A DNA stretch of 64,000 bases from Dehalococcoidia bacterium (GTDB lineage Bacteria > Chloroflexota > Dehalococcoidia > UBA6926). A model generated the notes under the pieces. It ran no database searches. It was not told the DNA's origin and saw only the letters and a program-made list of their open reading frames with translations. The translations under genes and the position numbers were made by a program. Of this stretch, positions 1 to 64,000 are shown one piece after another. The stretch spans positions 1,705,443 through 1,769,442 of the forward strand of contig OZ244736.1 in the NCBI GenBank assembly GCA_965219405.1, written 5' to 3'. Numbering within the stretch: the stretch's first letter is position 1; every line of letters begins with the position of its first letter.

Positions 1-182
1 CGCCGGGCGCGGTACTTGAGCACTGCGATAGTCAGGAAACCCTGAACACCGATGAAAATGACAACGGCGATCCAGAATACAAAGAGGAAGAGATCCTGCT
101 GGCTCTGGGATACGTCACCCGCCGGATTCAACGTGCTCTGCGGCAACGCCAACTGGCAGCCTGAGAGGAGGACGACGGCCAT
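1..182 (-). CDS. cytochrome c oxidase subunit II, N-terminal part (gene continues beyond window start)
   Basis: The reverse-complement of 1-182 translates to MAVVLLSGCQLALPQ...DLFLFVFWIAVVIFIGVQGFLTIAVLKYRARR. This has a lipobox-like LSGC followed by the COX2-type first TM helix and basic stop-transfer. A possible GTG start lies a few codons upstream. The gene is partial. Confidence 0.5.
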   Translation of the reverse strand, partial: MAVVLLSGCQLALPQSTLNPAGDVSQSQQDLFLFVFWIAVVIFIGVQGFLTIAVLKYRAR

Positions 183-392
183 GAAAACCGTCAGCACCCC
201 GATTAGTTGAATCCCTTTCCCCATTCGGATGAGCCTGTTCAGAGCGATACCTCGACAGTTAATTTTGGCCCGTATGTTGTACCTGCACGGCATTTTGAGG
301 ATGGACAGTGCCGCGACATTGCGAGTCTATCTGTGTGCGCGAAATTGTGTCAAGCGTCACAATCGGCAAGAACTGACCCCTATAATGGCCGC

Positions 393-1070
393 ATGGACGT
401 TCGAGTGAGGCTGTTTGCGGCACTGCGCGAGGCGGTGGGCGCTTCGGAAATCAGCGTTGAGATTCCGGAGGGCGAGCCGGTCTCGCGCTTGCTGGGCGAG
501 GCGCAGCGGCAACATCCGGCGCTGGCGAACCGCTGCGACGGCGTTGTTGTCGCCATTAACCAGGAGTATGTCGATCAGTCAACCACTATCTCCGCGGGCG
601 ATGAAGTCGCGCTGATTCCGCCGGTGAGTGGGGGGGCCGTCTCCGAGGCGGAGGCCGTGCAGGTTAGAGTGACGCCTGATCCACTGGACGCCCTGAGGAT
701 CACAGAGTCGCTCAAGACTTCGTCCGACGGTGCAGTTCTTACGTTTGAGGGCATCGTGCGGGACAACAATCTGGGGCGGCACGTGTTGTTCCTTGAATAC
801 GAGGCATACCCGGAGATGGCTGAGGGCGTGTTGCAGAAGATTGGGCGGGAAACGCTCGAGGATTTCGATATTGGCAGCATCGCTTTATGGCATCGGACAG
901 GACGACTTGAGATTGGAGAGACATCCCTTGTTGTGGCCGTGGCCTCGCCGCACCGGCGCGCGGCTTTTGACGCGTGCCGGGAGGCAGTGGAAAAGGTCAA
1001 GGCACTGGCGCCGGTCTGGAAACGCGAGGTTTGGGACGGCGGTTCAGAGTGGCTACGGGGAGCGGGATAG
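393..1070 (+). CDS. molybdopterin synthase MoaD-MoaE fusion (MoaX-like)
   Basis: An 81-aa MoaD module (MDVRVRLFAALREAVG...ISAGDEVALIPPVSGG) ends in Gly-Gly. It is followed in frame by a MoaE catalytic domain (VLTFEGIVRDNN...HVLFLEYEAYPEMAE...SLVVAVASPHRRAAFDACREAVEKVKALAPVWKRE). The ORF track starts at 207, but a conserved MoaD start is at 393. Confidence 0.8.
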   Translation: MDVRVRLFAALREAVGASEISVEIPEGEPVSRLLGEAQRQHPALANRCDGVVVAINQEYVDQSTTISAGDEVALIPPVSGGAVSEAEAVQVRVTPDPLDALRITESLKTSSDGAVLTFEGIVRDNNLGRHVLFLEYEAYPEMAEGVLQKIGRETLEDFDIGSIALWHRTGRLEIGETSLVVAVASPHRRAAFDACREAVEKVKALAPVWKREVWDGGSEWLRGAG

Positions 1071-1490
1071 GGTCTCGTCCTCATCATCACTACCCGCCTT
1101 ATATAGAACCGAGGCGACTTCCCGAATACGGGTCAGGCTGGCAGACGCGTAATCAGTGGCCTCATACCGTTGAATCTGCTGTTCCTTGACATGCAGCTTT
1201 TGGGCCAGGTCCTTTTGACTTAGGCCGCGAGAAATGCGGGCCTTTATCAGGACATCCGGCAACTGAGAGATGACGTCTAGCTGAACAGGCTCGAAATGGC
1301 CAGCTTTCAAGGATTCATATTCCTGCAGTTGATCCTCCAGGTCAGCCACCTGGCTACGAATGGCATCTTCCTGCGCCTTGGCAATAAGGGGGTGGGCCGC
1401 AGCGGGGTTCTGCTTGAGGTTTTCAAGCGTCCTGGCAAATCCCTCCACCTGCGCCTTTGTGATTCTGTATTGCCGTTCATTCTTAATCAT
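1053..1490 (-). CDS. XRE-family helix-turn-helix protein, putative antitoxin/regulator of the upstream nucleotidyltransferase-fold gene
   Basis: HTH_XRE signature RISRGLSQKDLAQKLHVKEQQIQRYE in the C-terminal half, with a coiled N-terminal region. The ATG at 1490 overlaps the stop of the upstream gene by 4 nt (ATGA). The ORF track gives a longer alternative to 1574. Confidence 0.6.
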   Translation of the reverse strand: MIKNERQYRITKAQVEGFARTLENLKQNPAAAHPLIAKAQEDAIRSQVADLEDQLQEYESLKAGHFEPVQLDVISQLPDVLIKARISRGLSQKDLAQKLHVKEQQIQRYEATDYASASLTRIREVASVLYKAGSDDEDETLSRSP

Positions 1491-1927
1491 TCCAAGCCTC
1501 CCAAATCTATGGCCACAATTCCCTTGCGCCTTCCGGTTTCCCTGTCTGTCTGAAAGAAATCCAAGAAAGACCAACCACCCAAATTGGCAACCGTGGTTGA
1601 TGGAAACATCTCACCCATGTACTTCGCCTTCTGCGCTGCCCGTTCCCTATCAAACGTCAGGAGCACCGGGTCTAGAAGCTCCGGATCAACGCCGGTTTCG
1701 TCCCAGCAGGCATCGAAATCATTGGGCTCCTTCTTAGAGGTGACGAAACTTCCGTTGAGCCACACAGTCCTGCATCCGGCTGCCTTGAGGATCCGGAGCG
1801 CAGCCCACAGCCCCACCAGCAGCATCCGCCTGTGCATGTTGTAGCCATAGCGACCCGCCAGTTCCTCCCAGTTGCTCCAGTGAACCCCCTCGGGTAGGAG
1901 TCCGCTCGCATCCAACTCAGGCAACAT
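1487..1927 (-). CDS. minimal nucleotidyltransferase-fold protein (pol-beta superfamily GS..DxD motif), putative toxin/effector
   Basis: WLNGSFVTSKKEPNDFDACWDE fits the hG[GS]-x9-13-DhD nucleotidyltransferase signature, with further acidic residues downstream. The protein is 146 aa and translationally coupled to the XRE gene. Confidence 0.55.
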   Translation of the reverse strand: MLPELDASGLLPEGVHWSNWEELAGRYGYNMHRRMLLVGLWAALRILKAAGCRTVWLNGSFVTSKKEPNDFDACWDETGVDPELLDPVLLTFDRERAAQKAKYMGEMFPSTTVANLGGWSFLDFFQTDRETGRRKGIVAIDLGGLE

Positions 1928-1936
1928 TACACAACA

Positions 1937-1965
1937 ATATTATTGTGTTGATGGAAGAGTGTCAA
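1937..1965 (-). promoter_or_regulatory. sigma70-like promoter (TTGACA-17-TAATAT) with overlapping imperfect palindrome (1928-1950) directly upstream of the NTase-XRE module
   Basis: Minus-strand read: cTTGACActcttccatcaacacaaTAATATtgttgtgtaATG. It has a -35 hexamer, a 17-nt spacer, a -10 hexamer and a near-leaderless start. The dyad CACAACAATAT/TATTGTGTTG spans -10 to the start codon, suggesting an autoregulatory operator. Confidence 0.4.
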
Positions 1966-1989
1966 GGACGGATGAGACGGCAGCTTTGA

Positions 1990-3759
1990 CTAGACGAGTC
2001 TCTTCGTCATGGTCACGTGCTCAATGCCGGCTTCCATGAACGTCTCACCGTGTTCGGCATAGCCCGCCTGTGCGTAGAAGCCCTTGACGTAGGTCTGGGC
2101 ATGGAGGAGGACCTGCACAAAGCCGCGTTCGCGGGCCGCATTCTCTAGCGTCGCCAGAATCCGGTCGCCTATTGCCCGCCGCCTGAGGTCCTGCCGGACG
2201 GCCATGCGGCCAATGCGGCACGTTTCCTCGTCCTCATCCGTTAGCAGACGACCCGTGCCGACAACCACATTCCCGATAAACGCAACAGCGTGGACGGCAT
2301 GTCCATCCCGCCCGTCCCACTCCTCATCGGGGTCCACATTCTGCTCATCGATGAAGACGACGCGGCGGAGGGCAAAAATCGCCTCCATGTCGTCTGTTTG
2401 GGCGATGCGGACCACCACGTCCGCCTCATCATCCGCAGTAGCTCCCTGCCCCATCTGATCCGCGTTGATGATCTCACGAGCAGCCTGCATGAGCACCGCA
2501 CGCCGCCCTGTGGCAACTGATGACTTGTCCATATAAAGGCCAAGGGCTTGTTCAGGCTCAAGCGACTCAATTGCCATGCCGCGGTCAAGGCGGGTTCGCG
2601 TTCTATCCGGCGTGTCGATTTGAACCGTAATGCCTGAGACGACGTGCGCGCCAGCTTGCCGCAGTGCGTTGCGAATGCGGACACGGTCCACTTCGCCCGC
2701 GAGTTCGGCGGGAGCCTGGATTTCCACGCGGGTTACGGCATCACGCACGTCTGCAGCCGCAAGGCGGGTGGCAATCGTTCCCATCACGTCCTGCTCGCCT
2801 GCGTGGACGGCGATCTTGATTGTCTTGAACGGGCGAGTCCACACGGGGTGGAATGACCATGCGGCGGCGCGGCGGCCGGGGGGGAGAGCTGGATCAAGGT
2901 CCACGACGCAGAATCCCTTGCCGTCATTCTCCTCGGAGAAATCAACGCGATGGATGCTCCCGGAATAGACAACGGGCGGGGCGTCTGCAATCAGTTGGTG
3001 GCGGTGGATGTGGCCCAGGGCGGCGTAGTCGATGGGGTGCGTTTGGAACGCGCTGGGCAGCAGCAAGTAGTCGTTGCCCATCATCATGCTGCGTTCGTGG
3101 CCGATGGTGGCTGTGGTGGCGGTGGCGTGGGCAGAGAGGATGGACGGCACGTTTGGGTCAAGTTCTCCGGCCATGCGGTTGATTTCATTGCTGAGGAAAC
3201 TCTGCATCCACTCGTTAACCTCAGCGGCGCTCTTTCCGTGCAGTTCTGCGCGCGTGACAGCGGAACTGCGGCGCAGCCACGGAACGGCAACAATCTGGAC
3301 GGGGCCGGCCGCGGTTTCAATGCGGTGGACGGCGAGGCGAGATGCAACTGTGACGTTATCGACGGCGAGCGCGTCAAAGATGTCCAGCGCAGTCGCCCTG
3401 CCCCCCGTATTGGGCACGTCATGGTTTCCGGTGAGGAGAAAGACGGGGATTCCGGCGAGGGCGAGGCGGCTGATGCGGCGGGCGAATTCTCGCTGGTGGG
3501 TCTGGGAGGGATCACGGGAGCGATAAGCGTCTCCGGAAAAGACAACGAGATCGGCGCGGGGCTCGGTCAGCGCGAAGTTGACGAGTTCATCGAGGGCACG
3601 GAGGGCATCAATGAGGCGAGACGGCATCCCGGTGTAGGTGGCGGCGCGATTGACGCCCGGAGCGAACGATTCCGGCAGCGTGTTGAGTTCGTCTGAGGTG
3701 ACGGGGCGACTGTGGGTCTCAACACCGACGTGGGCGTCGGCAAAGTGGATGATTCGCAT
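1990..3759 (-). CDS. SbcD/Mre11-type metallophosphoesterase nuclease fused to a C-terminal GNAT N-acetyltransferase domain
   Basis: The N-terminus has calcineurin-like motifs: MRIIHFADAHVG, VVFSGDAYRSRDP, LLTGNHD, SAHATA, GHIH. The last ~150 aa form a GNAT domain (VVRIAQTDDMEAIFALRRVVFIDEQ...RIGRMAVRQDLRRRAIGDRILATLENAARERGF...YAQAGY). No sbcC is adjacent. Confidence 0.7.
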   Translation of the reverse strand: MRIIHFADAHVGVETHSRPVTSDELNTLPESFAPGVNRAATYTGMPSRLIDALRALDELVNFALTEPRADLVVFSGDAYRSRDPSQTHQREFARRISRLALAGIPVFLLTGNHDVPNTGGRATALDIFDALAVDNVTVASRLAVHRIETAAGPVQIVAVPWLRRSSAVTRAELHGKSAAEVNEWMQSFLSNEINRMAGELDPNVPSILSAHATATTATIGHERSMMMGNDYLLLPSAFQTHPIDYAALGHIHRHQLIADAPPVVYSGSIHRVDFSEENDGKGFCVVDLDPALPPGRRAAAWSFHPVWTRPFKTIKIAVHAGEQDVMGTIATRLAAADVRDAVTRVEIQAPAELAGEVDRVRIRNALRQAGAHVVSGITVQIDTPDRTRTRLDRGMAIESLEPEQALGLYMDKSSVATGRRAVLMQAAREIINADQMGQGATADDEADVVVRIAQTDDMEAIFALRRVVFIDEQNVDPDEEWDGRDGHAVHAVAFIGNVVVGTGRLLTDEDEETCRIGRMAVRQDLRRRAIGDRILATLENAARERGFVQVLLHAQTYVKGFYAQAGYAEHGETFMEAGIEHVTMTKRLV

Positions 3760-3797
3760 GAGTAGTGGGAAAGAGCCCGCAGTAGCGCCGTGTTGCC

Positions 3798-5093
<1,296 letters not shown>

Positions 5094-5239
5094 ATCAGTC
5101 AGCGTCGGCTCAATGGTCACGTGGCGAGGCCTCCAACGGAATCTGGGCAATACTGCGCGGCGAGCGGCGCTGGGAGTGCCAGCGACGCTCAGCTATAAGG
5201 ATACAGGAGGGAGGGTGATGACAGGGGGATGTGGACCCG

Positions 5240-6061
5240 TCAACTACTTAGCACCGGTTGGATAATCCCATACCGGTCCGCCGCCAATCCAACCGTCTCC
5301 TGAATTAAATCGACGGGAATCACTGTGGCAAGTCCAGAGTTCTCCTGGACGATTAGCCTGGGCGTTCCGGTCTGCTCACTCAGAGCTACGTCAACGAACG
5401 GCTGATAGGCAGCCACAACGCCAATCAACTTGGGATCCTGGCGCGTTTGGCCATACGAGAACATGGTTGGCTTGAGAATGACCGGGCCTCCGCTATTTCC
5501 CGGAAAGACAAACGAATCTATCAGGAATTCCTTGGAGCGACGCTCATAACAGTCTTGAATCCGGGCAATAACTCCCTGGCGCACGATCACGTAGTTCTGT
5601 TCAGCGCCGGCCAGTCCAAGCGGGAAGCCGAGCACAAATACTTCGTCTCCCTCAGAGACGGAACCGCTCTTCATAGACTCCAGGCGTTCCGTCTGTCCGT
5701 TTCCCGTGAAGAATGCCATCTTTACATCTTCAAGGGCTTGCCCAAGTGAGTCTATTAGCAGAACAGCAACATCTACATCCGGGTCAGTATGAAAGATCCA
5801 GTGATCGTTTGGTCCGCCATCATTCGGAGGCAACGGCAGTATCTTGGGAGCAGTCCCGGCAAGCGCATTGAAACGTATTTGCGGGCTGCGTATCCCCTTC
5901 ACAACGTGCCGATTAGTGACCAGGTAAACGTAGTATCGGCCCTGATTCCCCGAAGGCTGCCCATACAAGAAGCCGGAGGCAGCGTACCGTATGTTTCCGT
6001 CTTTGTCCGGCGTGCCTAGCGCGACGACTTTATCCAGGAATGCAGGCGGGATCAAGGACAT
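5240..6061 (-). CDS. cytoplasmic trypsin-like (S1/chymotrypsin fold) serine peptidase
   Basis: The catalytic triad context is present: LVTNRHVV (His), DVDVAVLLID (Asp), GNSGGPV (Ser). There is no signal peptide or TM segment. Confidence 0.7.
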   Translation of the reverse strand: MSLIPPAFLDKVVALGTPDKDGNIRYAASGFLYGQPSGNQGRYYVYLVTNRHVVKGIRSPQIRFNALAGTAPKILPLPPNDGGPNDHWIFHTDPDVDVAVLLIDSLGQALEDVKMAFFTGNGQTERLESMKSGSVSEGDEVFVLGFPLGLAGAEQNYVIVRQGVIARIQDCYERRSKEFLIDSFVFPGNSGGPVILKPTMFSYGQTRQDPKLIGVVAAYQPFVDVALSEQTGTPRLIVQENSGLATVIPVDLIQETVGLAADRYGIIQPVLSS

Positions 6062-6302
6062 TCTGGTTTCTCCTCACGGATCCGAGGCAGGTATTTCTAC
6101 TATCAATTATCGCAAGAGGTAGCAAGAGTTCTCCTGATTGCGGAATCGCGGTGAAGGCATGCTTTCGGCAGAAGGAGGGGAGTGCGGTACGAGGTTGGGC
6201 TGCGCAATGCGTATCAGATTCCCGCATTCGCGGGAATGTCGGTGATGGGGGCGGGAATGAGGGAGTGACCCTTCGACTGTGCTCAGGGTGAACGGGCGGA
6301 GG

Positions 6303-6659
6303 TTAGTCCAGGCCGCGTTTGTCGAGGATCTTGTCGACTTCGCCTTCGCGGGCCTGGCCGATCATTTCCTTGACGCGGTCAGGCATCTCGATGCCCGCCT
6401 CGTCCATGCGCTTCTCAGCCCATCGCCCGATGTTTGACGGGTCACGCCAGTAGTCGTGGCCGGGGGCGTCGGGATCACCGGAGGCCTCGTGTCGAGAGGC
6501 GGTGGAGCGGACGTATGCGGCGCGGGACATAACCTTCTCGGTCTTGTTGGAGCCGCAGTGGGCGCATTCCTGCTCCGTCGGCAACTCTTCCGGCATGACC
6601 TTATAGAAGGTGCTGGAGCGTTTGCCACATTCGTTGCACGTGAATTCGTATATGGGCAT
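6303..6659 (-). CDS. FmdB-family zinc-ribbon protein
   Basis: MPIYEFTCNECG...CAHCGS gives the CxxC...CxxC FmdB signature. Confidence 0.75.
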   Translation of the reverse strand: MPIYEFTCNECGKRSSTFYKVMPEELPTEQECAHCGSNKTEKVMSRAAYVRSTASRHEASGDPDAPGHDYWRDPSNIGRWAEKRMDEAGIEMPDRVKEMIGQAREGEVDKILDKRGLD

Positions 6660-6697
6660 CGTGTCACCGCCCTCCCTGCCGCGACTCTGCGCCTCGG

Positions 6698-6961
6698 CTA
6701 GTAAAGTCCGTCATCGAAGTAGCCGTCATCCATCCCATCGTAATCGTCATCGCTCGGCGCGTCATCAAACGCGGAGAGGCGGTCATAGTCTCGGTATAGG
6801 TCCTGCCTCGAACGAACGACGGCGACGCGGGAGATCTTGCGCCTTAGGGATGTTCCCCCGCAGTTGCGGCAGGTGGGGTCACCGATGGGCGCGGAGACGG
6901 AGCGCGTGAAAACGCTCGTGTCGCGACCGCATTCCTCGCATTTGAATTCATAGATTGGCAT
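6698..6961 (-). CDS. FmdB-family zinc-ribbon protein (second tandem paralogue, acidic tail)
   Basis: MPIYEFKCEECG...CRNCGG, with a D/Y-rich C-terminus. Confidence 0.75.
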   Translation of the reverse strand: MPIYEFKCEECGRDTSVFTRSVSAPIGDPTCRNCGGTSLRRKISRVAVVRSRQDLYRDYDRLSAFDDAPSDDDYDGMDDGYFDDGLY

Positions 6962-7049
6962 GGCTTGGTCAGTCTAACAGAGGGGGCGGACCGCTCATAT
7001 CCTTCGACAGGCTCAGGATGAGCGGGAAGGGGTGGGAATGGGGGAGTCC

Positions 7050-7454
7050 CTAACGCGTGTCCTGGATGGCGTTTTTGTGCCAGGTGAGCCGCATGACCCT
7101 GCCCCGCCGGTCAAAGACGACGGCGACGACATCAATACGTGTGTGCTCAGGCAAACTTTCGGCTTCGTGATCCTGTCGATACGTTTCGATGAGGCGGGCG
7201 AGGCGATTGGCCTTGGCGGCAGTGACGGACTCCTCCGGGGTACCAACGTTGGGTGTCGAGCGGCTGCGCACTTCAACAGCCACAAGCGTCTCGTCGATGA
7301 CACCAACGATATCAAGCTCTCCGGCACGGTAGCGGACGTTCTCCGCGAGAGTGTGAAAACCCTCGGATTCAAGGCGTCGGCGGGCAAGGCTTTGGGCGTG
7401 CAGCCCGCGCCTGGAACGGGTGGTTGGGCCTGTTTGTTGATCCTTGTTCTGCAC
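7050..7454 (-). CDS. yraN: YraN-family (UPF0102) PD-(D/E)xK endonuclease
   Basis: ARRRLESEGFHTLAENVRYRAGELDIVGV...VAVEVRSRS matches the YraN pattern. Confidence 0.65.
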   Translation of the reverse strand: MQNKDQQTGPTTRSRRGLHAQSLARRRLESEGFHTLAENVRYRAGELDIVGVIDETLVAVEVRSRSTPNVGTPEESVTAAKANRLARLIETYRQDHEAESLPEHTRIDVVAVVFDRRGRVMRLTWHKNAIQDTR

Positions 7455-7500
7455 GGCTGAGTCCTATGCGTATCCCTTATACTAATGTGGCCATAGTGCC

Positions 7501-8844
7501 TTGTTCGGCCAGGAGGAAATATTGGGCGAAGATTTTACCCATTCGGCTGTGATTCTCGCCATGCAGCTGGGCATTATCCTTGTGGCCGCCAAGCTTGCGG
7601 GCGAGTTTACAGAGCGCATTCTGCGGCAGCCGGCGGTCATTGGGGAGCTGGTAGCGGGCATCATCATCGGCACGGTGGCGATTCATGGGTTTGAGCCGCT
7701 CGGCTATGAGCCCATCGGGCTTTTTGAAGAGCTATTTGAGCCGCCGGAGGAGGGGGCGGTCATTCCCGTCCCGAAGACGCTGTTTGTATTCGGGCAGGTG
7801 GCGGCCATCATCCTGCTGCTCGAAACAGGACTGAATACCAATCTCAAGGCGTTCCTGCGGTTTGTGCCGCAGGCGAGCGTGGTTGCCATCGGCGGCGTGG
7901 TTGTGCCCTTTGCCCTGGGGGCATACGCGACTGTCTTGTTCGGATTTGCCGACTCTTTCTTTTCAGCCCCCGCCCTGTTTGTGGGAACTATCATGACCGC
8001 GACGTCCGTGGGCATCACGGCCCGCGTGTTGGCTGACTTACTACGTTTGGACTCGCCGGAGGGTGTAACGATTCTGGGCGCAGCCGTTGTGGATGACGTG
8101 CTCGGAATTCTGATTTTGACAGTTGTTGTAGGAGTGACGGCAGGCGAGTCTGTCGGGGCGGCTACGGAGGCGGCCTCGTTCGAATGGACCGAGGTGGCCG
8201 TGGTAGGCGCCAAGGCCATCGGCTTCTGGCTCGTGCTCACTGTGGGTGGGATATTGGGCGCGAAGTACATCGTCCGCGCAATCAACAGCATTCGTGTGGA
8301 GGGCGCGGCGATTGCAATCGTATTCGGCATCGGGCTGTTTGCAGCGGCGTTGGCGGAGATGTTCGGGCTGGCAATGATCATCGGCGCATATTCCGTGGGG
8401 TTGGCATTGTCTCAGACAGAGCTCCGCAATCAACTCCATCAGCCCCTGAACGGTCTATATCATGCGATGGTGCCAATTTTCTTCGTGGTGATGGGCACGA
8501 TGGTCGACATTCAGGCCATGGTTGATGCTCTCGGATTCGGGCTGGTCATCGTCGTGTTGGCGATTATCGGCAAGGTGGCGGGATCAGGACTGCCGGCGTT
8601 GGCGGCGGGGTTCAGCCGTATCGGAGCGTGGCGCGTGGGCGTGGGAATGACGCCGCGCGGCGAGGTAGGCCTGATTGTGGCAGGCATCGGCGTGTCACAG
8701 GGCCTGATTGGGCAGGATCTTTTTGGCGTCGCGATCCTGATGACAATTGCGACTACGCTTATCGCACCCGCCGTGCTGGTGCCTGCGTTCCGCAACAACG
8801 CCCCGGGCCTGCGCAAGGAGCAGGCGATGGAGAGCCAGGTTTAG
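7501..8844 (+). CDS. monovalent cation:proton antiporter (CPA family, NhaP/Kef-like)
   Basis: Twelve-TM-like hydrophobic profile. It includes QPAVIGELVAGIIIG and the GMTPRGEVGLIVAGIG motif typical of CPA exchangers. The start is uncertain; alternatives lie near 7561. Confidence 0.7.
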   Translation: MFGQEEILGEDFTHSAVILAMQLGIILVAAKLAGEFTERILRQPAVIGELVAGIIIGTVAIHGFEPLGYEPIGLFEELFEPPEEGAVIPVPKTLFVFGQVAAIILLLETGLNTNLKAFLRFVPQASVVAIGGVVVPFALGAYATVLFGFADSFFSAPALFVGTIMTATSVGITARVLADLLRLDSPEGVTILGAAVVDDVLGILILTVVVGVTAGESVGAATEAASFEWTEVAVVGAKAIGFWLVLTVGGILGAKYIVRAINSIRVEGAAIAIVFGIGLFAAALAEMFGLAMIIGAYSVGLALSQTELRNQLHQPLNGLYHAMVPIFFVVMGTMVDIQAMVDALGFGLVIVVLAIIGKVAGSGLPALAAGFSRIGAWRVGVGMTPRGEVGLIVAGIGVSQGLIGQDLFGVAILMTIATTLIAPAVLVPAFRNNAPGLRKEQAMESQV

Positions 8845-8890
8845 CGAACTGAGCGGAGTATGATGGAGGGGCGTCCCACCACGTAATCAT

Positions 8891-8962
8891 GCCCCTGTAG
8901 CTCAGCGGATAGAGCACCAGCCTCCGGAGCTGGTGGCCCGGGTTCGAGTCCCGGCAGGGGTA
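8891..8962 (+). tRNA. tRNA-Arg (anticodon CCG)
   Basis: Cloverleaf: acceptor GCCCCTG/CAGGGGT, D-arm GCTC-AGCGGATA-GAGC, anticodon stem CCAGC/GCTGG with loop CU-CCG-GA, T-arm CCGGG-TTCGAGT-CCCGG, discriminator A. No CCA is encoded. Confidence 0.85.
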
Positions 8963-9114
8963 TTTTTGTGCTCCGTTTTGGGATTAGGGCGCCCTCGTTC
9001 AATCAGTTTGGCTACACCATTCCTTGTCCATTGATTTAGTGCCTCAGTGGAACTCACTCATGTGGCAGGCCCCTACCCTTGCCCAAGACCCTGTGGTATG
9101 CGAGACTCCCCACC

Positions 9115-10227
9115 ATGTCGAACTTGCCCCATGCCGATGTTGTTGGCAGCCTGATCAGGCCGCCGGATTTGCTCGCCGCGCGAGAGGACATCACGGCTGG
9201 GCGAATGACGCCCTCGGATTTCAAACGCATCGAGGATGCTGCCGTCGATAGCGCAGTGGCTGCTCAAGAGGAGGCCGGACTCCAAATCCTCACGGACGGC
9301 GAGATGCGCAGGTTGTCGTTCCAGAGTCAGATGCCCGAGGCAGTGGAAGGCTTCGGCGAGTTCGATATCGACGCGTTCCTCTGGGGAGACTGGCGGGGCG
9401 ACGAACGGGTGGGAGACGCCCCCAAAGAGCGACCTGCTACCCTCGGCGTCGTCGGCAAACTCCGTCGTAAGCGCCACCTGTCCGCAGAGGAATTCACCTA
9501 CCTCCGCGGCCACACAACGCGGCTGCCGAAAGTCACGTTACCGAGTCCCAGCCTGTTCGCCAATTTCTGGTCGCCGGCCAAATCCGTCGAGGCATATCCT
9601 ACACTTGATGCGTTCCTGGCCGACGTTGCACTAATCATCCGTGAGGAGATCGAAGAGTTGATCAGGCTTGGGGCGACTTACATCCAGCTCGACGCCCCGC
9701 ACTACCCTCTCATACTGGACCCGACATGGGCGGCCTTCTACGAGTCCCAGGGCCGGAGCGGGGAGGACTGGATCGCCCAGGGCATCGAGCTGGACAACGC
9801 AGTGATGGAGGGCTTCACGGAGGCGGAGTTCGCGTTCCACCTTTGACGTGGCAACCAAGGCAGCCGTTGGTTGGCTGAAGGCGGTTACGACCGGATCGTC
9901 GAGCCGGTGCTCCAGCGGGTCAACGCGGATCGGCTCATGCTGGAATACGATGACGAGCGGTCAGGCTCGTTCGAGCCTCTTCGCGGCGTGCCCGACGATA
10001 AAACGGTGGCGCTTGGGCTCATTACGACCAAGTCACCCCGCGCCGAGACACCAGCAGAGCTTACAGCGAGGATCGCCGAGGCCGCCCAGCACTTTCCACA
10101 TGAGCAGCTCGCTCTCAGTCCTCAGTGCGGATTTGGCACGTCTATTGTCGGCAACCGCCTCACCATCGAACAGCAGAACGCGAAGCTCCAGATAGTGGCC
10201 GAGACCGCCCAAAGCGTCTGGGGGTGA
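9115..10227 (+). CDS. MetE-like (cobalamin-independent methionine synthase family, catalytic-domain-only ~370 aa) with in-frame TGA at codon 9844-9846
   Basis: The two track ORFs (9079-9846 and 9871-10227) are in the same frame, separated only by TGA. The read-through context FAFHL-[TGA]-RGNQG places the TGA at the His-x-Cys zinc-ligand position. The second conserved Cys context SPQCGFGTS follows. The conserved N-terminus MSNLPHADVVGSLIRPPDLL starts at 9115. This is either a Sec codon or a nonsense mutation. Confidence 0.5.
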
Positions 10228-10368
10228 ACTCCCCCATCACTCCTGTACGCTCCCACCACTTCCATTGTTGGAGCAGATGAGTTCAGCATCACAATTGCGC
10301 CTGAAGACTTTGCCAATTTCACCAATGTTGGCGATCTGATCGGCTACATCAATTCGAAGGCAGCTTAG
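10228..10368 (+). pseudogene. acyl-carrier-protein-like C-terminal fragment (no start codon, lacks the DSL phosphopantetheine site)
   Basis: The frame opening after the MetE-like stop reads ...SIVGADEFSITIAPEDFANFTNVGDLIGYINSKAA*. This resembles ACP helix 2-4 (EEFxIEIPDEDxxKxxTVxDxIDYI). It lies immediately upstream of an Sfp-type PPTase. Confidence 0.25.
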
Positions 10369-10419
10369 CTCATACCGCTACTCGCCCAAACAGCTGCCAA
10401 TCGACGTAAGGGAACTCGA

Positions 10420-10454
10420 GTGGGAGGGAGCAACCGCTGGCTGCTCCCTCCCAC
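10420..10454. repeat. perfect 13-bp GC-rich stem-loop (GTGGGAGGGAGCA-9nt-TGCTCCCTCCCAC), followed by CAATTG-N9-CAATTG dyad
   Basis: Seen directly. It is intergenic, upstream of the PPTase gene, with no T-tract on either side. Confidence 0.5.
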
Positions 10455-10498
10455 TGCCAGCTAGTCTGGGTCTCAATTGTTCGCGTACAATTGAAACG

Positions 10499-11233
10499 AT
10501 GGGCACCGGTATAGCCAATCAGTGGTGGGTTCGTTTCGCGCAGATTGATGGCGTCGATGTTATTCATGTCGATCTATCGCCAAACGCGGCGCACGAAACC
10601 CGAGCCCTGCGGTTCCTGAACGAATGGGAACGTGAACGGTGGACCCGTTATCATCCCGGAGCTCCGAGGCGTCGATTTGCGCTAAGCCGAGCAGCGCTGC
10701 GAGCGGTTCTCTGTGAGACTCTCCATTGCAACAATGACGAGCTTGAGTTTGGCTGGGTGGAACGCGGCAAGCCGCGCGCCTACGTGGACGGTGTACCCGC
10801 CCCGCTCCATTTCAATGTGAGCCATAGCGGCGACAACGGGATGCTCGCAATTTCACGGGATCACCAGGTAGGCATCGATATTGAAGAGATCAGCCAAGTA
10901 TTCCGATTTGACGCGATTATCGAATCGACCTTCAGTCCGGATGAGCAGGCTACGGTTTCGGCCGCGGAGAAAGACTGCGTAGCAAGAGCATTCTTTGAGA
11001 TATGGACCCTCAAGGAGGCAATCATCAAGGCGACCGGTGTGGGGCTGTCCGCGAACCTGCAATGCATCGAGACGCCCGCTGCGATGCGGAATGGCGCCGT
11101 CACCGGTCAAGTCCGGCTCCCCGAGTTTCCGGATGTGCGCTGGCGGCTGCACACGTTCAGCGCCAACGATTTCGTCGGCGCTCTTGCGGTTGAGACGGTG
11201 CCGTCGCCCGTAGTTGAGGATGCGTTCGAGTGA
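10499..11233 (+). CDS. 4'-phosphopantetheinyl transferase, Sfp/EntD type
   Basis: FNVSHSG, QVGIDIEEI and WTLKEAIIKATGVGL are canonical PPTase motifs. Confidence 0.8.
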   Translation: MGTGIANQWWVRFAQIDGVDVIHVDLSPNAAHETRALRFLNEWERERWTRYHPGAPRRRFALSRAALRAVLCETLHCNNDELEFGWVERGKPRAYVDGVPAPLHFNVSHSGDNGMLAISRDHQVGIDIEEISQVFRFDAIIESTFSPDEQATVSAAEKDCVARAFFEIWTLKEAIIKATGVGLSANLQCIETPAAMRNGAVTGQVRLPEFPDVRWRLHTFSANDFVGALAVETVPSPVVEDAFE

Positions 11234-11579
11234 CCGAAGAGCCCAGTCTGTTTGGCACGTTCCTGAGCTGATTTCCACTCATGACCCGACAGTCGATGAG
11301 AAGACGATCATTCGGCTGAGACGCCACGGCAATCCCGAGGGATCGCGTCTTGTCATGAGCCATGGCAACGGTCTGTCTATTGACCTGTACTATCCGTTCT
11401 GGTCAAACCTGTTAGACGATTTTGACATCATCATCTACGACCTCAGAAATCATGGCTGGAACCCCGTGGGCGACATCAGGAATCACAACCTTCCAACGTT
11501 CATCTGCGATTACGATCGGATACTCGAGACGATCCGTAAGGAGTATGGGGATAAGCCTACTTTTGGCATCTTTCACTAG
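11214..11579 (+). pseudogene. alpha/beta-hydrolase N-terminal fragment (truncated before the nucleophile elbow)
   Basis: VMSHGNGLSIDLYYPFWSNLLDDFDIIIYDLRNHGWN matches the HGxG / DxRGHG region of alpha/beta hydrolases. The ORF ends at ...TFGIFH*, and its 3' 168 nt overlap the convergent PhnB-like gene. Confidence 0.4.
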
Positions 11580-11981
11580 GCTTTCCATGATGGCCGTGGG
11601 AGCCCGCGCCATCAACTCATCCAGGTTCGCCGGCACCACCTGCCAGGAGAGGCCAAAGGGATCCGTAAGCCAACCGCAGAAGCCCTGTGTGCCGCCCTCA
11701 GCAAGCTTGTCCCAGTAATAATCAATCTCTTCCTGTGATTCGCAGGGGACGACGAAGGAGATTGCCGGCGTCATTTCAAACATTGGCCCACCATCAAGAG
11801 CAGTACATGTAAGGCCATCCAACTCAAACTCTATTTGAGCCGCCCCCTTTGCAGGGCCTGCAGGAATCTCGATTACGTTCGTGATTCGGGAGTTTGGAAA
11901 GACGGACACGTAGTGTTCAACCGCTTCCTTCGCCTTGCCGCCAAACCATAGAAACGGGCTGATTCCCTTTGAAAGGCTCAT
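11412..11981 (-). CDS. PhnB-like / VOC (glyoxalase-bleomycin resistance fold) family protein
   Basis: MSLSKGISPFLWFGGKAKEAVEHYVSVFPNS...GLTCTALDGGPMF...DPFGLSWQVVP is the PhnB/3-demethylubiquinone methyltransferase-like signature. The protein has an ~45-aa C-terminal tail. Confidence 0.65.
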   Translation of the reverse strand: MSLSKGISPFLWFGGKAKEAVEHYVSVFPNSRITNVIEIPAGPAKGAAQIEFELDGLTCTALDGGPMFEMTPAISFVVPCESQEEIDYYWDKLAEGGTQGFCGWLTDPFGLSWQVVPANLDELMARAPTAIMESLVKDAKSRLIPILLTDRLEYPIVIADERWKVVIPDVAHGVPAMISEVVDDDVKIV

Positions 11982-12155
11982 CGCGACTTGCCTCCAATCA
12001 CCTTGTCTTCATTGGTCATTCGTGTCCAATCGATACCTCATATTACTTATGGAAGCGGCGGATACGCTGTATCAAGAAAGACTTGCCATGCATTCGTTTT
12101 GTGGGCGAAGTAGTGACGAGGTGAGCGGAAGAACAGCCTTAAATGGGAGGTTGCG

Positions 12156-12284
12156 ATGACAAGCGCTGCGCACGACCACAATCAGCACGAGTGCGACGAG
12201 CACGAACATCATGGGGATGAGCCGAATCACGTACATGATTCCCACGAGTGTGACGATCACGAGCACCACGCGGACGGCAACTAG
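12156..12284 (+). CDS. 43-aa His/Cys-rich small protein (MTSAAHDHNQHECDEHEHHGDEPNHVHDSHECDDHEHHADGN), putative metal-binding peptide / leader
   Basis: Absent from the >=60-aa ORF track. A strong RBS GGGAGG sits 5 nt upstream of the ATG at 12156. The sequence is 14 His + 2 Cys of 43 residues with two HECD[ED]HEHH repeats. The stop at 12282-12284 is followed by a hairpin plus T-run. Confidence 0.45.
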   Translation: MTSAAHDHNQHECDEHEHHGDEPNHVHDSHECDDHEHHADGN

Positions 12285-12308
12285 TTTTATCCGCTGATTG
12301 GGCGAATG

Positions 12309-12338
12309 GCCACCGTTTAGGTGGCTATTCGTGTTTTT
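12309..12338 (+). terminator. intrinsic-terminator-like hairpin (GCCACC-GTTTA-GGTGGC) + TATTCGTGTTTTT between the small His-rich ORF and the CDF gene
   Basis: Seen directly: a 6-bp GC stem, 5-nt loop and T5 tract. A possible attenuator. Confidence 0.35.
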
Positions 12339-12491
12339 GGGGCCAATCTCAGTCCGGTTACAATCGTCGACGAATTGTTGGCGGTTTTCTTCTGGGTGAA
12401 ACCCGGACGGCTGACTGCACAAAAACTCATGCACGCTATACTTAGTCGAGTAGCGGGGACACAGTTTCCTTTTCAGGCGGACGGAAGAGCT

Positions 12492-13559
12492 ATGGCTCGC
12501 AGCGACGACGACCATCGACACGAAAACCATGACCACGACGGCCATGACCATGATTCCCACGACAGCCACGACCATGACGCCCACGATGGACATGATCATG
12601 ACGACCACGACGGCCACGCGGGCCACGATCACGCACACGATCTCCGGGGAACGAGCCGCCGCAATCTGCTATTCGCGCTAGTCCTCATCTCGACCTATTT
12701 GGTCGCGGAGATCGTCGGTGGTGTCGTTTCAGGAAGCCTTGCGCTCATCGCGGATGCCGGGCACACGCTCACAGATGTCGCGGCGATCGGCATAGCGCTG
12801 TTCGCGATGTGGATTGCGGAGCGGGGCGCAACCATCGAGCGCACCTACGGGTATTACCGTACGGAGATACTCGCCGCGTTCATGAACGCCCTAGCATTGT
12901 GGTTGATTGTCGGTTGGATTCTGTGGGAGGCGTTTCACCGCTTCAGGCTTGACGAGCACCACGTAGACGGTTGGCCGGTTCTGATCGTCGGCGTCGGCGG
13001 TCTGTTAATCAACATTGCCGCAGCGTGGATTCTGCATCGCTCATCCGGACAAAGCATCAACGTGGAGGGCGCCTTCCAGCACGTGCTTGCAGACCTGATG
13101 GGCACCGTGGGAGTCGTCATTTCAGGCACCGTGATCATCCTGACAGGTTGGACGCTTATCGATCCGATTCTCAGCGTGGTCATCGGACTGCTGATCCTGT
13201 ACAGCTCGTGGAGTCTTGTAATGCAGGTGTTCCGAGTGTTGCTTGAGGGCGTGCCGGAGCACATCGATGTATACAGACTCTGCGCCGATATCGAAGAGCT
13301 GCCAGGCGTGACCGTCATTCATGACGTGCACGTGTGGACGATTACGTCCGGCAACGAGGTGCTAACCGCCCACGTCCTGGTCGACCCTGAATTTACCGGC
13401 TCCGATCAGAATTTGCTGGATCAGATGCAAGGCATCATCAAGCTGCGCTATGCCATTGAGCACGCCACCATCCAACTGGAACGGTCTCCAATCCAATGCG
13501 ACGTGGAAAGCCACCACGTCGGCCACCTTGAGCACGCCCAACGGCCGATTGGCGTTTAG
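12492..13559 (+). CDS. cation diffusion facilitator (CDF) family divalent-metal efflux transporter, CzcD/ZitB-like, with His-rich N-terminus
   Basis: The N-terminal (HD)n tract is followed by 6 TM with ...SLALIADAGHTLTD... and HxxxD motifs and a C-terminal cytoplasmic domain (VHDVHVWTITSG). The start at 12492 follows a GGAAGAG RBS; the track ORF extends upstream to 12321. Confidence 0.85.
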   Translation: MARSDDDHRHENHDHDGHDHDSHDSHDHDAHDGHDHDDHDGHAGHDHAHDLRGTSRRNLLFALVLISTYLVAEIVGGVVSGSLALIADAGHTLTDVAAIGIALFAMWIAERGATIERTYGYYRTEILAAFMNALALWLIVGWILWEAFHRFRLDEHHVDGWPVLIVGVGGLLINIAAAWILHRSSGQSINVEGAFQHVLADLMGTVGVVISGTVIILTGWTLIDPILSVVIGLLILYSSWSLVMQVFRVLLEGVPEHIDVYRLCADIEELPGVTVIHDVHVWTITSGNEVLTAHVLVDPEFTGSDQNLLDQMQGIIKLRYAIEHATIQLERSPIQCDVESHHVGHLEHAQRPIGV

Positions 13560-13575
13560 GGATTTGCTTCGGTCG

Positions 13576-16500
13576 TCACACAATGAGCGGCTCGTCCGCG
13601 AATTCTCCGGTCATGTCGGTTTCCCCAAGCGCTATTTCGCCGTCGTCAATCTTCTGCCGAGTTGCGCTGAGGGCCGTGTTAATGTCTGATTCGCTCACCC
13701 AGTAGAGTGTTCTCGTCCGCAGGAACATCAGTCCCATTCTAGGCCGGTGTCCGGTGGCGGCTTCAATTGCACCGGCGTAGACGCCAAGCTGGGTGAGGTA
13801 CGCACTTGCGCGATCGGCCTCCTTGCCGTTTTCCACGCGGTCCGTTTTGAAATCCACCACGTGCCATGCGCCGTTGGTCTCATATGCGAGGTCGATGCTG
13901 CCGTGGACAGCGACACCGCCCCACTCCCACGAGAACGGCAACTCAAAGTGCGTCCGCGTCCTGGGACTGCGAAGAGTTGCGGCGAGGTCAGAGGTGTCGA
14001 AGTCGTCCAGCATGGCGTTCACGTCTGCCTCAAGGGCTGCCATCTCTTCGTCACTTAGCCGCGTGCCGATACGGCGCACCAAGTCACGCAGGCCTGGCCG
14101 GGTTCCGCTCTTGAACCACTCCTCGATGGCCATGTGAGCGAGTGTCCCTCGTGTGAGCGCCAAGGGGTCCGGCCTGCCGAAAAACGCGGTTCCATGACCA
14201 TCCTCGAACGCAGTTGCAGGCGTGCTTGAGCGGATGGGAATCGCGCCACGGCGGCCAAGGAGCGGGGCATGCGCAGGCTGCTCGGAATCAGCGGGGGGCG
14301 TATCAAAGGTGGTTCCCGGGACGCGGCTTCTCCTTTGTCGACCGTCCGGCCCGGGTTCTCGGGCAATTGTGGCGGCAAGATCAACCTGCATGGGTTCCTC
14401 TATCCGGACGAGGGGCGCGTTGCTGAATTCGATGAAATTTCCCAGCCACGTGGTCGCATCACCCGTCGGCTCTATTCCGGCAACAATGAGCAGATCTGCG
14501 GCACGGGTGGCGGCCACATAGAGCAGACGTTTGCTCTCCGCCTGATCCTCACGTTTCTCAAGCTCCGCCAGGTAACTGTAGAAAGCGGGCTTACTTCGAG
14601 CTTCGTCTATTTTCTCGACTTCTCGTTCCAACGTGAGAGAGATGCCTTTGTCAGCCCGCCACAGCACACTCGGCGAGCGCGAGGCTCCCTGCGTCGCCCC
14701 TGTTTCAGCAAGGATAACGACGGGGAACTCCAAGCCCTTGGCGGAGTGGATGGTCATGAGCCTGACTGCATCGACGGCGTCAAGCGCGGCCTGCGGGGCG
14801 CGCGTATCCAGATCGTCCCGCAGAAGGCAGATGTACTCGACGACTTCGTCGACGGATTTGTCTGCCAATCCACGCGCCATGCCCACGAACTGTCGGATGT
14901 TGGCCAGCACCTGGTCGCCACCTCGTAGCGGCGCCCACGACGCTTCGTAGTTCGTGAGAATCAGCGCGTTTTCAAGGAGTTGTTCAGGCGTCGCGAGGCG
15001 GGATTCTTCCCGGAGTTGATCAAGGACACGGGCTGCATGGATGCACAGTGGGCGGGTTTGGGGGAGGACACCGGCGGGCGGGTTGCGGAGGGCATCAAAC
15101 CAGGAGCCACCGGCCCCTTTCAAGGCAATCAGCGACTCATCATCAATGGCGAAGAATGGGGATCGCAGCAGGCCGACCAGGGCAATATCATTGGCGGGTT
15201 CGGCCAGCCATTCAAGCAGATTCGTCAGGTCGATGATCTCCGACCGGTTGTAGAAGTCGCCGGTTGACGCGGTTCGATACGCGATGTTGCTGTTCTCCAG
15301 AGCGCGCTCGTACTCGCTGACGTGAATCATGCTTCTCAGCAGGATCACAATGTCTTTCGCTTCTACTGCGCGAGGTTCGCCTGCGTCCCTGTCCCAGACC
15401 TTGTACTTGATGTCGATAAGACTCTTGATGCGTTGCGCGACGACGTGTGCTTCCATGCGCCGTCCCTCTCTCTGTGTTGGCGCGCTCTTGCCGTCGGTTT
15501 CTTTGTGCGCGCTGGCGATCTGGAGAATCTCAACCGGCGGGGAGTTTGAATGCGCCTGGCGGTCTGATGACATGGGCTCCATCGACGCCTCGTAGTCTTC
15601 ACTCGCATCTCCAAGCACGCCGGTCATGACGCCATTGATTGCGTCAACGAGGCGTTCATGGGAACGGAATGATGTGTTGAGCGAGACGGTTGCGCCTTTC
15701 GCAGCCTCTATCTCCGTTTTCAGTTGGTTGAGCTTGCGGACATCGCTGCGCCGGAATCGATAGATGGACTGCTTGACGTCGCCGACGAAGAATCGCTCCG
15801 GCCTGCGCGCATTGGCGTCCCCAGCTACTTTCCCGCCCGCCAAGAGGTCAAGAAGTTCATACTGCGTCGGGTTGAGGTCCTGCGCCTCGTCGACGAGGAT
15901 GTGGCGAAGGCGATCGCGGTAGGCGGCGGTTACGGACTCGTTGCTGAGCATCTCGATGGCTTTCAGTTCGAGATCGAGGAAATCAAGCGCCGCCAACTCT
16001 CTTTTCCTCTCTTCATATCGTTTGGATGCGCTGAGGAATAGATCACGCAAGGAGTCAAGGACAGGCAGGGAGTCGGCATCGGCATCATCCCAGAGAAATG
16101 GGGCTACTTCTTCATACGTTTCTCGGATGGCCCTTACCGAATCACGCACTTCCTTGGGTGTAAAGCGCCACGCATTTTGGGATCCCCTGTTGCCGGGACT
16201 GGGAATCATGGACGCGGTGAGCAGACGTGCAATAAGGTCTTGCGTCGTTCCTGTTGTGAGGTCGCCAAGCGTTTCGAGGACACGTTCGACGGTTGGTGTG
16301 AGCGCGTCTTTTTCGCCGGGGACCTGCGCGTCCACAAGGAAGTCGCGGTGCTCGGTGAGTTTTGTGCGGCATTCGTCAATGAGCGGCTCAGCGAAGCGAT
16401 CAAGTGCCTGCTTGATATGCGTTCCCCATTCCTCGGGCGAGTCTCCGCCCATGGTCGAATAGGCACGAAGCACTTCATCACGACGGGCTACCATTATTGG

Positions 16501-16971
16501 CAACGCGCTCTGCGCCTGATAGATGCCGAGGCCGAGGAGAGCCTCGGTGCCCGGCCCTTCACCGGTAGCCGCCGACTCTATGGCATCACGGCAGGCGGCA
16601 AGGATTTCAGCCTGTGCCACGTTTTCGTCCAGTACCGTCGCGCCGGGATCAATACCCGCCTCCACGGGATTCTCTCTTAGCAGTTGGAGGCAGAGGGAGT
16701 GGATGGTGCCGATGATGGCTCGGTCGAGGTGTTGCACATGGCGAGCCAGCTCCGGACGATCCATAACGGCCTCACGAACACGCCCACGCATCTCTGCCGC
16801 GGCGGCGTCCGTAAATGTCACGGCGACAAGCTGATCAATCTCATGGTGCTGCAGCAGGCTCACGTAGCGCTCAACGAGGACACGTGTCTTTCCGCTGCCC
16901 GCACCCGCCGTCACGATGACGTCACGGCCACGTTCGGTTACCGCTTGTTCCTGTTCCGGTGTGAGGTTCAT
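13576..16971 (-). CDS. addA: ATP-dependent helicase/nuclease subunit A (AddA/RexA; UvrD-like helicase + PD-(D/E)xK nuclease)
   Basis: Walker A motif TAGAGSGKT, a UvrD-like helicase core, and a C-terminal nuclease motif (GSIDLAYETNGAWHVVDFKTD). Confidence 0.8.
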   Translation of the reverse strand: MNLTPEQEQAVTERGRDVIVTAGAGSGKTRVLVERYVSLLQHHEIDQLVAVTFTDAAAAEMRGRVREAVMDRPELARHVQHLDRAIIGTIHSLCLQLLRENPVEAGIDPGATVLDENVAQAEILAACRDAIESAATGEGPGTEALLGLGIYQAQSALPIMVARRDEVLRAYSTMGGDSPEEWGTHIKQALDRFAEPLIDECRTKLTEHRDFLVDAQVPGEKDALTPTVERVLETLGDLTTGTTQDLIARLLTASMIPSPGNRGSQNAWRFTPKEVRDSVRAIRETYEEVAPFLWDDADADSLPVLDSLRDLFLSASKRYEERKRELAALDFLDLELKAIEMLSNESVTAAYRDRLRHILVDEAQDLNPTQYELLDLLAGGKVAGDANARRPERFFVGDVKQSIYRFRRSDVRKLNQLKTEIEAAKGATVSLNTSFRSHERLVDAINGVMTGVLGDASEDYEASMEPMSSDRQAHSNSPPVEILQIASAHKETDGKSAPTQREGRRMEAHVVAQRIKSLIDIKYKVWDRDAGEPRAVEAKDIVILLRSMIHVSEYERALENSNIAYRTASTGDFYNRSEIIDLTNLLEWLAEPANDIALVGLLRSPFFAIDDESLIALKGAGGSWFDALRNPPAGVLPQTRPLCIHAARVLDQLREESRLATPEQLLENALILTNYEASWAPLRGGDQVLANIRQFVGMARGLADKSVDEVVEYICLLRDDLDTRAPQAALDAVDAVRLMTIHSAKGLEFPVVILAETGATQGASRSPSVLWRADKGISLTLEREVEKIDEARSKPAFYSYLAELEKREDQAESKRLLYVAATRAADLLIVAGIEPTGDATTWLGNFIEFSNAPLVRIEEPMQVDLAATIAREPGPDGRQRRSRVPGTTFDTPPADSEQPAHAPLLGRRGAIPIRSSTPATAFEDGHGTAFFGRPDPLALTRGTLAHMAIEEWFKSGTRPGLRDLVRRIGTRLSDEEMAALEADVNAMLDDFDTSDLAATLRSPRTRTHFELPFSWEWGGVAVHGSIDLAYETNGAWHVVDFKTDRVENGKEADRASAYLTQLGVYAGAIEAATGHRPRMGLMFLRTRTLYWVSESDINTALSATRQKIDDGEIALGETDMTGEFADEPLIV

Positions 16972-19862
16972 TGCTTGTGCCGACTGAATGCATTGACGCG
17001 GCAAACATGCTTCATGGCGCAATAGCGGGGGCAGTCGTCAGGCGTCGGATTAACGCGGAAGTCACCCCCCTGAATGGCATCCCGACTCTTTTGGACAACA
17101 CCGACAATTCCGTTGATGGCCTCTTCATCCATGGAATCGCTTGCACTAAGGGTCCACGACTTCGTTCCGCTTGCTGCGGGCAGCCGCGCATATGCCGCGC
17201 TAACAGGCTTGCCGCCGGCGCGAGGGTCGTTCTTGAGCGCGTAGGCGTAGACAGGCAGTTGCGCCGATTCTCCCCTGTGCACCTTTGCACGGCTATCGAT
17301 GCCACCGGTCTTGTAGTCGATGACCAAGAGGCCGTCCGGTGTCTCGTCTATGCGATCGACACGGCCAAATACGCGCATAGGTGGAGTCGTGGGAACCTCG
17401 CCCTCCACCCACTCTTCGGTCTTCAACACGCGATAGTCTTCGTTTGCGCCGGCAGGAAGCTTCTGCTGCTCAAGCATCTTGACGATACGCTCGCGGTAGC
17501 GCTGCCATTCGAGCCGCCACAGCGCCGCCTGCCCAAAGCCATGCTCCTCCGGCGCGCTGTTCCACGTATCACGGCCCTTGGTGTCGATAGACTGGATGAC
17601 CCTGCCAATAGTGTCCTCAGAAAGCGGCAGGCCCTCCGCGATAAGGGGCTTGAATGCCTCTTCCAGGATGGCGTGGACGATCGTGCCGCGCATCGCGCCG
17701 TCGCCCTCGTCCGGCTCATCATCGAGCTCATTGAGGCCGAGCACGTAGCGACCGAAGAACTGGAATGAGCACGTCAGATACGAATCCAATGACGACGCGC
17801 TCCACCTCGCCCCGGATTGCGTCAATCGCGGCACAAGCCCCCGTGAGACCCTGCCCTCATACTCGCCTGCAAAATAGAACGACCGCCTGATTTGTTCTTC
17901 TTGCGCGGCGATGAGGACGGTGGCCCAGGGATCGGTTTCCTGTGGCGGTGGCGGGCGGAGCCACGCTCCGTTCAGCCAACCGCGGGCGCAGGCGACGGCC
18001 AACTCTCTGCCTGAGGCAGACTCATCAATCGTCTGCGTATCTGTGCGCTTCTCCGGTTCAGATTCAACTGCCTGGAATACCCACGCGGGTGTTGCTTCTT
18101 TCCCTGAACCGTTGAGGCGGTAACGCCACAGGTTGGTGGAGCTCTCCGAGCGGGACGTGACGGAGTTCCAGAGTTCTTCCTCGGTGGAGCGCGGGGCGGG
18201 CGGGAGTGGGAGGCCGGCTTCAATCAGGTCCTGGCGCATCTCATCGCTCAGGAGATCGCCGTAGCGACGGCCGGCCGGGAACTCGCCCTCGGAAAGGCCG
18301 CCCACCATGACATGTTTGAAACGCAGGCCGTGCATGGTGTGCATGGGGGCGAGGAGCACACCGCCGGGGGTCCGCCGCAGGAGGACCGGCATGGCGAGGC
18401 GACGCTCCAGCCGTTCACGAAAACGTTCGAACGGCTCTATATCATCGCCATTGCCATCGACCTCGCGCAGCGAATTCACCATCTCGTTCAGATAGGAACG
18501 GAGTTGTTCGATACACTGCGCCGTCTCATCGTCAACGTCTCGCGTGTCTCGCAGCCAGCCATTCTCGCCGTACAGCGCGTCCGTAAGTCGTTGCACTCGG
18601 TCGGCGGAGTCCGCCTCAAGGCTCTCATGCAGTTCACGGAGGTCAGACAGCGCGGCGGCGAAACCGGAGGGACTGTTGACGGCCAAGCCGTCGAGTGCCT
18701 CCAAGCCTGCCCAAATCTTGTTCTCACGCGCCGTTTGGGCGATGTGATCCAGATCACCGCCCGTAAGTCTCCAGCGCTGGAGGTCGACGACGCCGCTGCG
18801 AAGAATGGAGATGATGTCCTTGACACGCCATCCGTTGTCCTTGACGCCGAGCAGTCGATTCAGCCAGGAGCCGAGCGGCGTATCGCGCAGGCGCGCGCCT
18901 GCCGCCGGATCAAGCGGGATGTCATATTCCGTAAAGATGCGGCGCATCATGGCGAGATAGGGTGTGACCTGACGGAACGTGACGGCGCAATCGGACGGCC
19001 TCAGTGTTGGATCGGCTGCCAGTTTCTGCTTGATTTGCCTCGCAATCTCCCTCGCATGCTGCTCGGTATTCGCCGCCTCACCCTTTGCCACGTCGGCAGC
19101 ATTGTCCTGTGGCCGAGCGATCTCCGTCTTCAGCTTGGCAGGCCATTGTTCTCGTAAACGTTCCAAGTCGAATCTGGAGCGTTCCGTGGCTTCGGGTTCA
19201 AAGCTGATTGTCATGTCTGATCGCGCAGACAGTGCCGCTAGCAGTGTCAGTTCCTGTGCCGTGAACCGCTGGAAGCCGTCCACCATCACGACTCTCGGCA
19301 CACTCGCACCATTTTGTACGGCCCTCGCAGCCCATTGGTTGACCTGCACCGGATGTATCAGCCTCAGTCGTTCCAGTTCACCGACATAGGTGGCATAGAT
19401 GTCCGCGAGGGCGCGGGCGGGTACGGAGCCAGTTCGCACTGCGGCGATCCGCAAAGAGTCCGGGTCGATGTGCTCTTCAAGGAGGCTCCCAACAGCTGGT
19501 CCAATCATTCCCACAAAGCCGGCCATGTCGGCGATAGGCTTGAAATAGTCGGCGTCCCCACCACGTGCGACAGTTCTGCGTGTGACACGCGCCAACTCGT
19601 CCGCGGCTCTCGCCGAGCTCAGGATTGGCGAGCCCGCGGTGAGGCCACGTGCCAACATGGTCAGCGTTTCCACGCGCAGATTCATAGCGACGCCGCATTC
19701 CCGCACGAGACGCCGACGAAATTGGTCCGCGTGGCGAATGGTCGGTACGAGCACTAGCGCGTCGGCGAACGAGTCTGAGCCGTAGAGGCCTGCGAGACGC
19801 GCGACTATTTCGCGCGTCTTTCCGCTACCCGCCCCGCCCGTAATGATCTCAACGCTCGGCAT
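16968..19862 (-). CDS. addB: ATP-dependent helicase/nuclease subunit B (AddB/RexB) with C-terminal Fe-S/nuclease domain
   Basis: Degenerate Walker A motif GGAGSGKT, a nuclease motif VIDYKTGG, and a terminal Cys cluster CPRYCAMKHVC. It overlaps addA by 4 nt. Confidence 0.8.
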   Translation of the reverse strand: MPSVEIITGGAGSGKTREIVARLAGLYGSDSFADALVLVPTIRHADQFRRRLVRECGVAMNLRVETLTMLARGLTAGSPILSSARAADELARVTRRTVARGGDADYFKPIADMAGFVGMIGPAVGSLLEEHIDPDSLRIAAVRTGSVPARALADIYATYVGELERLRLIHPVQVNQWAARAVQNGASVPRVVMVDGFQRFTAQELTLLAALSARSDMTISFEPEATERSRFDLERLREQWPAKLKTEIARPQDNAADVAKGEAANTEQHAREIARQIKQKLAADPTLRPSDCAVTFRQVTPYLAMMRRIFTEYDIPLDPAAGARLRDTPLGSWLNRLLGVKDNGWRVKDIISILRSGVVDLQRWRLTGGDLDHIAQTARENKIWAGLEALDGLAVNSPSGFAAALSDLRELHESLEADSADRVQRLTDALYGENGWLRDTRDVDDETAQCIEQLRSYLNEMVNSLREVDGNGDDIEPFERFRERLERRLAMPVLLRRTPGGVLLAPMHTMHGLRFKHVMVGGLSEGEFPAGRRYGDLLSDEMRQDLIEAGLPLPPAPRSTEEELWNSVTSRSESSTNLWRYRLNGSGKEATPAWVFQAVESEPEKRTDTQTIDESASGRELAVACARGWLNGAWLRPPPPQETDPWATVLIAAQEEQIRRSFYFAGEYEGRVSRGLVPRLTQSGARWSASSLDSYLTCSFQFFGRYVLGLNELDDEPDEGDGAMRGTIVHAILEEAFKPLIAEGLPLSEDTIGRVIQSIDTKGRDTWNSAPEEHGFGQAALWRLEWQRYRERIVKMLEQQKLPAGANEDYRVLKTEEWVEGEVPTTPPMRVFGRVDRIDETPDGLLVIDYKTGGIDSRAKVHRGESAQLPVYAYALKNDPRAGGKPVSAAYARLPAASGTKSWTLSASDSMDEEAINGIVGVVQKSRDAIQGGDFRVNPTPDDCPRYCAMKHVCRVNAFSRHKQ

Positions 19863-19924
19863 GATGCAATTGTAGGAAAGAATGAGGGAGCGCGTCCCTC
19901 CAAGCTGCCCCGTACACTATCTCC

Positions 19925-20440
19925 ATGACTTTCCTTGAAGTGACCGTCCTTGTCACGCGGTGGGCGCACGTCATCGCCACCGTTGCATGGATCGGCGGCA
20001 ACATCTTCTACCTGGCAGCGTTGCGGCCTGCGATGCGGCAAAGCCAGGGCGGCTCTCCCGATCTTCCCCGCTTCATCGGCGAGCGATTCAAGCAGACCGT
20101 CGATCTCTCGATGTGGGTACTGATTATCACTGGGGCACTGCTAATTTATGACCGCCTCACGCAGGAAATTGGCCTCGGCTACGCCGTCATCCTGGGCGTC
20201 AAACTCGCCCTCTCCGCCGCCATGTTCCTGATAGCCTTCTCACTCGGCAGACGCGGACCCCGCCGCCGCTCATCTCCTGTTGAGGGTCTCTGGAGCGAGA
20301 TTCTGCCCGGACCTCTCACGCGCCTCCTCGCAGATGCCGGATCAACCGTTGCCCGCCTCGTCTCCCCTACCAACGTCCTCTTTGTCCTCGGTCCCGTGGT
20401 TATCCTCCTGGGCCTCCTCCTCCGATTCATCGCCAACTAG
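19925..20440 (+). CDS. hypothetical integral membrane protein (4 predicted TM)
   Basis: Hydrophobic profile only; no recognised family motif. Confidence 0.4.
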   Translation: MTFLEVTVLVTRWAHVIATVAWIGGNIFYLAALRPAMRQSQGGSPDLPRFIGERFKQTVDLSMWVLIITGALLIYDRLTQEIGLGYAVILGVKLALSAAMFLIAFSLGRRGPRRRSSPVEGLWSEILPGPLTRLLADAGSTVARLVSPTNVLFVLGPVVILLGLLLRFIAN

Positions 20441-20510
20441 ACAGAACACTCCAAGCGCGGGATGATACCCCCACAATCGGCGGGAAGGTAGGATCGGGGG
20501 GGGAACTGTC

Positions 20511-22919
20511 ATGACTGACCAGCAGGAAAGCCCATCGGCGCTCGGACACCTGCGCGTCCTTGACCTCGGCGGCCCGACGCCGCAGTTCGCCACTCGTCTG
20601 CTCGGCGATCTTGGCGCGGACGTTATCAAGATAGAGCCGCCCGGCGGCGATCCCCTCCGCAACCAGGCCCCCTTTGCCGGTAACACGCCTGATCCTGAGC
20701 GCAGCATCCCGTTCATTTCTGATAACCACAACAAGCGCAGCATTGTCCTTGATCTCGAAACCGAGGATGGCCGCGATTCGCTCCGCCGTCTTGCCGCCAC
20801 AGCGGATGTCATCGTGGAATGCTTTGACCGCACCTATCTCGATGACCTCGGTATTGGATATGAAACCCTCTCGCAGGCCAACCCACGGCTCATCTTCGCC
20901 TCTGTCAGTCCCTACGGCCGGACCGGCCCGCGCCGCGACTACGTCGGCACGGAGCTGACCGTGCAGGCCATGACCGGAGTCATGTATATCCACGGCGACA
21001 GCGAGGCGCGCCCTTGCCTCGTTCCAGTGGAGCAGCTTTACCGCGTTGCCGGATTCCATACTGTCGTCGGCGTTATGACTGCCGTGCGCGCCAGGCACCT
21101 GACAGGACGCGGCCAACAGGTGGACATCTCATTGCAGGACGTGGGTCTGTGGCAGCTGATGGTCGTGCTGGGAGATTACTCGTTCTCCCAGTACATCAGG
21201 CGACGCGCCGGCTCCGCGCCCAGCAACCCCGGCGTGTCCATCTTTGAAACGCAGGATGGCAACTTTGTCCAGACCTCCACCTACATGGATCGCCACTACA
21301 CGCGCCTCGCGGACTGGATGGGGTCGAATCAGGTCACGTCAGACAATATGCTTGACCCCGTCTGGCGACGGGAGAACATCGACCTAATCGACGCCGTTAT
21401 GGTGGACTTCATTGCGCAGGTAGACAGCGAAGATTTCGTGGACGAGGGTCAACGGCGCGGCATCCCCTTAACGGCCATTCACAAGGTCTCTGATTTCGTC
21501 AATCATCCGCACCCGAACTCCCGGGATTGGTTCAAGAATCTCGAGCACCCGGTCATCGGCAAATACCGCACGGCCGGCGCGCCGTTCCGCATGTCCCGCA
21601 CCCCATGGGGCGTCCGCCGCCCTGCCCCCTCCGTCGGCCAACACACGGATGAGGTTCTTTCCGAAGTGCGTCCACCTGTCCCGGCCGGGGCTGCAATGAA
21701 CGGGGTGAGTGGCGATCAAGGCGCCGCCCGAATCAAGCCGCTTGATGGTGTACGTGTCGTTGATTTCACACAGGCTGTCGCGGGGCCTGTTGCCACGGGA
21801 TTTCTCGCCTTCCTGGGCGCAGATGTTATCAAGGTGGAGACGGATGCCCACCCACAGCCGCGCAGGCCGGATACAGGCGGATTCGCGGAACTCAACCGCG
21901 GCAAGCGCAGCGTCACCATCAACGCCCAGCACCCTGAGGGACTGGACGTCGTCAAGCGGCTCATTGCCGAATCGGACGTTGTTATCGACAACTGGCGCGC
22001 GGGCGTCTTGGATCGCATGGGCCTCGGATACGATGACCTGCGAGAGGTTAAGTCGGATATCATCGCCGTCCAGATGCCCGGCCTCGGCCTGACCGGCCCG
22101 GCACACCACTACATCACGTACGGCCAGATGATCTTTGGGTTCTGCGGCCTTGGATATATCTGGGGTCATGCCGACGCCCCCATGACCACCCGACCCAAGC
22201 TTGGCTACACCGACTACGTCGCCGGTTCCGCAACTGTCGGCGCGATCCTGACCGCCCTTGAGCACCGGGCGCAGACCGGCGAGGGGCAGTTCATAGAAGT
22301 GGCTCAACTTGAGGGTCTTGCCTCCACGTTGGGCACGCTCTACATGGATTACACCATCAACGGCGTGGATGCTGTCGCGAACGGCAACAACTCAGAGCGG
22401 TTCGCCCCGCACGATGTCTATGCCTGCATCGGCCACGACGCGTGGTGCGCTATCGCGTGCCGCGACGACGACGATTGGCGGCGGCTTATTGTCGCCATGG
22501 AGTCGCCCGCATGGGCGCAGGACAGCAAGTGGGACACGCTGGACGGCCGGGTAGCCAACAAGGAAGAGCTTGACCGCCGCATCGGTGAATGGACGGCCGG
22601 ATTGAATCCGCAGCAGGTCTTTGACCGACTCCAACGCCACGGCGTGCCCGCGGGAATGGATCAGGGGCCGGACAAGCTGGTGTGGGACCCGCACCTGCGA
22701 GAACGCGGCTCCGTCGTCACCGTTCAGCCGCCTGCGCCGTGGGACTCATCACCGCCCCTCACGCACCCGGCCCTCACCGCGCGCCTTTCGGACACCCCCG
22801 GCCAATCAGACATCCCTGCCCCCGCCTCCGGCCAACACAATGAAGACATCTATCACAACGTGATTGGGCTAACGGATAACGAGATAGCCAATCTAACCGA
22901 GAGCGGAGCACTGGTTTAG
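20511..22919 (+). CDS. tandem-duplicated family III CoA-transferase (two CaiB/BaiF domains in one 802-aa chain)
   Basis: The N-terminal domain has LRVLDLGGPTPQFATRLLGDLGADVIKIEPPGGDPLR. The second domain has VRVVDFTQAVAGPVATGFLAFLGADVIKVET. Each is ~400 aa. Confidence 0.7.
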   Translation: MTDQQESPSALGHLRVLDLGGPTPQFATRLLGDLGADVIKIEPPGGDPLRNQAPFAGNTPDPERSIPFISDNHNKRSIVLDLETEDGRDSLRRLAATADVIVECFDRTYLDDLGIGYETLSQANPRLIFASVSPYGRTGPRRDYVGTELTVQAMTGVMYIHGDSEARPCLVPVEQLYRVAGFHTVVGVMTAVRARHLTGRGQQVDISLQDVGLWQLMVVLGDYSFSQYIRRRAGSAPSNPGVSIFETQDGNFVQTSTYMDRHYTRLADWMGSNQVTSDNMLDPVWRRENIDLIDAVMVDFIAQVDSEDFVDEGQRRGIPLTAIHKVSDFVNHPHPNSRDWFKNLEHPVIGKYRTAGAPFRMSRTPWGVRRPAPSVGQHTDEVLSEVRPPVPAGAAMNGVSGDQGAARIKPLDGVRVVDFTQAVAGPVATGFLAFLGADVIKVETDAHPQPRRPDTGGFAELNRGKRSVTINAQHPEGLDVVKRLIAESDVVIDNWRAGVLDRMGLGYDDLREVKSDIIAVQMPGLGLTGPAHHYITYGQMIFGFCGLGYIWGHADAPMTTRPKLGYTDYVAGSATVGAILTALEHRAQTGEGQFIEVAQLEGLASTLGTLYMDYTINGVDAVANGNNSERFAPHDVYACIGHDAWCAIACRDDDDWRRLIVAMESPAWAQDSKWDTLDGRVANKEELDRRIGEWTAGLNPQQVFDRLQRHGVPAGMDQGPDKLVWDPHLRERGSVVTVQPPAPWDSSPPLTHPALTARLSDTPGQSDIPAPASGQHNEDIYHNVIGLTDNEIANLTESGALV

Positions 22920-22955
22920 CCGAAACGCGATCGAATCAAAGGAGGCACCCGCGCC

Positions 22956-23843
22956 ATGACCACATATGAAAACATCCTCTATGAGCCGCAGAAGAACGGT
23001 GTGTTGATCACGCTGAATCGGCCTGAGGCGATGAATTCCCTCAGCGTCGAGTTACGGGCTGATCTGAACGCCGCCCTCGATGAGGCTGAACAGGACGACT
23101 CGATTCGCTACATAATCCTCACCGGCGCAGGGCGGGCCTTTTCCGCCGGCGCGAATATGCGCGGCTCCCGCGATGGCTCCCTGCCGCCCGTCGTCTGGCC
23201 TTATGGACTCCGCGAGGGACAGTCCGTCGCCGAGTTTCTGGACTCGTGGCGCGATGGCGACCGCAACGGCATCCGCGACCAGATGCGACGCTGGGAGTAC
23301 CCCAAGCCCATCATTGGCGCGATCAACGGCTGGGCGCTCGGCGCGGCGTCGTGGCTTGCACTCACAACCCACATCACCGTCGCCTCGGAGAACGCCGTTT
23401 TTGGCCAGCCGGAGGTGCGCCACATCTCCAACACCAACTTCATCTGGGTGCTGCTGGCGGGCTACAAGAACGCCCTGCGCTACGCCCTCACCGGCGACCA
23501 CATCGATGCACAGGAGGCGTTGCGAATCGGCCTCGTCAACAAGGTCGTCCCGCATGATGACCTGCTGGAAGAGTGCTTCTACATTGGCGAGCGCATCGCC
23601 CTCGTCTCCCCGGAGACCGTCAAGATCAACCTCCACGTCGCCACCATGGGTCTGGAAATGATGGGGCTGGACAAGGCGTGGAGCATGAACGCAGAACTAG
23701 CCGCGCTCGCCCACACCTCCCAGCGCGAGGATTTTAAGCGCCACCTTGACGACGCCAACGAAAAGGGCGGCCTCCGCAGCTACATCGAGACGCGTGACGC
23801 CCCGTTCCAGCCGGAGCCCTTCGGCCCCCGCGCTCGTCGCTAA
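22956..23843 (+). CDS. enoyl-CoA hydratase/isomerase (crotonase fold)
   Basis: NGVLITLNRPEAMNSL...ILTGAGRAFSAGANM is the crotonase oxyanion-hole region. Confidence 0.8.
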   Translation: MTTYENILYEPQKNGVLITLNRPEAMNSLSVELRADLNAALDEAEQDDSIRYIILTGAGRAFSAGANMRGSRDGSLPPVVWPYGLREGQSVAEFLDSWRDGDRNGIRDQMRRWEYPKPIIGAINGWALGAASWLALTTHITVASENAVFGQPEVRHISNTNFIWVLLAGYKNALRYALTGDHIDAQEALRIGLVNKVVPHDDLLEECFYIGERIALVSPETVKINLHVATMGLEMMGLDKAWSMNAELAALAHTSQREDFKRHLDDANEKGGLRSYIETRDAPFQPEPFGPRARR

Positions 23844-23866
23844 ACCCGACTCTCAGAGGATTTCTG

Positions 23867-25843
23867 TCAGGGCGTCCTGAGGTGCGCCGGCGTGCGCCGG
23901 GCGCAGTAGGCGCAGGTTCCGATGGGGGAAGTTTCGCCGGTGGAGAGGGGATTCCCCGGAGCGGTGAGACTTGTTGGCGTTGTTCCGGCCTTCACTAGCA
24001 GGCGGTGCAGCAAGCAGAGGGGGAGGCCGACGACGTTGAGATAGCAGCCGTTGAGTTCTGCGACGGGGCGGAATTCCGGGTGTTGGATGCCGTAGGCGCC
24101 TGCCTTATCGAACGGGTCGCCGGTGGCGATGTAGCCCTCAATTTCCTCGTCTGTGTAGTTGCGCATGCGGCCTATGGTGATTTCGTGACCGACGATGGGC
24201 TCAGGGTTGTCGCCGGACGGGATGACAGCGATGGCGGTTATGACCTGGTGGTCTCCTTCTCTAAGCGTGCGGAGCATCTGGCGGGCCTCATCCACGTTCT
24301 GTGGTTTGTTGAGGATGCGGCCGTCCGGGGCGACAACAACGGTGTCCGCGCCAACGACCGGGACTGCTGCGGTGTCGTCCGTGATGGATTGGGCTTTTCT
24401 GAGGGCGAGGTCCTGGACGTAGGCGACGGGCGGGGAGGCGGGGATAACGGAGTCAGCAGATTGTTCGATGTTGGAGGCGGGGGCGAGGGCGGCGAAAGGG
24501 GTGCTTTGGTGGGTGAGGATTTCGCGGCGGCGGGCTGAGGTGGAGGCGAGAATAAAGCCGTCTGACGGCATTCGCTCCAAGGTCGAAACGCTTTCAATGT
24601 GGTAGGTGTGGGGGAACATATCGACGGGTGTGACGTCGGTCAGCATGTAGCCGTAGAGGATGAGCTTGTTCAGGTCGCGGGCGAGGGTGGCCGGATCGCA
24701 GGAAACGTAGACAATGCGGCGGGGTTGGAGTCGGCGTAAGGCATCGATGACCTCCGGATAGCAGCCGGCGCGTGGCGGGTCAAGGATGACGGCATCGACG
24801 CGCTCATCAAGTTCCGGCAGGGCCTCTTCCGTCTTGGCCATGATCATCTCGACGTTGGGGAATGGCGCGAGATTGACTTCAGCGTCGCGGATGGCGGCGG
24901 CGGATTCTTCTATGGCAATGACGCGTCCGACCATCGGGGCAATGAGAGCAGCAATTGTCCCGACACCGGCGTAGGCGTCAACAACGGTGTCAGAGGACGT
25001 GGGTTGGAGGCGGTCCCTGACCAAGGCCATCATGCGCTCGGCCTGGGCGGTGTTGACCTGGAAGAAAGAGGCAGCGGACACCTTGAACGGCACGTCGAAC
25101 AGCTGCTCCTCATAGGATTCCTGGCCTGTTTCAACGCCCCGGTCATCGCCGCGATCGTTGAGAGCAGGATGGATGAGTGTCTCGCCCGTGTTCTTGCCGA
25201 TACGGACGGCAAGCTGGCGCTCGCGGTTGGTCAGCGCGCCATCGAGCTTGCGCTTGATATCGTTGATGCGCGTGTCCATGATCAGGCACTCATCGATGGG
25301 TTCGAACCGATGAGTGTGCCAATGGGTGAATCCGGTTGTGCCTTCGCGTCGCACGGTAAAACGAGCGTTGTTGCGGTAGTTCCAGGGGTTTTCGGCGGCA
25401 AGGATTTCTGAGACTGGCGGCTCCATAATCTGGCCGATCTGTCGGAGTTGATCAGTAAGGGCGCTCTGCTTGATCCTGCCCTGCTCTTCATAAGAGATGT
25501 GCTGGAGCTGGCAACCGCCGCACGCGCCAAAGTGCGGGCAGCGGGGTTCCACGCGCTCCGGCGATGGACGCAACACCTCCACGACCTCAGCAACGATGTG
25601 CGTTGGGTGCTCTTCACGCACCTCAACAATAACGCGCTCGCCCGCGATGCCGTAGGAGGCGAGGACGATTTTCCCGTCCTCACGTCGTCCCTCTGCCTCA
25701 CCCTGATGGCCCGAGCGCTCAAGTTCAACCGTGAGTCGCTGCGGCGGGCCGTCAGGAGTGGAAGATTTGCCGTTTCGCGGGGGAAATCGGCGGTGTTTCT
25801 TTCTGCTGGCTTTCATGGTTGTGGGAATCAGGGTAGCGGCCAC
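23867..25843 (-). CDS. 23S rRNA (uracil-C5)-methyltransferase RlmD/RumA-like (TRAM + 4Fe-4S + class I MTase) fused to C-terminal Maf nucleoside-triphosphate pyrophosphatase domain
   Basis: It has the CPHFGACGGCQLQH cluster, VVDAYAGVGTIA, DPPRAGC, and then ILASTSARRREIL...VVGADTVVV...GDPFDKAGAYGIQ (Maf). The exact start is uncertain. Confidence 0.7.
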   Translation of the reverse strand: MAATLIPTTMKASRKKHRRFPPRNGKSSTPDGPPQRLTVELERSGHQGEAEGRREDGKIVLASYGIAGERVIVEVREEHPTHIVAEVVEVLRPSPERVEPRCPHFGACGGCQLQHISYEEQGRIKQSALTDQLRQIGQIMEPPVSEILAAENPWNYRNNARFTVRREGTTGFTHWHTHRFEPIDECLIMDTRINDIKRKLDGALTNRERQLAVRIGKNTGETLIHPALNDRGDDRGVETGQESYEEQLFDVPFKVSAASFFQVNTAQAERMMALVRDRLQPTSSDTVVDAYAGVGTIAALIAPMVGRVIAIEESAAAIRDAEVNLAPFPNVEMIMAKTEEALPELDERVDAVILDPPRAGCYPEVIDALRRLQPRRIVYVSCDPATLARDLNKLILYGYMLTDVTPVDMFPHTYHIESVSTLERMPSDGFILASTSARRREILTHQSTPFAALAPASNIEQSADSVIPASPPVAYVQDLALRKAQSITDDTAAVPVVGADTVVVAPDGRILNKPQNVDEARQMLRTLREGDHQVITAIAVIPSGDNPEPIVGHEITIGRMRNYTDEEIEGYIATGDPFDKAGAYGIQHPEFRPVAELNGCYLNVVGLPLCLLHRLLVKAGTTPTSLTAPGNPLSTGETSPIGTCAYCARRTPAHLRTP

Positions 25844-25876
25844 GCAAGCGGGCAGGCAAGGAATCGGTGGCGATGT

Positions 25877-27172
25877 ATGCTAACATTAACGAAGCACAAA
25901 GGCGCGGATTCAGGTGGGGAGCAGCGATCCGTGGCAAGTATCTTATTTGGTGTTGGCGACCGCCGCGATCTTGATCGCGCGGCCGCAAAAGGCAACGGGC
26001 CGTTCGACGGAATGTACGCGGCGACGGAAGACGGTTTTTGGGCTCTGCGCCAGCGACTCATCGAGGAAAAAGAGACGGCCGGAGTCTCCGTGATGATTTC
26101 ACCGGGGGACCGTATTCCCCGTGTTCGACTCATTGAGGAGCTTCTGCGCCTGGAGGCGATGGGTGTCGAGTTAATCTCTGCAGAAGCGCGGGGGCATCCG
26201 CTTGAGATTGCCCTAACGCCGGAAAATGGCGCAGTTCCATCAGATCGAGGACAGATGATCCGACGGAGCATGGCGCGCAAGGCGCTGCGTGGCGTCGTTC
26301 TGGGCCGGATTCCGTATGGATACAAGACCGGAGAACGCGGTCAGTTGGAAGAACACCCCGAGGAAGCGACCGTCGTCAAAATCATCTTTGGGCTCGCGGC
26401 ACAGGGCAAGGGGATTCGTGCCATCGCGGCGGAACTGAATTCACGCGGGCTGCGAACCCGCCGGGGAGGCGCGTGGAGCATCGTCACAATCCGTGACATG
26501 CTGCGCAATCGCGTCTACACAGGCGCCTACAACCGGTTTGGCGCGCGTGTTGCCGGAAACCACCCTGCCCTTGTTGCATCCCCGCTGTTCAAGGAAATCC
26601 AGGAACGGCTTGACGAGCGGGCAAAGCGCGCCGGATACGGGGCGGGGAGGCCGTACCTCTTGTCCGGCACAGCCATCTGCGGCTCATGCGGCAGCAACAT
26701 GGTGGGCGTGACACGCCGGCAATCTTGGACACGGAATGACGGATCATCAGGATCCAACACTTATCGCTATTACCAGTGCGAGGCCGCGACGAACCAGGGG
26801 CGCTGCTCATACCACACCCGGCGAGCACGGGAACTTGACGCGGCGGTGCTGACACGTGTCGGCCTGGACGGGATCGCCTCACGGATCGAGGCAGCGGTCG
26901 ATTTACGGATAAGCAACCTGGCCAGGGAAGCGGCCAAAGGCCGAACGCCAGCGCAGGATATTCGTTCGGCGGCGCAGTTGCTGTTCCACGAGGCGGGGCG
27001 GCTGCGGGACGCGACGCGGACACACGGAAGCGCGTCGACGGCAATTGAATCCCTTCTCCAATTGGCGGATGACGACATGGCGCTTCACTCCTTACTGCGT
27101 GACGTGGTGCTCTTAGGCGTATCGCGGATAGTCGTTGGCGAGAAGGACGCGCGCGTCGCACTCAGAAAGTGA
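25877..27172 (+). CDS. large serine recombinase homologue with degenerate catalytic N-terminus (recombinase domain + zinc ribbon intact)
   Basis: The recombinase-domain region is present: RIPYGYKTGE...IRAIAAELNSRGLRTRRGGAWS...RVYTGAY. The zinc ribbon is present: LLSGTAICGSCGS...YYQCEAA...RCSY. The resolvase-domain core is recognisable (VSVMISPGDRIPR...GVELIS), but the YaRVSt nucleophile motif is replaced by ILFGVGDRRD. The track ORF extends upstream into the convergent gene. Confidence 0.55.
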   Translation: MLTLTKHKGADSGGEQRSVASILFGVGDRRDLDRAAAKGNGPFDGMYAATEDGFWALRQRLIEEKETAGVSVMISPGDRIPRVRLIEELLRLEAMGVELISAEARGHPLEIALTPENGAVPSDRGQMIRRSMARKALRGVVLGRIPYGYKTGERGQLEEHPEEATVVKIIFGLAAQGKGIRAIAAELNSRGLRTRRGGAWSIVTIRDMLRNRVYTGAYNRFGARVAGNHPALVASPLFKEIQERLDERAKRAGYGAGRPYLLSGTAICGSCGSNMVGVTRRQSWTRNDGSSGSNTYRYYQCEAATNQGRCSYHTRRARELDAAVLTRVGLDGIASRIEAAVDLRISNLAREAAKGRTPAQDIRSAAQLLFHEAGRLRDATRTHGSASTAIESLLQLADDDMALHSLLRDVVLLGVSRIVVGEKDARVALRK

Positions 27173-27185
27173 CAGGGACGCCTCT

Positions 27186-27761
27186 TTGATTGTCGGAATG
27201 ATCTCCGATACGCACGTGCCGGAGGCTCCGTTGGCATTGCCGGAAAGCGCTTTAGAGGTATTCTCCGGCGCAGGGGCAGAGTTCATCCTCCATGCGGGCG
27301 ACATCTACAGCCCGTCATGCCTCGATGAGTTGGAACGCGCTGCGCCCGCGTATGCGTGCGAGGGGAACGGTGATTTCTTTCGGAAAATCACGGATCCACG
27401 CATCGAACGCACGCGAGTGATGGAAGTCGAGGGGTTCTCCATCGGACTAACACACGGGCTGGCGATCCCGGAGTTTCCACCACATCGAACGATTGAGTCG
27501 GTGATGGGTCACGAGTTCGGACGGGCAGTGGACATCATCGTCTTTGGAGACACACACACGGAGGAGGTCGTCAGGATCAAGGACGTGTTGTGCGTGAATC
27601 CGGGAAGTCCCACCCTGCCCCACAACCTTGATCATCTCGTCGGGACGGTGGGGCTGTTGGAATTGAATCGCGGGGAGGAGCCGAAAATCCGCATCATCCG
27701 GCTTGAAACGCTGGAGGAGCTGGACATGGCCAACCCCGTGAAGTGGTGGAGCGTCAGATAG
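27186..27761 (+). CDS. YfcE/MJ0936-type metallophosphoesterase
   Basis: GMISDTH, GDI, EGNGD, FGDTH. A probable TTG start at 27186 gives an MIVGMISDTH-type N-terminus; an ATG alternative is at 27198. Confidence 0.7.
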   Translation: MIVGMISDTHVPEAPLALPESALEVFSGAGAEFILHAGDIYSPSCLDELERAAPAYACEGNGDFFRKITDPRIERTRVMEVEGFSIGLTHGLAIPEFPPHRTIESVMGHEFGRAVDIIVFGDTHTEEVVRIKDVLCVNPGSPTLPHNLDHLVGTVGLLELNRGEEPKIRIIRLETLEELDMANPVKWWSVR

Positions 27762-27812
27762 GAATAATCAGGCTGTCTCCTTGACCGAAGGCGGGGGTGG
27801 CACGTATGATTG

Positions 27813-28166
27813 ATGCCACTTTCGCCACACAATCCACGAGGTGTTTCCATCAACTACGCAATCGTCCAGACGGGCGGCAAGCAATATCGCGTGTTCCCCG
27901 GTCAGAGGGTTTCTGTAGAGAAACTTGAGGCCGAGGAAGGGGAACTCATTGAGCTTGACCAGGTTCTGATGATCACCAACGATGACGACGTCGCCGTTGG
28001 CACGCCGACAATTGAAGGGGCGAAGGTGATCGCGGAGGTCGAGAAGCAGGGCAAGGACAAGAAGATCGTCGTCTTCAAGTACAAGTCCAAGGTGCGATAT
28101 CGACGCAAGCGGGGGCATCGGCAGCTGATTACCGAACTGTTGGTGCGGGAGATCGTTCCCGCATAG
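27813..28166 (+). CDS. rplU: 50S ribosomal protein L21
   Basis: [17 protein letters not shown]...VEKL. Confidence 0.85.
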
Positions 28167-28211
28167 TCGGGCGGTCCAAGGACAGAGAGAGCGAAAAAGG
28201 GATAAACAGCA

Positions 28212-28472
28212 ATGGCGCATAAGAAGGGCGGCGGAACGACTCGAAACGGCCGTGACAGCCAGGGGCAGCGGCTGGGCGTGAAGCGTTATGACGGCGAGAC
28301 CGTGCGGGCAGGGACGATCATCCTGCGGCAGCGCGGAACGAGGATCTTTGAGGGCACAAATGTCGGGCGCGGTCGTGATTTCACGCTGTATTCCCTCATC
28401 GACGGCACGGTCAAGTTCGAGCAACAGACTCGCGCCAAGAAGCGTGTCAGCGTCTATCCTGTTGAGGCATAG
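28212..28472 (+). CDS. rpmA: 50S ribosomal protein L27
   Basis: [16 protein letters not shown]. Confidence 0.9.
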
Positions 28473-28502
28473 GGACGCCGTTCGCATTCGGAGAACATCA
28501 TC

Positions 28503-28736
28503 ATGAAGCCGGGAATCCATCCTGAGTACTACCAGACAAGCGTGACGTGCGCGTGCGGAAACACGTGGACGACGGGCGCGACCACACCCGAGATTCGTGT
28601 GGACGTGTGCAACAAGTGCCATCCGTTCTTCACGGGACAGCAGCGCATCGTCGATACGTTGGGTCGCGTTGAGCGGCTGCGTCGCCGTTACGCACAGACT
28701 GCCCAGCGGCAGGGCCGCCAAGAGGACCAGGGTTAG
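28503..28736 (+). CDS. rpmE: 50S ribosomal protein L31
   Basis: MKPGIHPEY...CxC...C.KCHPFFTG. Confidence 0.9.
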
Positions 28737-28876
28737 CCATCGCCTTCCGGCCGCGCAGCGGCCGTCACTTGCCAGCGGCGAATATATCTTCTCGTTTGCT
28801 ACACCGTTGCCTGATCTCCGTAGAGCTCTAACCCTCTCCCCGGGGAGAAGGGATTACCGCATCGGGATACGCCGGC

Positions 28877-29884
28877 ATGAGTGAGCAGTCCCCCGCCACA
28901 GCAAGCACGTATGGGGGTCAGGCACTCATCGAGGGTGTGATGATTCGCGGTCAGACGTGCGTGAGCATGGCGGTGCGCCGCCCCAACGGGGAGATCCTGG
29001 TCGAAACACAACCCATCGGGTGGCGCTGGGCGCGGACGATTCGCCGCATCCCGTTTGTCCGGGGAGTGATTGTCCTGAGCGAGATGCTCGTGGTGGGGAC
29101 GCGGGCACTGATTTTCTCGGCCAATGTCGCCTCCGAGGAGGAGGCGTCAGAACGGGACCGCAGCGTGGATTCCCGCTTTCGCGGGAATGACGGGTTGGAA
29201 AATGAGCATGACGAGGCTGCAAGCGGGGATGATACCAAGCGCGTAGCCGAATCGTCCAAGTCCCTGTCATCGTGGGCTGTTGCGGGGTCGGTCGGGGTCA
29301 GTCTGCTGCTTGCCATCTCGATCTTCTTTGCGACGCCGGTGTTTGCGACGCGCCTACTTGATTCCTGGTTGGAGTCGTCCAATTTATGGAGCAACGTGAT
29401 TGAGGGGGCGATTCGTCTCCTAATGTTTGTGGCGTACATCGGACTGATCGGGTTGATGCCGGACATACGGCGCGTGTTCGCCTACCACGGCGCGGAGCAT
29501 ATGACGATCCATGCGCGGGAACACGGACAACCTTTGGACGTAGGATCAATTCGCCAATTCGGTACGGCGCATCCGCGATGCGGGACGGCGTTCATCCTCG
29601 TTGTACTGGTTGTGGCGATCATCGTTCACGTGTTTTGGACGCCGCCCGGGTTGGTGGATCGCGTGATTTCCCGGGTCGTGGTGCTGCCGCTGATTGCGGG
29701 GCTGAGCTATGAGATCATCCGATTCAGCGGATTCCACGCCGACAACATTCTCGTCAAGGCAATCATCTGGCCGAATCTGTTGCTTCAGGCGCTAACCACA
29801 CGCCAGCCGGACGATGATCAGATTGAGGTGGCCGTGCAGGCGCTGGAGGGGGCGCTGGCAGAAGATCAACGCGTAGCGGCATAG
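28877..29884 (+). CDS. DUF1385 (YqhQ-like) membrane protein
   Basis: YGGQALIEGVMIRG and C-terminal TM segments typical of DUF1385, with an acidic insert. Confidence 0.7.
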   Translation: MSEQSPATASTYGGQALIEGVMIRGQTCVSMAVRRPNGEILVETQPIGWRWARTIRRIPFVRGVIVLSEMLVVGTRALIFSANVASEEEASERDRSVDSRFRGNDGLENEHDEAASGDDTKRVAESSKSLSSWAVAGSVGVSLLLAISIFFATPVFATRLLDSWLESSNLWSNVIEGAIRLLMFVAYIGLIGLMPDIRRVFAYHGAEHMTIHAREHGQPLDVGSIRQFGTAHPRCGTAFILVVLVVAIIVHVFWTPPGLVDRVISRVVVLPLIAGLSYEIIRFSGFHADNILVKAIIWPNLLLQALTTRQPDDDQIEVAVQALEGALAEDQRVAA

Positions 29885-29932
29885 GTTGTCAGGGCGCGTA
29901 TTATTGGGGATGATGAGGATTAGGAGTCTGTC

Positions 29933-31708
29933 ATGCCCTGGTCACGGATAATCGGCGGAGCAGCGGCGGGAGCGATGGTGACGGCGCCATTGATGGCGCT
30001 GTTTTATTTGGCGAACAAGCTCTTTGAACTTCCCTTCCCTCCCTATGACCTCTTCGACTGGATAACACGCGTCCTGCCGGGGCCGCTCATCACATTCGGG
30101 CTGGACCTGTTCATCGACGGGATGATCCTTGTCGGGCTGAACGTGGCGGACACGGCGAAGACGGCTGAGTTGGCAGTCGCCCTGCTGCAGTTCTTCGGTA
30201 TTGGTGTTGCCGTAGGTGTGGGTGTAGCTGTCGTTATGCCACCTCTTGAGTTAAACCTTCGTAAGGCCGGGACGGCGGTGGGAGTCATCAGCGGCCTGAC
30301 GATGGGGTTTATCTCACTGGTAATCGAAGGGGCAACGCTGCCCGAGTTTATCAGCCTGGTGTGGATCGTCGGGGTCTACACGGCATGGGGTTACACGCTT
30401 GGCGTAGTGATTGAGGGCGTGCTGTCGCGCAAGGTCGAAGAACGCCTGCCTTCGCCCATGGCGGCCAATCTTGATCTGCCGATCGAGTCCGCAGTGCCCG
30501 AGGATGTCTCGGAGGACATGGAGGGGACCACCGAGCCGTCGCCTGTCGTTCACACGCGACAATACCAGGAGTCTTCGGCACAGCCGACGTGGGGGATGGA
30601 TGGCGGGATGAATCGCCGTGAGTTCATCGTCCGTGTGGGAGGCGCCGCGGCGGTTATCACGGTCGCGGGATCAGTGACGGGAAATCTCATCGGCAATGCG
30701 GGCAGCGGCGGGTCAACCATCACGATGCCTGAGGGGATAGATGAGGAGTTAATGGCGGGGGGCGTCACGTCCTTCCCGAATGACGGCGACCTCGTGCTGG
30801 CTGTGCCGGGCACACGGGCTGAATACACCGCCGTGGAGGATCATTATCGAGTCTTCATCCGGACGACTCCCACGGTTATCGACGGAGCGTCGTGGGCGCT
30901 GCCCATCGGCGGCCTGGTGGCGAATCCCGTCGAACTGTCGATTGAGGACATCCGGAACAACTACGAGCCTCGCAGCCAATTCATCACGCTCTCGTGCATC
31001 TCAAACCGTGTGGGTGGGCCGCTCATCAGCACGACACAGTGGACGGGCGCGAGCTTCAAGGACATCCTGGCCGATGTTCAGCCGCTGCCCGGGGCGCGGT
31101 ATGTGAACATCGAGAGCGGGGACGGCTTCCACGAGATTGTGGACCTCGAACTCATTGACCAGGATGAGCGCATCATGCTGACGTATGCGTGGGATGAGAG
31201 GCCGATACCGATTGAGCACGGTTTTCCGCTCCGCATCTGGCTGCCGGACCGCTACGGTATGAAGCAGCCGAAGTGGATCACGAAGATGACGGTTCAGACG
31301 GAGTACACAGAGGGGTATTGGGTATCACGGCGGTGGGACGAGGTTGCACGGGTGCGTGCGACGTCCGTCGTGGACACGATCTCTGATCAGGCGGCATTTG
31401 AGCGCGACGGTCAGGCACTGGTTCCGGTGGGCGGCATCGCCTACGCGGGAGTGCGCGGCATCTCACGAGTCGAAGTCAGCGTGGACGGCGGGGCGTGGCA
31501 ACAGGCGGAGCTTCGCGAGCCGCTTTCGGACACAACGTGGGTGATCTGGCGATACGATTGGCCGTTCGAGTCGGGCAATCACAGCATGAGAGTTCGCTGC
31601 CGCGAGGCCGATGGCACACCGCAGATCGAGGCGCAAATGGGCAACAGACCCAGTGGCGCAACGGGCATACACCAGCGGGCGAAGTTCGTGCCGGAGTGGG
31701 ACATCTAG
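29933..31708 (+). CDS. sulfite-oxidase-family molybdopterin oxidoreductase with N-terminal ~175-aa polytopic membrane domain and internal twin-arginine-like segment
   Basis: FITLSCISNRVGGPLISTTQWTG (Mo-ligand Cys), HGFPLRIWLPDRYGMKQPKWI, and a C-terminal dimerisation/Ig-like domain. An internal MNRREFIVRVGGAAAVITVAGS segment is present. Confidence 0.65.
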   Translation: MPWSRIIGGAAAGAMVTAPLMALFYLANKLFELPFPPYDLFDWITRVLPGPLITFGLDLFIDGMILVGLNVADTAKTAELAVALLQFFGIGVAVGVGVAVVMPPLELNLRKAGTAVGVISGLTMGFISLVIEGATLPEFISLVWIVGVYTAWGYTLGVVIEGVLSRKVEERLPSPMAANLDLPIESAVPEDVSEDMEGTTEPSPVVHTRQYQESSAQPTWGMDGGMNRREFIVRVGGAAAVITVAGSVTGNLIGNAGSGGSTITMPEGIDEELMAGGVTSFPNDGDLVLAVPGTRAEYTAVEDHYRVFIRTTPTVIDGASWALPIGGLVANPVELSIEDIRNNYEPRSQFITLSCISNRVGGPLISTTQWTGASFKDILADVQPLPGARYVNIESGDGFHEIVDLELIDQDERIMLTYAWDERPIPIEHGFPLRIWLPDRYGMKQPKWITKMTVQTEYTEGYWVSRRWDEVARVRATSVVDTISDQAAFERDGQALVPVGGIAYAGVRGISRVEVSVDGGAWQQAELREPLSDTTWVIWRYDWPFESGNHSMRVRCREADGTPQIEAQMGNRPSGATGIHQRAKFVPEWDI

Positions 31709-31792
31709 TCGTTTCCTCGTTTGGTCCCGGGTTACCCGTGAAATAATCCGGCACGTGCGATTCCGAATGCAGCCGGAAGTTGGCAATTTCAT

Positions 31793-32062
31793 TTGCTCGT
31801 GAACGGGGTCGCAACTCCCTGTGCCGTGCTAGCATCGGTAGGCAACCATTACGAAGGGATGATGCCGATTCAGCAAATGAGTGCCACCGAAGATCAGATC
31901 AGCCACGTTGTGCAGGCAATGAGTAGCGCGACAATCTCCTGTCCGGAATGCAAGACCCGCATCCGCTACGGCGACTATGAATGCCCCCGGTGCGGCAACG
32001 ACATTGAGGATCAATTGCGCGCATGGGCGGCGTGGATGCTTGAACCAATAAAGAATCCCTAA
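31793..32062 (+). CDS. small zinc-ribbon protein (CPEC...CPRC), hypothetical
   Basis: Two CxxC pairs. The start is ambiguous: MMPIQQ and MSATEDQ are internal candidates. Confidence 0.4.
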   Translation: MLVNGVATPCAVLASVGNHYEGMMPIQQMSATEDQISHVVQAMSSATISCPECKTRIRYGDYECPRCGNDIEDQLRAWAAWMLEPIKNP

Positions 32063-32085
32063 GTTACAGAGGGATTCCGTACCAA

Positions 32086-32115
32086 TCTATAAATACGAAT
32101 ATGCGTATTTATAGA
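32086..32115. promoter_or_regulatory. perfect 12-bp AT-rich inverted repeat TCTATAAATACG-N6-CGTATTTATAGA
   Basis: Seen directly. It is intergenic, ~90 nt upstream of the 32207 gene, and is an AT-rich island in a GC-rich genome. Confidence 0.35.
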
Positions 32116-32206
32116 TTTGCTTTCCCGTTGTGCAATAGTGAGATACAGTAAACGGCAAATGTTAGCCACACGTTAAGCGGGCTTTTCCCGGGGAGGAAGG
32201 ATTCAC

Positions 32207-32950
32207 GTGAACAATAACGTTCCACTTTCTATTGCGGCGGTTGCGGCATTGGTGCTTGCAATCATTGCGGGCGGCGCGGTGTATTTCTCGCAGCAGGGAA
32301 CCATCAGCGGCCTGGAGGACGACAAGGTAGCGCTTGAGAACGATAAGGAAGGGCTCGAGGGACAGGTTGGCGAATTGGCGTCCATTACCGCGTTCGGCGG
32401 CGGCGTCAATGAGAAGTCGATGCCCACACTGACCGGCGACGTTTCCCACGTCATGGACGAGGTCTTCTCATTCAGCACGGAATACGCAATGTGCCGCGTG
32501 GACACCAACTTCACGGACTTCGTGATGCCGACGAACGCGTTGGGTGAACTCCCGATTGATGCCCACACGTTCTACATGGCCATGGCGTCCAATAGCGTCG
32601 ATAGCTATGAAATCACCACCAACGCCGATGGCTCAACACAGATAGTTCTTCAAGGGATGCTGGATTGTTTCACGGAAGTCGACCTCACCGAGAATGCGCT
32701 GGTGCCCGACGAGTTCAAGGCGGTCCACGGCAGCCGAATGGCCGGTGAGCCTGCCGGCTATCGCGTGACGGCCGTTGACGGCGGCATGGGCGGTGGAGGC
32801 GCCGGTGACAGCTTTGAGTTCACAACGTTCTTCGATCCAAATACAGCGCCCTTCAACCACGCTGTGTTCGGGCCGGAATTCACGTTCACCGGCACAATGG
32901 TGGCCGGTGAGATCACCATCAAGGACATCGAGGTCGGCAGCATGGAGTAG
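32207..32950 (+). CDS. hypothetical N-terminally membrane-anchored protein with coiled-coil and Gly-rich region
   Basis: TM helix LSIAAVAALVLAIIAGGAVYF, then LEDDKVALENDKEGLEGQVGEL. No known domain is recognised. Confidence 0.5.
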   Translation: MNNNVPLSIAAVAALVLAIIAGGAVYFSQQGTISGLEDDKVALENDKEGLEGQVGELASITAFGGGVNEKSMPTLTGDVSHVMDEVFSFSTEYAMCRVDTNFTDFVMPTNALGELPIDAHTFYMAMASNSVDSYEITTNADGSTQIVLQGMLDCFTEVDLTENALVPDEFKAVHGSRMAGEPAGYRVTAVDGGMGGGGAGDSFEFTTFFDPNTAPFNHAVFGPEFTFTGTMVAGEITIKDIEVGSME

Positions 32951-32980
32951 TTGCGCCACGCGATCCACTTCGCAGATAAC

Positions 32981-33008
32981 AGAGGGGCGGCCGCATGGCC
33001 GCCCCTCT
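32981..33008. terminator. 12-bp perfect GC-rich stem-loop (AGAGGGGCGGCC-GCAT-GGCCGCCCCTCT) between convergent genes
   Basis: Seen directly. A likely bidirectional terminator, though the U-tracts are weak. Confidence 0.45.
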
Positions 33009-33035
33009 GTCTGTGCCTTGGATAATGGTTGGGGG

Positions 33036-34373
33036 TTAGGCGGGCATCAACTCAATTTCGCGCGATGGCGCGCCGACCGTATCGGCTGCGTCTTTGCCCG
33101 GGAGGACTGCAGTCAAGGACCACGGGCCGGCGCGCACGATGTCAACGTCAACTACGTGCCCTTCAAGGTTGGCTTCAGACCCCTGCACGTGAACGATCTT
33201 GTTCGTCCGTGTCCGTCCCGTCCACGCATCCTTCACACGCCGCTCGATAAGAATCTCCTGCCGCGTTCCGGCAAGAGGCGCGTTCAGATCCGTGGCAATG
33301 CGTTCCTGAAGTTCTTCAACGGCTTTGCGCCGCTGAATCTTCACCGCCGGTGGGACATCATCCACAAGTTTGCGATCCGCGATGGTGCCAGGGCGCGTCG
33401 AGTACGGCGCGACATGCACGATGTCAAACTTCACCTGCTCCAGCACATCCATCGTCTGCTGGAACTCCTCGTCCGTCTCGCCGCAGAAACCGACGATCAC
33501 GTCCGTGCTGATGGCCACGCCCGGGATCGTCTCACGGGCGCGCTCAATAAGTTCCATGTATTGGGCGATGGTGTATGGCCGACGCATTCGCTCCAGGACC
33601 TCGTCCGAGCCGGCCTGGAACGGCAGATTCAAATGCTCGCATGCCTTTGGGAGCTCCGCGACGGCATCGAGGATTCGTTGCGTCATGTCACGCGGGTGGG
33701 ACGTCAGGAACCGGATACGCTCCAGCCCATCCACCGGATGGATAGCGCGGAGTAGATCGGCAAGGTCAGGCTTGTCCGGCAGGTCATGACCGTAGCGGTC
33801 GACGATCTGGCCGAGAAGAGTGATCTCCTTTGCGCCCCGCGCCGCCAGCATCTCAGCCTCCCTGGCCAATTCATCAACGGGGCGGCTGGTCTCCCTGCCG
33901 CGCCGGTACGGCACGATGCAGTAGGTACAGAACTCGTCACAGCCCTGGATGACGGGTACGAAGGTGCTCACGGTGGGGCGCGACGGAACGAGGAAGGCCT
34001 GATCCGTGTCACAGGAGAGGCCCTGCCGGTCTGCCGCAAACTCGACGAGCGCGGTGAAATCCTGCGGGCGCAGGAAGAAATCGACATGGGGGAATCTCTC
34101 GCGCAGCGCGTCGGTCCGTGGGCCGACCATGCAGCCCATCAGGGCAATGGTCGCGTCCGGGTTCTTTTTCTTGTACGACTTGAGGGAATCCAGTCTGCCG
34201 ACGACCTTGTCCTCAGCCCCCTGCCGCACGACGCAGCTATTCAGGACGACGATATCAGCATCTTCCGCTTTGTCCACGGACTCGTAGCCCAATTGATCAA
34301 GGTTGAGGCCGAGACGCTCGGAGTCGGCCACGTTCATCTGACAACCGACCGTCCACAGGTGATAACGCGCCAT
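33036..34373 (-). CDS. miaB: tRNA-2-methylthio-N6-dimethylallyladenosine synthase (radical SAM methylthiotransferase)
   Basis: MARYHLWTVGCQMN, CDEFCTYCIVP radical-SAM motif, and a TRAM-like C-terminus. Confidence 0.85.
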   Translation of the reverse strand: MARYHLWTVGCQMNVADSERLGLNLDQLGYESVDKAEDADIVVLNSCVVRQGAEDKVVGRLDSLKSYKKKNPDATIALMGCMVGPRTDALRERFPHVDFFLRPQDFTALVEFAADRQGLSCDTDQAFLVPSRPTVSTFVPVIQGCDEFCTYCIVPYRRGRETSRPVDELAREAEMLAARGAKEITLLGQIVDRYGHDLPDKPDLADLLRAIHPVDGLERIRFLTSHPRDMTQRILDAVAELPKACEHLNLPFQAGSDEVLERMRRPYTIAQYMELIERARETIPGVAISTDVIVGFCGETDEEFQQTMDVLEQVKFDIVHVAPYSTRPGTIADRKLVDDVPPAVKIQRRKAVEELQERIATDLNAPLAGTRQEILIERRVKDAWTGRTRTNKIVHVQGSEANLEGHVVDVDIVRAGPWSLTAVLPGKDAADTVGAPSREIELMPA

Positions 34374-34429
34374 TCCCATCCCTCATCGTCCCCGGTCTTA
34401 TTGCCCCTGCGTGGGCGGATCATATGCAA

Positions 34430-34523
34430 TGGCGGAGGGAATGGGATTCGAACCCATGTGTCCCGATTAAAGGACAAACCGCTTAGCAGGCGGCCGCACT
34501 AGACCTGGCTATGCGATCCCTCC
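34430..34523 (-). tRNA. tRNA-Ser (anticodon GCU) with encoded CCA
   Basis: The reverse-complement gives GGAGGGA..., an anticodon arm GCCGC-CUGCUAA-GCGGU, a long variable arm GTCC...GGAC, a T-arm ATGGG-TTCGAAT-CCCAT, acceptor 3' TCCCTCC, discriminator G, and CCA. Confidence 0.8.
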
Positions 34524-34634
34524 GCGAAATGCCGTGCTATGAGGCCGTTAACCTCGTTTACACTGCGCTCACCATGATACAACGGTTGCAGGAAAGGCCA
34601 AGGATTCAGCCGGAATGATGCGCACGAACTTGAA

Positions 34635-35144
34635 ATGACTGGCAACAATGAGAATGAACTGAGCCGCCGCGCATTTCTCACCATGTCGTGGGGGCGGGAA
34701 GACCCAGACACGCCAACAGAGCCGTCGCGCCCCGCGACCACTGGCAATCTCGTCCTGCTTGGCAGTATCGAGGGCCTGCATGATTTGGAAGTCGGCTCGG
34801 TTGTCGTATCGCCGCGCCGTGCCGACATCCACGCGATCCGAACTGCGACGGGCATTCTCGCACTGAGCACTCGCTGCCCGAACGATGGCGCGCTCGTTGC
34901 GTGGAGGGGGGACGAACGATCCGAGGACACGTTGGCTCCGATTGGCCGCTTCTACTGTTCGCGGGACGCCTCGATATTCAACCGGCTCGGCGAGTTGGTC
35001 ACGGGCGCAGCGGACGGCCCCCTGCCCGCCCTCGTGATTGCCGAGCGCACTGGGAGCCTGTGGGCGGACGAAGCGAAACCGGAGGCACCGGAGAACGAGG
35101 AGCGGTTACGCCGGGAGTTTCCGCTATCTCGGTCTCAAGGATAA
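34635..35144 (+). CDS. twin-arginine-signal protein with Rieske-like fold in which both His ligands are replaced (CPNDG ... YCSRD)
   Basis: SRRAFLTMSW is a Tat motif. CPNDGALVAW-x-FYCSRDASIF...GPLPA follows the Rieske CxH...CxxH spacing, but with His to Asn and His to Asp. Confidence 0.45.
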   Translation: MTGNNENELSRRAFLTMSWGREDPDTPTEPSRPATTGNLVLLGSIEGLHDLEVGSVVVSPRRADIHAIRTATGILALSTRCPNDGALVAWRGDERSEDTLAPIGRFYCSRDASIFNRLGELVTGAADGPLPALVIAERTGSLWADEAKPEAPENEERLRREFPLSRSQG

Positions 35145-35147
35145 AAG

Positions 35148-35996
35148 CTACTGATCGGCCGGATCAAGCAGAACGTAACGCTGACGGCGGCGTAGGCGCG
35201 AGAATGCGCGCCGCGGGTCAAGGGCAAGCAGGGCCGCGTACTTGCGCAACTCCTCCATCCTTTGCGGGTCGCCCGTCCGTCGCCACACGTTATAGCTGTC
35301 CAGCATGAGATCTGTCACGCGCTGCACGTCGACGCCATGGATGAATGTCTGCGCGACCTCCGAGAGGACCTCCGCGTAGATATCAAAGTTGTTGGAGAGG
35401 CGGCTCAGCACACGATCCTGGCCCGTCCAACGCGCCAGCTCATGTTCAGACGCGAGCGCGTAATGGCTCCGCCCCAGCCGCGTGTAGTAACTGATATCGA
35501 GCTTGGGAACGACCTGCATTGCGGGGTTGCGTCGCCGTCGCCACCTGCTGCGGCGTCCGGTCAGGCTGGCGGGAAAGATACCGATCAGGAACAGGGTGCT
35601 GTCCGCGATATTGCGGTTGGCCTCAAAGAGATTCTGCGCCTCCCGAGTTGCGCCATGCTCCGCCTCTTCCATGAGGCTTTCCAGCAAGTTGCCGAAGTGG
35701 GCGGCGAGGTCAGGAATCGGAAAGATCTCCCTCATCCGCACGTGGCGGGCGAGCAGCCCGCCAAGGTAGTCGAGCGTGGCGATGCTGGTGCTATGGCGGT
35801 CTATGTAGAGCGACTTAAGAAGGAATAGGTCGAAGAGGCTTTGCAGCTCGATGCGCTTGAGCTGGGTGATGTCCGCGTAGAAGCCGTCGAGAAGGGTATC
35901 CACCTCGCGAGCGAAAGCACGGTCAACGATATTCCGCCCTTCATGCGCCGATGCCGTTTCTTTGAGAGCCTGTACGGCAGTCTCTACGTCCGCCAT
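35148..35996 (-). CDS. hypothetical protein
   Basis: An ORF of 282 aa with no recognisable motif. Codon usage is consistent with the genome. Confidence 0.4.
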   Translation of the reverse strand: MADVETAVQALKETASAHEGRNIVDRAFAREVDTLLDGFYADITQLKRIELQSLFDLFLLKSLYIDRHSTSIATLDYLGGLLARHVRMREIFPIPDLAAHFGNLLESLMEEAEHGATREAQNLFEANRNIADSTLFLIGIFPASLTGRRSRWRRRRNPAMQVVPKLDISYYTRLGRSHYALASEHELARWTGQDRVLSRLSNNFDIYAEVLSEVAQTFIHGVDVQRVTDLMLDSYNVWRRTGDPQRMEELRKYAALLALDPRRAFSRLRRRQRYVLLDPADQ

Positions 35997-36042
35997 GTCC
36001 TCCCCCCGCGCTCACTCAAACAAGTTACGTCGTTGCCACCAT

Positions 36043-37191
36043 CTACGACTGTGACTGCCACTTGACGAGGGGTGACTCCTCATCACGGATACGCCGTGTC
36101 GTTCCCTTACGGCTCAGGTGCTCCAGGTGCGAAAGGGTCTCACCGACGGCCGCCCGGCGCAGGAACTCATCCATCTCTTCCCAAGAGCCAACATCCCACG
36201 GCACACCTGCCGCGACCTCGTAGGCTGTGCGCGGCGGACCGTCTACTGCCTTGAGGACGGCATCCAGGCGGGCGTCATGGTGTTCATGCAGTTCTGCCAC
36301 GCGGCCCTTTAGGTCAGTGAAGTGGTGTTCGTGGGCAGGAAGAACGAGATCAACGTCCAGCGCGCCGACCTTTGCGACGGATTCGAGGTAATCCCCCAGA
36401 GGATCCCCATCCGATGTCATCCGCACGGAGACGTTGGAGGTGATGATGGGCAGGATGTGGTCGCCGGTAAAGACCATGCGGGCTTCCTCGTCCACCCAGC
36501 AGAGATGGCCCGGCGTGTGCCCGGGCGTCCAGAACGCGCGCAGGTTGTGGTTGCCGGTCTTGTAGATTTCGGAGCCGTCAAGCAGCAGATCAGGCGGTTC
36601 AAACTCGCGGAAGAGGGCCCATCGGCGCGCCTCGCGCTCTTCTCCTGCGCCACGTTCGGCGGAATCGCCGTGAGACGGGATGCCTTCCGGGTGCTCCTGG
36701 CGCCGCTCTTCTTCCTGGATAGCGCGGCGGCCGCGGCGGCCTCCAAACATTTCTCCCTGAAGTTCTTCCTCCGGCACTCCGTGTCGGCGATACCACTCCT
36801 TCATGCGGTCGCTGCCGTCGGTGCGGGCCGCTTTAGGGTCACGCTTGAGAGATTCCATGGCCTCGCGGAACGGGCTCTGTTCCCAGTCGATGCGGTGCAT
36901 GGCCGTGCGAGCGCCGGTGAGTTTCTTGGCGTCAATAGCGAGGCCATAGTGATCCGGGTGGTTGTGCGTGATGAGGATGAAATCGATCTGACCGGGCTTG
37001 ATTCCCAACTGCCCAGCCAGCTGATCCTCGAGAGCCTCTATACCCTCCTCGGAGCGGAGGCCGGTGTCAATGAGGATAGGTTTATCAGGGCCGGTGACGA
37101 GATACGGGAGGGTGTAGCCGAGTGGATTCTCCGGCATCGGAATGCGCATCTGGAAGATGCCGGGGGCCACTTCATTGACGGATTCAGACAT
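36043..37191 (-). CDS. MBL-fold metallo-hydrolase with large charged insertion
   Basis: ILITHNHPDHYG (HxHxDH) and a TPGHTPGH second His cluster. An ~100-aa R/E-rich insert lies between them. Confidence 0.7.
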   Translation of the reverse strand: MSESVNEVAPGIFQMRIPMPENPLGYTLPYLVTGPDKPILIDTGLRSEEGIEALEDQLAGQLGIKPGQIDFILITHNHPDHYGLAIDAKKLTGARTAMHRIDWEQSPFREAMESLKRDPKAARTDGSDRMKEWYRRHGVPEEELQGEMFGGRRGRRAIQEEERRQEHPEGIPSHGDSAERGAGEEREARRWALFREFEPPDLLLDGSEIYKTGNHNLRAFWTPGHTPGHLCWVDEEARMVFTGDHILPIITSNVSVRMTSDGDPLGDYLESVAKVGALDVDLVLPAHEHHFTDLKGRVAELHEHHDARLDAVLKAVDGPPRTAYEVAAGVPWDVGSWEEMDEFLRRAAVGETLSHLEHLSRKGTTRRIRDEESPLVKWQSQS

Positions 37192-37476
37192 TTCGCAAGT
37201 ACCTCTTGTGCGCTTCCGCGCATCTCATATCATGTTGCCGCCGATTATATCAGCCGCGCGTCTACATGCCCTATGAGGAATTCCCTTCAACATTCCATAA
37301 TCTCCGCTGTTCTGCCCCGTTCCGCCCAAACGTTTGTTATACTCAAATGCGTTGCGTCATAATGCACGGGGCAGGTTTATGGCGGACGCTTAGCGGGGGC
37401 TCGGTAACCATAGCCTTTCAAGCAATCGTCATGCACTGCTGACCTGCTGAAAATTGAAGCCGCAAGGGGGAATTTA

Positions 37477-39207
37477 GTGGCAGCCACACGAGACTTTGTG
37501 ATCCGCTTCGCGGGCGAAGGCGGACAGGGCATGGTGACAGCATCCGAGGCCCTCGCCGCAGCAGCCGCGCAAGTTGGATATCACGTGATGACGTTCGTGA
37601 CATTCCCGTCCCAGATCATGGGCGGGCCAACGTGGAGCCAGTGTCGCGTCTCCGTGACACCGGCGCTCAGCAACGGCGACACGCTTGACGTGCTCGTCGC
37701 TTTCAACGAGGAAGCCTACGAGGTTCACAAGGGCGAGTTGCGGGATGGCGGCATCCTCGTCTACGACTCCGCAGTGTTCGAGGTTCCTGATGAGGACCGC
37801 AGCAATATGAACGTCGTGGCCCTCCCCTATGAGGAGCTTGGGAAGTCGACGGGCAACCCCCGCGCGGCCAACATGGTCATCCTCGGCGCAGTGGCACAGT
37901 TCGTTGAGTGGCCCGAACAGTATCTGGAGGACTTCAACGTTCAGCGATTCACGAGAGGCCGACCTAACGACGCCGAAATTGTCGCGGCCAACAGCATGGG
38001 CCTTGGTCTCGGACGCAACGCGGCAAGTGAAAGTGGATTCTCGCTCGGCGAGTTGGCCACTCCCGATCCGCCCGACTACGAGCAGATCATCATCAAGGGC
38101 AATGAGAGCTTTGGGCTTGGCGCGCTCGCCGCGGGCGTCAACTTCTTCGTTGGATACCCGATTTCTCCCGCAACATCCATCCTGGTGTTCATGGAGCAAA
38201 ACCTGCGCGGCGAGGGAACTTTCGTCTACCAGGCAAGCTCCGAGATCGAGTCGATCAGCACCATCGTCGGCGCAGGATTCGTTGGTAAGAAGGCCATGAC
38301 ATCTACCGCAGGGCCGGGTTTCTCACTCATGAGTGAGGGGCTCGGCATGGCATGGATGATGGAGATTCCGTGTGTCATCGTCGACGTTCAGCGCGGCGGC
38401 CCCGCCACCGGACTTCCAACCAAGTCGGAACAGTCCGACCTGTACATGGCGATGCATCCGGCACACGGCGACTCGCAGCTGCCGGTTATTGCGCCCGGCA
38501 CCATCGAAGAGTGCTTCTACGCAGCCATGCACGCCCTCAATTGGGCGGAGCGCTACCAGGGCCCTGTCATCGTTCTTTCGGACCACATGCTCTCTGAGCG
38601 CGTGCAGAACATCCGCAAGCCGGATCCGGCCCTCGTCGAGGTGGAGGCGCGGCAGATTTACACTGGCACGAACGGGTACAAGCGCTACGAGGGAGATACC
38701 GTTACACCCATGCCGCTGCCCGGCGGCCCTGGCGCATACGTCGCCAACGCGAGCGAGCACGATGACATCGGCGATACCACCCACCTCCCGGAGCGCCACG
38801 TCCATATGACGGACCGCCGGTTCAGTAAGTTGAAGCTCCTTGAGGACACGCCGTACGAGGCGCGCAACACGGAAAATGATGTCGCTATCCTGCCGTGGGG
38901 TGGCCAAAAGGGCCCGGCCCATGAGGCGTACGAGCGGATGATGGAGAACGGCGTGCCAGTGGGCTGGTACTACACCATGTTCATCTCCCCGCTCAATCCC
39001 AAGCTGCTGGATGAGTTGCGCTCCAAGAAGCTCGTGCTGGTTCCGGAGCTCAACTACCTTGGACAGTTGTCCTCCATCCTGCGCCAGCACGGCGTCAACG
39101 CGAAGTCACTTACCCAGTACACGGGTTTGCCATTCAAGGTGGCGGACCTGGTTGAGAGAATCACCGCCGAGGTTGAGGCCGAGGTGGGCAGTAAGGTCGG
39201 ATTCTAG
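37477..39207 (+). CDS. korA: 2-oxoacid:ferredoxin oxidoreductase alpha subunit (gamma-alpha fused, KorA-type)
   Basis: N-terminal gamma-like domain FVIRFAGEGGQGMVTA, followed by the alpha catalytic domain. Confidence 0.85.
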   Translation: MAATRDFVIRFAGEGGQGMVTASEALAAAAAQVGYHVMTFVTFPSQIMGGPTWSQCRVSVTPALSNGDTLDVLVAFNEEAYEVHKGELRDGGILVYDSAVFEVPDEDRSNMNVVALPYEELGKSTGNPRAANMVILGAVAQFVEWPEQYLEDFNVQRFTRGRPNDAEIVAANSMGLGLGRNAASESGFSLGELATPDPPDYEQIIIKGNESFGLGALAAGVNFFVGYPISPATSILVFMEQNLRGEGTFVYQASSEIESISTIVGAGFVGKKAMTSTAGPGFSLMSEGLGMAWMMEIPCVIVDVQRGGPATGLPTKSEQSDLYMAMHPAHGDSQLPVIAPGTIEECFYAAMHALNWAERYQGPVIVLSDHMLSERVQNIRKPDPALVEVEARQIYTGTNGYKRYEGDTVTPMPLPGGPGAYVANASEHDDIGDTTHLPERHVHMTDRRFSKLKLLEDTPYEARNTENDVAILPWGGQKGPAHEAYERMMENGVPVGWYYTMFISPLNPKLLDELRSKKLVLVPELNYLGQLSSILRQHGVNAKSLTQYTGLPFKVADLVERITAEVEAEVGSKVGF

Positions 39208-39248
39208 CGCCCTGCGCGGACGCAGTCTAAGGAGAGAGGTAGCAGACA

Positions 39249-40118
39249 ATGACGAAGCGGAATCCCGAGTATGATTTCAAATGGTGCCCCGGCTGCGGCG
39301 ACTTCGGCGTCAAGCGCGCCATCGAGTTGACGATCGCAGCACGCACAACCGAAATGGACATCGCTTTTGAGAACAACGTGATGGTCGCCGGAATCGGTTG
39401 CTCGGGCAACCTGGTTCACCTGACAGACGGCCCTCAGCCGTTTGGTTTTCACGGCATCCACGGCCGCACGCTGCCCGTCGCGTTCGGCATCAAGAGCGGC
39501 AACCCGGAGCTTGAGGTCATGATTGTTGCCGGCGACGGTGATTTCCTGAGCATTGGCGCGGAGCACATCGGCCCCGCCGCGCAGCGAAATCTGAACGTGA
39601 CGTGCGTGATCATGGACAACGGCGTGTACGGCCTGACGAAGGGACAGAGTTCCCCCACCACGCAGTTCGGCGTCGTTACCAGCACCACGCCCGGCGGAAA
39701 GATCGAGGGAGAGGTCAAGCCGTTCCAGTACTACCTGTCACTGGGCGCTTCCTTTGTCGCCTCGGCGTTCTCCAGCAAGCCGCGCGAGATGGCCCAGATG
39801 ATCCGGCAGGGCATGGACTACCGCGGATTCTCCATCGTCCACGTGCAGTCACCCTGCACCACCTATAACGATAACTACGATGTGCTCCGAGGCAACGCCA
39901 AGAAGGGCATCGATCCGCTGACCTACGACATCCCGGAGAACCATGACCCGACGGACTATCGCGAGGCGCTGAGGGTTGCGCAGGATCCGGGTATTCCGCT
40001 CGGCGTCCTGTACGCAGCGGACAACTCCGAGCCTCTCGATGAGCGCTACAGCAGCCTGAACGCCCGCCTGCGCTCTCGGGACGTGGACCAGATGATCGCG
40101 TCGTTCGCAATCCAGTAG
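39249..40118 (+). CDS. korB: 2-oxoacid:ferredoxin oxidoreductase beta subunit (TPP-binding)
   Basis: WCPGCGDFGV and GDGDFLSIG TPP-binding motifs. Confidence 0.85.
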   Translation: MTKRNPEYDFKWCPGCGDFGVKRAIELTIAARTTEMDIAFENNVMVAGIGCSGNLVHLTDGPQPFGFHGIHGRTLPVAFGIKSGNPELEVMIVAGDGDFLSIGAEHIGPAAQRNLNVTCVIMDNGVYGLTKGQSSPTTQFGVVTSTTPGGKIEGEVKPFQYYLSLGASFVASAFSSKPREMAQMIRQGMDYRGFSIVHVQSPCTTYNDNYDVLRGNAKKGIDPLTYDIPENHDPTDYREALRVAQDPGIPLGVLYAADNSEPLDERYSSLNARLRSRDVDQMIASFAIQ

Positions 40119-40138
40119 ACGCGGAAACACATACGCCC

Positions 40139-41428
40139 ATGGCCCGGCAGACGCTGGAGGCCCGGCTTAGAGACGAAATACGGCGAAGGGGTCCCATCCC
40201 CTTCGCCGATTTCATGCGCATCGTCCTCTATGACCCGGATGGCGGATACTACAGCAGCCTCGCTGAGCGCATCGGACCGGGCGGCGATTTCTATACGGCC
40301 CCGGCCACCCACCCGGCGTTTGGGGCGTTGCTCGCGTTACAGCTTGAGCGCTGCTGGGAACTGCTGGGCAGTCCGGAGTCATTCACGATTATCGAAGAGG
40401 GCGGCGGCAAGGGGCGTCTCGCCCACGATATTTTCAACTACGTACAACATCTGGCGGTGGATTTCAGGGCGGCCATCGATTACCGCATTGTTGAATTCGA
40501 GCGGAACGGGCAGGTGACGCTTCCACAAGGCCATGACGCGGAGATTGTCATCGACTGGGGCGGTGACACCCTACCCGACGAGATTGAGGCAGGCGCAATC
40601 ATCTCCAATGAGTTGTATGATGCCCTGCCTCGCCATCGCGTCATCCAACAGGGACAAACGCTGTACGAACTGCTCGTGGGCGCGACGGACGCGGGGTTTA
40701 TTGAGGCAATCGCAGAGCCGTCGACACCGGTGCTGGTGGAACGTCTGAGGCAGTTGGACGTGACGCTGCCTAACGGCAGCAAGGCGGAAATCGACCTTGG
40801 CGGCCCGGCGCATCTCACGGAGATCGCCTCACGGCTGCGGCAGGGGTTCGTGTTCACCATCGATTACGGCTACCCCGCCGCCACACTGTACGACGGCTCG
40901 CGGCGCGAGGGCACACTGCTCTGCTACCACCACCACACGTCCTCCACCAACCCGTACATCCGGCTTGGCAGGCAGGACATCACGGCGCACGTGGACTTCA
41001 CATCTCTGGCATGGGCCGGCGAAGAGGCAGGACTGCGGACGGAGGGCCTGCTCACGCAGCAGCGTTTTCTCAAAAAGCTCGGATCGCAGGCGTTTATCGA
41101 TGGGCTGCGTGAGCTTGATCTCCCACCACAGGATGTTCTTGCCAATCGCATGGCGATCCTTGAACTCACCAAACCGAGTGGATTCGGCGGGTTCGGTGTG
41201 CTCATCCACAGCACGGGCACGGAGAATGGGGAGCCGTATGGCGTGGATGACATCGTCATCAGCCGCGCGCGGGGCGGTTTGGACAGCCTGCCGCCGGTCC
41301 TGCTGACACCCGACCATATGCCGCTGCTCTCCGGACGCTATCCGCAGTACTCTGAACTGGATGCACTTTGGCCGATGGCCCAAAGACCGGAGACACAAGA
41401 AATCAATACGGGAGGCAATCAGCAATGA
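40139..41428 (+). CDS. MidA/NDUFAF7-like class I SAM-dependent methyltransferase (COG1565)
   Basis: GDFYTAPATHPAFG and IIEEGGGKGRLAHDI are characteristic of the MidA family. Confidence 0.7.
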   Translation: MARQTLEARLRDEIRRRGPIPFADFMRIVLYDPDGGYYSSLAERIGPGGDFYTAPATHPAFGALLALQLERCWELLGSPESFTIIEEGGGKGRLAHDIFNYVQHLAVDFRAAIDYRIVEFERNGQVTLPQGHDAEIVIDWGGDTLPDEIEAGAIISNELYDALPRHRVIQQGQTLYELLVGATDAGFIEAIAEPSTPVLVERLRQLDVTLPNGSKAEIDLGGPAHLTEIASRLRQGFVFTIDYGYPAATLYDGSRREGTLLCYHHHTSSTNPYIRLGRQDITAHVDFTSLAWAGEEAGLRTEGLLTQQRFLKKLGSQAFIDGLRELDLPPQDVLANRMAILELTKPSGFGGFGVLIHSTGTENGEPYGVDDIVISRARGGLDSLPPVLLTPDHMPLLSGRYPQYSELDALWPMAQRPETQEINTGGNQQ

Positions 41429-41886
41429 CAGTAGCGGACAGGCTTAAGGAACTCGACATCACTCTTCCCGCTCCGGCAACGCCCGGCGGCAACTACACAC
41501 CCGCGAACCTGGTGGGGCATACGCTTTACATCGCAGGACAGCTGCCGACGGTTGATGGCGAGTTGGTGGCGACGGGCAAGGTGGGAGCGGACGTGACAAT
41601 TGAACAAGCCACTGACGCCGCCCGCATCGCCGCCCTGAACGGTCTGTCCGCCGCGGAAAACGCCCTTGAGGGTGGGCTTGACTCAGTGCTCTCGATAACG
41701 CGCATCCAGGTGTTCGTCAACGGCGTGCCGGACTTTGCCCAACAGTCAATCGTGGCGAACGGAGCGTCTGATTTCCTCGTCGAAGTGCTTGGGGAGGCGG
41801 GTCGTCATGCGCGGAACGCCATCGGTGTTGGCTCCCTGCCTCGCAACGCACCGGTCGAGGTGGAAATCACGATGAAGGTGCGGTAA
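41425..41886 (+). CDS. RidA/YjgF-family reactive-intermediate deaminase
   Basis: The ATG at 41425 follows a GGGAGG RBS and overlaps the upstream stop (ATGA). It has a YjgF-like C-terminal signature (PARNAIGVGSLPRNAPVEVE). Confidence 0.8.
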   Translation: MTVADRLKELDITLPAPATPGGNYTPANLVGHTLYIAGQLPTVDGELVATGKVGADVTIEQATDAARIAALNGLSAAENALEGGLDSVLSITRIQVFVNGVPDFAQQSIVANGASDFLVEVLGEAGRHARNAIGVGSLPRNAPVEVEITMKVR

Positions 41887-43198
41887 GGTCTTCCCCCATC
41901 ATCAACCGAGCCACGTCCTGGCCCTGGCGGATGCTGTAGTTGGTCCCGCGATCCTCCGGGTAAATCTGGCTCATGGCTGCAAGCCAGAGGCCGTCGACGG
42001 GCGTCTTGTTGGGCGGTATCTTGTCGCTGAAATGCGTGGTCATGATGGGCTGGGCAGCACCCTCGCGGTGGACGTACGTGTTCTCCACCCATGACAGGTC
42101 AAAATCAGGGTTGACCTTACGCAGGTGGTCGACGTAGCTCTGAATGAGTTCATCATCGGACAGGCCCCAGCGGGGGTCCTCCGGTGTCACGTAGTCTGCG
42201 GTGTAGAGGATGTGCTTGCCGCCGTACACCGAAGGCGGAACGAGATTCGTTTGTTCCAGCGCTAGCAGGAACGGGATGTCCGCATCCGCGATATTGAGCC
42301 AATAGATTGGTGAGAGGCTGCGGTTCATCACCCAGATAACAGCAATCGCTCCCTCGTACTCGATGGTGCTGACCTTGTTGAGATAGTCCTCGGGCAAGTC
42401 CACCAGACGTGGCAGGAGGAAACTGGGAACGGTTGCGAGGACTGCATCATAGTCGCGTTTTTCCTCGTTGCCGTCCGAGTCGGCAATCGTCAACCCTGTC
42501 ACCCGGTTATCCGTGGTTTCGATGCGGGACACGCCGACCCCGGTACGCACTTCGCCGCCCATCTCCGTGATGCGCTGCTCGAGGGCATCGATGAGCACCT
42601 GCCAACTACCCTCGATATAGCCAAGCTGCTCACGGCCGAGCAGGCCCTTTCGAGAGGCGACGCGCGTGGCGAACTTGCTCCACATCCACGGCATAGCAAT
42701 CTGTTCGGCATAGCGCCCAAACTTGCCGCGCAGCAGCGGCTCCCAGATCTCCTCATAGTTTCGCCGTCCCGCCCACTTGCGCATGAACGCAGCGGCGGTT
42801 GTGTCCTCCAGGCGTTTCCAGTTCTTGATGCGCTGGATGTAGAGCGTCACGAGTCCCATTCGAATACGGTCAAGGAATCCAACCGGGTTGAATTTGAGCA
42901 GATCGGTCGCCGTGGCAAAGGGGTAGATGCGCCCGTGGGTGAAATACCCGACTTTCGAGTCTTCCCATATAAGGCGGTCTTTCAGGCCAAGCTCATCCAG
43001 CAGGTCGATTATCGTGACATCGGATAGAAACAGATGGTGATAGAAGCGTTCTAGTTGCCCGCCGCCCACATCGAACGTCGAGGCCAGACCTCCGAGGAAC
43101 GGGGCGCGCTCGAACAGTTCGACGGTGTGACCGGCCTTGGCAAACTCATAGCCCGCTGCAAGACCGCCAACTCCACCGCCAATGATTCCAACCTTCAT
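41867..43198 (-). CDS. NAD(P)/FAD-dependent oxidoreductase (amine-oxidase/CrtI-like)
   Basis: MKVGIIGGGVGGLAAGYEFAKAGHTVELFERAPFLGGLAST is a Rossmann dinucleotide-binding N-terminus. Confidence 0.7.
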   Translation of the reverse strand: MKVGIIGGGVGGLAAGYEFAKAGHTVELFERAPFLGGLASTFDVGGGQLERFYHHLFLSDVTIIDLLDELGLKDRLIWEDSKVGYFTHGRIYPFATATDLLKFNPVGFLDRIRMGLVTLYIQRIKNWKRLEDTTAAAFMRKWAGRRNYEEIWEPLLRGKFGRYAEQIAMPWMWSKFATRVASRKGLLGREQLGYIEGSWQVLIDALEQRITEMGGEVRTGVGVSRIETTDNRVTGLTIADSDGNEEKRDYDAVLATVPSFLLPRLVDLPEDYLNKVSTIEYEGAIAVIWVMNRSLSPIYWLNIADADIPFLLALEQTNLVPPSVYGGKHILYTADYVTPEDPRWGLSDDELIQSYVDHLRKVNPDFDLSWVENTYVHREGAAQPIMTTHFSDKIPPNKTPVDGLWLAAMSQIYPEDRGTNYSIRQGQDVARLMMGEDLTAPSS

Positions 43199-44226
43199 TC
43201 GGTTCCCCCTGCCTGTTTAGTGTCCGATCCGCCCATGGCAGACGTGGGCCGCAGCACTTCTCGCAGCGGCACTCCCTCCAGGATGAGCAGGATCGCTCCC
43301 GCTATCGTAACGGGAACCCACAGAGTGGCGTGAATGACCACAGCGTAGGCAGTTGCCAGCCCCGCTCCCACTCCGGCGCGGACGAGCGTCTCTTTCGCAA
43401 GGAGTTCAAATGGGCCGATGCCACCGGATGACGAGGGCACGGCAGTGGCGAGGTTGGAGGCGGCGACGGCAACGCAAAGGACGACGATTGGCGTATCAAC
43501 GTCCATCGCCACGGCCACGAGGATATAGACGAGCGCCTCGCCCGCCCACACTGCGTTGGAGACCACGAACCAGAATGGTATTTTGCGGGCGTCCTTGATG
43601 GCCGCGAAACCGTGGAGTAAGGACTCCGCGATGGTCATCAAACGTGTGGCGTAACGGTCTGGGAGCGGCCGCGTGACGGTATGGCCTGCCCACAGTGCCG
43701 CGTTCGGAAACAGCACTGCCAAAATGACGACCACGGCAGCGCCGATAAACACCACGGCGGCCACCTGCGCGGCGAGTGAGAGCAGCGGCGAAAGCGTCCA
43801 CACAGAGGAGAAGAAAAGCAGGCCGATGCCCAACCACAGGAGGAGCGTCAGCCCGTCAAGAATGCGCTCCACGGCGATTGTCGCCAAGCCGGCCGTCATG
43901 TCCAGTCCGGGGTTGCGGCGTAGCAGATAGGCTCTGACGAACTCACCTAATCGAAGTGGTAGGACGTTGTTTGCTGCATAGCCGATGGTCGCCACGAAAT
44001 AGGAACGCCCCAGTGTGACTCCGCCCAGATGTTGCAGGAGGCTCTGCCAGCGCCACGCGCGCAGTGTGAAGGCAAGAAAGTAGACGATTACTGCGGGAAT
44101 CAGCCAGAGGTAATTAGCCTCCGCAAACGCATCGAAAAACTCGTCGAAGTCGATGCTCCAGAAGACGAGGGCGAGAAATGCCACGCTTACCGAGAACGCG
44201 AAGAGAGTACGCCTGTTGATGAGCAT
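43195..44226 (-). CDS. UPF0104/LPG-synthase-TM-like flippase-like membrane protein
   Basis: A polytopic protein with LRAWRWQSLL...GYAANNVLPLRLGEFVRAY, a pattern typical of the YbhN/MprF-TM family. It overlaps the downstream gene by 4 nt. Confidence 0.6.
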   Translation of the reverse strand: MLINRRTLFAFSVSVAFLALVFWSIDFDEFFDAFAEANYLWLIPAVIVYFLAFTLRAWRWQSLLQHLGGVTLGRSYFVATIGYAANNVLPLRLGEFVRAYLLRRNPGLDMTAGLATIAVERILDGLTLLLWLGIGLLFFSSVWTLSPLLSLAAQVAAVVFIGAAVVVILAVLFPNAALWAGHTVTRPLPDRYATRLMTIAESLLHGFAAIKDARKIPFWFVVSNAVWAGEALVYILVAVAMDVDTPIVVLCVAVAASNLATAVPSSSGGIGPFELLAKETLVRAGVGAGLATAYAVVIHATLWVPVTIAGAILLILEGVPLREVLRPTSAMGGSDTKQAGGTE

Positions 44227-44238
44227 TGGGGCGCGGAT

Positions 44239-46548
44239 CTAGGCAGGCCCGTAGACCGGATCAGGCGGCGTGCTCAACTTCGGACTGTAGTCAGAAGGGA
44301 AATAGATGAATATATCGGAACTTCCCAGACGCCAGGGCGGCTCCCGCAGCGTCCAGTATGTCCAGATGGTCGACCATGCGGAGGGATCGATGACGCCCCG
44401 CGCAATGTCAGTCACGCCCAGTCCTTCATAGTAATGATCGCCACGGTAGACGCCTTCCGGGAACCACCATCTGAGCGGTATTCGGACGCGATTCGCCGAT
44501 TCCGAACCCCATTCAGTTGTCTGAATGTTGGAGGCGCTGCCCGTGTTGATGGCCATGATATTGCCGCGCGGCGGATTGTCATCGGTCACAGCATCCGCTC
44601 CGGCGCCGCACAGCGCCTCGCCGCCCATACAACGATACTCAACGTTCGTGTAGTCGCGCAGATACCAGTGCCACGGCCATGAGTAGCCATGCGCCGTGTC
44701 GATGGTGATGGGCAGCAACTCCCCTTCCCCCGTAGTGGCTGCGTAACGGTCGATCTCGTCAACGGCCTGCTCGAGCGTGGGCGAGGTTTGAGTATAGACA
44801 AGCATCTCCACCGGAACATCGCCGTTCTCAAAGCTCGCGCGCATCGAGGAACGCGCCGTGAGGATCAGGAGCACGGCAAGTCCGCCAACAGCCACTACAT
44901 GACCCACACGACGCGCGTCAGCCTGTCGGGACAGTTCACGAATGTGGTTGATGGCCTGCGGCAGGTACTGGCCGAGGCCGCGCCCCGCAATCATGATGAT
45001 CGGCAGCGTCAGGTGAATAGACAACCACGGCATCTTCTCCCCGGCCATCAGCAGCAGCACGAGCACCAGAAGGAACCAGTAGATGAGAAAGACGTCAAAG
45101 GTCATGAATGCAGGGCGTCGCCTGAGGATAAAGAACCCCGTCACGAGGGCCGCGATGACAGGCAGAAGCTCGTACACAGACAGAACCATGAAGTAGTAGT
45201 ACCAGGGTTGACTCCCCCGCCCGACGTCCTGCTGCGCCACCCAATACCCCAGCGACTGCCAAACGCCGCTGCCAAAGCCAATCCCATTTGTGAGCAACGT
45301 GGTGAAAAGCACAGCGATGAGGAACCAGAACACGCCTGTAATGATTAGCCAATGCCGCCTGTGCCAGATGATGCCCAGAGTCGCGCCAACGCCAACCAAC
45401 GCCAAGAGTGTGAAAACGGCAACGTCCAGTGCCTGGATGCCGAACAGCGTCCCTGCGGCAGGATTCTGGATTTCGTCCAGGTTTGCCAGGTCGAACCCGA
45501 TGCCTGGCAAGCCGGAGAGCCTCTCAATGATCCACGTCGTCACACCTGGACCTTGGGAGATCGGCGCTCCCACCGGGCCGGGAAGATTCGCGACAGCCCC
45601 GCCCTCAACGGTCACACCGGAGTCGGGATTCGCCAGGTGGAGTCCGAGAACGTTCTGGAAGAGGGCAATACCTGCCGCGCCCATCGGCAGCACGAGCGTT
45701 GTCAGAATCATGCCAAACACGGCGGCGGGAGGCCATTCACCCAGTGGTGTGCGAATGAGCCGCCTGGCATCACCGACGTGGGCAAGGAAGAGAAATGTGA
45801 GCGGCACCAGCACGAGAAGATACATGATCTCTTTGGTAGCAAAGCCGACCGCCAATGTTGCCGATGCGATGATTAGGTACCGCAGTCGCCGCGAGTCCAT
45901 ATACGCCCACATCGTCCAGAAGAGGATGAGTGTGATGAGGGCCATGTAGATGTCGTTACGAGCGAATCGGCTGAAGTACAGGATGCCCGGCGAAATTGCC
46001 AGCAGGGCCGACGCTGAGAGCGCGCCGAGTGTGCCCATCCGGTGGCGGTACAGCAGATACGGCAGGGCTACGACGATTGTTCCAAGCAGGGCGGGCGGGA
46101 GGCGGAGCGTCGCATCAGTTGCTCCGAACAGCTCGAACACGAAGCTCGTGGCAATGAATTGGACGGTGCCGTGCAAGAGGGGGTTGTGAATGAACCCCCC
46201 GCCTTCAGCCATGAACCACGAATAATAGCCGTGCAGGCTTTCGTCATGGTGGACAGCCCTTGTCCCAAGGTCCCAGAAACGCAGAACGGCGGCCGCGAAT
46301 ACGATGGCCAGAAACGCGATTGACTCCGGCTTGCGCACCCACGCAACTGCTTCATCAAGTGTCTGTTGCCACGCCATGCGCGACAGCCACACTTGCAGTT
46401 GATTCGTCAATGCGGGGGCATCGGCGGGATCGGAGACGGGGACGCCCACCTCGTCACTCTCCTGGTTGTCATCGATGGCCGAAATGACCTCGCCACCATC
46501 CGCTTGTGATCGTTGGCGGTGCTGTTGCCTATGCTGAGATTCGCTCAT
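44239..46548 (-). CDS. GT-C-fold glycosyltransferase family 39-like membrane protein (TIGR03663-type)
   Basis: A large polytopic protein with an ArnT/PMT-like N-terminal region (DESLHGYY...). It is the conserved partner of the YYY-domain protein. The start is set at the internal Met (46548) to avoid a 134-nt overlap. Confidence 0.55.
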   Translation of the reverse strand: MSESQHRQQHRQRSQADGGEVISAIDDNQESDEVGVPVSDPADAPALTNQLQVWLSRMAWQQTLDEAVAWVRKPESIAFLAIVFAAAVLRFWDLGTRAVHHDESLHGYYSWFMAEGGGFIHNPLLHGTVQFIATSFVFELFGATDATLRLPPALLGTIVVALPYLLYRHRMGTLGALSASALLAISPGILYFSRFARNDIYMALITLILFWTMWAYMDSRRLRYLIIASATLAVGFATKEIMYLLVLVPLTFLFLAHVGDARRLIRTPLGEWPPAAVFGMILTTLVLPMGAAGIALFQNVLGLHLANPDSGVTVEGGAVANLPGPVGAPISQGPGVTTWIIERLSGLPGIGFDLANLDEIQNPAAGTLFGIQALDVAVFTLLALVGVGATLGIIWHRRHWLIITGVFWFLIAVLFTTLLTNGIGFGSGVWQSLGYWVAQQDVGRGSQPWYYYFMVLSVYELLPVIAALVTGFFILRRRPAFMTFDVFLIYWFLLVLVLLLMAGEKMPWLSIHLTLPIIMIAGRGLGQYLPQAINHIRELSRQADARRVGHVVAVGGLAVLLILTARSSMRASFENGDVPVEMLVYTQTSPTLEQAVDEIDRYAATTGEGELLPITIDTAHGYSWPWHWYLRDYTNVEYRCMGGEALCGAGADAVTDDNPPRGNIMAINTGSASNIQTTEWGSESANRVRIPLRWWFPEGVYRGDHYYEGLGVTDIARGVIDPSAWSTIWTYWTLREPPWRLGSSDIFIYFPSDYSPKLSTPPDPVYGPA

Positions 46549-46576
46549 GGTTACATCAACTATACCTAGACGACTG

Positions 46577-48967
46577 TCAGATGACGTGAACGTACCGGAG
46601 GATAACCGTGTCTCCCGATTCAAAAGCCACCTCAAGGCGGCTCGGCATAGAGGCCAGCAGCCTGTCCGCCGTGTCCTCACCAAAGTCACTACGCTCCAAC
46701 GATCCGACAAAGACGTAGTCGATGCCGTAGAACTCGAGCCTGAGTTTCAGTTGATCCTCAGTGAGAGCTTCCCCTTCCGGCACAGTTCCTCCGCGGTAGA
46801 TCTCTTCGGTATCTTCAATGCGCTTCCCCACCAATTCCGTACCGCCACGCCATTGGATCTCATGCCCAAGCCAACCGATAGTCGTCGGCAAGCCCGTGAT
46901 TGCGGAAACGCGTCCGTAGTCCGAATAGTCGTCGCCGAACGCCTCGAGCACGTGGTCGCCGGAGTCGGCATTGTCCAGTAGCCAGTCGATTGCCACGGCA
47001 TCATCGGGGAATCGATCACGGTACGTTGCGAGTCCGTCCAGTTGAACGCTGGTGGACGGCGAGCCCTCAATGCGTTCCGCTGCGCCAAGAGGGCCATAGG
47101 CGGCACCGACAAGCAACAGGGCAATCCCGCCCGCCCCTGCCACCACCACTACGCCTCCCACTGGCAAAGCTGCACGCACTCCCTGCGCAATTGCCCATGC
47201 AGTGCCTATGCCCGTCGCGATTGCCAGCAACGTCCACACCTGGTAATGCACCTTGAAGACGGTGTTCATGCGAACGCCGAATGAGTCCCAGACGTAGAAC
47301 ACCTCCGTAATGACGATGCCCATCGCGGCTGCGGCCACCAACAGGCACGCAAACTGGGTTCCCTGTGGCAGAGGGCCGCCCTCCCGTCCGGTCGGCAGCA
47401 CCGCGAGGAATCCAATTGCCGCCAACGCCATTGCGGGCGCGGCCACAAGCCAGCGCACACCCACATCGGTCACTGTGGGCGCATCAACGGGGATTGGAGC
47501 GTCATGAGGCAGGAGAGTCCACCCAATCACGATGAATGTCCAAAGAATGAGCGGGAGAGCAGCCAGGAACGTGACGGCACCCAAGTACAGATTCGATACG
47601 TCCCTGTGTCTCAGCCGGGTGACGGCGAATACGGCGGGCGGGAGAATGGCCAGTGCCATCGGGCCCCATATGCGCGCATAGTGGCTGAGCTCAGTGCCGG
47701 ATGCATGCACGGGCAGGACACCCCGCACGCCGCTGCTCACGGTCAGGTAGAACGGGGAAAATAGCGCCAGGGAGAGGATGGCGATCGCTGCTGCCGGGAT
47801 CACGATGTCGAGAGTCGTCTGCTTGCTCAACAAGCCCTGCCCGAGCCCCTCTTCTCGCAGCCGCCTCGCCTTGATGGCAACTATTAGCAGCAGAACGTAC
47901 GCCAACCAGTCCCAGGTGTTGATAAAGCCAAGCGCCCCGACAATCAGCGCGGTCAGGAAGAGTTCACCGGCGCGCTGTCTCGGCCATGACATGTCCGGGG
48001 CGTCCGGCTTGCACAGCCACGCAAACGCCACGGTGAGGGCAAGCAGGACGAATGGCAGCGACATAACATGCGGATGGAGATCGCCCAGCAAGAAGCTGAA
48101 TGCGGGGAATTCATCGATGGGAGAAAGCACGCCCGGATCCTCGATGATGCGCGTGGAATCCCACCACCAGAAGCTGAATCCCGTCGCCCCTTCCAACGAA
48201 AGCGCTTCCGTTAGCGCTCGTATCCCGCCGCTCAGATTGCCCGCAATCAGCAGCGTAATGACGGCCGAGACGCCGCCAACAACCGCAAGAACATCGAGCC
48301 GCGGCGGCGGCACCCGAGTAATTCCGGCTCTCAGCACTGCGTTCATTGTCAGTGAAAATGCGGAGACGGCCGTGAGGGCAAAGAGCGTGATGAATGCGAG
48401 GTTGTAACCCGTTGTAGCCACTGCGCCGGTGAGTCGCGCCGGAATGCTGAAGATCAGGTAGCCAAAGTGGTAGTAACTGATGGAATGATCGGCCAGCCAA
48501 GGGTCGGCTGCGGGAAACGTCGAACTGCGGAGGGAACTTGCAAGAAATGCCAGGTCCATCGGCTGCTCGGTTGTGAGACCGGTGATAGCCGTAGAAATGG
48601 TGATGTCCGGCGCGAGGACGCGAAAGGTGGCAAACAGAACGAACGCGACCAGGAAGACGGCCTCGCTCGCCACAAGCAGCCGCCAGCGACTGCGGACAAA
48701 GTCGACCATCTCTTCACGGTTTTGTCGCGCTAATACGAAGCTCGCGCCGAGCAAAAGGGCAAGGACGGCCAGCAGGGAGAGTAGCCCATTATCCAGGACT
48801 CTTGCGGTGACGAGGGCCCAGTAGGCATAGGCCAGCACAAGAATACCCAAGACCTTGGAGACCCCATAGCCGCGGTCCGGCAGGTCACGGAAGAACGGGA
48901 ACGCCCAGGCAAAGCCGGCCGCGCCAATGACCTGAATGAGGACGAGCCAGAGAACCAGGTGGAGCAT
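46577..48967 (-). CDS. DUF2298 / YYY-domain membrane protein (TIGR03662 'Chlor_Arch_YYY'-type)
   Basis: HSISYYHFGYLIFSIP is the YYY motif. A ~790-aa polytopic protein. Confidence 0.6.
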   Translation of the reverse strand: MLHLVLWLVLIQVIGAAGFAWAFPFFRDLPDRGYGVSKVLGILVLAYAYWALVTARVLDNGLLSLLAVLALLLGASFVLARQNREEMVDFVRSRWRLLVASEAVFLVAFVLFATFRVLAPDITISTAITGLTTEQPMDLAFLASSLRSSTFPAADPWLADHSISYYHFGYLIFSIPARLTGAVATTGYNLAFITLFALTAVSAFSLTMNAVLRAGITRVPPPRLDVLAVVGGVSAVITLLIAGNLSGGIRALTEALSLEGATGFSFWWWDSTRIIEDPGVLSPIDEFPAFSFLLGDLHPHVMSLPFVLLALTVAFAWLCKPDAPDMSWPRQRAGELFLTALIVGALGFINTWDWLAYVLLLIVAIKARRLREEGLGQGLLSKQTTLDIVIPAAAIAILSLALFSPFYLTVSSGVRGVLPVHASGTELSHYARIWGPMALAILPPAVFAVTRLRHRDVSNLYLGAVTFLAALPLILWTFIVIGWTLLPHDAPIPVDAPTVTDVGVRWLVAAPAMALAAIGFLAVLPTGREGGPLPQGTQFACLLVAAAAMGIVITEVFYVWDSFGVRMNTVFKVHYQVWTLLAIATGIGTAWAIAQGVRAALPVGGVVVVAGAGGIALLLVGAAYGPLGAAERIEGSPSTSVQLDGLATYRDRFPDDAVAIDWLLDNADSGDHVLEAFGDDYSDYGRVSAITGLPTTIGWLGHEIQWRGGTELVGKRIEDTEEIYRGGTVPEGEALTEDQLKLRLEFYGIDYVFVGSLERSDFGEDTADRLLASMPSRLEVAFESGDTVILRYVHVI

Positions 48968-48994
48968 GGGAGAATACTCCGAGCGCTCGCGCCT

Positions 48995-49903
48995 TTACGC
49001 GAGGAGCGCCGTCACGAACGCTTGGGCATCGAACGGCTCCAGGTCGTCGAGCCCCTCGCCGGTGCCGATATATGTCACGGGGACTCCGAACTCTCGCCGC
49101 ACAGCGATCGCAATGCCCCCCTTGGAGGTGCCATCGACCTTGGTCAGGATTACGCCGTCCACACCAACGGCCCCCATGAACTCACGTGCCTGCGAAAGGC
49201 CGTTCTGCCCCGTCGTGGCGTCAATCACCAAGAGCACACTGATGTCCGCCGGGTCCACGGCTCGTTCCACCACGCGCCGCACCTTGCGCAGCTCATCCAT
49301 CAGCGAGGTCTTGGTCTGCAAGCGTCCGGCGGTGTCAATGATGACGGTGTCCACGCCACGGGATTTGGCAGCGGCAACACCATCAAAAGCCACCGCGCCG
49401 GGGTCTGCGCCATGCTGTTGCGCAATGACGGGCGCGCCGATTCGCTCACCCCATATCTGCAACTGTTCGATGGCCGCCGCACGGAAAGTGTCCCCCGCCA
49501 CCAACAAGACGCGCCGATTCTCCGTCATCTCGCGGCGGGCAAGCTTGGCGATGCTGGTTGTCTTGCCGCTGCCGTTCACGCCAACTACGAGGATGACACG
49601 GGGAGTACCCGATGCTGTTTGAGCTGAGGCGGGTGATGCACCGTTTACCGCAACGTCCACGAGTTCAGCCGCAAGGGCATCACGCAGATCGCCCGGTTTC
49701 GCGCCGCGAATCTTTTCGACGCGATCGCGGGTGTTGGAGATGAGCTCTTCGCTCAGGTCGAGACCGACATCTGCGCCGATCAGCGCCTCCTCGAGCTCGT
49801 CCCACACCTCCGGCGGAATCGAATTCCTGCCGAAAATGTTTGTGACACGGCCGAACCACGCCCGCTTGGTTCTGCCAAGACCCTTTTCGATGGATGAAGC
49901 CAC
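48995..49903 (-). CDS. ftsY: signal recognition particle receptor FtsY (short form)
   Basis: NG domain: GVNGSGKTTSIAKLA, DTAGR, LTKVDGTSKGG. The start is ambiguous: a GTG at 49903 lies just after the hisD stop, and ATG alternatives at 49951/49987 would overlap hisD. Confidence 0.8.
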   Translation of the reverse strand: MASSIEKGLGRTKRAWFGRVTNIFGRNSIPPEVWDELEEALIGADVGLDLSEELISNTRDRVEKIRGAKPGDLRDALAAELVDVAVNGASPASAQTASGTPRVILVVGVNGSGKTTSIAKLARREMTENRRVLLVAGDTFRAAAIEQLQIWGERIGAPVIAQQHGADPGAVAFDGVAAAKSRGVDTVIIDTAGRLQTKTSLMDELRKVRRVVERAVDPADISVLLVIDATTGQNGLSQAREFMGAVGVDGVILTKVDGTSKGGIAIAVRREFGVPVTYIGTGEGLDDLEPFDAQAFVTALLA

Positions 49904-49919
49904 AGGAGTGTTCTTCCGC

Positions 49920-51260
49920 CTAGTCCGCTGAATCCACGGCGGTCTCGGCATCCATGCGAATTTCGAGCGCGTTGGCGTGCGCGACAAGACCTTCCGCCCG
50001 TGCGATGGCGATGCCGCTCGGTCCCAGGGCCTGCAGCCGCTCCTCCGGCACAGATACGAGGCTGGTCACCTTGAGGAATTCAAAGACGTTGACTGGGGAA
50101 CTGTACCGAGCTGCGCCGCCCGTCGGCATGGAGTGGCTTGGCCCTGCGATGTAGTCCGCCAGCACCTCGGGCGAGTGCTCGCCCACAAAGATGCCGCCCG
50201 CGTTGCGCAGGCGGGGGATCAGCGCGTGCGGATCCTGCGTCATGATGCAGAGGTGTTCAGGCGCGAAAGCGTTGCAGAAGTCGGCAATCTCATCGTCAGA
50301 GTCGACGATGACAAACCCGCCGGTCTGCGTTGAAAGATGCGCCGGAGAATTCTCCGGCAGGTCTCGCAGTTGGCGCTCCAGTTCCCTGCCCGTCCGTGTC
50401 GCCATTCGTTCTGAGGTTGTCACCATCACCACGCGTGCCTCGGGGTCGTGCTCCGCTTGCGCCAGCAGGTCTGCCGCGCACAACGCCGGATCGGAGCGAT
50501 CGTCCGCGATGACCAGCGTTTCCGTCGCGCCCTGCAGGGAATCAACGCCCACGACACCATAGACGGCTTTCTTGGCCAGCTGCACGAGGAGATTGCCGGG
50601 ACCGAAAATCTTGTCTACCTGCGGCACTGAGTCCGTGCCCAGCGCGAACGCAGCGACGCCCTGCGGTCCGCCGACACGAAACACACGATTGATGCGCGCG
50701 ATGCTGCATGCAACGAGCGTCACCGGGGCAACGATGCCGTTGGCCCGTGCGGGCGTTGTGACGAATATCTCCGGCACGTTGGCAACGCGGGCGGGGATAC
50801 CGATCATCAGAACGGTGGACGGGTACGCAGCCCGGCCGCCAGGCACGTAGATGCCGGCGCGCTGCACGGGGCGGATAAGTTGGCCAACGCCCCGCTCAAA
50901 ATCCATCCAGCCGGTTCGCGACTGCTGCGCGTGAAACGCTTCGATTTCTTCCGCCGCCTTGTGCATCGCATCGATGACGTGGGTATCCACGCTGTCGTAG
51001 GCGCGGGCGATTACTTGCTGCGTCACCTCAAGCGCGGAAAGTTCTACGCCATCGAATTTGCGGGCAAGTTCCCGGATGCCCTCATCGCCGTCCACGCGCA
51101 CCATCTCGATGACGCGTCGCACGCCCTCCTCAGGGGAAATCCTCTCACCGAACGCCCCCTCAAGAAACGAGAGTGTGGATTCTGACGCCTGCGGATTTAG
51201 CCATGGGTTGGCCGTAATCAGCCCGGCCCTGGCCTCCTCAAGTCCGCGAAAGGTCTTCAT
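49920..51260 (-). CDS. hisD: histidinol dehydrogenase
   Basis: Full-length match to HisD motifs (GGPQGVAAFALGT, AQAEHDPEARVV, IAGPSHSMPTGG). Confidence 0.85.
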   Translation of the reverse strand: MKTFRGLEEARAGLITANPWLNPQASESTLSFLEGAFGERISPEEGVRRVIEMVRVDGDEGIRELARKFDGVELSALEVTQQVIARAYDSVDTHVIDAMHKAAEEIEAFHAQQSRTGWMDFERGVGQLIRPVQRAGIYVPGGRAAYPSTVLMIGIPARVANVPEIFVTTPARANGIVAPVTLVACSIARINRVFRVGGPQGVAAFALGTDSVPQVDKIFGPGNLLVQLAKKAVYGVVGVDSLQGATETLVIADDRSDPALCAADLLAQAEHDPEARVVMVTTSERMATRTGRELERQLRDLPENSPAHLSTQTGGFVIVDSDDEIADFCNAFAPEHLCIMTQDPHALIPRLRNAGGIFVGEHSPEVLADYIAGPSHSMPTGGAARYSSPVNVFEFLKVTSLVSVPEERLQALGPSGIAIARAEGLVAHANALEIRMDAETAVDSAD

Positions 51261-52021
51261 GCGAGGATCTCCTCCGCGTGCTTAACCGACTGCTCCATCG
51301 CTATCATTTTGTGCTTCTGAATGATGTCACGGGGGACACGGTCATAGACACGATCAAGCATCTCCTGCGGATCGGCCATCAATTGTTCAACCTCCACACC
51401 GTCAAGGTCGGGATCATCCAGGTAACGCGAGATAAAGCGCGGAAATTCCTCCCACGTGCCGGGCAGTGTCAGGACGCGGCCCGCCACAAAGGCGCTCCAT
51501 TCCTGCAAAACGTTCTGCGAGATAAACGAGTCAGGCACGCCGTCAATGATGCTATTTGAAGCGATAATGTTCCTCTGCCAATCAGTCAATTGCTCGCGGT
51601 TGCCGCGTATACCAACCTCCAGTTCATATTGCATGGCACGATCCAGGATGTTCTTCGTCGGCTCAGCACCAAGATACTCATCATCCTCAAAAAAGGGGCG
51701 GTAGACGTTGACGATCCACGCCTCGTCCGCAGCAAGGTGGCTTGCGTAACCAACAAGGAATGCAGTCAATGCCCAGTCATCCTCCGGGGATCGAGAGACA
51801 AGGTCAGGTAGTGCCATTTTCATGCCGCGAAAGCCGTCTCCCGCTCTGCTCTCGGTGAGGTGGAAATAGTGCGTGTCCTCGCGCGGCTCTCGGGTCATCA
51901 CACGGCGGTCAGGCGCAGTTGAGCCAAGCAGCGCGGGCCCAATGTGCTCCCGAAGTTCGTCAATACCCAGTTCGCCCACTAGTTCCTGGATAATGCTCAG
52001 GTGTACTGCCAGCATCGGCAT
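51257..52021 (-). CDS. hypothetical protein, possibly zinc-dependent phospholipase C / P1-nuclease-like fold
   Basis: MPMLAVHL..., DTHYFH and ASHLAADEAW resemble the His/Asp metal-ligand spacing of the Zn-PLC family. The gene sits between hisG and hisD with a 4-nt overlap to hisD. Confidence 0.35.
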   Translation of the reverse strand: MPMLAVHLSIIQELVGELGIDELREHIGPALLGSTAPDRRVMTREPREDTHYFHLTESRAGDGFRGMKMALPDLVSRSPEDDWALTAFLVGYASHLAADEAWIVNVYRPFFEDDEYLGAEPTKNILDRAMQYELEVGIRGNREQLTDWQRNIIASNSIIDGVPDSFISQNVLQEWSAFVAGRVLTLPGTWEEFPRFISRYLDDPDLDGVEVEQLMADPQEMLDRVYDRVPRDIIQKHKMIAMEQSVKHAEEILA

Positions 52022-52035
52022 AGGATCGACACCCG

Positions 52036-53109
52036 TTAGCGGAGCGGCAGTTCCGGCGGCTCGCCGAAATGCTGCGTGAGGGGAAATGCGATGACGTCCG
52101 TCGCCCCAATCGTCCGCAGTGATTCAGTCGCGACGAGTTGCTCGGTCTGCTGATGATTGATGACGAACGACACGGAAAACCACTGTTGCCCGTTGTCGCT
52201 GTCGAGGCTCTCACGCGTAACCACCGGGGCTATCGTGGGCCCCTTCAGTCCTACACTGCCCAAAGACGGCAGATCGAAAAGCTTGCGGGCAACATCTTCG
52301 GGGGTATTTCCGGGAACGTTGGCCATGACTACATAGCGCCCTTCTGCGTTGAGATTGGCCTGGATGTACTCAAGCACCAGCCAGGCAGACTGCACGGCCT
52401 GATCGTCATAGACTTCCTTGTTCACGCAGGCGACAAGCGCAGCGCTCGAGTTCAGTATCGGCCGAGGTGGATTGCCCAAACGCAGGCCGGTCAACGAATG
52501 GGCCGAAAGCGTCGATCCCGTGACAACGACATCTGCAATCAAGTCAGCCGCGCCCAGGCGTGGCAGCAACTCGTGCGAACCCTGGAACAATCTTACTCCC
52601 TTGCCGGAGATGCCGTGAGCCTCCATGTAGTTCTGCGTGAGGCCGGGATACTTGGTGGCGACGCGCAGATCCCGACCTAGTTGCCGGGCCCATCCCGTTA
52701 GATCGCCGACCGGAATATCCCCGGAATCGCCAAACCGACGGCTGGGCGCAGCCAACATCAGTCGACTGTGTCCGAATCCAAGATCAGGGATGAGGCATGA
52801 CACGTTCTCCAGGCCGGTCAGGCTTTTCTCTTCAAACCAGTCGCGTCCGGTGATGCCCAGATGCGCGCCGCCCTCAGCAACGATGGACGGAATATCATCC
52901 GGCCTGAGAAAGACGGCCTCGCACTCAGGAATGTCGCGCACCTCTTCGACAAGGCCGGTCCCACGGCGGGACACGTGGATGCCGCACGCGTTGAGCATTG
53001 TCAGCGTGTCGTTTGCCAGTCGATTGTTACTGGGGAGAGCCAGCCGTAGCACGTTCGCCTCGCCTCTATCCACATGTGCCGCAATCGTCACATGGCCGCG
53101 GCACGCCAA
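52036..53109 (-). CDS. hisG: ATP phosphoribosyltransferase, long form with C-terminal regulatory domain
   Basis: VLRLALPSNNRL...G with PRT-fold motifs. A likely GTG start is at 53052. Confidence 0.8.
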   Translation of the reverse strand: MACRGHVTIAAHVDRGEANVLRLALPSNNRLANDTLTMLNACGIHVSRRGTGLVEEVRDIPECEAVFLRPDDIPSIVAEGGAHLGITGRDWFEEKSLTGLENVSCLIPDLGFGHSRLMLAAPSRRFGDSGDIPVGDLTGWARQLGRDLRVATKYPGLTQNYMEAHGISGKGVRLFQGSHELLPRLGAADLIADVVVTGSTLSAHSLTGLRLGNPPRPILNSSAALVACVNKEVYDDQAVQSAWLVLEYIQANLNAEGRYVVMANVPGNTPEDVARKLFDLPSLGSVGLKGPTIAPVVTRESLDSDNGQQWFSVSFVINHQQTEQLVATESLRTIGATDVIAFPLTQHFGEPPELPLR

Positions 53110-53152
53110 ATCATCATGTGTTCGTTCTTGTAGATTCTAGCGTAGGCCAAAC

Positions 53153-53761
53153 TCAGAACAAAACGTCACCCACAACGGGGAGATTCTCGATAAAGTCCAC
53201 GCCGTAGTAGCCGGCAATCGCGATAGCGGTCACAAGGATTAGCTTGCCCGCCGCCACGATGAGCAGAAAGCGCCCCAGTGGATAGCGAATCGCGCCTGCC
53301 CACACGCCTGCAAAGTCAAACGGTAGAGGGGTGGCCGCAAAGACGAAAATCGCCCAGCCACGCCATCGCTCCCCCATTGTTTCAAGCCTCCTGTACCACC
53401 TGCTCTCATCAATAATTGATGAGCCGCCGCGGCCGGCCATGTAGGCGGTAATTTCCCCCAGCGCGGCACCCGCCGCGCCAAAGAGTCCGATCAGCAGGGG
53501 GTTGAGCGTGCCGGAGACGGCGAAAATGACCGCATGGCCGGGCACGGGAAACAACACGACCGTCGCGCTGTTGATGAGTTGCAGCAGGAAGACACCGAGG
53601 TATCCCCAGTCGCCGAGCCCCTCGACGAAGCTCGCGTAGCGAATGAGCAGCACGATGACTGCGATCGAGATAACGAGCGCTCCACCAAGTTGGAGCGCTG
53701 CAACTAGGCGATTCTCTCGCCGCTGAGCGCCGGGAGACGCCGCCGTGGTGTTGTCCATCAC
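53153..53761 (-). CDS. DedA/SNARE-associated (VTT-domain) membrane protein
   Basis: VLFPVPGHAVIFAVSG and GYYGVDFI are typical of DedA/YqaA. Confidence 0.7.
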   Translation of the reverse strand: MMDNTTAASPGAQRRENRLVAALQLGGALVISIAVIVLLIRYASFVEGLGDWGYLGVFLLQLINSATVVLFPVPGHAVIFAVSGTLNPLLIGLFGAAGAALGEITAYMAGRGGSSIIDESRWYRRLETMGERWRGWAIFVFAATPLPFDFAGVWAGAIRYPLGRFLLIVAAGKLILVTAIAIAGYYGVDFIENLPVVGDVLF

Positions 53762-54591
53762 CTCAACGTCACGTCGCCCGCGTGAACGACTTTGCGCTGT
53801 CCGTCATCGGTCTGAACGACCAGCGCGCCGCTTGGCTCAACATCCAACGCCAAGCCCTCAAACGTCGAGTCACTGCCGGACACCTTCACGCGATTACCAA
53901 GGTTGACGAGAGCCGAACGCCATTGGACAAACACATCGTCGCCCTCCTGCACGGCCATGTACAGCGCGTCCATCTCTTCCAACAGGGCGCAGAGCAGATC
54001 AAGGCGAGGGACCTCACTGCCCGTTTCCCTGCTGAGGCTGGTGGACGCTTCTGCAATCTCCGGGATGGAGGCTGTGTCCCAATTGACGTTGACGCCGATG
54101 CCTGCGACGGCGAACTGATCTTCTTCCGACTCCCCGCGCACGACCTCCACAAGGATGCCGCAGGTCTTGCGGCCACCGATGAGGATGTCGTTCGGCCACT
54201 TGATTTCCGGGTTGAGCTCCGGACAAACGCGGCGGATGGCTCGCGGAACGGCAAGAGCGCAGATCATCGACAATGACGGCAACAAGTCCGCACTCGGCCT
54301 CAACAGGATGGAGACGAGCAGAGACGACCCCGGAGGCGCAATCCACGTGCGGCGAAATCGCCCTCTGCCGCGTGTCTGCTCATCAGCCGTGATGGTCAAG
54401 CCCTCTGCAGTCCCTGCCCGCCCGGCCGCGGATACGTCGTCTTGCGTGGAGTGCGTCACCGGCAAATGCCGATACTCTGCGCCGATGATTCGTGTTGTGA
54501 GCCGCTGCTTGACCTCGGATTCATTCAGGACATCTGGCATAAAGATTTGTTCTCCCCATGGGATGACAGCGGCATCAGGTATCCGCTCCAC
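53758..54591 (-). CDS. birA: biotin--[acetyl-CoA-carboxylase] ligase
   Basis: ADEQTRGRGRFRRTW, KWPNDILIGGRKTCGILVE. Confidence 0.75.
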   Translation of the reverse strand: MERIPDAAVIPWGEQIFMPDVLNESEVKQRLTTRIIGAEYRHLPVTHSTQDDVSAAGRAGTAEGLTITADEQTRGRGRFRRTWIAPPGSSLLVSILLRPSADLLPSLSMICALAVPRAIRRVCPELNPEIKWPNDILIGGRKTCGILVEVVRGESEEDQFAVAGIGVNVNWDTASIPEIAEASTSLSRETGSEVPRLDLLCALLEEMDALYMAVQEGDDVFVQWRSALVNLGNRVKVSGSDSTFEGLALDVEPSGALVVQTDDGQRKVVHAGDVTLR

Positions 54592-54644
54592 CTATAATGA
54601 TGCATATCGTTGCGACGCATTGTTGCGGGGGGAGTGGGGATTTC

Positions 54645-55592
54645 ATGGAATATCGTCGATTGGGCAATTCGGGCCTGCACGTTTCAGCAGTCGGTTTGGG
54701 AACAAACAACTTTGGCAGACGGCTTGAATACGAATGGAGCGAGATCGTTATCAAATCGTCGCTCGATAACGGGATCAACTTTATCGACACGGCCAACATC
54801 TACAGCATGGGAGAGTCCGAGGAGCACATCGGCAGGGCTCTCGTGGGCAACCGCGAGGCGGCAATTGTCGCCACCAAGGGGGGCGGGCAGATGCGGCAGG
54901 GCCCGCATGGCAGCGGCAACTCCCGCAAGCACATCACGAGCGAAGTGGAAGCGAGCCTCAAGCGGCTTCAGACCGACTACATCGATCTCTACCAGATCCA
55001 CTTCCCGGACAATGACACACCCATCGAGGAGACCTTGCGGGCTCTGGATGACCTGATCCGCGCCGGAAAGATCCTCTACATCGGCAGCTCCAATTTCGCG
55101 GTCTGGCAGGAGGTGGAGGCCGCGTGGTCGAGCCGGCATCTGGGCCTCAACAGCTTCGTCAGTTCGCAGCCGGAGTACAGCCTCATCAACCGCGACGTGG
55201 AGCGGGAGTTGATCTCCTTCGCCGTGAAGTACAACATCGGGATCATCCCCTATTTCCCCCTCGCGGGCGGCGTGCTCACCGGCAAGTACACGCAGGGCCA
55301 GGAGCCGCCGGAGGGCACGCGGATGTCCACCACGCCGGCGAACTTCCGCGGCCGCTTCATGAATGAGAGGACGTTTGCCATCGCCGACGTGGTCACAAAG
55401 TTCGCGGAGGAGAGGGGCCATACGACAGTTGAACTCGCCATCGCGTGGCTACTGGCCCAGCCGCAGGTGTCGAGTGTTATCGCGGGCGCGACACGGCCTG
55501 AACAGGTGGAGGCGAACGCCAAGGCTGCCGATTGGACGCTGACGGCTGGTGAGGTGGCGGAACTGAACGAGAAGCTGGCGGCGCTCGGCTAG
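54645..55592 (+). CDS. aldo/keto reductase
   Basis: MEYRRLGNSGLHVSAVGLGT...IDTANIY. Confidence 0.8.
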   Translation: MEYRRLGNSGLHVSAVGLGTNNFGRRLEYEWSEIVIKSSLDNGINFIDTANIYSMGESEEHIGRALVGNREAAIVATKGGGQMRQGPHGSGNSRKHITSEVEASLKRLQTDYIDLYQIHFPDNDTPIEETLRALDDLIRAGKILYIGSSNFAVWQEVEAAWSSRHLGLNSFVSSQPEYSLINRDVERELISFAVKYNIGIIPYFPLAGGVLTGKYTQGQEPPEGTRMSTTPANFRGRFMNERTFAIADVVTKFAEERGHTTVELAIAWLLAQPQVSSVIAGATRPEQVEANAKAADWTLTAGEVAELNEKLAALG

Positions 55593-55601
55593 CGAAAGGG
55601 C

Positions 55602-56084
55602 CTAGGCCTCTTCGACCACCGGCTCGCGGGCGGTCACACGAATGACGTAGTTCTGCGGGTCATCCTGTGTCGGAAAGTGACGCCCCTGCGCGAATAGCTC
55701 AGTCAGTCGCTGAAACAACAACGGCCCAACGTTAGCCACAGCCTCCTCCAGGTCGGCGGATATGGTGGACACGTCAGGGAAGGCGACGGGCGTGGCGCGG
55801 TACTCTCCCTCATCAGTGCGCTGGATCATGACGACATAGGGCGAAGTATCACCTCGCCTCGGATTGCGAACCCAAACGGTCCGCACGGGCGGCCATTCCT
55901 CCCTGGGGGTCTCACCGCCCTCGGCAGCGATTTGCCCGAGCGCTACCCCGGCATTGCCAGCCACGTCATCAAGCGCCGCGGCGCGCGTCGGACCTTGCCC
56001 GGTTACGTCCGGCACTGCGGGAATCAGTGCGCGATAGGAACCGTCCTCATTGGGCAGCAGAACCGCCGTATACGATGGCGCCAT
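55602..56084 (-). CDS. tandem HicB-like (UPF0150) domain protein, orphan
   Basis: There are two copies of the ~55-aa UPF0150/HicB N-terminal fold (SYTAVLLPNEDGSYRALIPAVPDV... and YVVMIQRTDEGEYRATPVAFPDV...). No hicA is adjacent. Confidence 0.5.
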   Translation of the reverse strand: MAPSYTAVLLPNEDGSYRALIPAVPDVTGQGPTRAAALDDVAGNAGVALGQIAAEGGETPREEWPPVRTVWVRNPRRGDTSPYVVMIQRTDEGEYRATPVAFPDVSTISADLEEAVANVGPLLFQRLTELFAQGRHFPTQDDPQNYVIRVTAREPVVEEA

Positions 56085-56099
56085 TTCCTCTCCCCGCTC

Positions 56100-57551
56100 C
56101 TACGCCCCTGCGAATATCGACGCTGCGGCGGACTCGGCCGCCTCCGCCAAAGGTCTCACATAGAGTCCGCCCGCGACAATCGCCAGGAGCAGCCCAAGAA
56201 TCAGCAGCCACATAGTCCACGAGACGCTTATCGGCTGTGCGCCGTCCTCGGGCTGCTCAATATACATCTGTCTCACGATGTTCAGATAGTAGTACAGGGA
56301 AATGAGGCTGGCGAATATCGCTATACCGACTGGAACAAGGAATCGCGCACCGGCAGTGGCCACAACCGTGAACAGGTAGAACTTGGACGCGAATCCGATA
56401 AAGAATGGGAATCCCGCAAGACTGAACAACGCTCCCGTTAGCGCAAGGGCCAAGAACGGGTTGCGTCGCGCCAGTCCGGCCAAATCGCGCACGCCCTCTT
56501 TGCCGGTCTGCTGCCAGACTGCCAGGAGAACCATGAACGCGATCATCGTCGAGGCGGCGTAACTCACGCTGTGGATGAGCATTCCGGCTATCGGTTTCGT
56601 AGGATCGTCTGCGCCCAATGCCGCGATGCCGAGCAGTAAGTATCCCACCTGCCCAATGCTGGAATAGGCCATCAGTCGCTTCATATTGGATTGCAGGATG
56701 GCGACGAGATTGCCGAGCATCATGCTCAGCACCGCCAAGAGGATAAACACCCAGTCCCAGAAAAGGGCGACCGGCTCAAGGGCAACTGCAACGAGGCGAA
56801 TCAGGAGGGCGAAACCGGCCGCCTTGGACGCGGCGGCGAGGTAGGCGGTGATGGGAATCGGCGCGCCCTCGTACACGTCCGGAGTCCACATGTGGAATGG
56901 CACGGCGGCGACCTTGAATCCCAGCCCTGCCGTTAGCATGGCGAGCGCTATAATTAGTCCGGGGCTTGGGGAGAGGGCGCTGAGGCCGCTTGCTACCTGA
57001 TCGTAGCGGGTATCGCCCGTGAGGCCGTAGATGTACGTGATGCCCAGCAAGAGGAACGCGGAAGCAATCGCGCCGAGCAGGATGTACTTCATTCCCGCCT
57101 CGTTAGTTCTCTTATCCTTCCACGTGTACGACGCGAGGATATATAGGGAGAAACTCAGAAGTTCAAGCGAAATGTAGGCGGTGATCAGCTCGCCCGCCGC
57201 CGCCATGCCCATCGCGCCGACGGCGGACATCATCAGGAGGGCAACGAACTCGCCGGGGCTGTCGATGGACCGCACGAATTGCGCGGAACCGAGGATCGTC
57301 ACCGCGGCGAGGATCACGAATAAAGCGAAGAAGAACGCCGAGTATGTGTCAAAGATGAGGATACCGCCGGCAAAGCGGTTCGATTCACCGTCGCTCGACA
57401 GGATGATAAAGACGCTGATGACGGCCATGACGGCCGCGCCGCCGTACACCAGGACTGTTCGGGAAAGGCGGGGAACAATGAGGTCGAGCGTGAACGCCCC
57501 GAATGCGAGGCCTGTGACGAGATAGCCCGGCAACAGCAGCGCCCAATTCAT
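56100..57551 (-). CDS. nuoN: NADH-quinone oxidoreductase subunit N
   Basis: ND2-type: ELLSFSLYIL, VYEGAPIPITAYLAAASKAAGFALLIRL. Confidence 0.8.
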   Translation of the reverse strand: MNWALLLPGYLVTGLAFGAFTLDLIVPRLSRTVLVYGGAAVMAVISVFIILSSDGESNRFAGGILIFDTYSAFFFALFVILAAVTILGSAQFVRSIDSPGEFVALLMMSAVGAMGMAAAGELITAYISLELLSFSLYILASYTWKDKRTNEAGMKYILLGAIASAFLLLGITYIYGLTGDTRYDQVASGLSALSPSPGLIIALAMLTAGLGFKVAAVPFHMWTPDVYEGAPIPITAYLAAASKAAGFALLIRLVAVALEPVALFWDWVFILLAVLSMMLGNLVAILQSNMKRLMAYSSIGQVGYLLLGIAALGADDPTKPIAGMLIHSVSYAASTMIAFMVLLAVWQQTGKEGVRDLAGLARRNPFLALALTGALFSLAGFPFFIGFASKFYLFTVVATAGARFLVPVGIAIFASLISLYYYLNIVRQMYIEQPEDGAQPISVSWTMWLLILGLLLAIVAGGLYVRPLAEAAESAAASIFAGA

Positions 57552-57564
57552 CGCGCCACAGCCC

Positions 57565-59499
57565 CTACACTGTCTCCGCCAGCACGGCCACGGCGACGAT
57601 AATTACCGCTGCAATGGTGAAAATCAGCGCATAGTTGAAGACGTAGCCGGTCTGCATCCCACGAAGCAGGTGTCCCGCGTCCACCGTGCGCGCCGCGGGC
57701 CCGTCAACCCCGGCATCGTTAACCACGCGTCGGTCAACCTCACGGATGAAACCGGCAAAGACCAGCACGATACGGTCGATGACCCACTGCGCCGCAGCGT
57801 CGATGTAGAACCGGTTTTGGATGAGCTTTAGCGGCCCCGCAACCGCCTCAAGCACGGTGCCGTCGACACGCTCCTTGTTGTTCCAATAGTTCAGCCCAAC
57901 GCCGATGCCGGCGACGGCGGTCAAGGTAGATGCCAGCGCCAACAGTGAGTTGAAATGGAACTCGCGGTGGCCGTCCGTGAGGAACTCAATGAAGTCCCAG
58001 CCGAACGAGAGGACAATGCCAAGGAATACTGCCAGCACCCCTAATGACACCAGGGGGATAGACATAAGCGGCGGTGGGTCATGGAGCCGCGCGGCGTGGT
58101 CTCCTTCTCCACCGTGGTCGCTAGGGGCTTGTGCCGGCTCTCCCTGAGCAACAACCAGCGCGAGTCTAGTCATATACAGGGCGCTGAGGAATGAGGCAAT
58201 GATCGCGCCAAAGAAAAGCAGATAGCCGGGCAGCGTCTCGATCTCAAGCGCCGGGGCGAGAATGCCCTCCTTGGAGAAGAAGCCGCTCAGAAACGGAATT
58301 CCTGCCAAAGACAGACTGCCGACAACAAGCGCGGCTGCGGTGAGCGGCGCGGCGATGCGCAGCCCGCGCACTTCGTAAATCGAGGCCGCAGAGACGTGGA
58401 TGGCATGGAGCGCCACCCCCGCCGTCAGGAACAGGAGGGCCTTGAAATAGCCGTGTGTCAATAGGTGGAACATGCCGCCGCTTGGGTCGCGATGGGAGGG
58501 GTCATGCGCCAGACCGGCCGCGCCAAGTGCCAGCATCATTAGGCCAAGTTGGCTCACCGTCGAATAGGCGAGTATTCGCTTGAAGTCGATCTCTCCCAGC
58601 GCCAACAGTCCCGCCAGAACAGCGGTAATCAACCCGATCACGGCCACGAACCACAGAACGCCTGGGGCTTCCACGAACAAGTCAAACATGCGTGCAACGA
58701 GAAACACACCCGCAGCCACCATCGTCGCGGCGTGGATCAGCGCGCTGACGGGCGTGGGGCCCTCCATGGCGTCCGGCAGCCAGATGTGGAACGGGAATTG
58801 TGCGCTCTTGCCCATCGCGCCAAGGAAAAGGAGGAACGCCACCAGTGCCGCCTCCCCGCCGCTCAATGATGCGATAACCTCCCGGATATCGAACGTGCCG
58901 GTGCTGAGATAGGCGATGATGATGCCGATAAGCAAGCCGACGTCGCCGAATCGGGTTGTGATAAAGGCCTTTTTCGCCGCTTCAGCCGCCGAACGTCGTT
59001 CCCAATAAAAGCCAATGAGCAGGAACGAGCAGAGCCCCACCAACTCCCAGGAGATGTAGAGTAGCAGCAGGCTGCCCGTCAGAACGAGCGCGAGCATGGA
59101 CGCGGCGAACAGAGAATGCGCGGCGAAGTACCATCCGAAACGCTCTTCGCCTTTCATGTACTCCAATGAATACACCTGTACGGCGAGCGACACGGACGTG
59201 ACGAGGATGATCATCATCACCGAGAGGCTGTCGACGATGTAGCTCAGCCCGAACTCAGAGCCTCCCGCAGATAGCCAGACCACGGTTCCGACGTATTCAC
59301 CGTTGGCAAGGTAGTCGCCCAGCACGCCGAGCGAGCCGATGAACGAGATGCCAATAGCTGCGACGCTCACATATGACGCGGCCTGCGGCAGGATTTGCAG
59401 CCGCCCGATGGCAAGAATCACGAATGCCGCAAACGGCAGCGCGGCGATAAGCCACGCCTGTTCTGCGCCGATTGGGATTGCGTCCAGCAGGGCCGTCAC
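57565..59499 (-). CDS. nuoL: NADH-quinone oxidoreductase subunit L
   Basis: A 644-aa ND5-type protein with WLPDAMEGPTPVSALIHAATMV. Confidence 0.85.
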   Translation of the reverse strand: MTALLDAIPIGAEQAWLIAALPFAAFVILAIGRLQILPQAASYVSVAAIGISFIGSLGVLGDYLANGEYVGTVVWLSAGGSEFGLSYIVDSLSVMMIILVTSVSLAVQVYSLEYMKGEERFGWYFAAHSLFAASMLALVLTGSLLLLYISWELVGLCSFLLIGFYWERRSAAEAAKKAFITTRFGDVGLLIGIIIAYLSTGTFDIREVIASLSGGEAALVAFLLFLGAMGKSAQFPFHIWLPDAMEGPTPVSALIHAATMVAAGVFLVARMFDLFVEAPGVLWFVAVIGLITAVLAGLLALGEIDFKRILAYSTVSQLGLMMLALGAAGLAHDPSHRDPSGGMFHLLTHGYFKALLFLTAGVALHAIHVSAASIYEVRGLRIAAPLTAAALVVGSLSLAGIPFLSGFFSKEGILAPALEIETLPGYLLFFGAIIASFLSALYMTRLALVVAQGEPAQAPSDHGGEGDHAARLHDPPPLMSIPLVSLGVLAVFLGIVLSFGWDFIEFLTDGHREFHFNSLLALASTLTAVAGIGVGLNYWNNKERVDGTVLEAVAGPLKLIQNRFYIDAAAQWVIDRIVLVFAGFIREVDRRVVNDAGVDGPAARTVDAGHLLRGMQTGYVFNYALIFTIAAVIIVAVAVLAETV

Positions 59500-59511
59500 T
59501 CTTTTGGCCCC

Positions 59512-59820
59512 CTACTGCTGCAGTGTGGAGATGCGATCCAGGTTGACCGTCTCCCAGTTTCGGAACATGCGGAGAACAATTGCGAGGGCGAGACCAACCT
59601 CCGCCGCCGCAATAGTGATCACAAAGATGATGAGCACGTGCGCGATGGCCTCAGTCCCCACCACGTAGCGAGCAAATGCAATGAGATGGACGTTCACGGC
59701 ATTGAGCATCAGCTCAATGGACATGAGGACGAGCACGGCGTTGCGCCGGGCTAACACGCCGTATAAGCCCAAGCAGAAGAGCGCCGCGCCCAGGATGAGC
59801 ATAAACTCAAGGACAGTCAT
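59512..59820 (-). CDS. nuoK: NADH-quinone oxidoreductase subunit K
   Basis: A 102-aa ND4L-type protein. Confidence 0.85.
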   Translation of the reverse strand: MTVLEFMLILGAALFCLGLYGVLARRNAVLVLMSIELMLNAVNVHLIAFARYVVGTEAIAHVLIIFVITIAAAEVGLALAIVLRMFRNWETVNLDRISTLQQ

Positions 59821-60317
59821 GCACCCTCTCTCCCACCTCGCGTCAGCACTACCGCCCCAACCAGCGCGACCAAAAGCACCAGAGACGCAATCTCAAATGG
59901 AATCAGGAAATCGGTGAAGAGCAGTTCGCTCAGGGCGGTGAACTCTGCCATCGGGTCGGTTCCGGGTTCCCGGGTCCGCCATGGCGTCGCCAACGCAGCT
60001 GCAACGAGCAATGCGAATAGCCCAACGCAAGCCATTGCCGCTAACGGGCGTTGGGCGTTGTCTTGCACATGGGTCTGCTCCGGCGCGCGGGTCAGCATGA
60101 TGGCGAACAACAAGACGATCGTGATTGCACCGCCGTAGATGAGCACCTGCGCGAGGGCGATGAACTCCGCCAGCATCATCAGGAACAGGGCCGCGACTCC
60201 GACAAGTGAGATTAACAGGAACACGGCAGCATAAACGACGCTCCGCGTTGCGACGACGCCGACGGCTGCGGCGACCGTTAGTATCCCGATTGCTCCCAGT
60301 ATCGCGGTCTCGATCAT
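59817..60317 (-). CDS. nuoJ: NADH-quinone oxidoreductase subunit J
   Basis: ND6-type. Confidence 0.8.
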   Translation of the reverse strand: MIETAILGAIGILTVAAAVGVVATRSVVYAAVFLLISLVGVAALFLMMLAEFIALAQVLIYGGAITIVLLFAIMLTRAPEQTHVQDNAQRPLAAMACVGLFALLVAAALATPWRTREPGTDPMAEFTALSELLFTDFLIPFEIASLVLLVALVGAVVLTRGGREGA

Positions 60318-61303
60318 TCGGTGCCCGTTCCGGGTTTGGATTCGTCCGATTCGGATTCACTGTCAGAGGAATCTGCGTTGGCAGCTTCTTGTGCCGCGCG
60401 CTCGGCAGCGCGTTGGGCGCGAAGTTCGGCGGCCTTCCGCCGAGCTTCGGCCACTCGCGGATCTACGGCGGGCGCGTCATTCGATGCCTGTTCAGGAGCA
60501 GGAGTCTCCGTCTGTTCAGGTGCGGCTTTTGTAGTCTCCGCAGGCGGAGCCTCGCCTCGTTCGGCGGCGCGTTGCGCACGGAGTTCGGCGGCCTTTGCTC
60601 GCGCAGCGGCTACACGGGGGTCAACGGCGGGCGCGTCACTGGAAGCCTCTGCCGGTGCGGCTGTTGCCGCCTCAGCAGGTGGAGCCTCGCCACGCTCTGC
60701 GGCTCGTTGGGCCCGTAGTTCAGCGGCCTTGGCACGAGCAGCGGCCACGCGATCATCGCTTGACGCCGGCGTTCCGACTTCAGTGGTTCCGCCGCTCTGG
60801 GCGGCGGCGCGGCGCGCCGATTTCTTGGCCTCGGGCGGGGACCACCGTCCCTTCGCCTCCTGTTCCTTGCCCGCTTCGAGCAGTTGGTCAAGGTCATAAA
60901 CAAGATTGGGGCGGGCATACTGGCTGGCGTCAAAGTTGTCGGACATGATGATCGCGTCGAAGTTGCAGTACTCCACGCACAGACCGCACATGATGCAGTC
61001 GGCGACGTTCAAGTCGAAATACTCAACGATTTTGCGCCGGCCGCTGTCACCTTCGGCGTGTTTGGGGTTGTCCATCATGGCGACGTCGATGCAGTCCGTG
61101 GGACAAATCCGCATACAGACCAGGCAGCCCGTGCAATACGGCTCCGGCACATCTTTGTCCCAGGTGAGCACTGGATGCGCCATGAATCGGGGCGCGAGTG
61201 TGGGGGCGACGGACGGGTACTCCGCCGTGACGGGCGGCTTGAAGGCCAACTTCATTGTGGTAACCAAGCTCTTCAACGTTCCTAACATGACTATTGCGCC
61301 CAC
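60314..61303 (-). CDS. nuoI: NADH-quinone oxidoreductase subunit I (2x[4Fe-4S]) with ~190-aa repetitive C-terminal extension
   Basis: CTGCLVCMRICP and CIMCGLCVEYC ferredoxin motifs, followed by 3x (DPRVAAARAKAAELRAQRAAERGEAPPAE...). Confidence 0.8.
   Translation of the reverse strand: MGAIVMLGTLKSLVTTMKLAFKPPVTAEYPSVAPTLAPRFMAHPVLTWDKDVPEPYCTGCLVCMRICPTDCIDVAMMDNPKHAEGDSGRRKIVEYFDLNVADCIMCGLCVEYCNFDAIIMSDNFDASQYARPNLVYDLDQLLEAGKEQEAKGRWSPPEAKKSARRAAAQSGGTTEVGTPASSDDRVAAARAKAAELRAQRAAERGEAPPAEAATAAPAEASSDAPAVDPRVAAARAKAAELRAQRAAERGEAPPAETTKAAPEQTETPAPEQASNDAPAVDPRVAEARRKAAELRAQRAAERAAQEAANADSSDSESESDESKPGTGTE
60395..60775. repeat. three imperfect ~130-bp tandem coding repeats inside the nuoI 3' region
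   Basis: The DNA units ...CGCGTTGGGCGCGAAGTTCGGCGGCCTT..GC..GC.GC..C.CG.G..TC.ACGGCGGGCGCGTC... recur three times. Confidence 0.6.
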
Positions 61304-62415
61304 CTTTGCCTGAATTGTCGGAGTTTCTGCTCTCTGCGCCGCTGAATGTAGATGCCGGTTGCTGCGGCTAGCACGATGCTCACCACGCTGATTATCACGC
61401 TAGTCAGCCACAACTCCCAACCGTTTTGGTGTTGAATCCAGACCACTGTCGCGACCACCAGCAGATTGACCAGCGACGCGGGTATGGCGATTTTCCACGC
61501 GAACGCCATAAGTTGGTCAATTCTGAGCCGAGGCAGCGGCGCGCGTATCCAGAACACGACGAGAATGATAGCCACGATCTTGATAAGCAGGTAGAAGGGT
61601 TGCAAGAACGGCAACTCCTCGGAGAACGGTCCGCTCCAGCCGCCAAGGAAGAGGATTGTCGCGAGGAACGCCATTGTCGCGAGTCCCGCGTACTCGGTCA
61701 GGAAGAACACGCCCCAACGGATGCCGGAGTATTCCACGAACACGCCGCCAACAATTTCTTCTTCGGCGTGTGGAATATCAAAGGGAATGCGAGCAGTCTC
61801 CGCCAGCGCGCCAACAAGAAAGAGAATGAACCCCAGCGGCATGATGAGCAGGTACGGCACACTGCCCTGCGCCTCCACAATGCCGGCAAGGCTGAAAGGT
61901 CGATCCGTTGCCGTCTGCGCGAGCAGTCCGACGGCCAACACGGCAAAGACCAGCGGCAACTCGTAGCTGATTAGCTGCGCGGCGTTTCGGGCACTCCCCA
62001 GCAGAGCGTACTTGTTGTTGGAGGCCCACCCGGCCAGCACATGGCCGACCACGGACAGCCCCAGGATGGCCACGACATAGAACAGTCCGATATCGAGATC
62101 GCTCAGCACCCAGTCGGGGCCGAACGGCAACACCATCCACAGCATGAATACCGGTGTGAAGATGAGCAGCGGCGCCGCGTAGAAGATGACCAAGTTGACG
62201 CTGCCCGGCCGCACGTCTTCCTTCAGCATTAGTTTGATCGCGTCCGCAGCCGTCTGCAGGATGCCGGATGGTCCGGTACGGGACGGCCCCACACGCTGTT
62301 GCAACCGCGCGAGCGTCTTGCGTTCCGCCCAGATCACGCCGAGCACGGCGGTGAGAATGCCGTTGAACAGCACAAAAACGACGATGGCGATGGTGATGAG
62401 GTCCAGTAGGCTCAT
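61291..62415 (-). CDS. nuoH: NADH-quinone oxidoreductase subunit H
   Basis: ND1-type: GVIWAERKTLARLQQRVGP. Confidence 0.85.
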   Translation of the reverse strand: MSLLDLITIAIVVFVLFNGILTAVLGVIWAERKTLARLQQRVGPSRTGPSGILQTAADAIKLMLKEDVRPGSVNLVIFYAAPLLIFTPVFMLWMVLPFGPDWVLSDLDIGLFYVVAILGLSVVGHVLAGWASNNKYALLGSARNAAQLISYELPLVFAVLAVGLLAQTATDRPFSLAGIVEAQGSVPYLLIMPLGFILFLVGALAETARIPFDIPHAEEEIVGGVFVEYSGIRWGVFFLTEYAGLATMAFLATILFLGGWSGPFSEELPFLQPFYLLIKIVAIILVVFWIRAPLPRLRIDQLMAFAWKIAIPASLVNLLVVATVVWIQHQNGWELWLTSVIISVVSIVLAAATGIYIQRRREQKLRQFRQRWAQ

Positions 62416-63557
62416 CGATCCACCTCGCCAAGAACGATGTCCATTGAGCCGAGAATCACTGTGGCGTCGGCAAGGTATGAGCCACGGATCATCGCAGGGA
62501 GAGCCATCAGGTTGCAGAAGCTCGGCCCGCGAATCTTGAGGCGATACGGCTGAACCGTTCCGCCCGACGAGACGAGATAGACGCCGAGATCGCCGCGTGG
62601 GTTCTCCCCATGCACGTACACGTCCCCCTCCGGGGGCCGGAGGATCCGTGGCACGCGGCCCAGAAACGGGCCGTCCGGCAGCTTGTCCAGCGCCTGCCCG
62701 ACAATGGAAATCGACTGCTCAATCTCCAGCATCCGAACCATATAGCGGTCGTAGCAGTCGCCGTGCTGCCCCGTCGGAACACGGAAATCCAGTTCTTCAT
62801 ATACGGAGTATGGATCCGCCTTGCGAATATCGTAATCGATGCCACCCGCGCGCAGCAGTGGCCCCGTCACGCCATAGTCGAGCAAATCCTCCGCGGGAAT
62901 GCCGCCGATGCCGGCGGTCCGCTCGATGAATATCTCGCTTTCCGTCAGCGTGCCCCGCGCCTCGTCGTATCCGACCTTGAGTTGATCCAACAGGGTGCGA
63001 ACGGCGGGGACGAACCCGTCCGGCAGGTCTTCCTTGACTCCACCCACACGGAAGTAGTTGTGCATCATGCGCGCGCCAGTGACGCCCTCAAAGATCTGCT
63101 GAATCCTCTCGCGGTCGCGGAACCCGAGCATGACGGGGTTCATCGCACCGGTGTCCAGCCCATACGTGCCGTAGAACAGCAGATGGCTCGCGATGCGGTT
63201 GAGTTCGGAAAGGATCAGGCGGATGTAATCGGCGCGCTCTGGAACCTCCACTCCCATCGCCTTCTCAACCGCCCGCACGTAGACCCATTCGTTGTTGAAA
63301 TTTGCCACGTAGTCCAGACGGTCAAAGAGTGTGGTGATCTGTTGAAAGTTCTCACCTTCCGCCAGACGCTCGGACCCGCGATGCAGGTAGCCGATGTGGG
63401 GGTACACGTCAACAACCCGCTCACCGTCAAGCGTCAGCACCATGCGGAACACGCCGTGGGTGGCGGGGTGCTGCGGCCCCATGTTGATGCTCAACTCCGC
63501 CTGCTCCGTGGCGGGGTCGCGCACGATGTTGGCCGACAACCCGGAGTCAGTCACCAT
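62412..63557 (-). CDS. nuoD: NADH-quinone oxidoreductase subunit D (49 kDa)
   Basis: NMGPQHPATHGVFRMVL...HIGYLHRG. Confidence 0.85.
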   Translation of the reverse strand: MVTDSGLSANIVRDPATEQAELSINMGPQHPATHGVFRMVLTLDGERVVDVYPHIGYLHRGSERLAEGENFQQITTLFDRLDYVANFNNEWVYVRAVEKAMGVEVPERADYIRLILSELNRIASHLLFYGTYGLDTGAMNPVMLGFRDRERIQQIFEGVTGARMMHNYFRVGGVKEDLPDGFVPAVRTLLDQLKVGYDEARGTLTESEIFIERTAGIGGIPAEDLLDYGVTGPLLRAGGIDYDIRKADPYSVYEELDFRVPTGQHGDCYDRYMVRMLEIEQSISIVGQALDKLPDGPFLGRVPRILRPPEGDVYVHGENPRGDLGVYLVSSGGTVQPYRLKIRGPSFCNLMALPAMIRGSYLADATVILGSMDIVLGEVDR

Positions 63558-64000
63558 AGAAAGTCACCTGTCCCGGCATTTGATAGCTCTTGCGTCCGGG
63601 GAATCCCTCGAATCCCTCATACAAGATCAACGGCGAGAGGTCCGGATGGCCGCGAAACTCGAGACCAAAGAGGTCATGCCCCTCGCGCTCGTGCCAGTCC
63701 GCCCCCATCCAGACGCCAATTGCAGTTGGAATCCATGGGTCGTCGATGGGCGCGCGCGTCTTTATCACCAATTTGTGCGGATGGGACAATGAGGCGAGAT
63801 GATAGACCGCCTCCAGTTCGTCCTGCCAGTCAACGACAGACAGGCAACGGAGGTATTTGAAATCGAGTTCCGGGTCCGATTTGAGCGCTACGCACACGTC
63901 AGCGACGGCCTCACGCGGGACGCGTAACTGAAGTTCATCGAACGAATAGTCGACGGATTGCGCATTCTCCCCGGCAATCTCTCGCACGCGCGCCTCGATT
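63547..64000 (-). CDS. nuoC: NADH-quinone oxidoreductase subunit C (30 kDa), probably 5'-partial at the window edge
   Basis: The 30-kDa-subunit core (LRCLSVVDWQDELEAVYHL...DLFGLEFRGHPD) is present. The true start may lie beyond position 64000. Confidence 0.7.
   Translation of the reverse strand, partial: IEARVREIAGENAQSVDYSFDELQLRVPREAVADVCVALKSDPELDFKYLRCLSVVDWQDELEAVYHLASLSHPHKLVIKTRAPIDDPWIPTAIGVWMGADWHEREGHDLFGLEFRGHPDLSPLILYEGFEGFPGRKSYQMPGQVTFYGD

Follow-up and report, generated by a model that had tools for sequence, protein, structure and literature searches.

The short open reading frame at positions 12156..12284 (+ strand) of the window, by which we mean the whole 64,000-nucleotide stretch of Dehalococcoidia DNA that was analysed, is a real protein-coding gene kept by selection, and its 42-residue product carries two copies of a HECDxHEHH repeat. 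Genes of this kind are genomically tied to genes for CDF exporters and, in five loci, are fused with them. We propose that the small gene is translated from a monocistronic transcript into a cytoplasmic metal-binding protein, that this protein is likely to buffer zinc or to hand it to the CDF exporter, and that its gene is governed by Zur; we put the probability of this reading at roughly two in three. Every functional statement made here, whether on zinc, hand-off, Zur binding, or the direction of control, is inferred from the comparative genomics of MAGs.

The reading frame opens at the ATG at 12156 and closes at the TAG at 12282-12284, comprising 42 amino acids, or 43 codons counting the stop, and it encodes the peptide MTSAAHDHNQHECDEHEHHGDEPNHVHDSHECDDHEHHADGN. 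This peptide contains 12 His, 2 Cys, 7 Asp, and 6 Glu residues (13 Asp plus Glu), with His making up 29% of its length, and it includes two HECD[ED]HEHH repeats. A preliminary description of this DNA had recorded the 43-codon ORF, the 2 Cys, and the two repeats correctly, although its count of 14 His should read 12. It had also pointed to a strong ribosome-binding site, and the Shine-Dalgarno sequence GGGAGG is indeed present at 12145..12150 (+ strand), 5 nt 5' of the ATG, with GGAGG invariant in alignment A2.

Among the 12 species of the window clade, we obtained a pS of 0.45 and a pN of 0.037, for a pN/pS of 0.083 computed across all 42 codons, and the variable columns of the small ORF numbered 3, 4, and 28 at codon positions 1, 2, and 3, respectively. 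This low ratio, together with variation concentrated at third positions, indicates that the small ORF is a protein under purifying selection. The codon-position pattern is not that of an RNA element, and it also rules out the antisense ORF at 12072-12638, which we rejected as the gene on these grounds. The intergenic flanks were much less conserved than the small ORF in alignment A2, and the Cys, Glu, Asp, Pro, and Gly positions of the peptide were kept as well as the His positions. At the protein level, the window peptide was 98% identical to the member at L015, a Dehalococcoidia MAG locus, and DNA identity between the window and Dehalococcoidia MAG loci was 82-83% across the aligned neighbourhood. 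No signal peptide was evident in the 42-aa sequence. AlphaFold2, supplied with the family alignment, returned a pLDDT of 53.5 with secondary structure absent, and the protein is predicted to be disordered in its metal-free state; since AlphaFold2 yields no fold, the model lends no structural support to the role that we propose.

A search covering 5.8 billion proteins returned 14 homologues of the peptide, which were 35-69 aa long and 69-87% identical to it. Both HECDxHEHH units and the linker G-D-E-P-x-H-V-H-D were nearly invariant in the resulting alignment A1, and residues H11, E12, C13, H16, H18, H19, H25, H27, H30, E31, C32, D33, H35, H37, and H38 were invariant. When species-representative genomes (one genome per species) were scanned with the homologue alignment as the query, 261 stretches were found to encode a family relative. 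The best 80 of the 261 came nearly all from marine Dehalococcoidia/SAR202 MAGs, along with three Acidimicrobiia and one OM1 MAG, and the small gene is paired with a CDF gene in Acidimicrobiia loci (L041, L050, and L066) and in the OM1 MAG (L042) as well. We based our analysis of genomic context on 87 non-redundant loci; we define the family by two or more HECDxHEHH units joined by a linker of the G(D/E)EP(G/N)HVHD type or the AH(V/E)HD type, which alignment A1 bears out. The number of repeat units per member was 2 (as in the window clade), 3, 4, 8, or approximately 10 to 12; four-unit members, at 65-81 aa, were the commonest, while eight units made a protein of 135 aa and about 10-12 units made proteins of 136-167 aa.

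When we searched 1.84 billion cluster representatives with a profile, only 30 family proteins came back. Given 261 genomic stretches versus about 30 library representatives, we conclude that the family has mostly been missed by gene callers. None of the Pfam and NCBIfam families matched the 42-aa, 79-aa, or 167-aa members (Pfam E <= 0.1-1), a PDB sequence search with the peptide gave no match, and a literature search, both on the repeat strings and in general, found no description of such a protein. On the evidence of sequence, the HECDxHEHH-repeat proteins are a previously undescribed family, outside every described one tested.

The gene that follows in the window, at 12492..13559 (+ strand), was assigned by sequence as a ZitB/ZnT-like CDF zinc exporter, through its Pfam and NCBIfam matches and its closest structures. 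Its product matched Pfam Cation_efflux (7.9e-45) and ZT_dimer, and its best NCBIfam match was ZitB, at 271.9 bits, which is under the equivalog cut-off of 408; DmeF was a weaker match, at 97 bits. The closest solved structures to the window CDF were those of ZnT8 (the nearest), ZnT3, ZnT4, and ZnT1. Reading from the translation, we found HxxxD in TM2 and again in TM5, and a His-Asp-His-Asp transport site is that of the ZnT type (PMC7428307). The N-terminal tail of the exporter, approximately residues 1-50, is His/Asp-rich and cytoplasmic.

In 62 of the 87 loci, a CDF gene with 56-93% identity to that of the window lay no more than 5 kb from the small gene, in a range of arrangements. The two genes stood in tandem with a hairpin between them in 18 loci, the window included, and in tandem without a hairpin in 14, which makes 32 tandem loci of the 87. 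The genes were convergent in 23 loci, the small gene was inserted in a RecQ-like gene in one locus, and there was no adjacent CDF in 26, although 4 of these have a CDF within 6 kb. Within one clade of 11 species, the small gene is held between NUDIX and succinate-dehydrogenase genes, without a nearby transporter. In the remaining five loci (L027, L034, L042, L057, and L061), the small gene is fused in frame to the CDF N-terminus, such that the two-repeat module leads straight into the Asp/His-rich tail and then TM1. The window peptide aligned with residues 13-39 of the fused L042 CDF at 78% identity (E = 5e-13). When we approached the association from the CDF side, in metagenomes, few close relatives of the window exporter were recovered; a 94%-identical CDF has the small gene, and the small gene was absent beside three CDF homologues at 56-57% identity (L094-L096, from metagenomes). 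These more distant homologues indicate that the partnership between the small gene and the CDF is lineage-restricted.

The small gene is followed in the window by a hairpin that we consider to be its own terminator. The preliminary description had noted a hairpin and T-run within 25 nt of the stop codon at 12309-12338; the structure is there, although the coordinates were slightly off, as the stem spans 12302-12332 and begins 17 nt past the stop codon. With its 13-bp stem (7 of the 13 pairs G-C), 5-nt loop, and GTTTTTG tail, it occupies 12302..12339 (+ strand), and it folds at -28.7 kcal/mol (z = -4.5), with 0 of 200 shuffles folding as well. All 13 pairs were intact and none broken in 14 window-clade sequences, where changes in the stem were one-sided and pair-preserving (e.g., G-C to G-U); no double compensatory change was present in these 14 sequences. 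We scored a terminator-like hairpin where a fold of dG <= -8 kcal/mol with a T-run occurred no more than 150 nt past the stop codon; 65 of the 87 loci had one 3' of the small gene, regardless of the downstream gene, and the hairpins of different clades were non-homologous. Terminator function is thus supported by the way that non-homologous hairpins keep their position, not by covariation, and the presence of a hairpin whatever gene comes downstream indicates that it belongs to the small gene. The element at 12302-12339 is best read as the ordinary intrinsic terminator of a short monocistronic gene.

The CDF ATG at 12492 sits 153 nt past the T-run, in agreement with the approximately 150 nt given in the preliminary description. 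Between the two, GCTATACT hardly varied across alignment A2, and this included L012 and L007, which are more distant. The conservation of this block between the hairpin and the CDF start makes it a plausible separate -10, and transcription of the CDF gene probably starts from a promoter of its own, with TATACT at 12437..12442 (+ strand) as the candidate hexamer. In a fold of 12120-12500 (overall z-score -1.7), the terminator appeared in both the MFE and the centroid structures, and its 5' arm showed no other pairing that could act as an antiterminator. An Rfam scan of 11900-12600 at E <= 10 gave chance-level matches only (E >= 1), with no riboswitch, including those of the czcD/NiCo type. Conditional read-through into the CDF gene may occur, but it is neither needed nor supported.

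Beyond the CDF exporter, the small gene keeps company with other genes of zinc homeostasis. We counted neighbours by tblastn mapping, which replaced an ORF clustering that had produced spurious antisense ORFs (c41, c49, c52, and c96). Among the 87 loci, the recurrent neighbours were ZnuC-like (25 loci), ZnuB-like (20), and Fur-family regulator genes (12), and genes for ZnuA/AztC-like binding proteins also recur near the small gene. The layouts of these islands included znuCB...pep-> <-CDF <-zur and CDF-zur-znuACB-pep. NCBIfam calls the regulator Fur family only, so the Zur assignment rests on its neighbourhood, while the associated substrate-binding protein had the zinc protein AztC as its best NCBIfam match. 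Judging from this context, zinc is most likely the metal bound by the small protein.

The window itself holds a candidate for Zur control. The sole perfect match to the palindrome GATACGCTGTATC in the 64-kb window, a probable Zur operator, lies at 12061..12073, halfway between the PhnB-like gene and the small-protein gene, which are divergent, and a perfect copy is found at the same position in 12 of 12 clade relatives. The preliminary description had stated that no ArsR/SmtB/MerR-type regulator flanks the transporter; this holds for the neighbours examined, as we found no regulator gene among those of the window pair, but the Zur-box-like palindrome was overlooked. An imperfect box, GATACCTCATATT (GATACCTCATATC in most clade relatives), lies at 12032..12044, 29 bp upstream of the main box; it gave a one-mismatch match at -123 in L013, L014, L016-L018, and L022-L024, and the block is conserved in A2. 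Downstream, conserved blocks in A2 let us place by eye a putative promoter for the small gene at 12083..12111 (+ strand), with a -35 of TTGCCA at 12083-12088, a 17-nt spacer, and a -10-like hexamer at 12106-12111. This hexamer reads CGAAGT in the window, which is poorer than the CAGAGT of relatives, and a sigma-70 consensus scan found no canonical site at the thresholds used.

Matches to the palindrome also occur at genes of zinc uptake and its regulation. In L058 and L063, GATACnnnGTATC overlaps the start of a Fur-family gene (2281-2721 in L058) or directly adjoins it, and it is also found ahead of a ZnuA/AztC-like gene; variants accompany zur in L047 and L089 and znuA in L011 and L035. Allowing at most one mismatch, we found the palindrome 5' of the small gene in about 11 independent clades, compared with a rate of about 14 matches per Mb in the rest of the loci. 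Because the palindrome is common to the small gene, zur, and znuA, it is a probable Zur operator and the small gene a probable Zur target, controlled, probably, via GATACGCTGTATC and the half-conserved box 29 bp upstream. Since it is equidistant from the PhnB-like gene, the palindrome could serve that gene instead.

The position of the palindrome relative to the promoter bears on the direction of control. The gap from the palindrome to the -35 is 9 nt in the window clade (TTGCCA) and 8 nt in L045, L075, L078/L085, and L091 (TTGACA or TTGACC). For zitB of S. coelicolor, 8 nt separate the Zur box from the -35 (TTGCCC) downstream of it, and this exporter gene is activated by Zn-Zur from that site (PMC5472717, PMC9371925); the metallothionein gene bmtA of marine Synechococcus is likewise activated by Zur (PMC9337993). 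Since the spacing resembles that at Zur-activated S. coelicolor zitB, induction at high zinc is favoured, with Zur as a possible activator of the small gene, while the box could also signal repression, that is, induction in zinc starvation.

That last possibility leads to a different account of the gene, namely, that it encodes a Zur-repressed starvation protein, a high-affinity cytoplasmic zinc scavenger or reserve serving ZnuABC import, whose proximity to CDF genes reflects nothing but a shared zinc island. The promoters of zur and znuA are classically repressed. The palindrome upstream of the small gene is shared with them, that gene either comes straight after znuCB or is divergently oriented to znuA in L009, L011, L035, L055, L058, and L063, and in some clades GTATC half-sites fall between or after the promoter hexamers. 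However, the exporter is adjacent or fused in 60 of the 87 loci, compared with about 20 to 25 for the importer, and the fusions are to the exporter only. In addition, the box precedes a likely small-gene-CDF operon at the terminator-free tandem loci L028, L029, L033, and L036, where repression by Zn-Zur would mean that the exporter is switched on during starvation, and in five clades 8-9 nt separate it from the -35 downstream, an activator-type position (PMC5472717). We therefore regard a starvation protein as unlikely, while giving it real weight. We are more sceptical that the peptide stores or detoxifies nickel or cobalt (or copper) in the manner of Hpn, with the CDF exporting those metals. 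At 29% His plus Cys, it does resemble Ni-binding tails and Hpn, DmeF appears as a weaker NCBIfam match to the CDF at 97 bits, and ZitB/CzcD-type CDFs often carry Co/Cd too. Yet ZitB is clearly the better match (272 bits versus 97 for DmeF), the nearest structures are of zinc transporters, AztC, a zinc protein, is the best match for the importer's binding protein, and the recurrent neighbours included no urease, hydrogenase, or Nik genes; this account strikes us as distinctly improbable.

The preliminary description had also raised leader-peptide attenuation, whereby translation of the His/Cys-rich ORF, set by metal or by the supply of His-tRNA, would determine read-through into the CDF gene. 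In the window clade, the order of parts is that of his/trp-type attenuators, with a short ORF rich in one amino acid, a terminator, and a structural gene on one strand (18 tandem loci with a hairpin), and the hairpin, 17 nt past the stop, is near a terminating ribosome. Unlike at those attenuators, however, comparative and structural tests went against the idea here: three of four came out negative, and the only expected property found was a terminator between the ORF and the structural gene. The small ORF is not consistently upstream of, or on the same strand as, a CDF gene, given that tandem pairs make up only 32 of 87 loci, with 23 convergent, 26 CDF-free, and 5 fused. Fourteen tandem loci lack a hairpin, while non-homologous terminators follow the small gene irrespective of what lies downstream, including where no CDF follows. 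Purifying selection spans the entire peptide, not just regulatory codons, and the repeats expand to about 12, in proteins of up to 167 aa. Finally, the fold of 12120-12500 offers no competing pairing or antiterminator, no Rfam element is present, and the conserved, -10-like TATACT intervenes between the hairpin and the CDF start. With all of this set against it, we give attenuation very little credence. Even less can be said for a decaying remnant of a split CDF gene, a former N-terminal domain cut off by an insertion and left functionless. The peptide is homologous to the N-terminal module of the fused CDFs, and its gene lies directly upstream on the same strand, as a remnant's would. A pN/pS of 0.083 across 12 species argues against this, though, as do the conservation of the gene's own RBS, promoter blocks, and terminator and the finding that most copies stand alone, in a variety of contexts, and we find the idea scarcely credible.

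The reading that we prefer, a cytoplasmic zinc-binding protein working with the exporter, could operate as follows. The 42-residue His/Cys/acidic protein would bind Zn2+ in the cytoplasm and, as a soluble carrier, would capture cytoplasmic zinc and pass it to the adjacent ZitB/ZnT-like CDF pump. It would represent the detached form of a metal-binding module that in other species is fused to the exporter's N-terminus. The N-terminus of CDF proteins is cytoplasmic, as established from YiiP and ZnT8 structures. We propose a cytoplasmic Zn2+ buffer with hand-off because the fused forms put the module on the pump's cytoplasmic side. A precedent comes from ZnT8, which requires an N-terminal His-Cys-His motif for transport; this motif binds Zn at the protein's cytosolic domain (PMC7428307). 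As to expression, the hairpin at 12302-12339 would end the small-gene transcript, the CDF gene would be transcribed from its own promoter, and Zur acting at the palindrome would turn on the small gene at high zinc. The expansion of the repeats, along with the CDF-free loci, suggests that the protein serves in part to buffer or store metal in bulk; indeed, with 26 of 87 loci lacking an adjacent CDF, a pump-independent buffer or store fits as well as hand-off does.

Several known systems share features with this arrangement. Copper pumps are served by soluble chaperones that share homology with the pumps' N-terminal domains, and the pairing of CopZ/Atx1 with the CopA N-terminal domains is similar in that the gene for a small soluble metal-binding protein adjoins that of an exporter whose N-terminal cytoplasmic domain is homologous to the small protein. 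The free and fused forms here are 78% identical, and by analogy with CopZ/CopA this suggests that metal may be handed off by ligand exchange. Unlike in that system, the partner is a CDF antiporter rather than a P-type ATPase, the metal is probably Zn rather than Cu, and the small protein is a His-rich repeat that is predicted to be disordered without metal. The small protein had no Pfam match to the HMA (ferredoxin-like, CxxC) domain; this, combined with the absence of secondary structure in the AlphaFold2 model, makes it a CopZ analogue rather than a member of that family. Hpn and Hpn-2 of Helicobacter pylori are small cytoplasmic His-rich Ni storage proteins, and Hpn is likewise very small and cytoplasmic, with at least about 25% His, some Cys, and a probable role in buffering or storage. 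It differs from our protein, which has a regular HECDxHEHH repeat and is found in the context of a zinc exporter, a zinc importer, and Zur rather than nickel enzymes, and database searches with the small protein returned no Hpn-like proteins. The suggestion of an Hpn-like metallochaperone in the preliminary description is upheld in kind, given a selected family that is linked to CDF genes and homologous to a fused N-terminal CDF domain. A further parallel is offered by MntS of E. coli, a 42-aa protein that is not His-rich and that modulates (inhibits) the Mn exporter MntP. In both cases, a very small protein of a metal regulon acts, here by proposal, on an exporter of the same metal, although the sequences are unrelated and the MntS gene neither adjoins nor is fused with its target.

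The remaining comparisons concern zinc itself. The SmtA/BmtA metallothioneins resemble the small protein in that each is a small zinc-buffering protein (here by inference) of a marine oligotroph with a Zur-type operator (PMC9337993), and by this analogy one sensor may control both zinc uptake and zinc storage. The small protein differs in having only 2 Cys per 42 aa, in its repeat architecture, and in its linkage or fusion to a CDF exporter, and it had no Pfam match to Metallothio_Pro. At S. coelicolor zitB, as in the window, a palindromic Zur box stands near a TTGCC-type -35 of an export-side gene, 8 nt away compared with 9 nt here, and our second upstream box recalls the extended Zur footprint described there (PMC5472717, PMC9371925). 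The candidate box in our loci is, by contrast, GATACnnnGTATC, and the gene directly downstream of it encodes the small protein, not the CDF. The HCH motif of ZnT8 is also a short His/Cys segment located N-terminal to TM1 of a His-Asp-His-Asp-type CDF (PMC7428307). In our family, on the other hand, the module is approximately 35 residues long with two repeats and is usually a separate polypeptide, and a long Asp/His tail comes after the module in the CDF.

This family bears on how cytoplasmic zinc reaches CDF/ZnT exporters. To our knowledge, no soluble chaperone partner homologous to the N-terminal domain has been described for a zinc CDF. Being free in most species and fused in five, the module and pump form a natural split-or-fused pair, which makes the idea of hand-off directly testable. 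Our most far-reaching suggestion is a tentative one, which we judge possible though against the odds: the HECDxHEHH family would supply CDF exporters with their first dedicated zinc chaperones in the cytoplasm, soluble copies of the pump's N-terminal metal-capturing module that load the pump with zinc, while Zur, as a single sensor, would repress import and activate a buffer and export branch in deep-ocean SAR202. The analysis also brings to light a widespread gene largely missed by annotation, and it provides SAR202, an uncultured lineage that is abundant in the ocean, with a candidate Zur operator and an initial outline of its zinc homeostasis. From a practical standpoint, a short, regular His/Cys repeat might find use as a metal-binding tag or sorbent. 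As for the wider surroundings of the small gene-CDF pair in the window, its upstream neighbours are MetE-like, PPTase, and PhnB-like genes, and downstream of it lie an alpha/beta-hydrolase-like ORF (judged by eye) and AddA/AddB (identified by synteny with L007/L012).

We found a two-repeat HECDxHEHH module (KHDIHECDEHEHHGDHPEYERDIHECDTHEHHAH) inserted in frame into a RecQ-like helicase ORF in one of the loci compared with the window (L048:5599-8118), where it lies near position 6060-6170, flanked by the LGxLR segment on one side and the TATA motif on the other. In no other case did we see the module in a protein that has nothing to do with metal transport. The module also occurs in an expanded form. 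In two species that carry the module fused to the CDF zinc exporter, an additional free protein of 136-148 aa with about 10 repeats is encoded immediately upstream of the fusion (L027:5268-5678; L061:5163-5609), and it is preceded by a version of the upstream box with one mismatch (GATATTGAGTATC or GATATTCAGTATC).

The small HECD gene was absent beside the CDF homologues of three further loci (L094, L095 and L096), which are 56-57% identical to the window CDF. Just downstream of their CDF genes, these loci encode a different His/Cys-rich protein with two repeats (...GEGCGHEAVEHDGHTDYVVDGHLHHVHGDHCD...; L094:3430-3759, and also in L095 and L096), for which we obtained no Pfam match and which looks like a second accessory protein, non-homologous to the HECD protein and occupying the same place. 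We also observed very long acidic/His insertions in the ZnuA/AztC-like binding proteins of two loci: that of L058 (2828-4162) contains many DEHGDE repeats, and that of L011 (2222-4663) reaches 813 aa.

The sequence upstream of the small gene takes several forms among the relatives. One clade (L040, L043, L062, L084 and L086) has GATAC-N9-GTATC (TTGATACTTGAAGCAAGTATCC) in place of the N3 palindrome, directly after a TATATT -10-like box and some 70-90 nt before the small gene, and L069 has a similar N9 arrangement; this element may be either a variant form of the operator or a hairpin in the 5'-UTR. In another clade (L044, L046, L053, L067, L074 and L088), which carries zur upstream of a convergent CDF, the place of the GATAC box upstream of the small gene is taken by an inverted repeat rich in A and T (AACTATATGGTTTATATAGTT is one example), with a GC hairpin after it. 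When the whole window was scanned, the box had just one further near match, at 36088-36100 (GATACGCCGTGTC, one mismatch), inside or at the end of an ORF on the minus strand (36043-37191). Since 15 of 100 shuffled sequences contained at least two matches, this near match is consistent with chance.

Downstream of the small gene, the window contains a second, weaker terminator-like hairpin (12362-12386; 11 pairs, 4 of them G-C). The stretch of about 45 nt that holds it is missing in the closest relatives (L015, L019 and L020); the hairpin shows no conservation and is probably incidental. An antisense ORF of 188 aa (12072-12638, minus strand) covers the entire small-gene finding, and we ruled it out as a gene, as the codon-position pattern favors the plus-strand frame only; it is a by-product of the His/Asp codon runs, with a Val-rich translation.

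Farther upstream, about 680 bp present in L015 is missing from the window at the junction 11577/11578: in the alignment, window 10510-11577 pairs with L015 3673-4741, and the match resumes with window 11578 at L015 5423, continuing onward from there. ORFs at this junction lie at 11214-11579 (plus strand) and 11412-11981 (minus strand). The deletion cuts an alpha/beta-hydrolase-like gene to 121 aa in the window (about 303 aa in relatives) and extends a PhnB-like ORF to 189 aa (154-187 aa in relatives).

Follow-up and report, generated by a model that had tools for sequence, protein, structure and literature searches.

An RNA uracil-C5 methyltransferase of the RumA/RlmD type joined in one reading frame to a YhdE-type Maf pyrophosphatase: a conserved predicted fusion in Chloroflexota

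On the minus strand of the window (the whole stretch of DNA that was analysed, 64,000 nucleotides from an uncultured Dehalococcoidia bacterium), positions 23867 to 25843 form a single open reading frame of 658 codons with zero internal stops, in which a predicted RumA/RlmD-type RNA methyltransferase is followed by a predicted Maf-type nucleotide pyrophosphatase. The fusion is real and is conserved in a branch of Chloroflexota. We think it rather likely that its product works as one enzyme with two functions, linking the formation of m5U in RNA to the clean-up of m5UTP, where the two activities, the RNA target and the coupling are what we infer. The features are as follows, all on the minus strand.

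23867-25816, minus strand: probable fusion coding sequence, 649 aa plus stop; the open frame runs upstream to a GTG at 25843
25742-25816, minus strand: basic N-terminal tail (aa 10-34, MKASRKKHRRFPPR...), probably disordered, shared by the closer half of the family
25565-25741, minus strand: TRAM-like beta-barrel (aa 35-93), which the model shows as five strands at aa 36-92 and phmmer matches to RumA residues 28-136
25286-25540, minus strand: segment of the central domain with four predicted 4Fe-4S cysteines, C102, C108 and C111 (25511-25540) and C186 (25286-25288)
24572-25087, minus strand: predicted SAM-dependent uracil-C5 methyltransferase catalytic domain (aa 253-424), from PF05958, TIGR00479 and the alignment to RumA
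24557-24571, minus strand: five-residue junction MPSDG (aa 425-429), leading from the last methyltransferase strand to the first Maf strand
23990-24556, minus strand: predicted complete YhdE-type Maf NTP pyrophosphatase domain (aa 430-618), from PF02545, TIGR00172 and the alignment to YhdE and Bacillus subtilis Maf
23870-23989, minus strand: C-terminal tail (aa 619-658), a variable linker and then CAYC (C644 and C647; 23903-23914)

Translation is likely to start at the ATG at 25816 (MKASRKKHRRF...) and not at the GTG at 25843, from which the earlier note had drawn its span. We favour the ATG because most homologues in alignment A1 start at or align to this conserved N-terminus, and because the identical 649-aa product is recorded in NCBI/ENA on a 1,897,452-bp contig of another assembly record. 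The motifs quoted in that note were all found in the frame at their given positions: CPHFGACGGCQLQH at aa 102-115, STSARRREIL at aa 434-443, GADTVV at aa 498-503 and GDPFDKAGAYGIQ at aa 575-587. The AlphaFold2 model has a pLDDT below 50 for aa 1-31, and the basic tail that follows the ATG may contact RNA.

Within the window the gene stands alone on its strand among unrelated neighbours. One flank carries a CoA-transferase and an enoyl-CoA hydratase gene, and the other a recombinase-like gene, a metallophosphoesterase gene and the L21 gene; a search for an operon context around the gene in the window found nothing. The flanking synteny is kept at the related loci L001-L014 and L016-L018 and is rearranged on the enoyl-CoA hydratase side in L015 and L019, and is functionally uninformative. 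A further maf or rlmD gene was seen neither in the 64-kb window nor within 10 kb of the fusion in 20 relatives, and none of the stand-alone Mafs among the matches listed lies on a contig that equals in length any fusion-bearing contig larger than 1 Mb; all this is weak negative evidence.

Judged from its sequence, the N-terminal half is a complete RNA uracil-C5 methyltransferase of the RumA/RlmD type. The Pfam family tRNA_U5-meth_tr (PF05958) matched aa 253-424 with an E value of 3.9e-18 and 66 bits against a cut-off of 23, and the NCBIfam model TIGR00479 (rumA) scored 293.2 bits against a cut-off of 183.55. In Foldseek searches the predicted model spanned full-length RumA, barrel included, over 429 columns with a TMt of 0.84, and aligned to RlmCD with a TMt of 0.81. 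The earlier note had placed a TRAM domain at the N-terminus; the predicted structure bears this out with a beta-barrel, but the Pfam TRAM family (PF01938) does not reach an E value of 0.01 or less on the sequence of this protein, although it is recorded for several members of the fusion family.

The Fe-S cluster motif and the SAM-methyltransferase motifs that had been proposed for this half align to RumA and are invariant in 46 of 46 family members (conservation counts throughout are for 46 aligned members with 43-96% identity). C102, C108 and C111 fall on the RumA motif CPHFGVCGGCQ, and C186 lies within DECLIM; the corresponding 4Fe-4S ligands of RumA are those we take to be numbered C81, C87, C90 and C162. 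Equally invariant are the key residues of the catalytic domain, namely Q262, the pair D355-P356, the predicted nucleophile C382 (24698-24700) in VYVSCDPATLARD and the predicted general base E417 (24593-24595) in HIES. Their RumA counterparts are the glutamine of FIQVN, the DPARAG motif, the cysteine of VSCNPATLARD and the glutamate of HLES, the Cys, Glu and Gln presumably being C389, E424 and Q265.

Escherichia coli RumA/RlmD, which makes m5U1939 in 23S rRNA (PDB 1UWV, 2BH2), and Streptococcus pneumoniae RlmCD (PDB 5XJ1, 5ZQ0) have the same layout of barrel, central domain and class-I methyltransferase (TMt 0.81-0.84), and they share with the fusion protein the four Fe-S cysteines, the catalytic Cys and Glu, the FxQxN uracil-binding motif and the DPPR SAM motif. 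The fusion differs from them by its C-terminal Maf domain and cysteine tail and by its basic N-terminal extension, and its identity to them in the structural alignment is 25-29%. The strict RlmD equivalog model, NF009639, gave 254.6 bits, below its cut-off of 458. The nearest enzymes in the PDB by structure and sequence act on U1939, on both U747 and U1939, on U747 and on tRNA U54; given the NF009639 score, U1939 of rRNA is one candidate target among these for the predicted methyltransferase.

By score thresholds, residues and predicted fold, the C-terminal half is a complete Maf, as the earlier note had proposed, and one of the YhdE type. Pfam Maf (PF02545) matched aa 430-618 over nearly its whole profile (positions 2-186 of 187; E value 1.2e-46, 159.1 bits), TIGR00172 (maf) scored 135.9 bits against a cut-off of 117.15, and Foldseek aligned the model to YhdE with a TMt of 0.86-0.89. 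The signature residues are S436, R438, R439, E460, K483, D500, T501, K513 and Q587, with D500 (24344-24346) as the equivalent of the catalytic base. The Maf signature S-R-E-K-D-K corresponds to S10, R13, E33, K52, D70 and K82 of YhdE (PMC3899018), for which the equivalents here are S436, R439, E460, K483, D500 and K513. Five of these six are invariant in all 46 members; the Glu is present in all 46 to within one alignment column, its exact column being ambiguous because a variable insertion, found after this metal-binding Glu in close relatives, adjoins it. The YhdE subfamily is further marked by the motif R-T-Q (R12, T71 and Q153 of YhdE), and the YceF subfamily by W-Q-E (PMC3899018). The fusion family keeps R-T-Q, with R438 and Q587 in 46 of 46 members and T501 in 44, the other two having Ser. 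A degenerate Maf domain is thus rejected, since all signature residues are conserved.

The known proteins nearest to this half are E. coli YhdE and B. subtilis Maf BSU28050 (PDB 4P0E, 1EX2, 4HEB), with a fold TMt of 0.86-0.89, 36-39% identity and both the S-R-E-K-D-K and the YhdE-specific R-T-Q residues in common. The Maf of the fusion differs from them in being covalently joined to an RNA methyltransferase and in having C600, C610 and a CxxC tail. Conservation is 45 of 46 members for each of C600, C610 (these two lie within the Maf domain) and C644, and 35 of 46 for C647, and the four may together form a metal-binding site; the pLDDT is low at aa 629-643, between the domain and CAYC. The same four cysteines occur in stand-alone Chloroflexota Mafs and are absent from YhdE and B. 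subtilis Maf; therefore, the cysteine tail is rejected as an adaptation specific to the fusion.

The two halves meet at the short junction with hardly any linker. The whole chain was modelled with a pLDDT of 87.3 and a pTM of 0.87, and the pLDDT is 93-95 over aa 411-440, across the junction. The spacing between E417 and S436 is 19-21 residues in 35 of the 46 members. Being short, conserved in length and confidently modelled, the junction speaks for two domains held in one fixed body, not for beads on a string.

Both Pfam domains are present in 116 of the 120 best clusters (clusters at 90% identity), down to 44% identity, and all named sources among these clusters are Chloroflexota or Dehalococcoidia. 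In addition, the in-frame fusion was found at 20 Dehalococcoidia genome loci, so the one-frame fusion proposed in the earlier note holds here and across relatives. The fusion-bearing chromosomes are small (1.85-2.45 Mb). In close relatives the Maf half has 54-79% identity, against 76-92% for the methyltransferase half. Methyltransferase-only records among the 120 best clusters are P0034, P0035, P0036 and P0040. The genes behind P0036 (locus L081) and P0040 (locus L082) carry frameshifts inside the fusion gene, with the Maf part intact in another frame, and one of these two contigs has several frameshifts and is labelled 6x; P0034 and P0035 have out-of-frame C-terminal sequence of the same kind. 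We therefore rejected all four as genuine RlmD-only relatives and regard them as frameshifted assemblies.

Stand-alone maf genes of Chloroflexota also bear on the origin of the fusion. At 4 of 9 such loci examined, and not at the other 5, maf has an rlmD-like gene directly upstream on its own strand; to our reading this adjacency is the new observation here. Three of the gaps are 2, 57 and 178 bp, and at the fourth locus two small genes lie between. Outside the fusion family, none of 60 rlmD-like loci (1.03 Mb) had a Maf within 10 kb. This difference points to an rlmD-maf pair turned fusion, and we concluded that the fusion most likely arose from such a gene pair in Dehalococcoidia-related Chloroflexota. 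The unfused pairs (L083-L088, L090) resemble the fusion in gene order, strand and Maf cysteine tail, and their halves are orthologous to it, the methyltransferases with 46-51% identity (to the fused domain) and the Mafs with 43-47%. They differ in being two separate genes, with gaps of 2-178 bp or the two small inserted genes; in the L087 pair, maf shares 4 bp at its 3' end with a second gene for a class-I methyltransferase. Neighbour-joining of the Maf domains gave a tree that mixes the fused forms with the adjacent-unfused ones on short branches at its base, which fits one fusion with later fissions as well as several independent fusions.

Taken as one bifunctional enzyme, the protein would work as two intact enzymes on one polypeptide. 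The part at aa ~35-424, a SAM-dependent methyltransferase with a 4Fe-4S cluster, would act on a structured RNA, most likely 23S rRNA, by flipping out a specific uridine and methylating it at C5 with Cys382 as nucleophile and Glu417 as base. The Maf part (aa 430-618) would rely on Asp500, Glu460 and a metal ion to cleave m5UTP, pseudo-UTP, dTTP and UTP to the monophosphate and pyrophosphate. RNA turnover would release m5U, re-phosphorylation would turn it into m5UTP, and Maf would keep this out of the nucleotide pool; the fusion would guarantee that the m5U-forming enzyme and the one that removes m5UTP are co-expressed in equimolar amounts. The earlier note was correct that Mafs hydrolyse m5UTP and pseudo-UTP: YhdE-type Mafs act on both, and m5UTP is preferred in vitro, with the lowest KM and the highest kcat/KM (PMC3899018). 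Their activity extends to dTTP, UTP and CTP, and the only substrates of YhdE confirmed in vivo in E. coli are dTTP and UTP (PMC3899018), so the link may concern the canonical pyrimidine pools and not m5UTP. The functional coupling that had been suggested gains independent support because unfused relatives keep rlmD and maf adjacent and co-directional, while the house-cleaning rationale, with m5UTP sanitation as the selective reason for the link, is the part that we infer.

Another explanation, which we consider unlikely but would take seriously, is that only co-expression is at work: an rlmD-maf pair would have collapsed into one frame in small, streamlined genomes, the halves being independent, one in rRNA methylation and the other, separately, in control of the dTTP/UTP pool or in cell-division delay, with no particular role in m5UTP removal. 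The small chromosomes agree with this, as does the relative whose unfused genes lie 2 bp apart (TGA-cc-ATG); with such a gap, a small deletion or mutation that loses the stop and restores the frame suffices for fusion. So do YhdE's in vivo substrates, of which dTTP and UTP are the sole ones demonstrated, and other Chloroflexota maf genes that adjoin penicillin-binding-protein genes and match the classical link of Maf to cell division. On the other hand, the rlmD-maf linkage, as a fusion and as neighbouring genes, is kept down to ~44% protein identity and is absent at the 60 rlmD-like loci outside the family; a linkage that lasts like this usually marks a functional tie. The conserved junction in a confident model (pTM 0.87) suggests a fixed two-domain body, and in chemical terms the methyltransferase makes what Maf prefers as its substrate.

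If that body is indeed rigid, the two sites might communicate, for example by occupancy of the Maf pocket with m5UTP, dTTP or UTP gating rRNA or tRNA methylation, or by Maf acting in cis on nucleotides released at the ribosome. We regard such a machine as quite improbable. If this is true, ribosome biogenesis would be linked to how the pyrimidine pool stands, and the unexplained human ASMTL would gain a bacterial model.

It seems slightly more doubtful still that the Maf half merely serves the methyltransferase, as a nucleotide-sensing regulator or an extra RNA-binding surface that gates methylation by the pyrimidine pool. The rigid predicted arrangement (pTM 0.87, hardly any linker), the faster evolution of the Maf half in close relatives, and the cysteine-bearing tail and variable loop insertion, both absent from YhdE and B. 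subtilis Maf, would suit this idea. Against it, every YhdE-type catalytic and selectivity residue is conserved in the 46 members (T501 in 44), as expected for an active hydrolase, and stand-alone relatives have the same cysteine tail, so the tail is not a fusion adaptation. A pure binding module, for its part, would also retain base-recognition residues.

Finally, an assembly or sequencing artefact joining two adjacent genes, to which the four methyltransferase-only records of close relatives and the truly unfused pairs of more distant ones might point, is effectively refuted by the frame that is continuous here and at 20 independent related loci, by the 116 of 120 best clusters from many studies, by the exact protein in another assembly record and by the frameshifts or out-of-frame C-terminal sequence behind those four records.

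The nearest known parallel is human ASMTL, in which a Maf is fused to a predicted methyltransferase and which was read in 2013 as hinting at a functional link of Maf to methylation (PMC3899018). Like the fusion, ASMTL (PDB 2P5X) has a YhdE-like Maf covalently joined to a SAM-methyltransferase-type domain, but the order is reversed, with Maf N-terminal in ASMTL and C-terminal (aa 430-618), after the methyltransferase (aa 253-424), in the fusion. The methyltransferase families differ as well: the fusion has a RumA-type RNA m5U enzyme with an Fe-S cluster, and ASMTL a predicted methyltransferase with no assigned substrate. The methyltransferase domain of ASMTL is ASMT-like, of the O-methyltransferase type, and no O-methyltransferase family was among the Pfam matches of the fusion protein. 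Unlike in ASMTL, the methyltransferase product of the fusion corresponds directly to the substrate of its Maf. That order and partner both differ points to separate origins, that of the fusion being the bacterial rlmD-maf pair. As to the earlier note's remark that it knew of no description of this architecture, a literature search, with most subscription journals outside its reach, found no published description of an RlmD-Maf fusion, but such proteins are abundant in public databases and the concept of a Maf-methyltransferase fusion had been noted for ASMTL in 2013.

In public databases, the automatic label of a family member is either "RlmD" or "septum formation protein Maf", and one half of the protein stays hidden whichever is used. 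Since 2013, when Maf proteins were found to act on modified nucleotides, there have been two candidates for their role in vivo, house-cleaning of modified nucleotides on one side and dTTP/UTP control with cell-division arrest on the other. The conserved fusion and the gene adjacency link a YhdE-type Maf to an enzyme whose predicted RNA product becomes the best in vitro substrate of Maf, and they offer a single recombinant protein on which the coupling could be examined. Together they are comparative-genomic ("Rosetta stone") evidence for the house-cleaning view, and give support, not proof, to the idea that Maf cleans up after RNA methylation.

The fusion gene is read on the minus strand, and each of the peptides quoted in the earlier note, which had proposed that a uracil-C5 RNA methyltransferase and a Maf pyrophosphatase are joined in one gene, was located in its ORF. 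Residue conservation was scored on an alignment of 46 fusion-family members (43-96% identity).

Features of the fusion gene (residues numbered on the 658-codon ORF)
23867..25843, minus strand: fusion ORF, 658 codons, without internal stop
aa 102-115: CPHFGACGGCQLQH
aa 253-424: tRNA_U5-meth_tr domain (Pfam)
aa 430-618: complete Maf domain (Pfam, profile positions 2-186 of 187, E=1.2e-46)
aa 434-443: STSARRREIL
aa 498-503: GADTVV
aa 575-587: GDPFDKAGAYGIQ
C102, C108, C111, C186: four Fe-S ligands, invariant among the 46 members
Q262, D355-P356: methyltransferase half, invariant among the 46 members
C382: methyltransferase nucleophile, invariant among the 46 members
E417: methyltransferase general base, invariant among the 46 members
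S436, R439, E460, K483, D500, K513: equivalents of the Maf family signature
R438, T501, Q587: equivalents of the YhdE-subfamily motif

The ATG at 25816 is probably the true start of the gene; most of the aligned homologues start at, or align to, the N-terminus MKASRKKHRRF, and an identical protein of 649 aa is recorded in NCBI/ENA on a contig of 1,897,452 bp. Besides the fusion gene, no maf-like or rlmD-like sequence was found in the 64-kb window.

RumA-type enzymes flip out the target uridine and methylate its C5 by means of a Cys acting as nucleophile and a Glu acting as base, with SAM as donor. The fusion protein scored 293.2 bits with TIGR00479 (NCBIfam rumA; cut-off 183.55), and its phmmer alignment to E. 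coli RumA takes in the cluster motif CPHFGxCGGCQ, FxQVN, DPPRAG, the nucleophile motif VSCxPATLARD and the base motif HxES. The Fe-S cluster and methyltransferase motifs reported earlier are therefore borne out by alignment to RumA and by the invariance of the key residues. The protein scores below the threshold of the strict RlmD equivalog model, and among the structural neighbours are enzymes that act on U1939, on both U747 and U1939, on U747 alone or on tRNA U54.

The Maf half aligned end to end to YhdE and B. subtilis Maf, which together with the full Pfam coverage confirms a complete domain, and TIGR00172 (NCBIfam maf) gave 135.9 bits (cut-off 117.15). S-R-E-K-D-K is the Maf family signature, and R-T-Q is the YhdE-subfamily motif, the YceF counterpart being W-Q-E (Tchigvintsev et al. 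2013, PMC3899018). Loss of the catalytic residues, named beforehand as a refuting observation, was not found: the signature and subfamily residues are invariant in 46/46 members, save T501 (44/46), and the signature Glu lies in 46/46 within one alignment column, the exact column being blurred by an adjoining variable insertion. YhdE-type Mafs convert m5UTP, pseudo-UTP, m5CTP, dTTP, UTP and CTP to NMP and PPi, with the lowest KM and highest kcat/KM for m5UTP (PMC3899018), in line with the m5UTP and pseudo-UTP hydrolysis assumed earlier. In the close relatives (loci L001-L019) the methyltransferase half is 76-92% identical to that of the window and the Maf half 54-79%, and length-variable low-complexity insertions are tolerated at two sites of the Maf half. 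Four conserved cysteines, C600, C610, C644 and C647 (window 23903-24046), which are absent from YhdE and B. subtilis Maf, lie in the contexts GCY, PLC and a C-terminal CxxC beyond a variable linker. The stand-alone Chloroflexota Mafs (205-230 aa) have the same cysteines; the set may bind Zn or an Fe-S cluster at a site that only Chloroflexota Mafs have and of which we know of no description.

The AlphaFold2 model built on the family alignment has a mean pLDDT of 87.3 and a pTM of 0.87, only aa 1-31 and 629-643 being poorly predicted. It matches RlmCD/RumA over the full length of both (TMt 0.81-0.84), a predicted match that includes the TRAM barrel and so supports the TRAM domain claimed before, and it matches YhdE with TMt 0.86-0.89. 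Since the junction is short and confidently predicted (MPSDG, five residues, pLDDT 93-95), and the spacing from the methyltransferase base to the first Maf serine is 19-21 residues in 35/46 members, the two enzymes appear in the model to form one compact body.

The fusion is real, as the same in-frame arrangement occurs in relatives' loci and in database clusters. In a scan with one genome per species, it was found at 20 Dehalococcoidia loci (48-86% identity) on chromosomes of 1.85-2.45 Mb. Among 5.8 billion proteins searched, both Pfam domains are present in 116 of the 120 best clusters at the 90% identity level; the proteins range from about 520 to 720 aa, most of them near 600, and identity goes down to 44%. 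The named sources among these 120 clusters are Chloroflexota or Dehalococcoidia metagenome-assembled genomes, and the names are single-function, either "RlmD" or a Maf name; the fusion is already abundant in sequence databases, hidden under misleading names. Four close relatives recorded as methyltransferase-only (P0034-P0036 and P0040) have C-termini resembling out-of-frame translation, and at both such loci examined the Maf sequence is intact in another frame, one contig being labelled 6x and carrying several shifts. Such records stem from assembly errors or very recent lesions and do not represent separate genes. An artefactual origin of the fusion is essentially refuted. Clustering at 50% identity gave junction-spanning representative clusters, of which some 8 are full-length and about 9 partial; the family is moderate in size and lineage-restricted.

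Features around the fusion gene
25907-27172, plus strand, divergent from the fusion gene: gene with Recombinase (PF07508) and Zn_ribbon_recom (PF13408)
20511-22919, plus strand: 802-aa protein, CoA-transferase family III in two stretches
L019 13199-13318, L081 6144-6260, L082 6156-6278: second copy of the fusion 3' end

The recombinase-like gene keeps its syntenic position in L001-L019 (41-74% identity), and no Resolvase catalytic domain was detected in it even at E<=1; it would seem to be a relative of the large serine recombinases, stably resident and perhaps domesticated, and not to belong to a mobile element. Because the better of its two matched stretches alone spans nearly the whole profile, the 802-aa protein is suggestive of a tandem-duplicated or fused CoA-transferase; the enoyl-CoA hydratase gene that follows it is the most conserved of the neighbourhood (95-98% identity among relatives). 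Two copies of a dispersed palindromic repeat, TCATTCCCGCGAAnGCGGGAATC, are present in the window (6217-6239 and 29168-29190; 0 expected), the latter copy in frame within a DUF1385 gene and encoding ...DSRFRGNDG.... At L019 11381-11540 this element and tandem repeats of roughly 24 bp that code for (PSVIPTTP)n stand in frame in the Maf-domain loop after the metal-binding Glu. More copies occur elsewhere in L019 and in other relatives, some inside annotated genes, and similar peptide motifs (SPHSGESRNPS, AAEESK) recur in the fusion-protein tail of other relatives. These elements are palindromes inserted in frame into coding genes, and they recall the Rickettsia palindromic elements. The second copy of the fusion 3' end (aa ~608-656, last ~48 residues) is 46-51% identical and is located about 1.1 kb downstream in L019 and in L081 and L082, two loci with frameshifted fusion genes, where it follows an NmrA-like gene. 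It resembles a duplicated 3' end beside a gene that has been inserted, and is absent from the window.

The main new result on the origin of the fusion is the adjacency of the two genes in unfused Chloroflexota relatives. A search that used only the Maf half retrieved stand-alone Mafs (205-230 aa, 43-50% identical) in genomes of Anaerolineae, Aggregatilineales, Phototrophicales and Dehalococcoidia. Nine were examined for genomic context, and four of these are directly preceded, on the same strand, by an rlmD-like gene (TRAM and PF05958).

Stand-alone Mafs linked to an rlmD-like gene
P0330 (L085, L086; independent JGI and ENA assemblies): 2 bp away (TGA-cc-ATG)
P0336 (L090): 57 bp away
P0343 (L083, L084): 178 bp away
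P0364 (L087, L088): two small antisense genes in between

Over the full length, the adjacent methyltransferases share 46-51% identity with the fused one, a range into which distant fused members also fall. Unrelated contexts surround the remaining five Mafs (P0321, P0399, P0411, P0356, P0313), one of which adjoins penicillin-binding-protein genes. As a control, 60 rlmD-like loci that do not belong to the fusion family (mostly Firmicutes, 1.03 Mb in total) were examined, and no Maf was found within 10 kb; the linkage is therefore specific to one Chloroflexota branch. The linkage takes three states: adjacent pair, interrupted pair and fusion. In a neighbour-joining tree of Maf domains, fused and adjacent-unfused members are intermixed and the non-adjacent Anaerolineae-type Mafs stand apart, the basal branches being too short for counting fusion events. 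In L087/L088 (3320-5250) one of the antisense genes is RHH_1-like, and the end of maf shares 4 bp with one more class-I methyltransferase gene (Methyltransf_11/25), another Maf-methyltransferase association.

Taken singly, both halves are unremarkable representatives of well-studied families. Full-text searching of the literature found no description of an RlmD-Maf fusion, in agreement with the earlier note, to which the architecture was unfamiliar. Many eukaryotic Mafs, human ASMTL included, are fused to a predicted methyltransferase, and some archaeal maf genes adjoin a methyltransferase gene, which was read in 2013 as a hint of functional relationship (PMC3899018); a Maf-methyltransferase fusion was thus anticipated conceptually. 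In contrast to ASMTL, the domain order is reversed here and the methyltransferase belongs to the RNA uracil-C5 type; the protein falls outside that architecture and is an apparently independent bacterial case of the same theme.

Both catalytic centres are identified, complete and conserved, and the fusion and the rlmD-maf adjacency are conserved as well. The coupling that had been called functionally coherent, and with it the earlier interpretation, is supported by sequence, fold and comparative genomics, and the function we infer is as follows. m5UMP would be set free by RNA turnover and could be turned into m5UTP by re-phosphorylation; with the sanitising enzyme joined to the m5U-forming one, both would always be produced together. 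We consider it fairly probable that the fusion links m5U formation to m5UTP sanitation in this way. The main rival, that the link reflects nothing more than joint expression, in streamlined genomes, of two housekeeping functions independent of each other, seems to us rather unlikely. A regulatory or RNA-binding role of the Maf half is improbable, because the catalytic Asp and Glu are kept. The fusion tells more than ASMTL does, since what its partner methyltransferase makes corresponds to the preferred substrate of Maf; it speaks usefully for a house-cleaning role of Maf, and the protein is a tractable one for testing.
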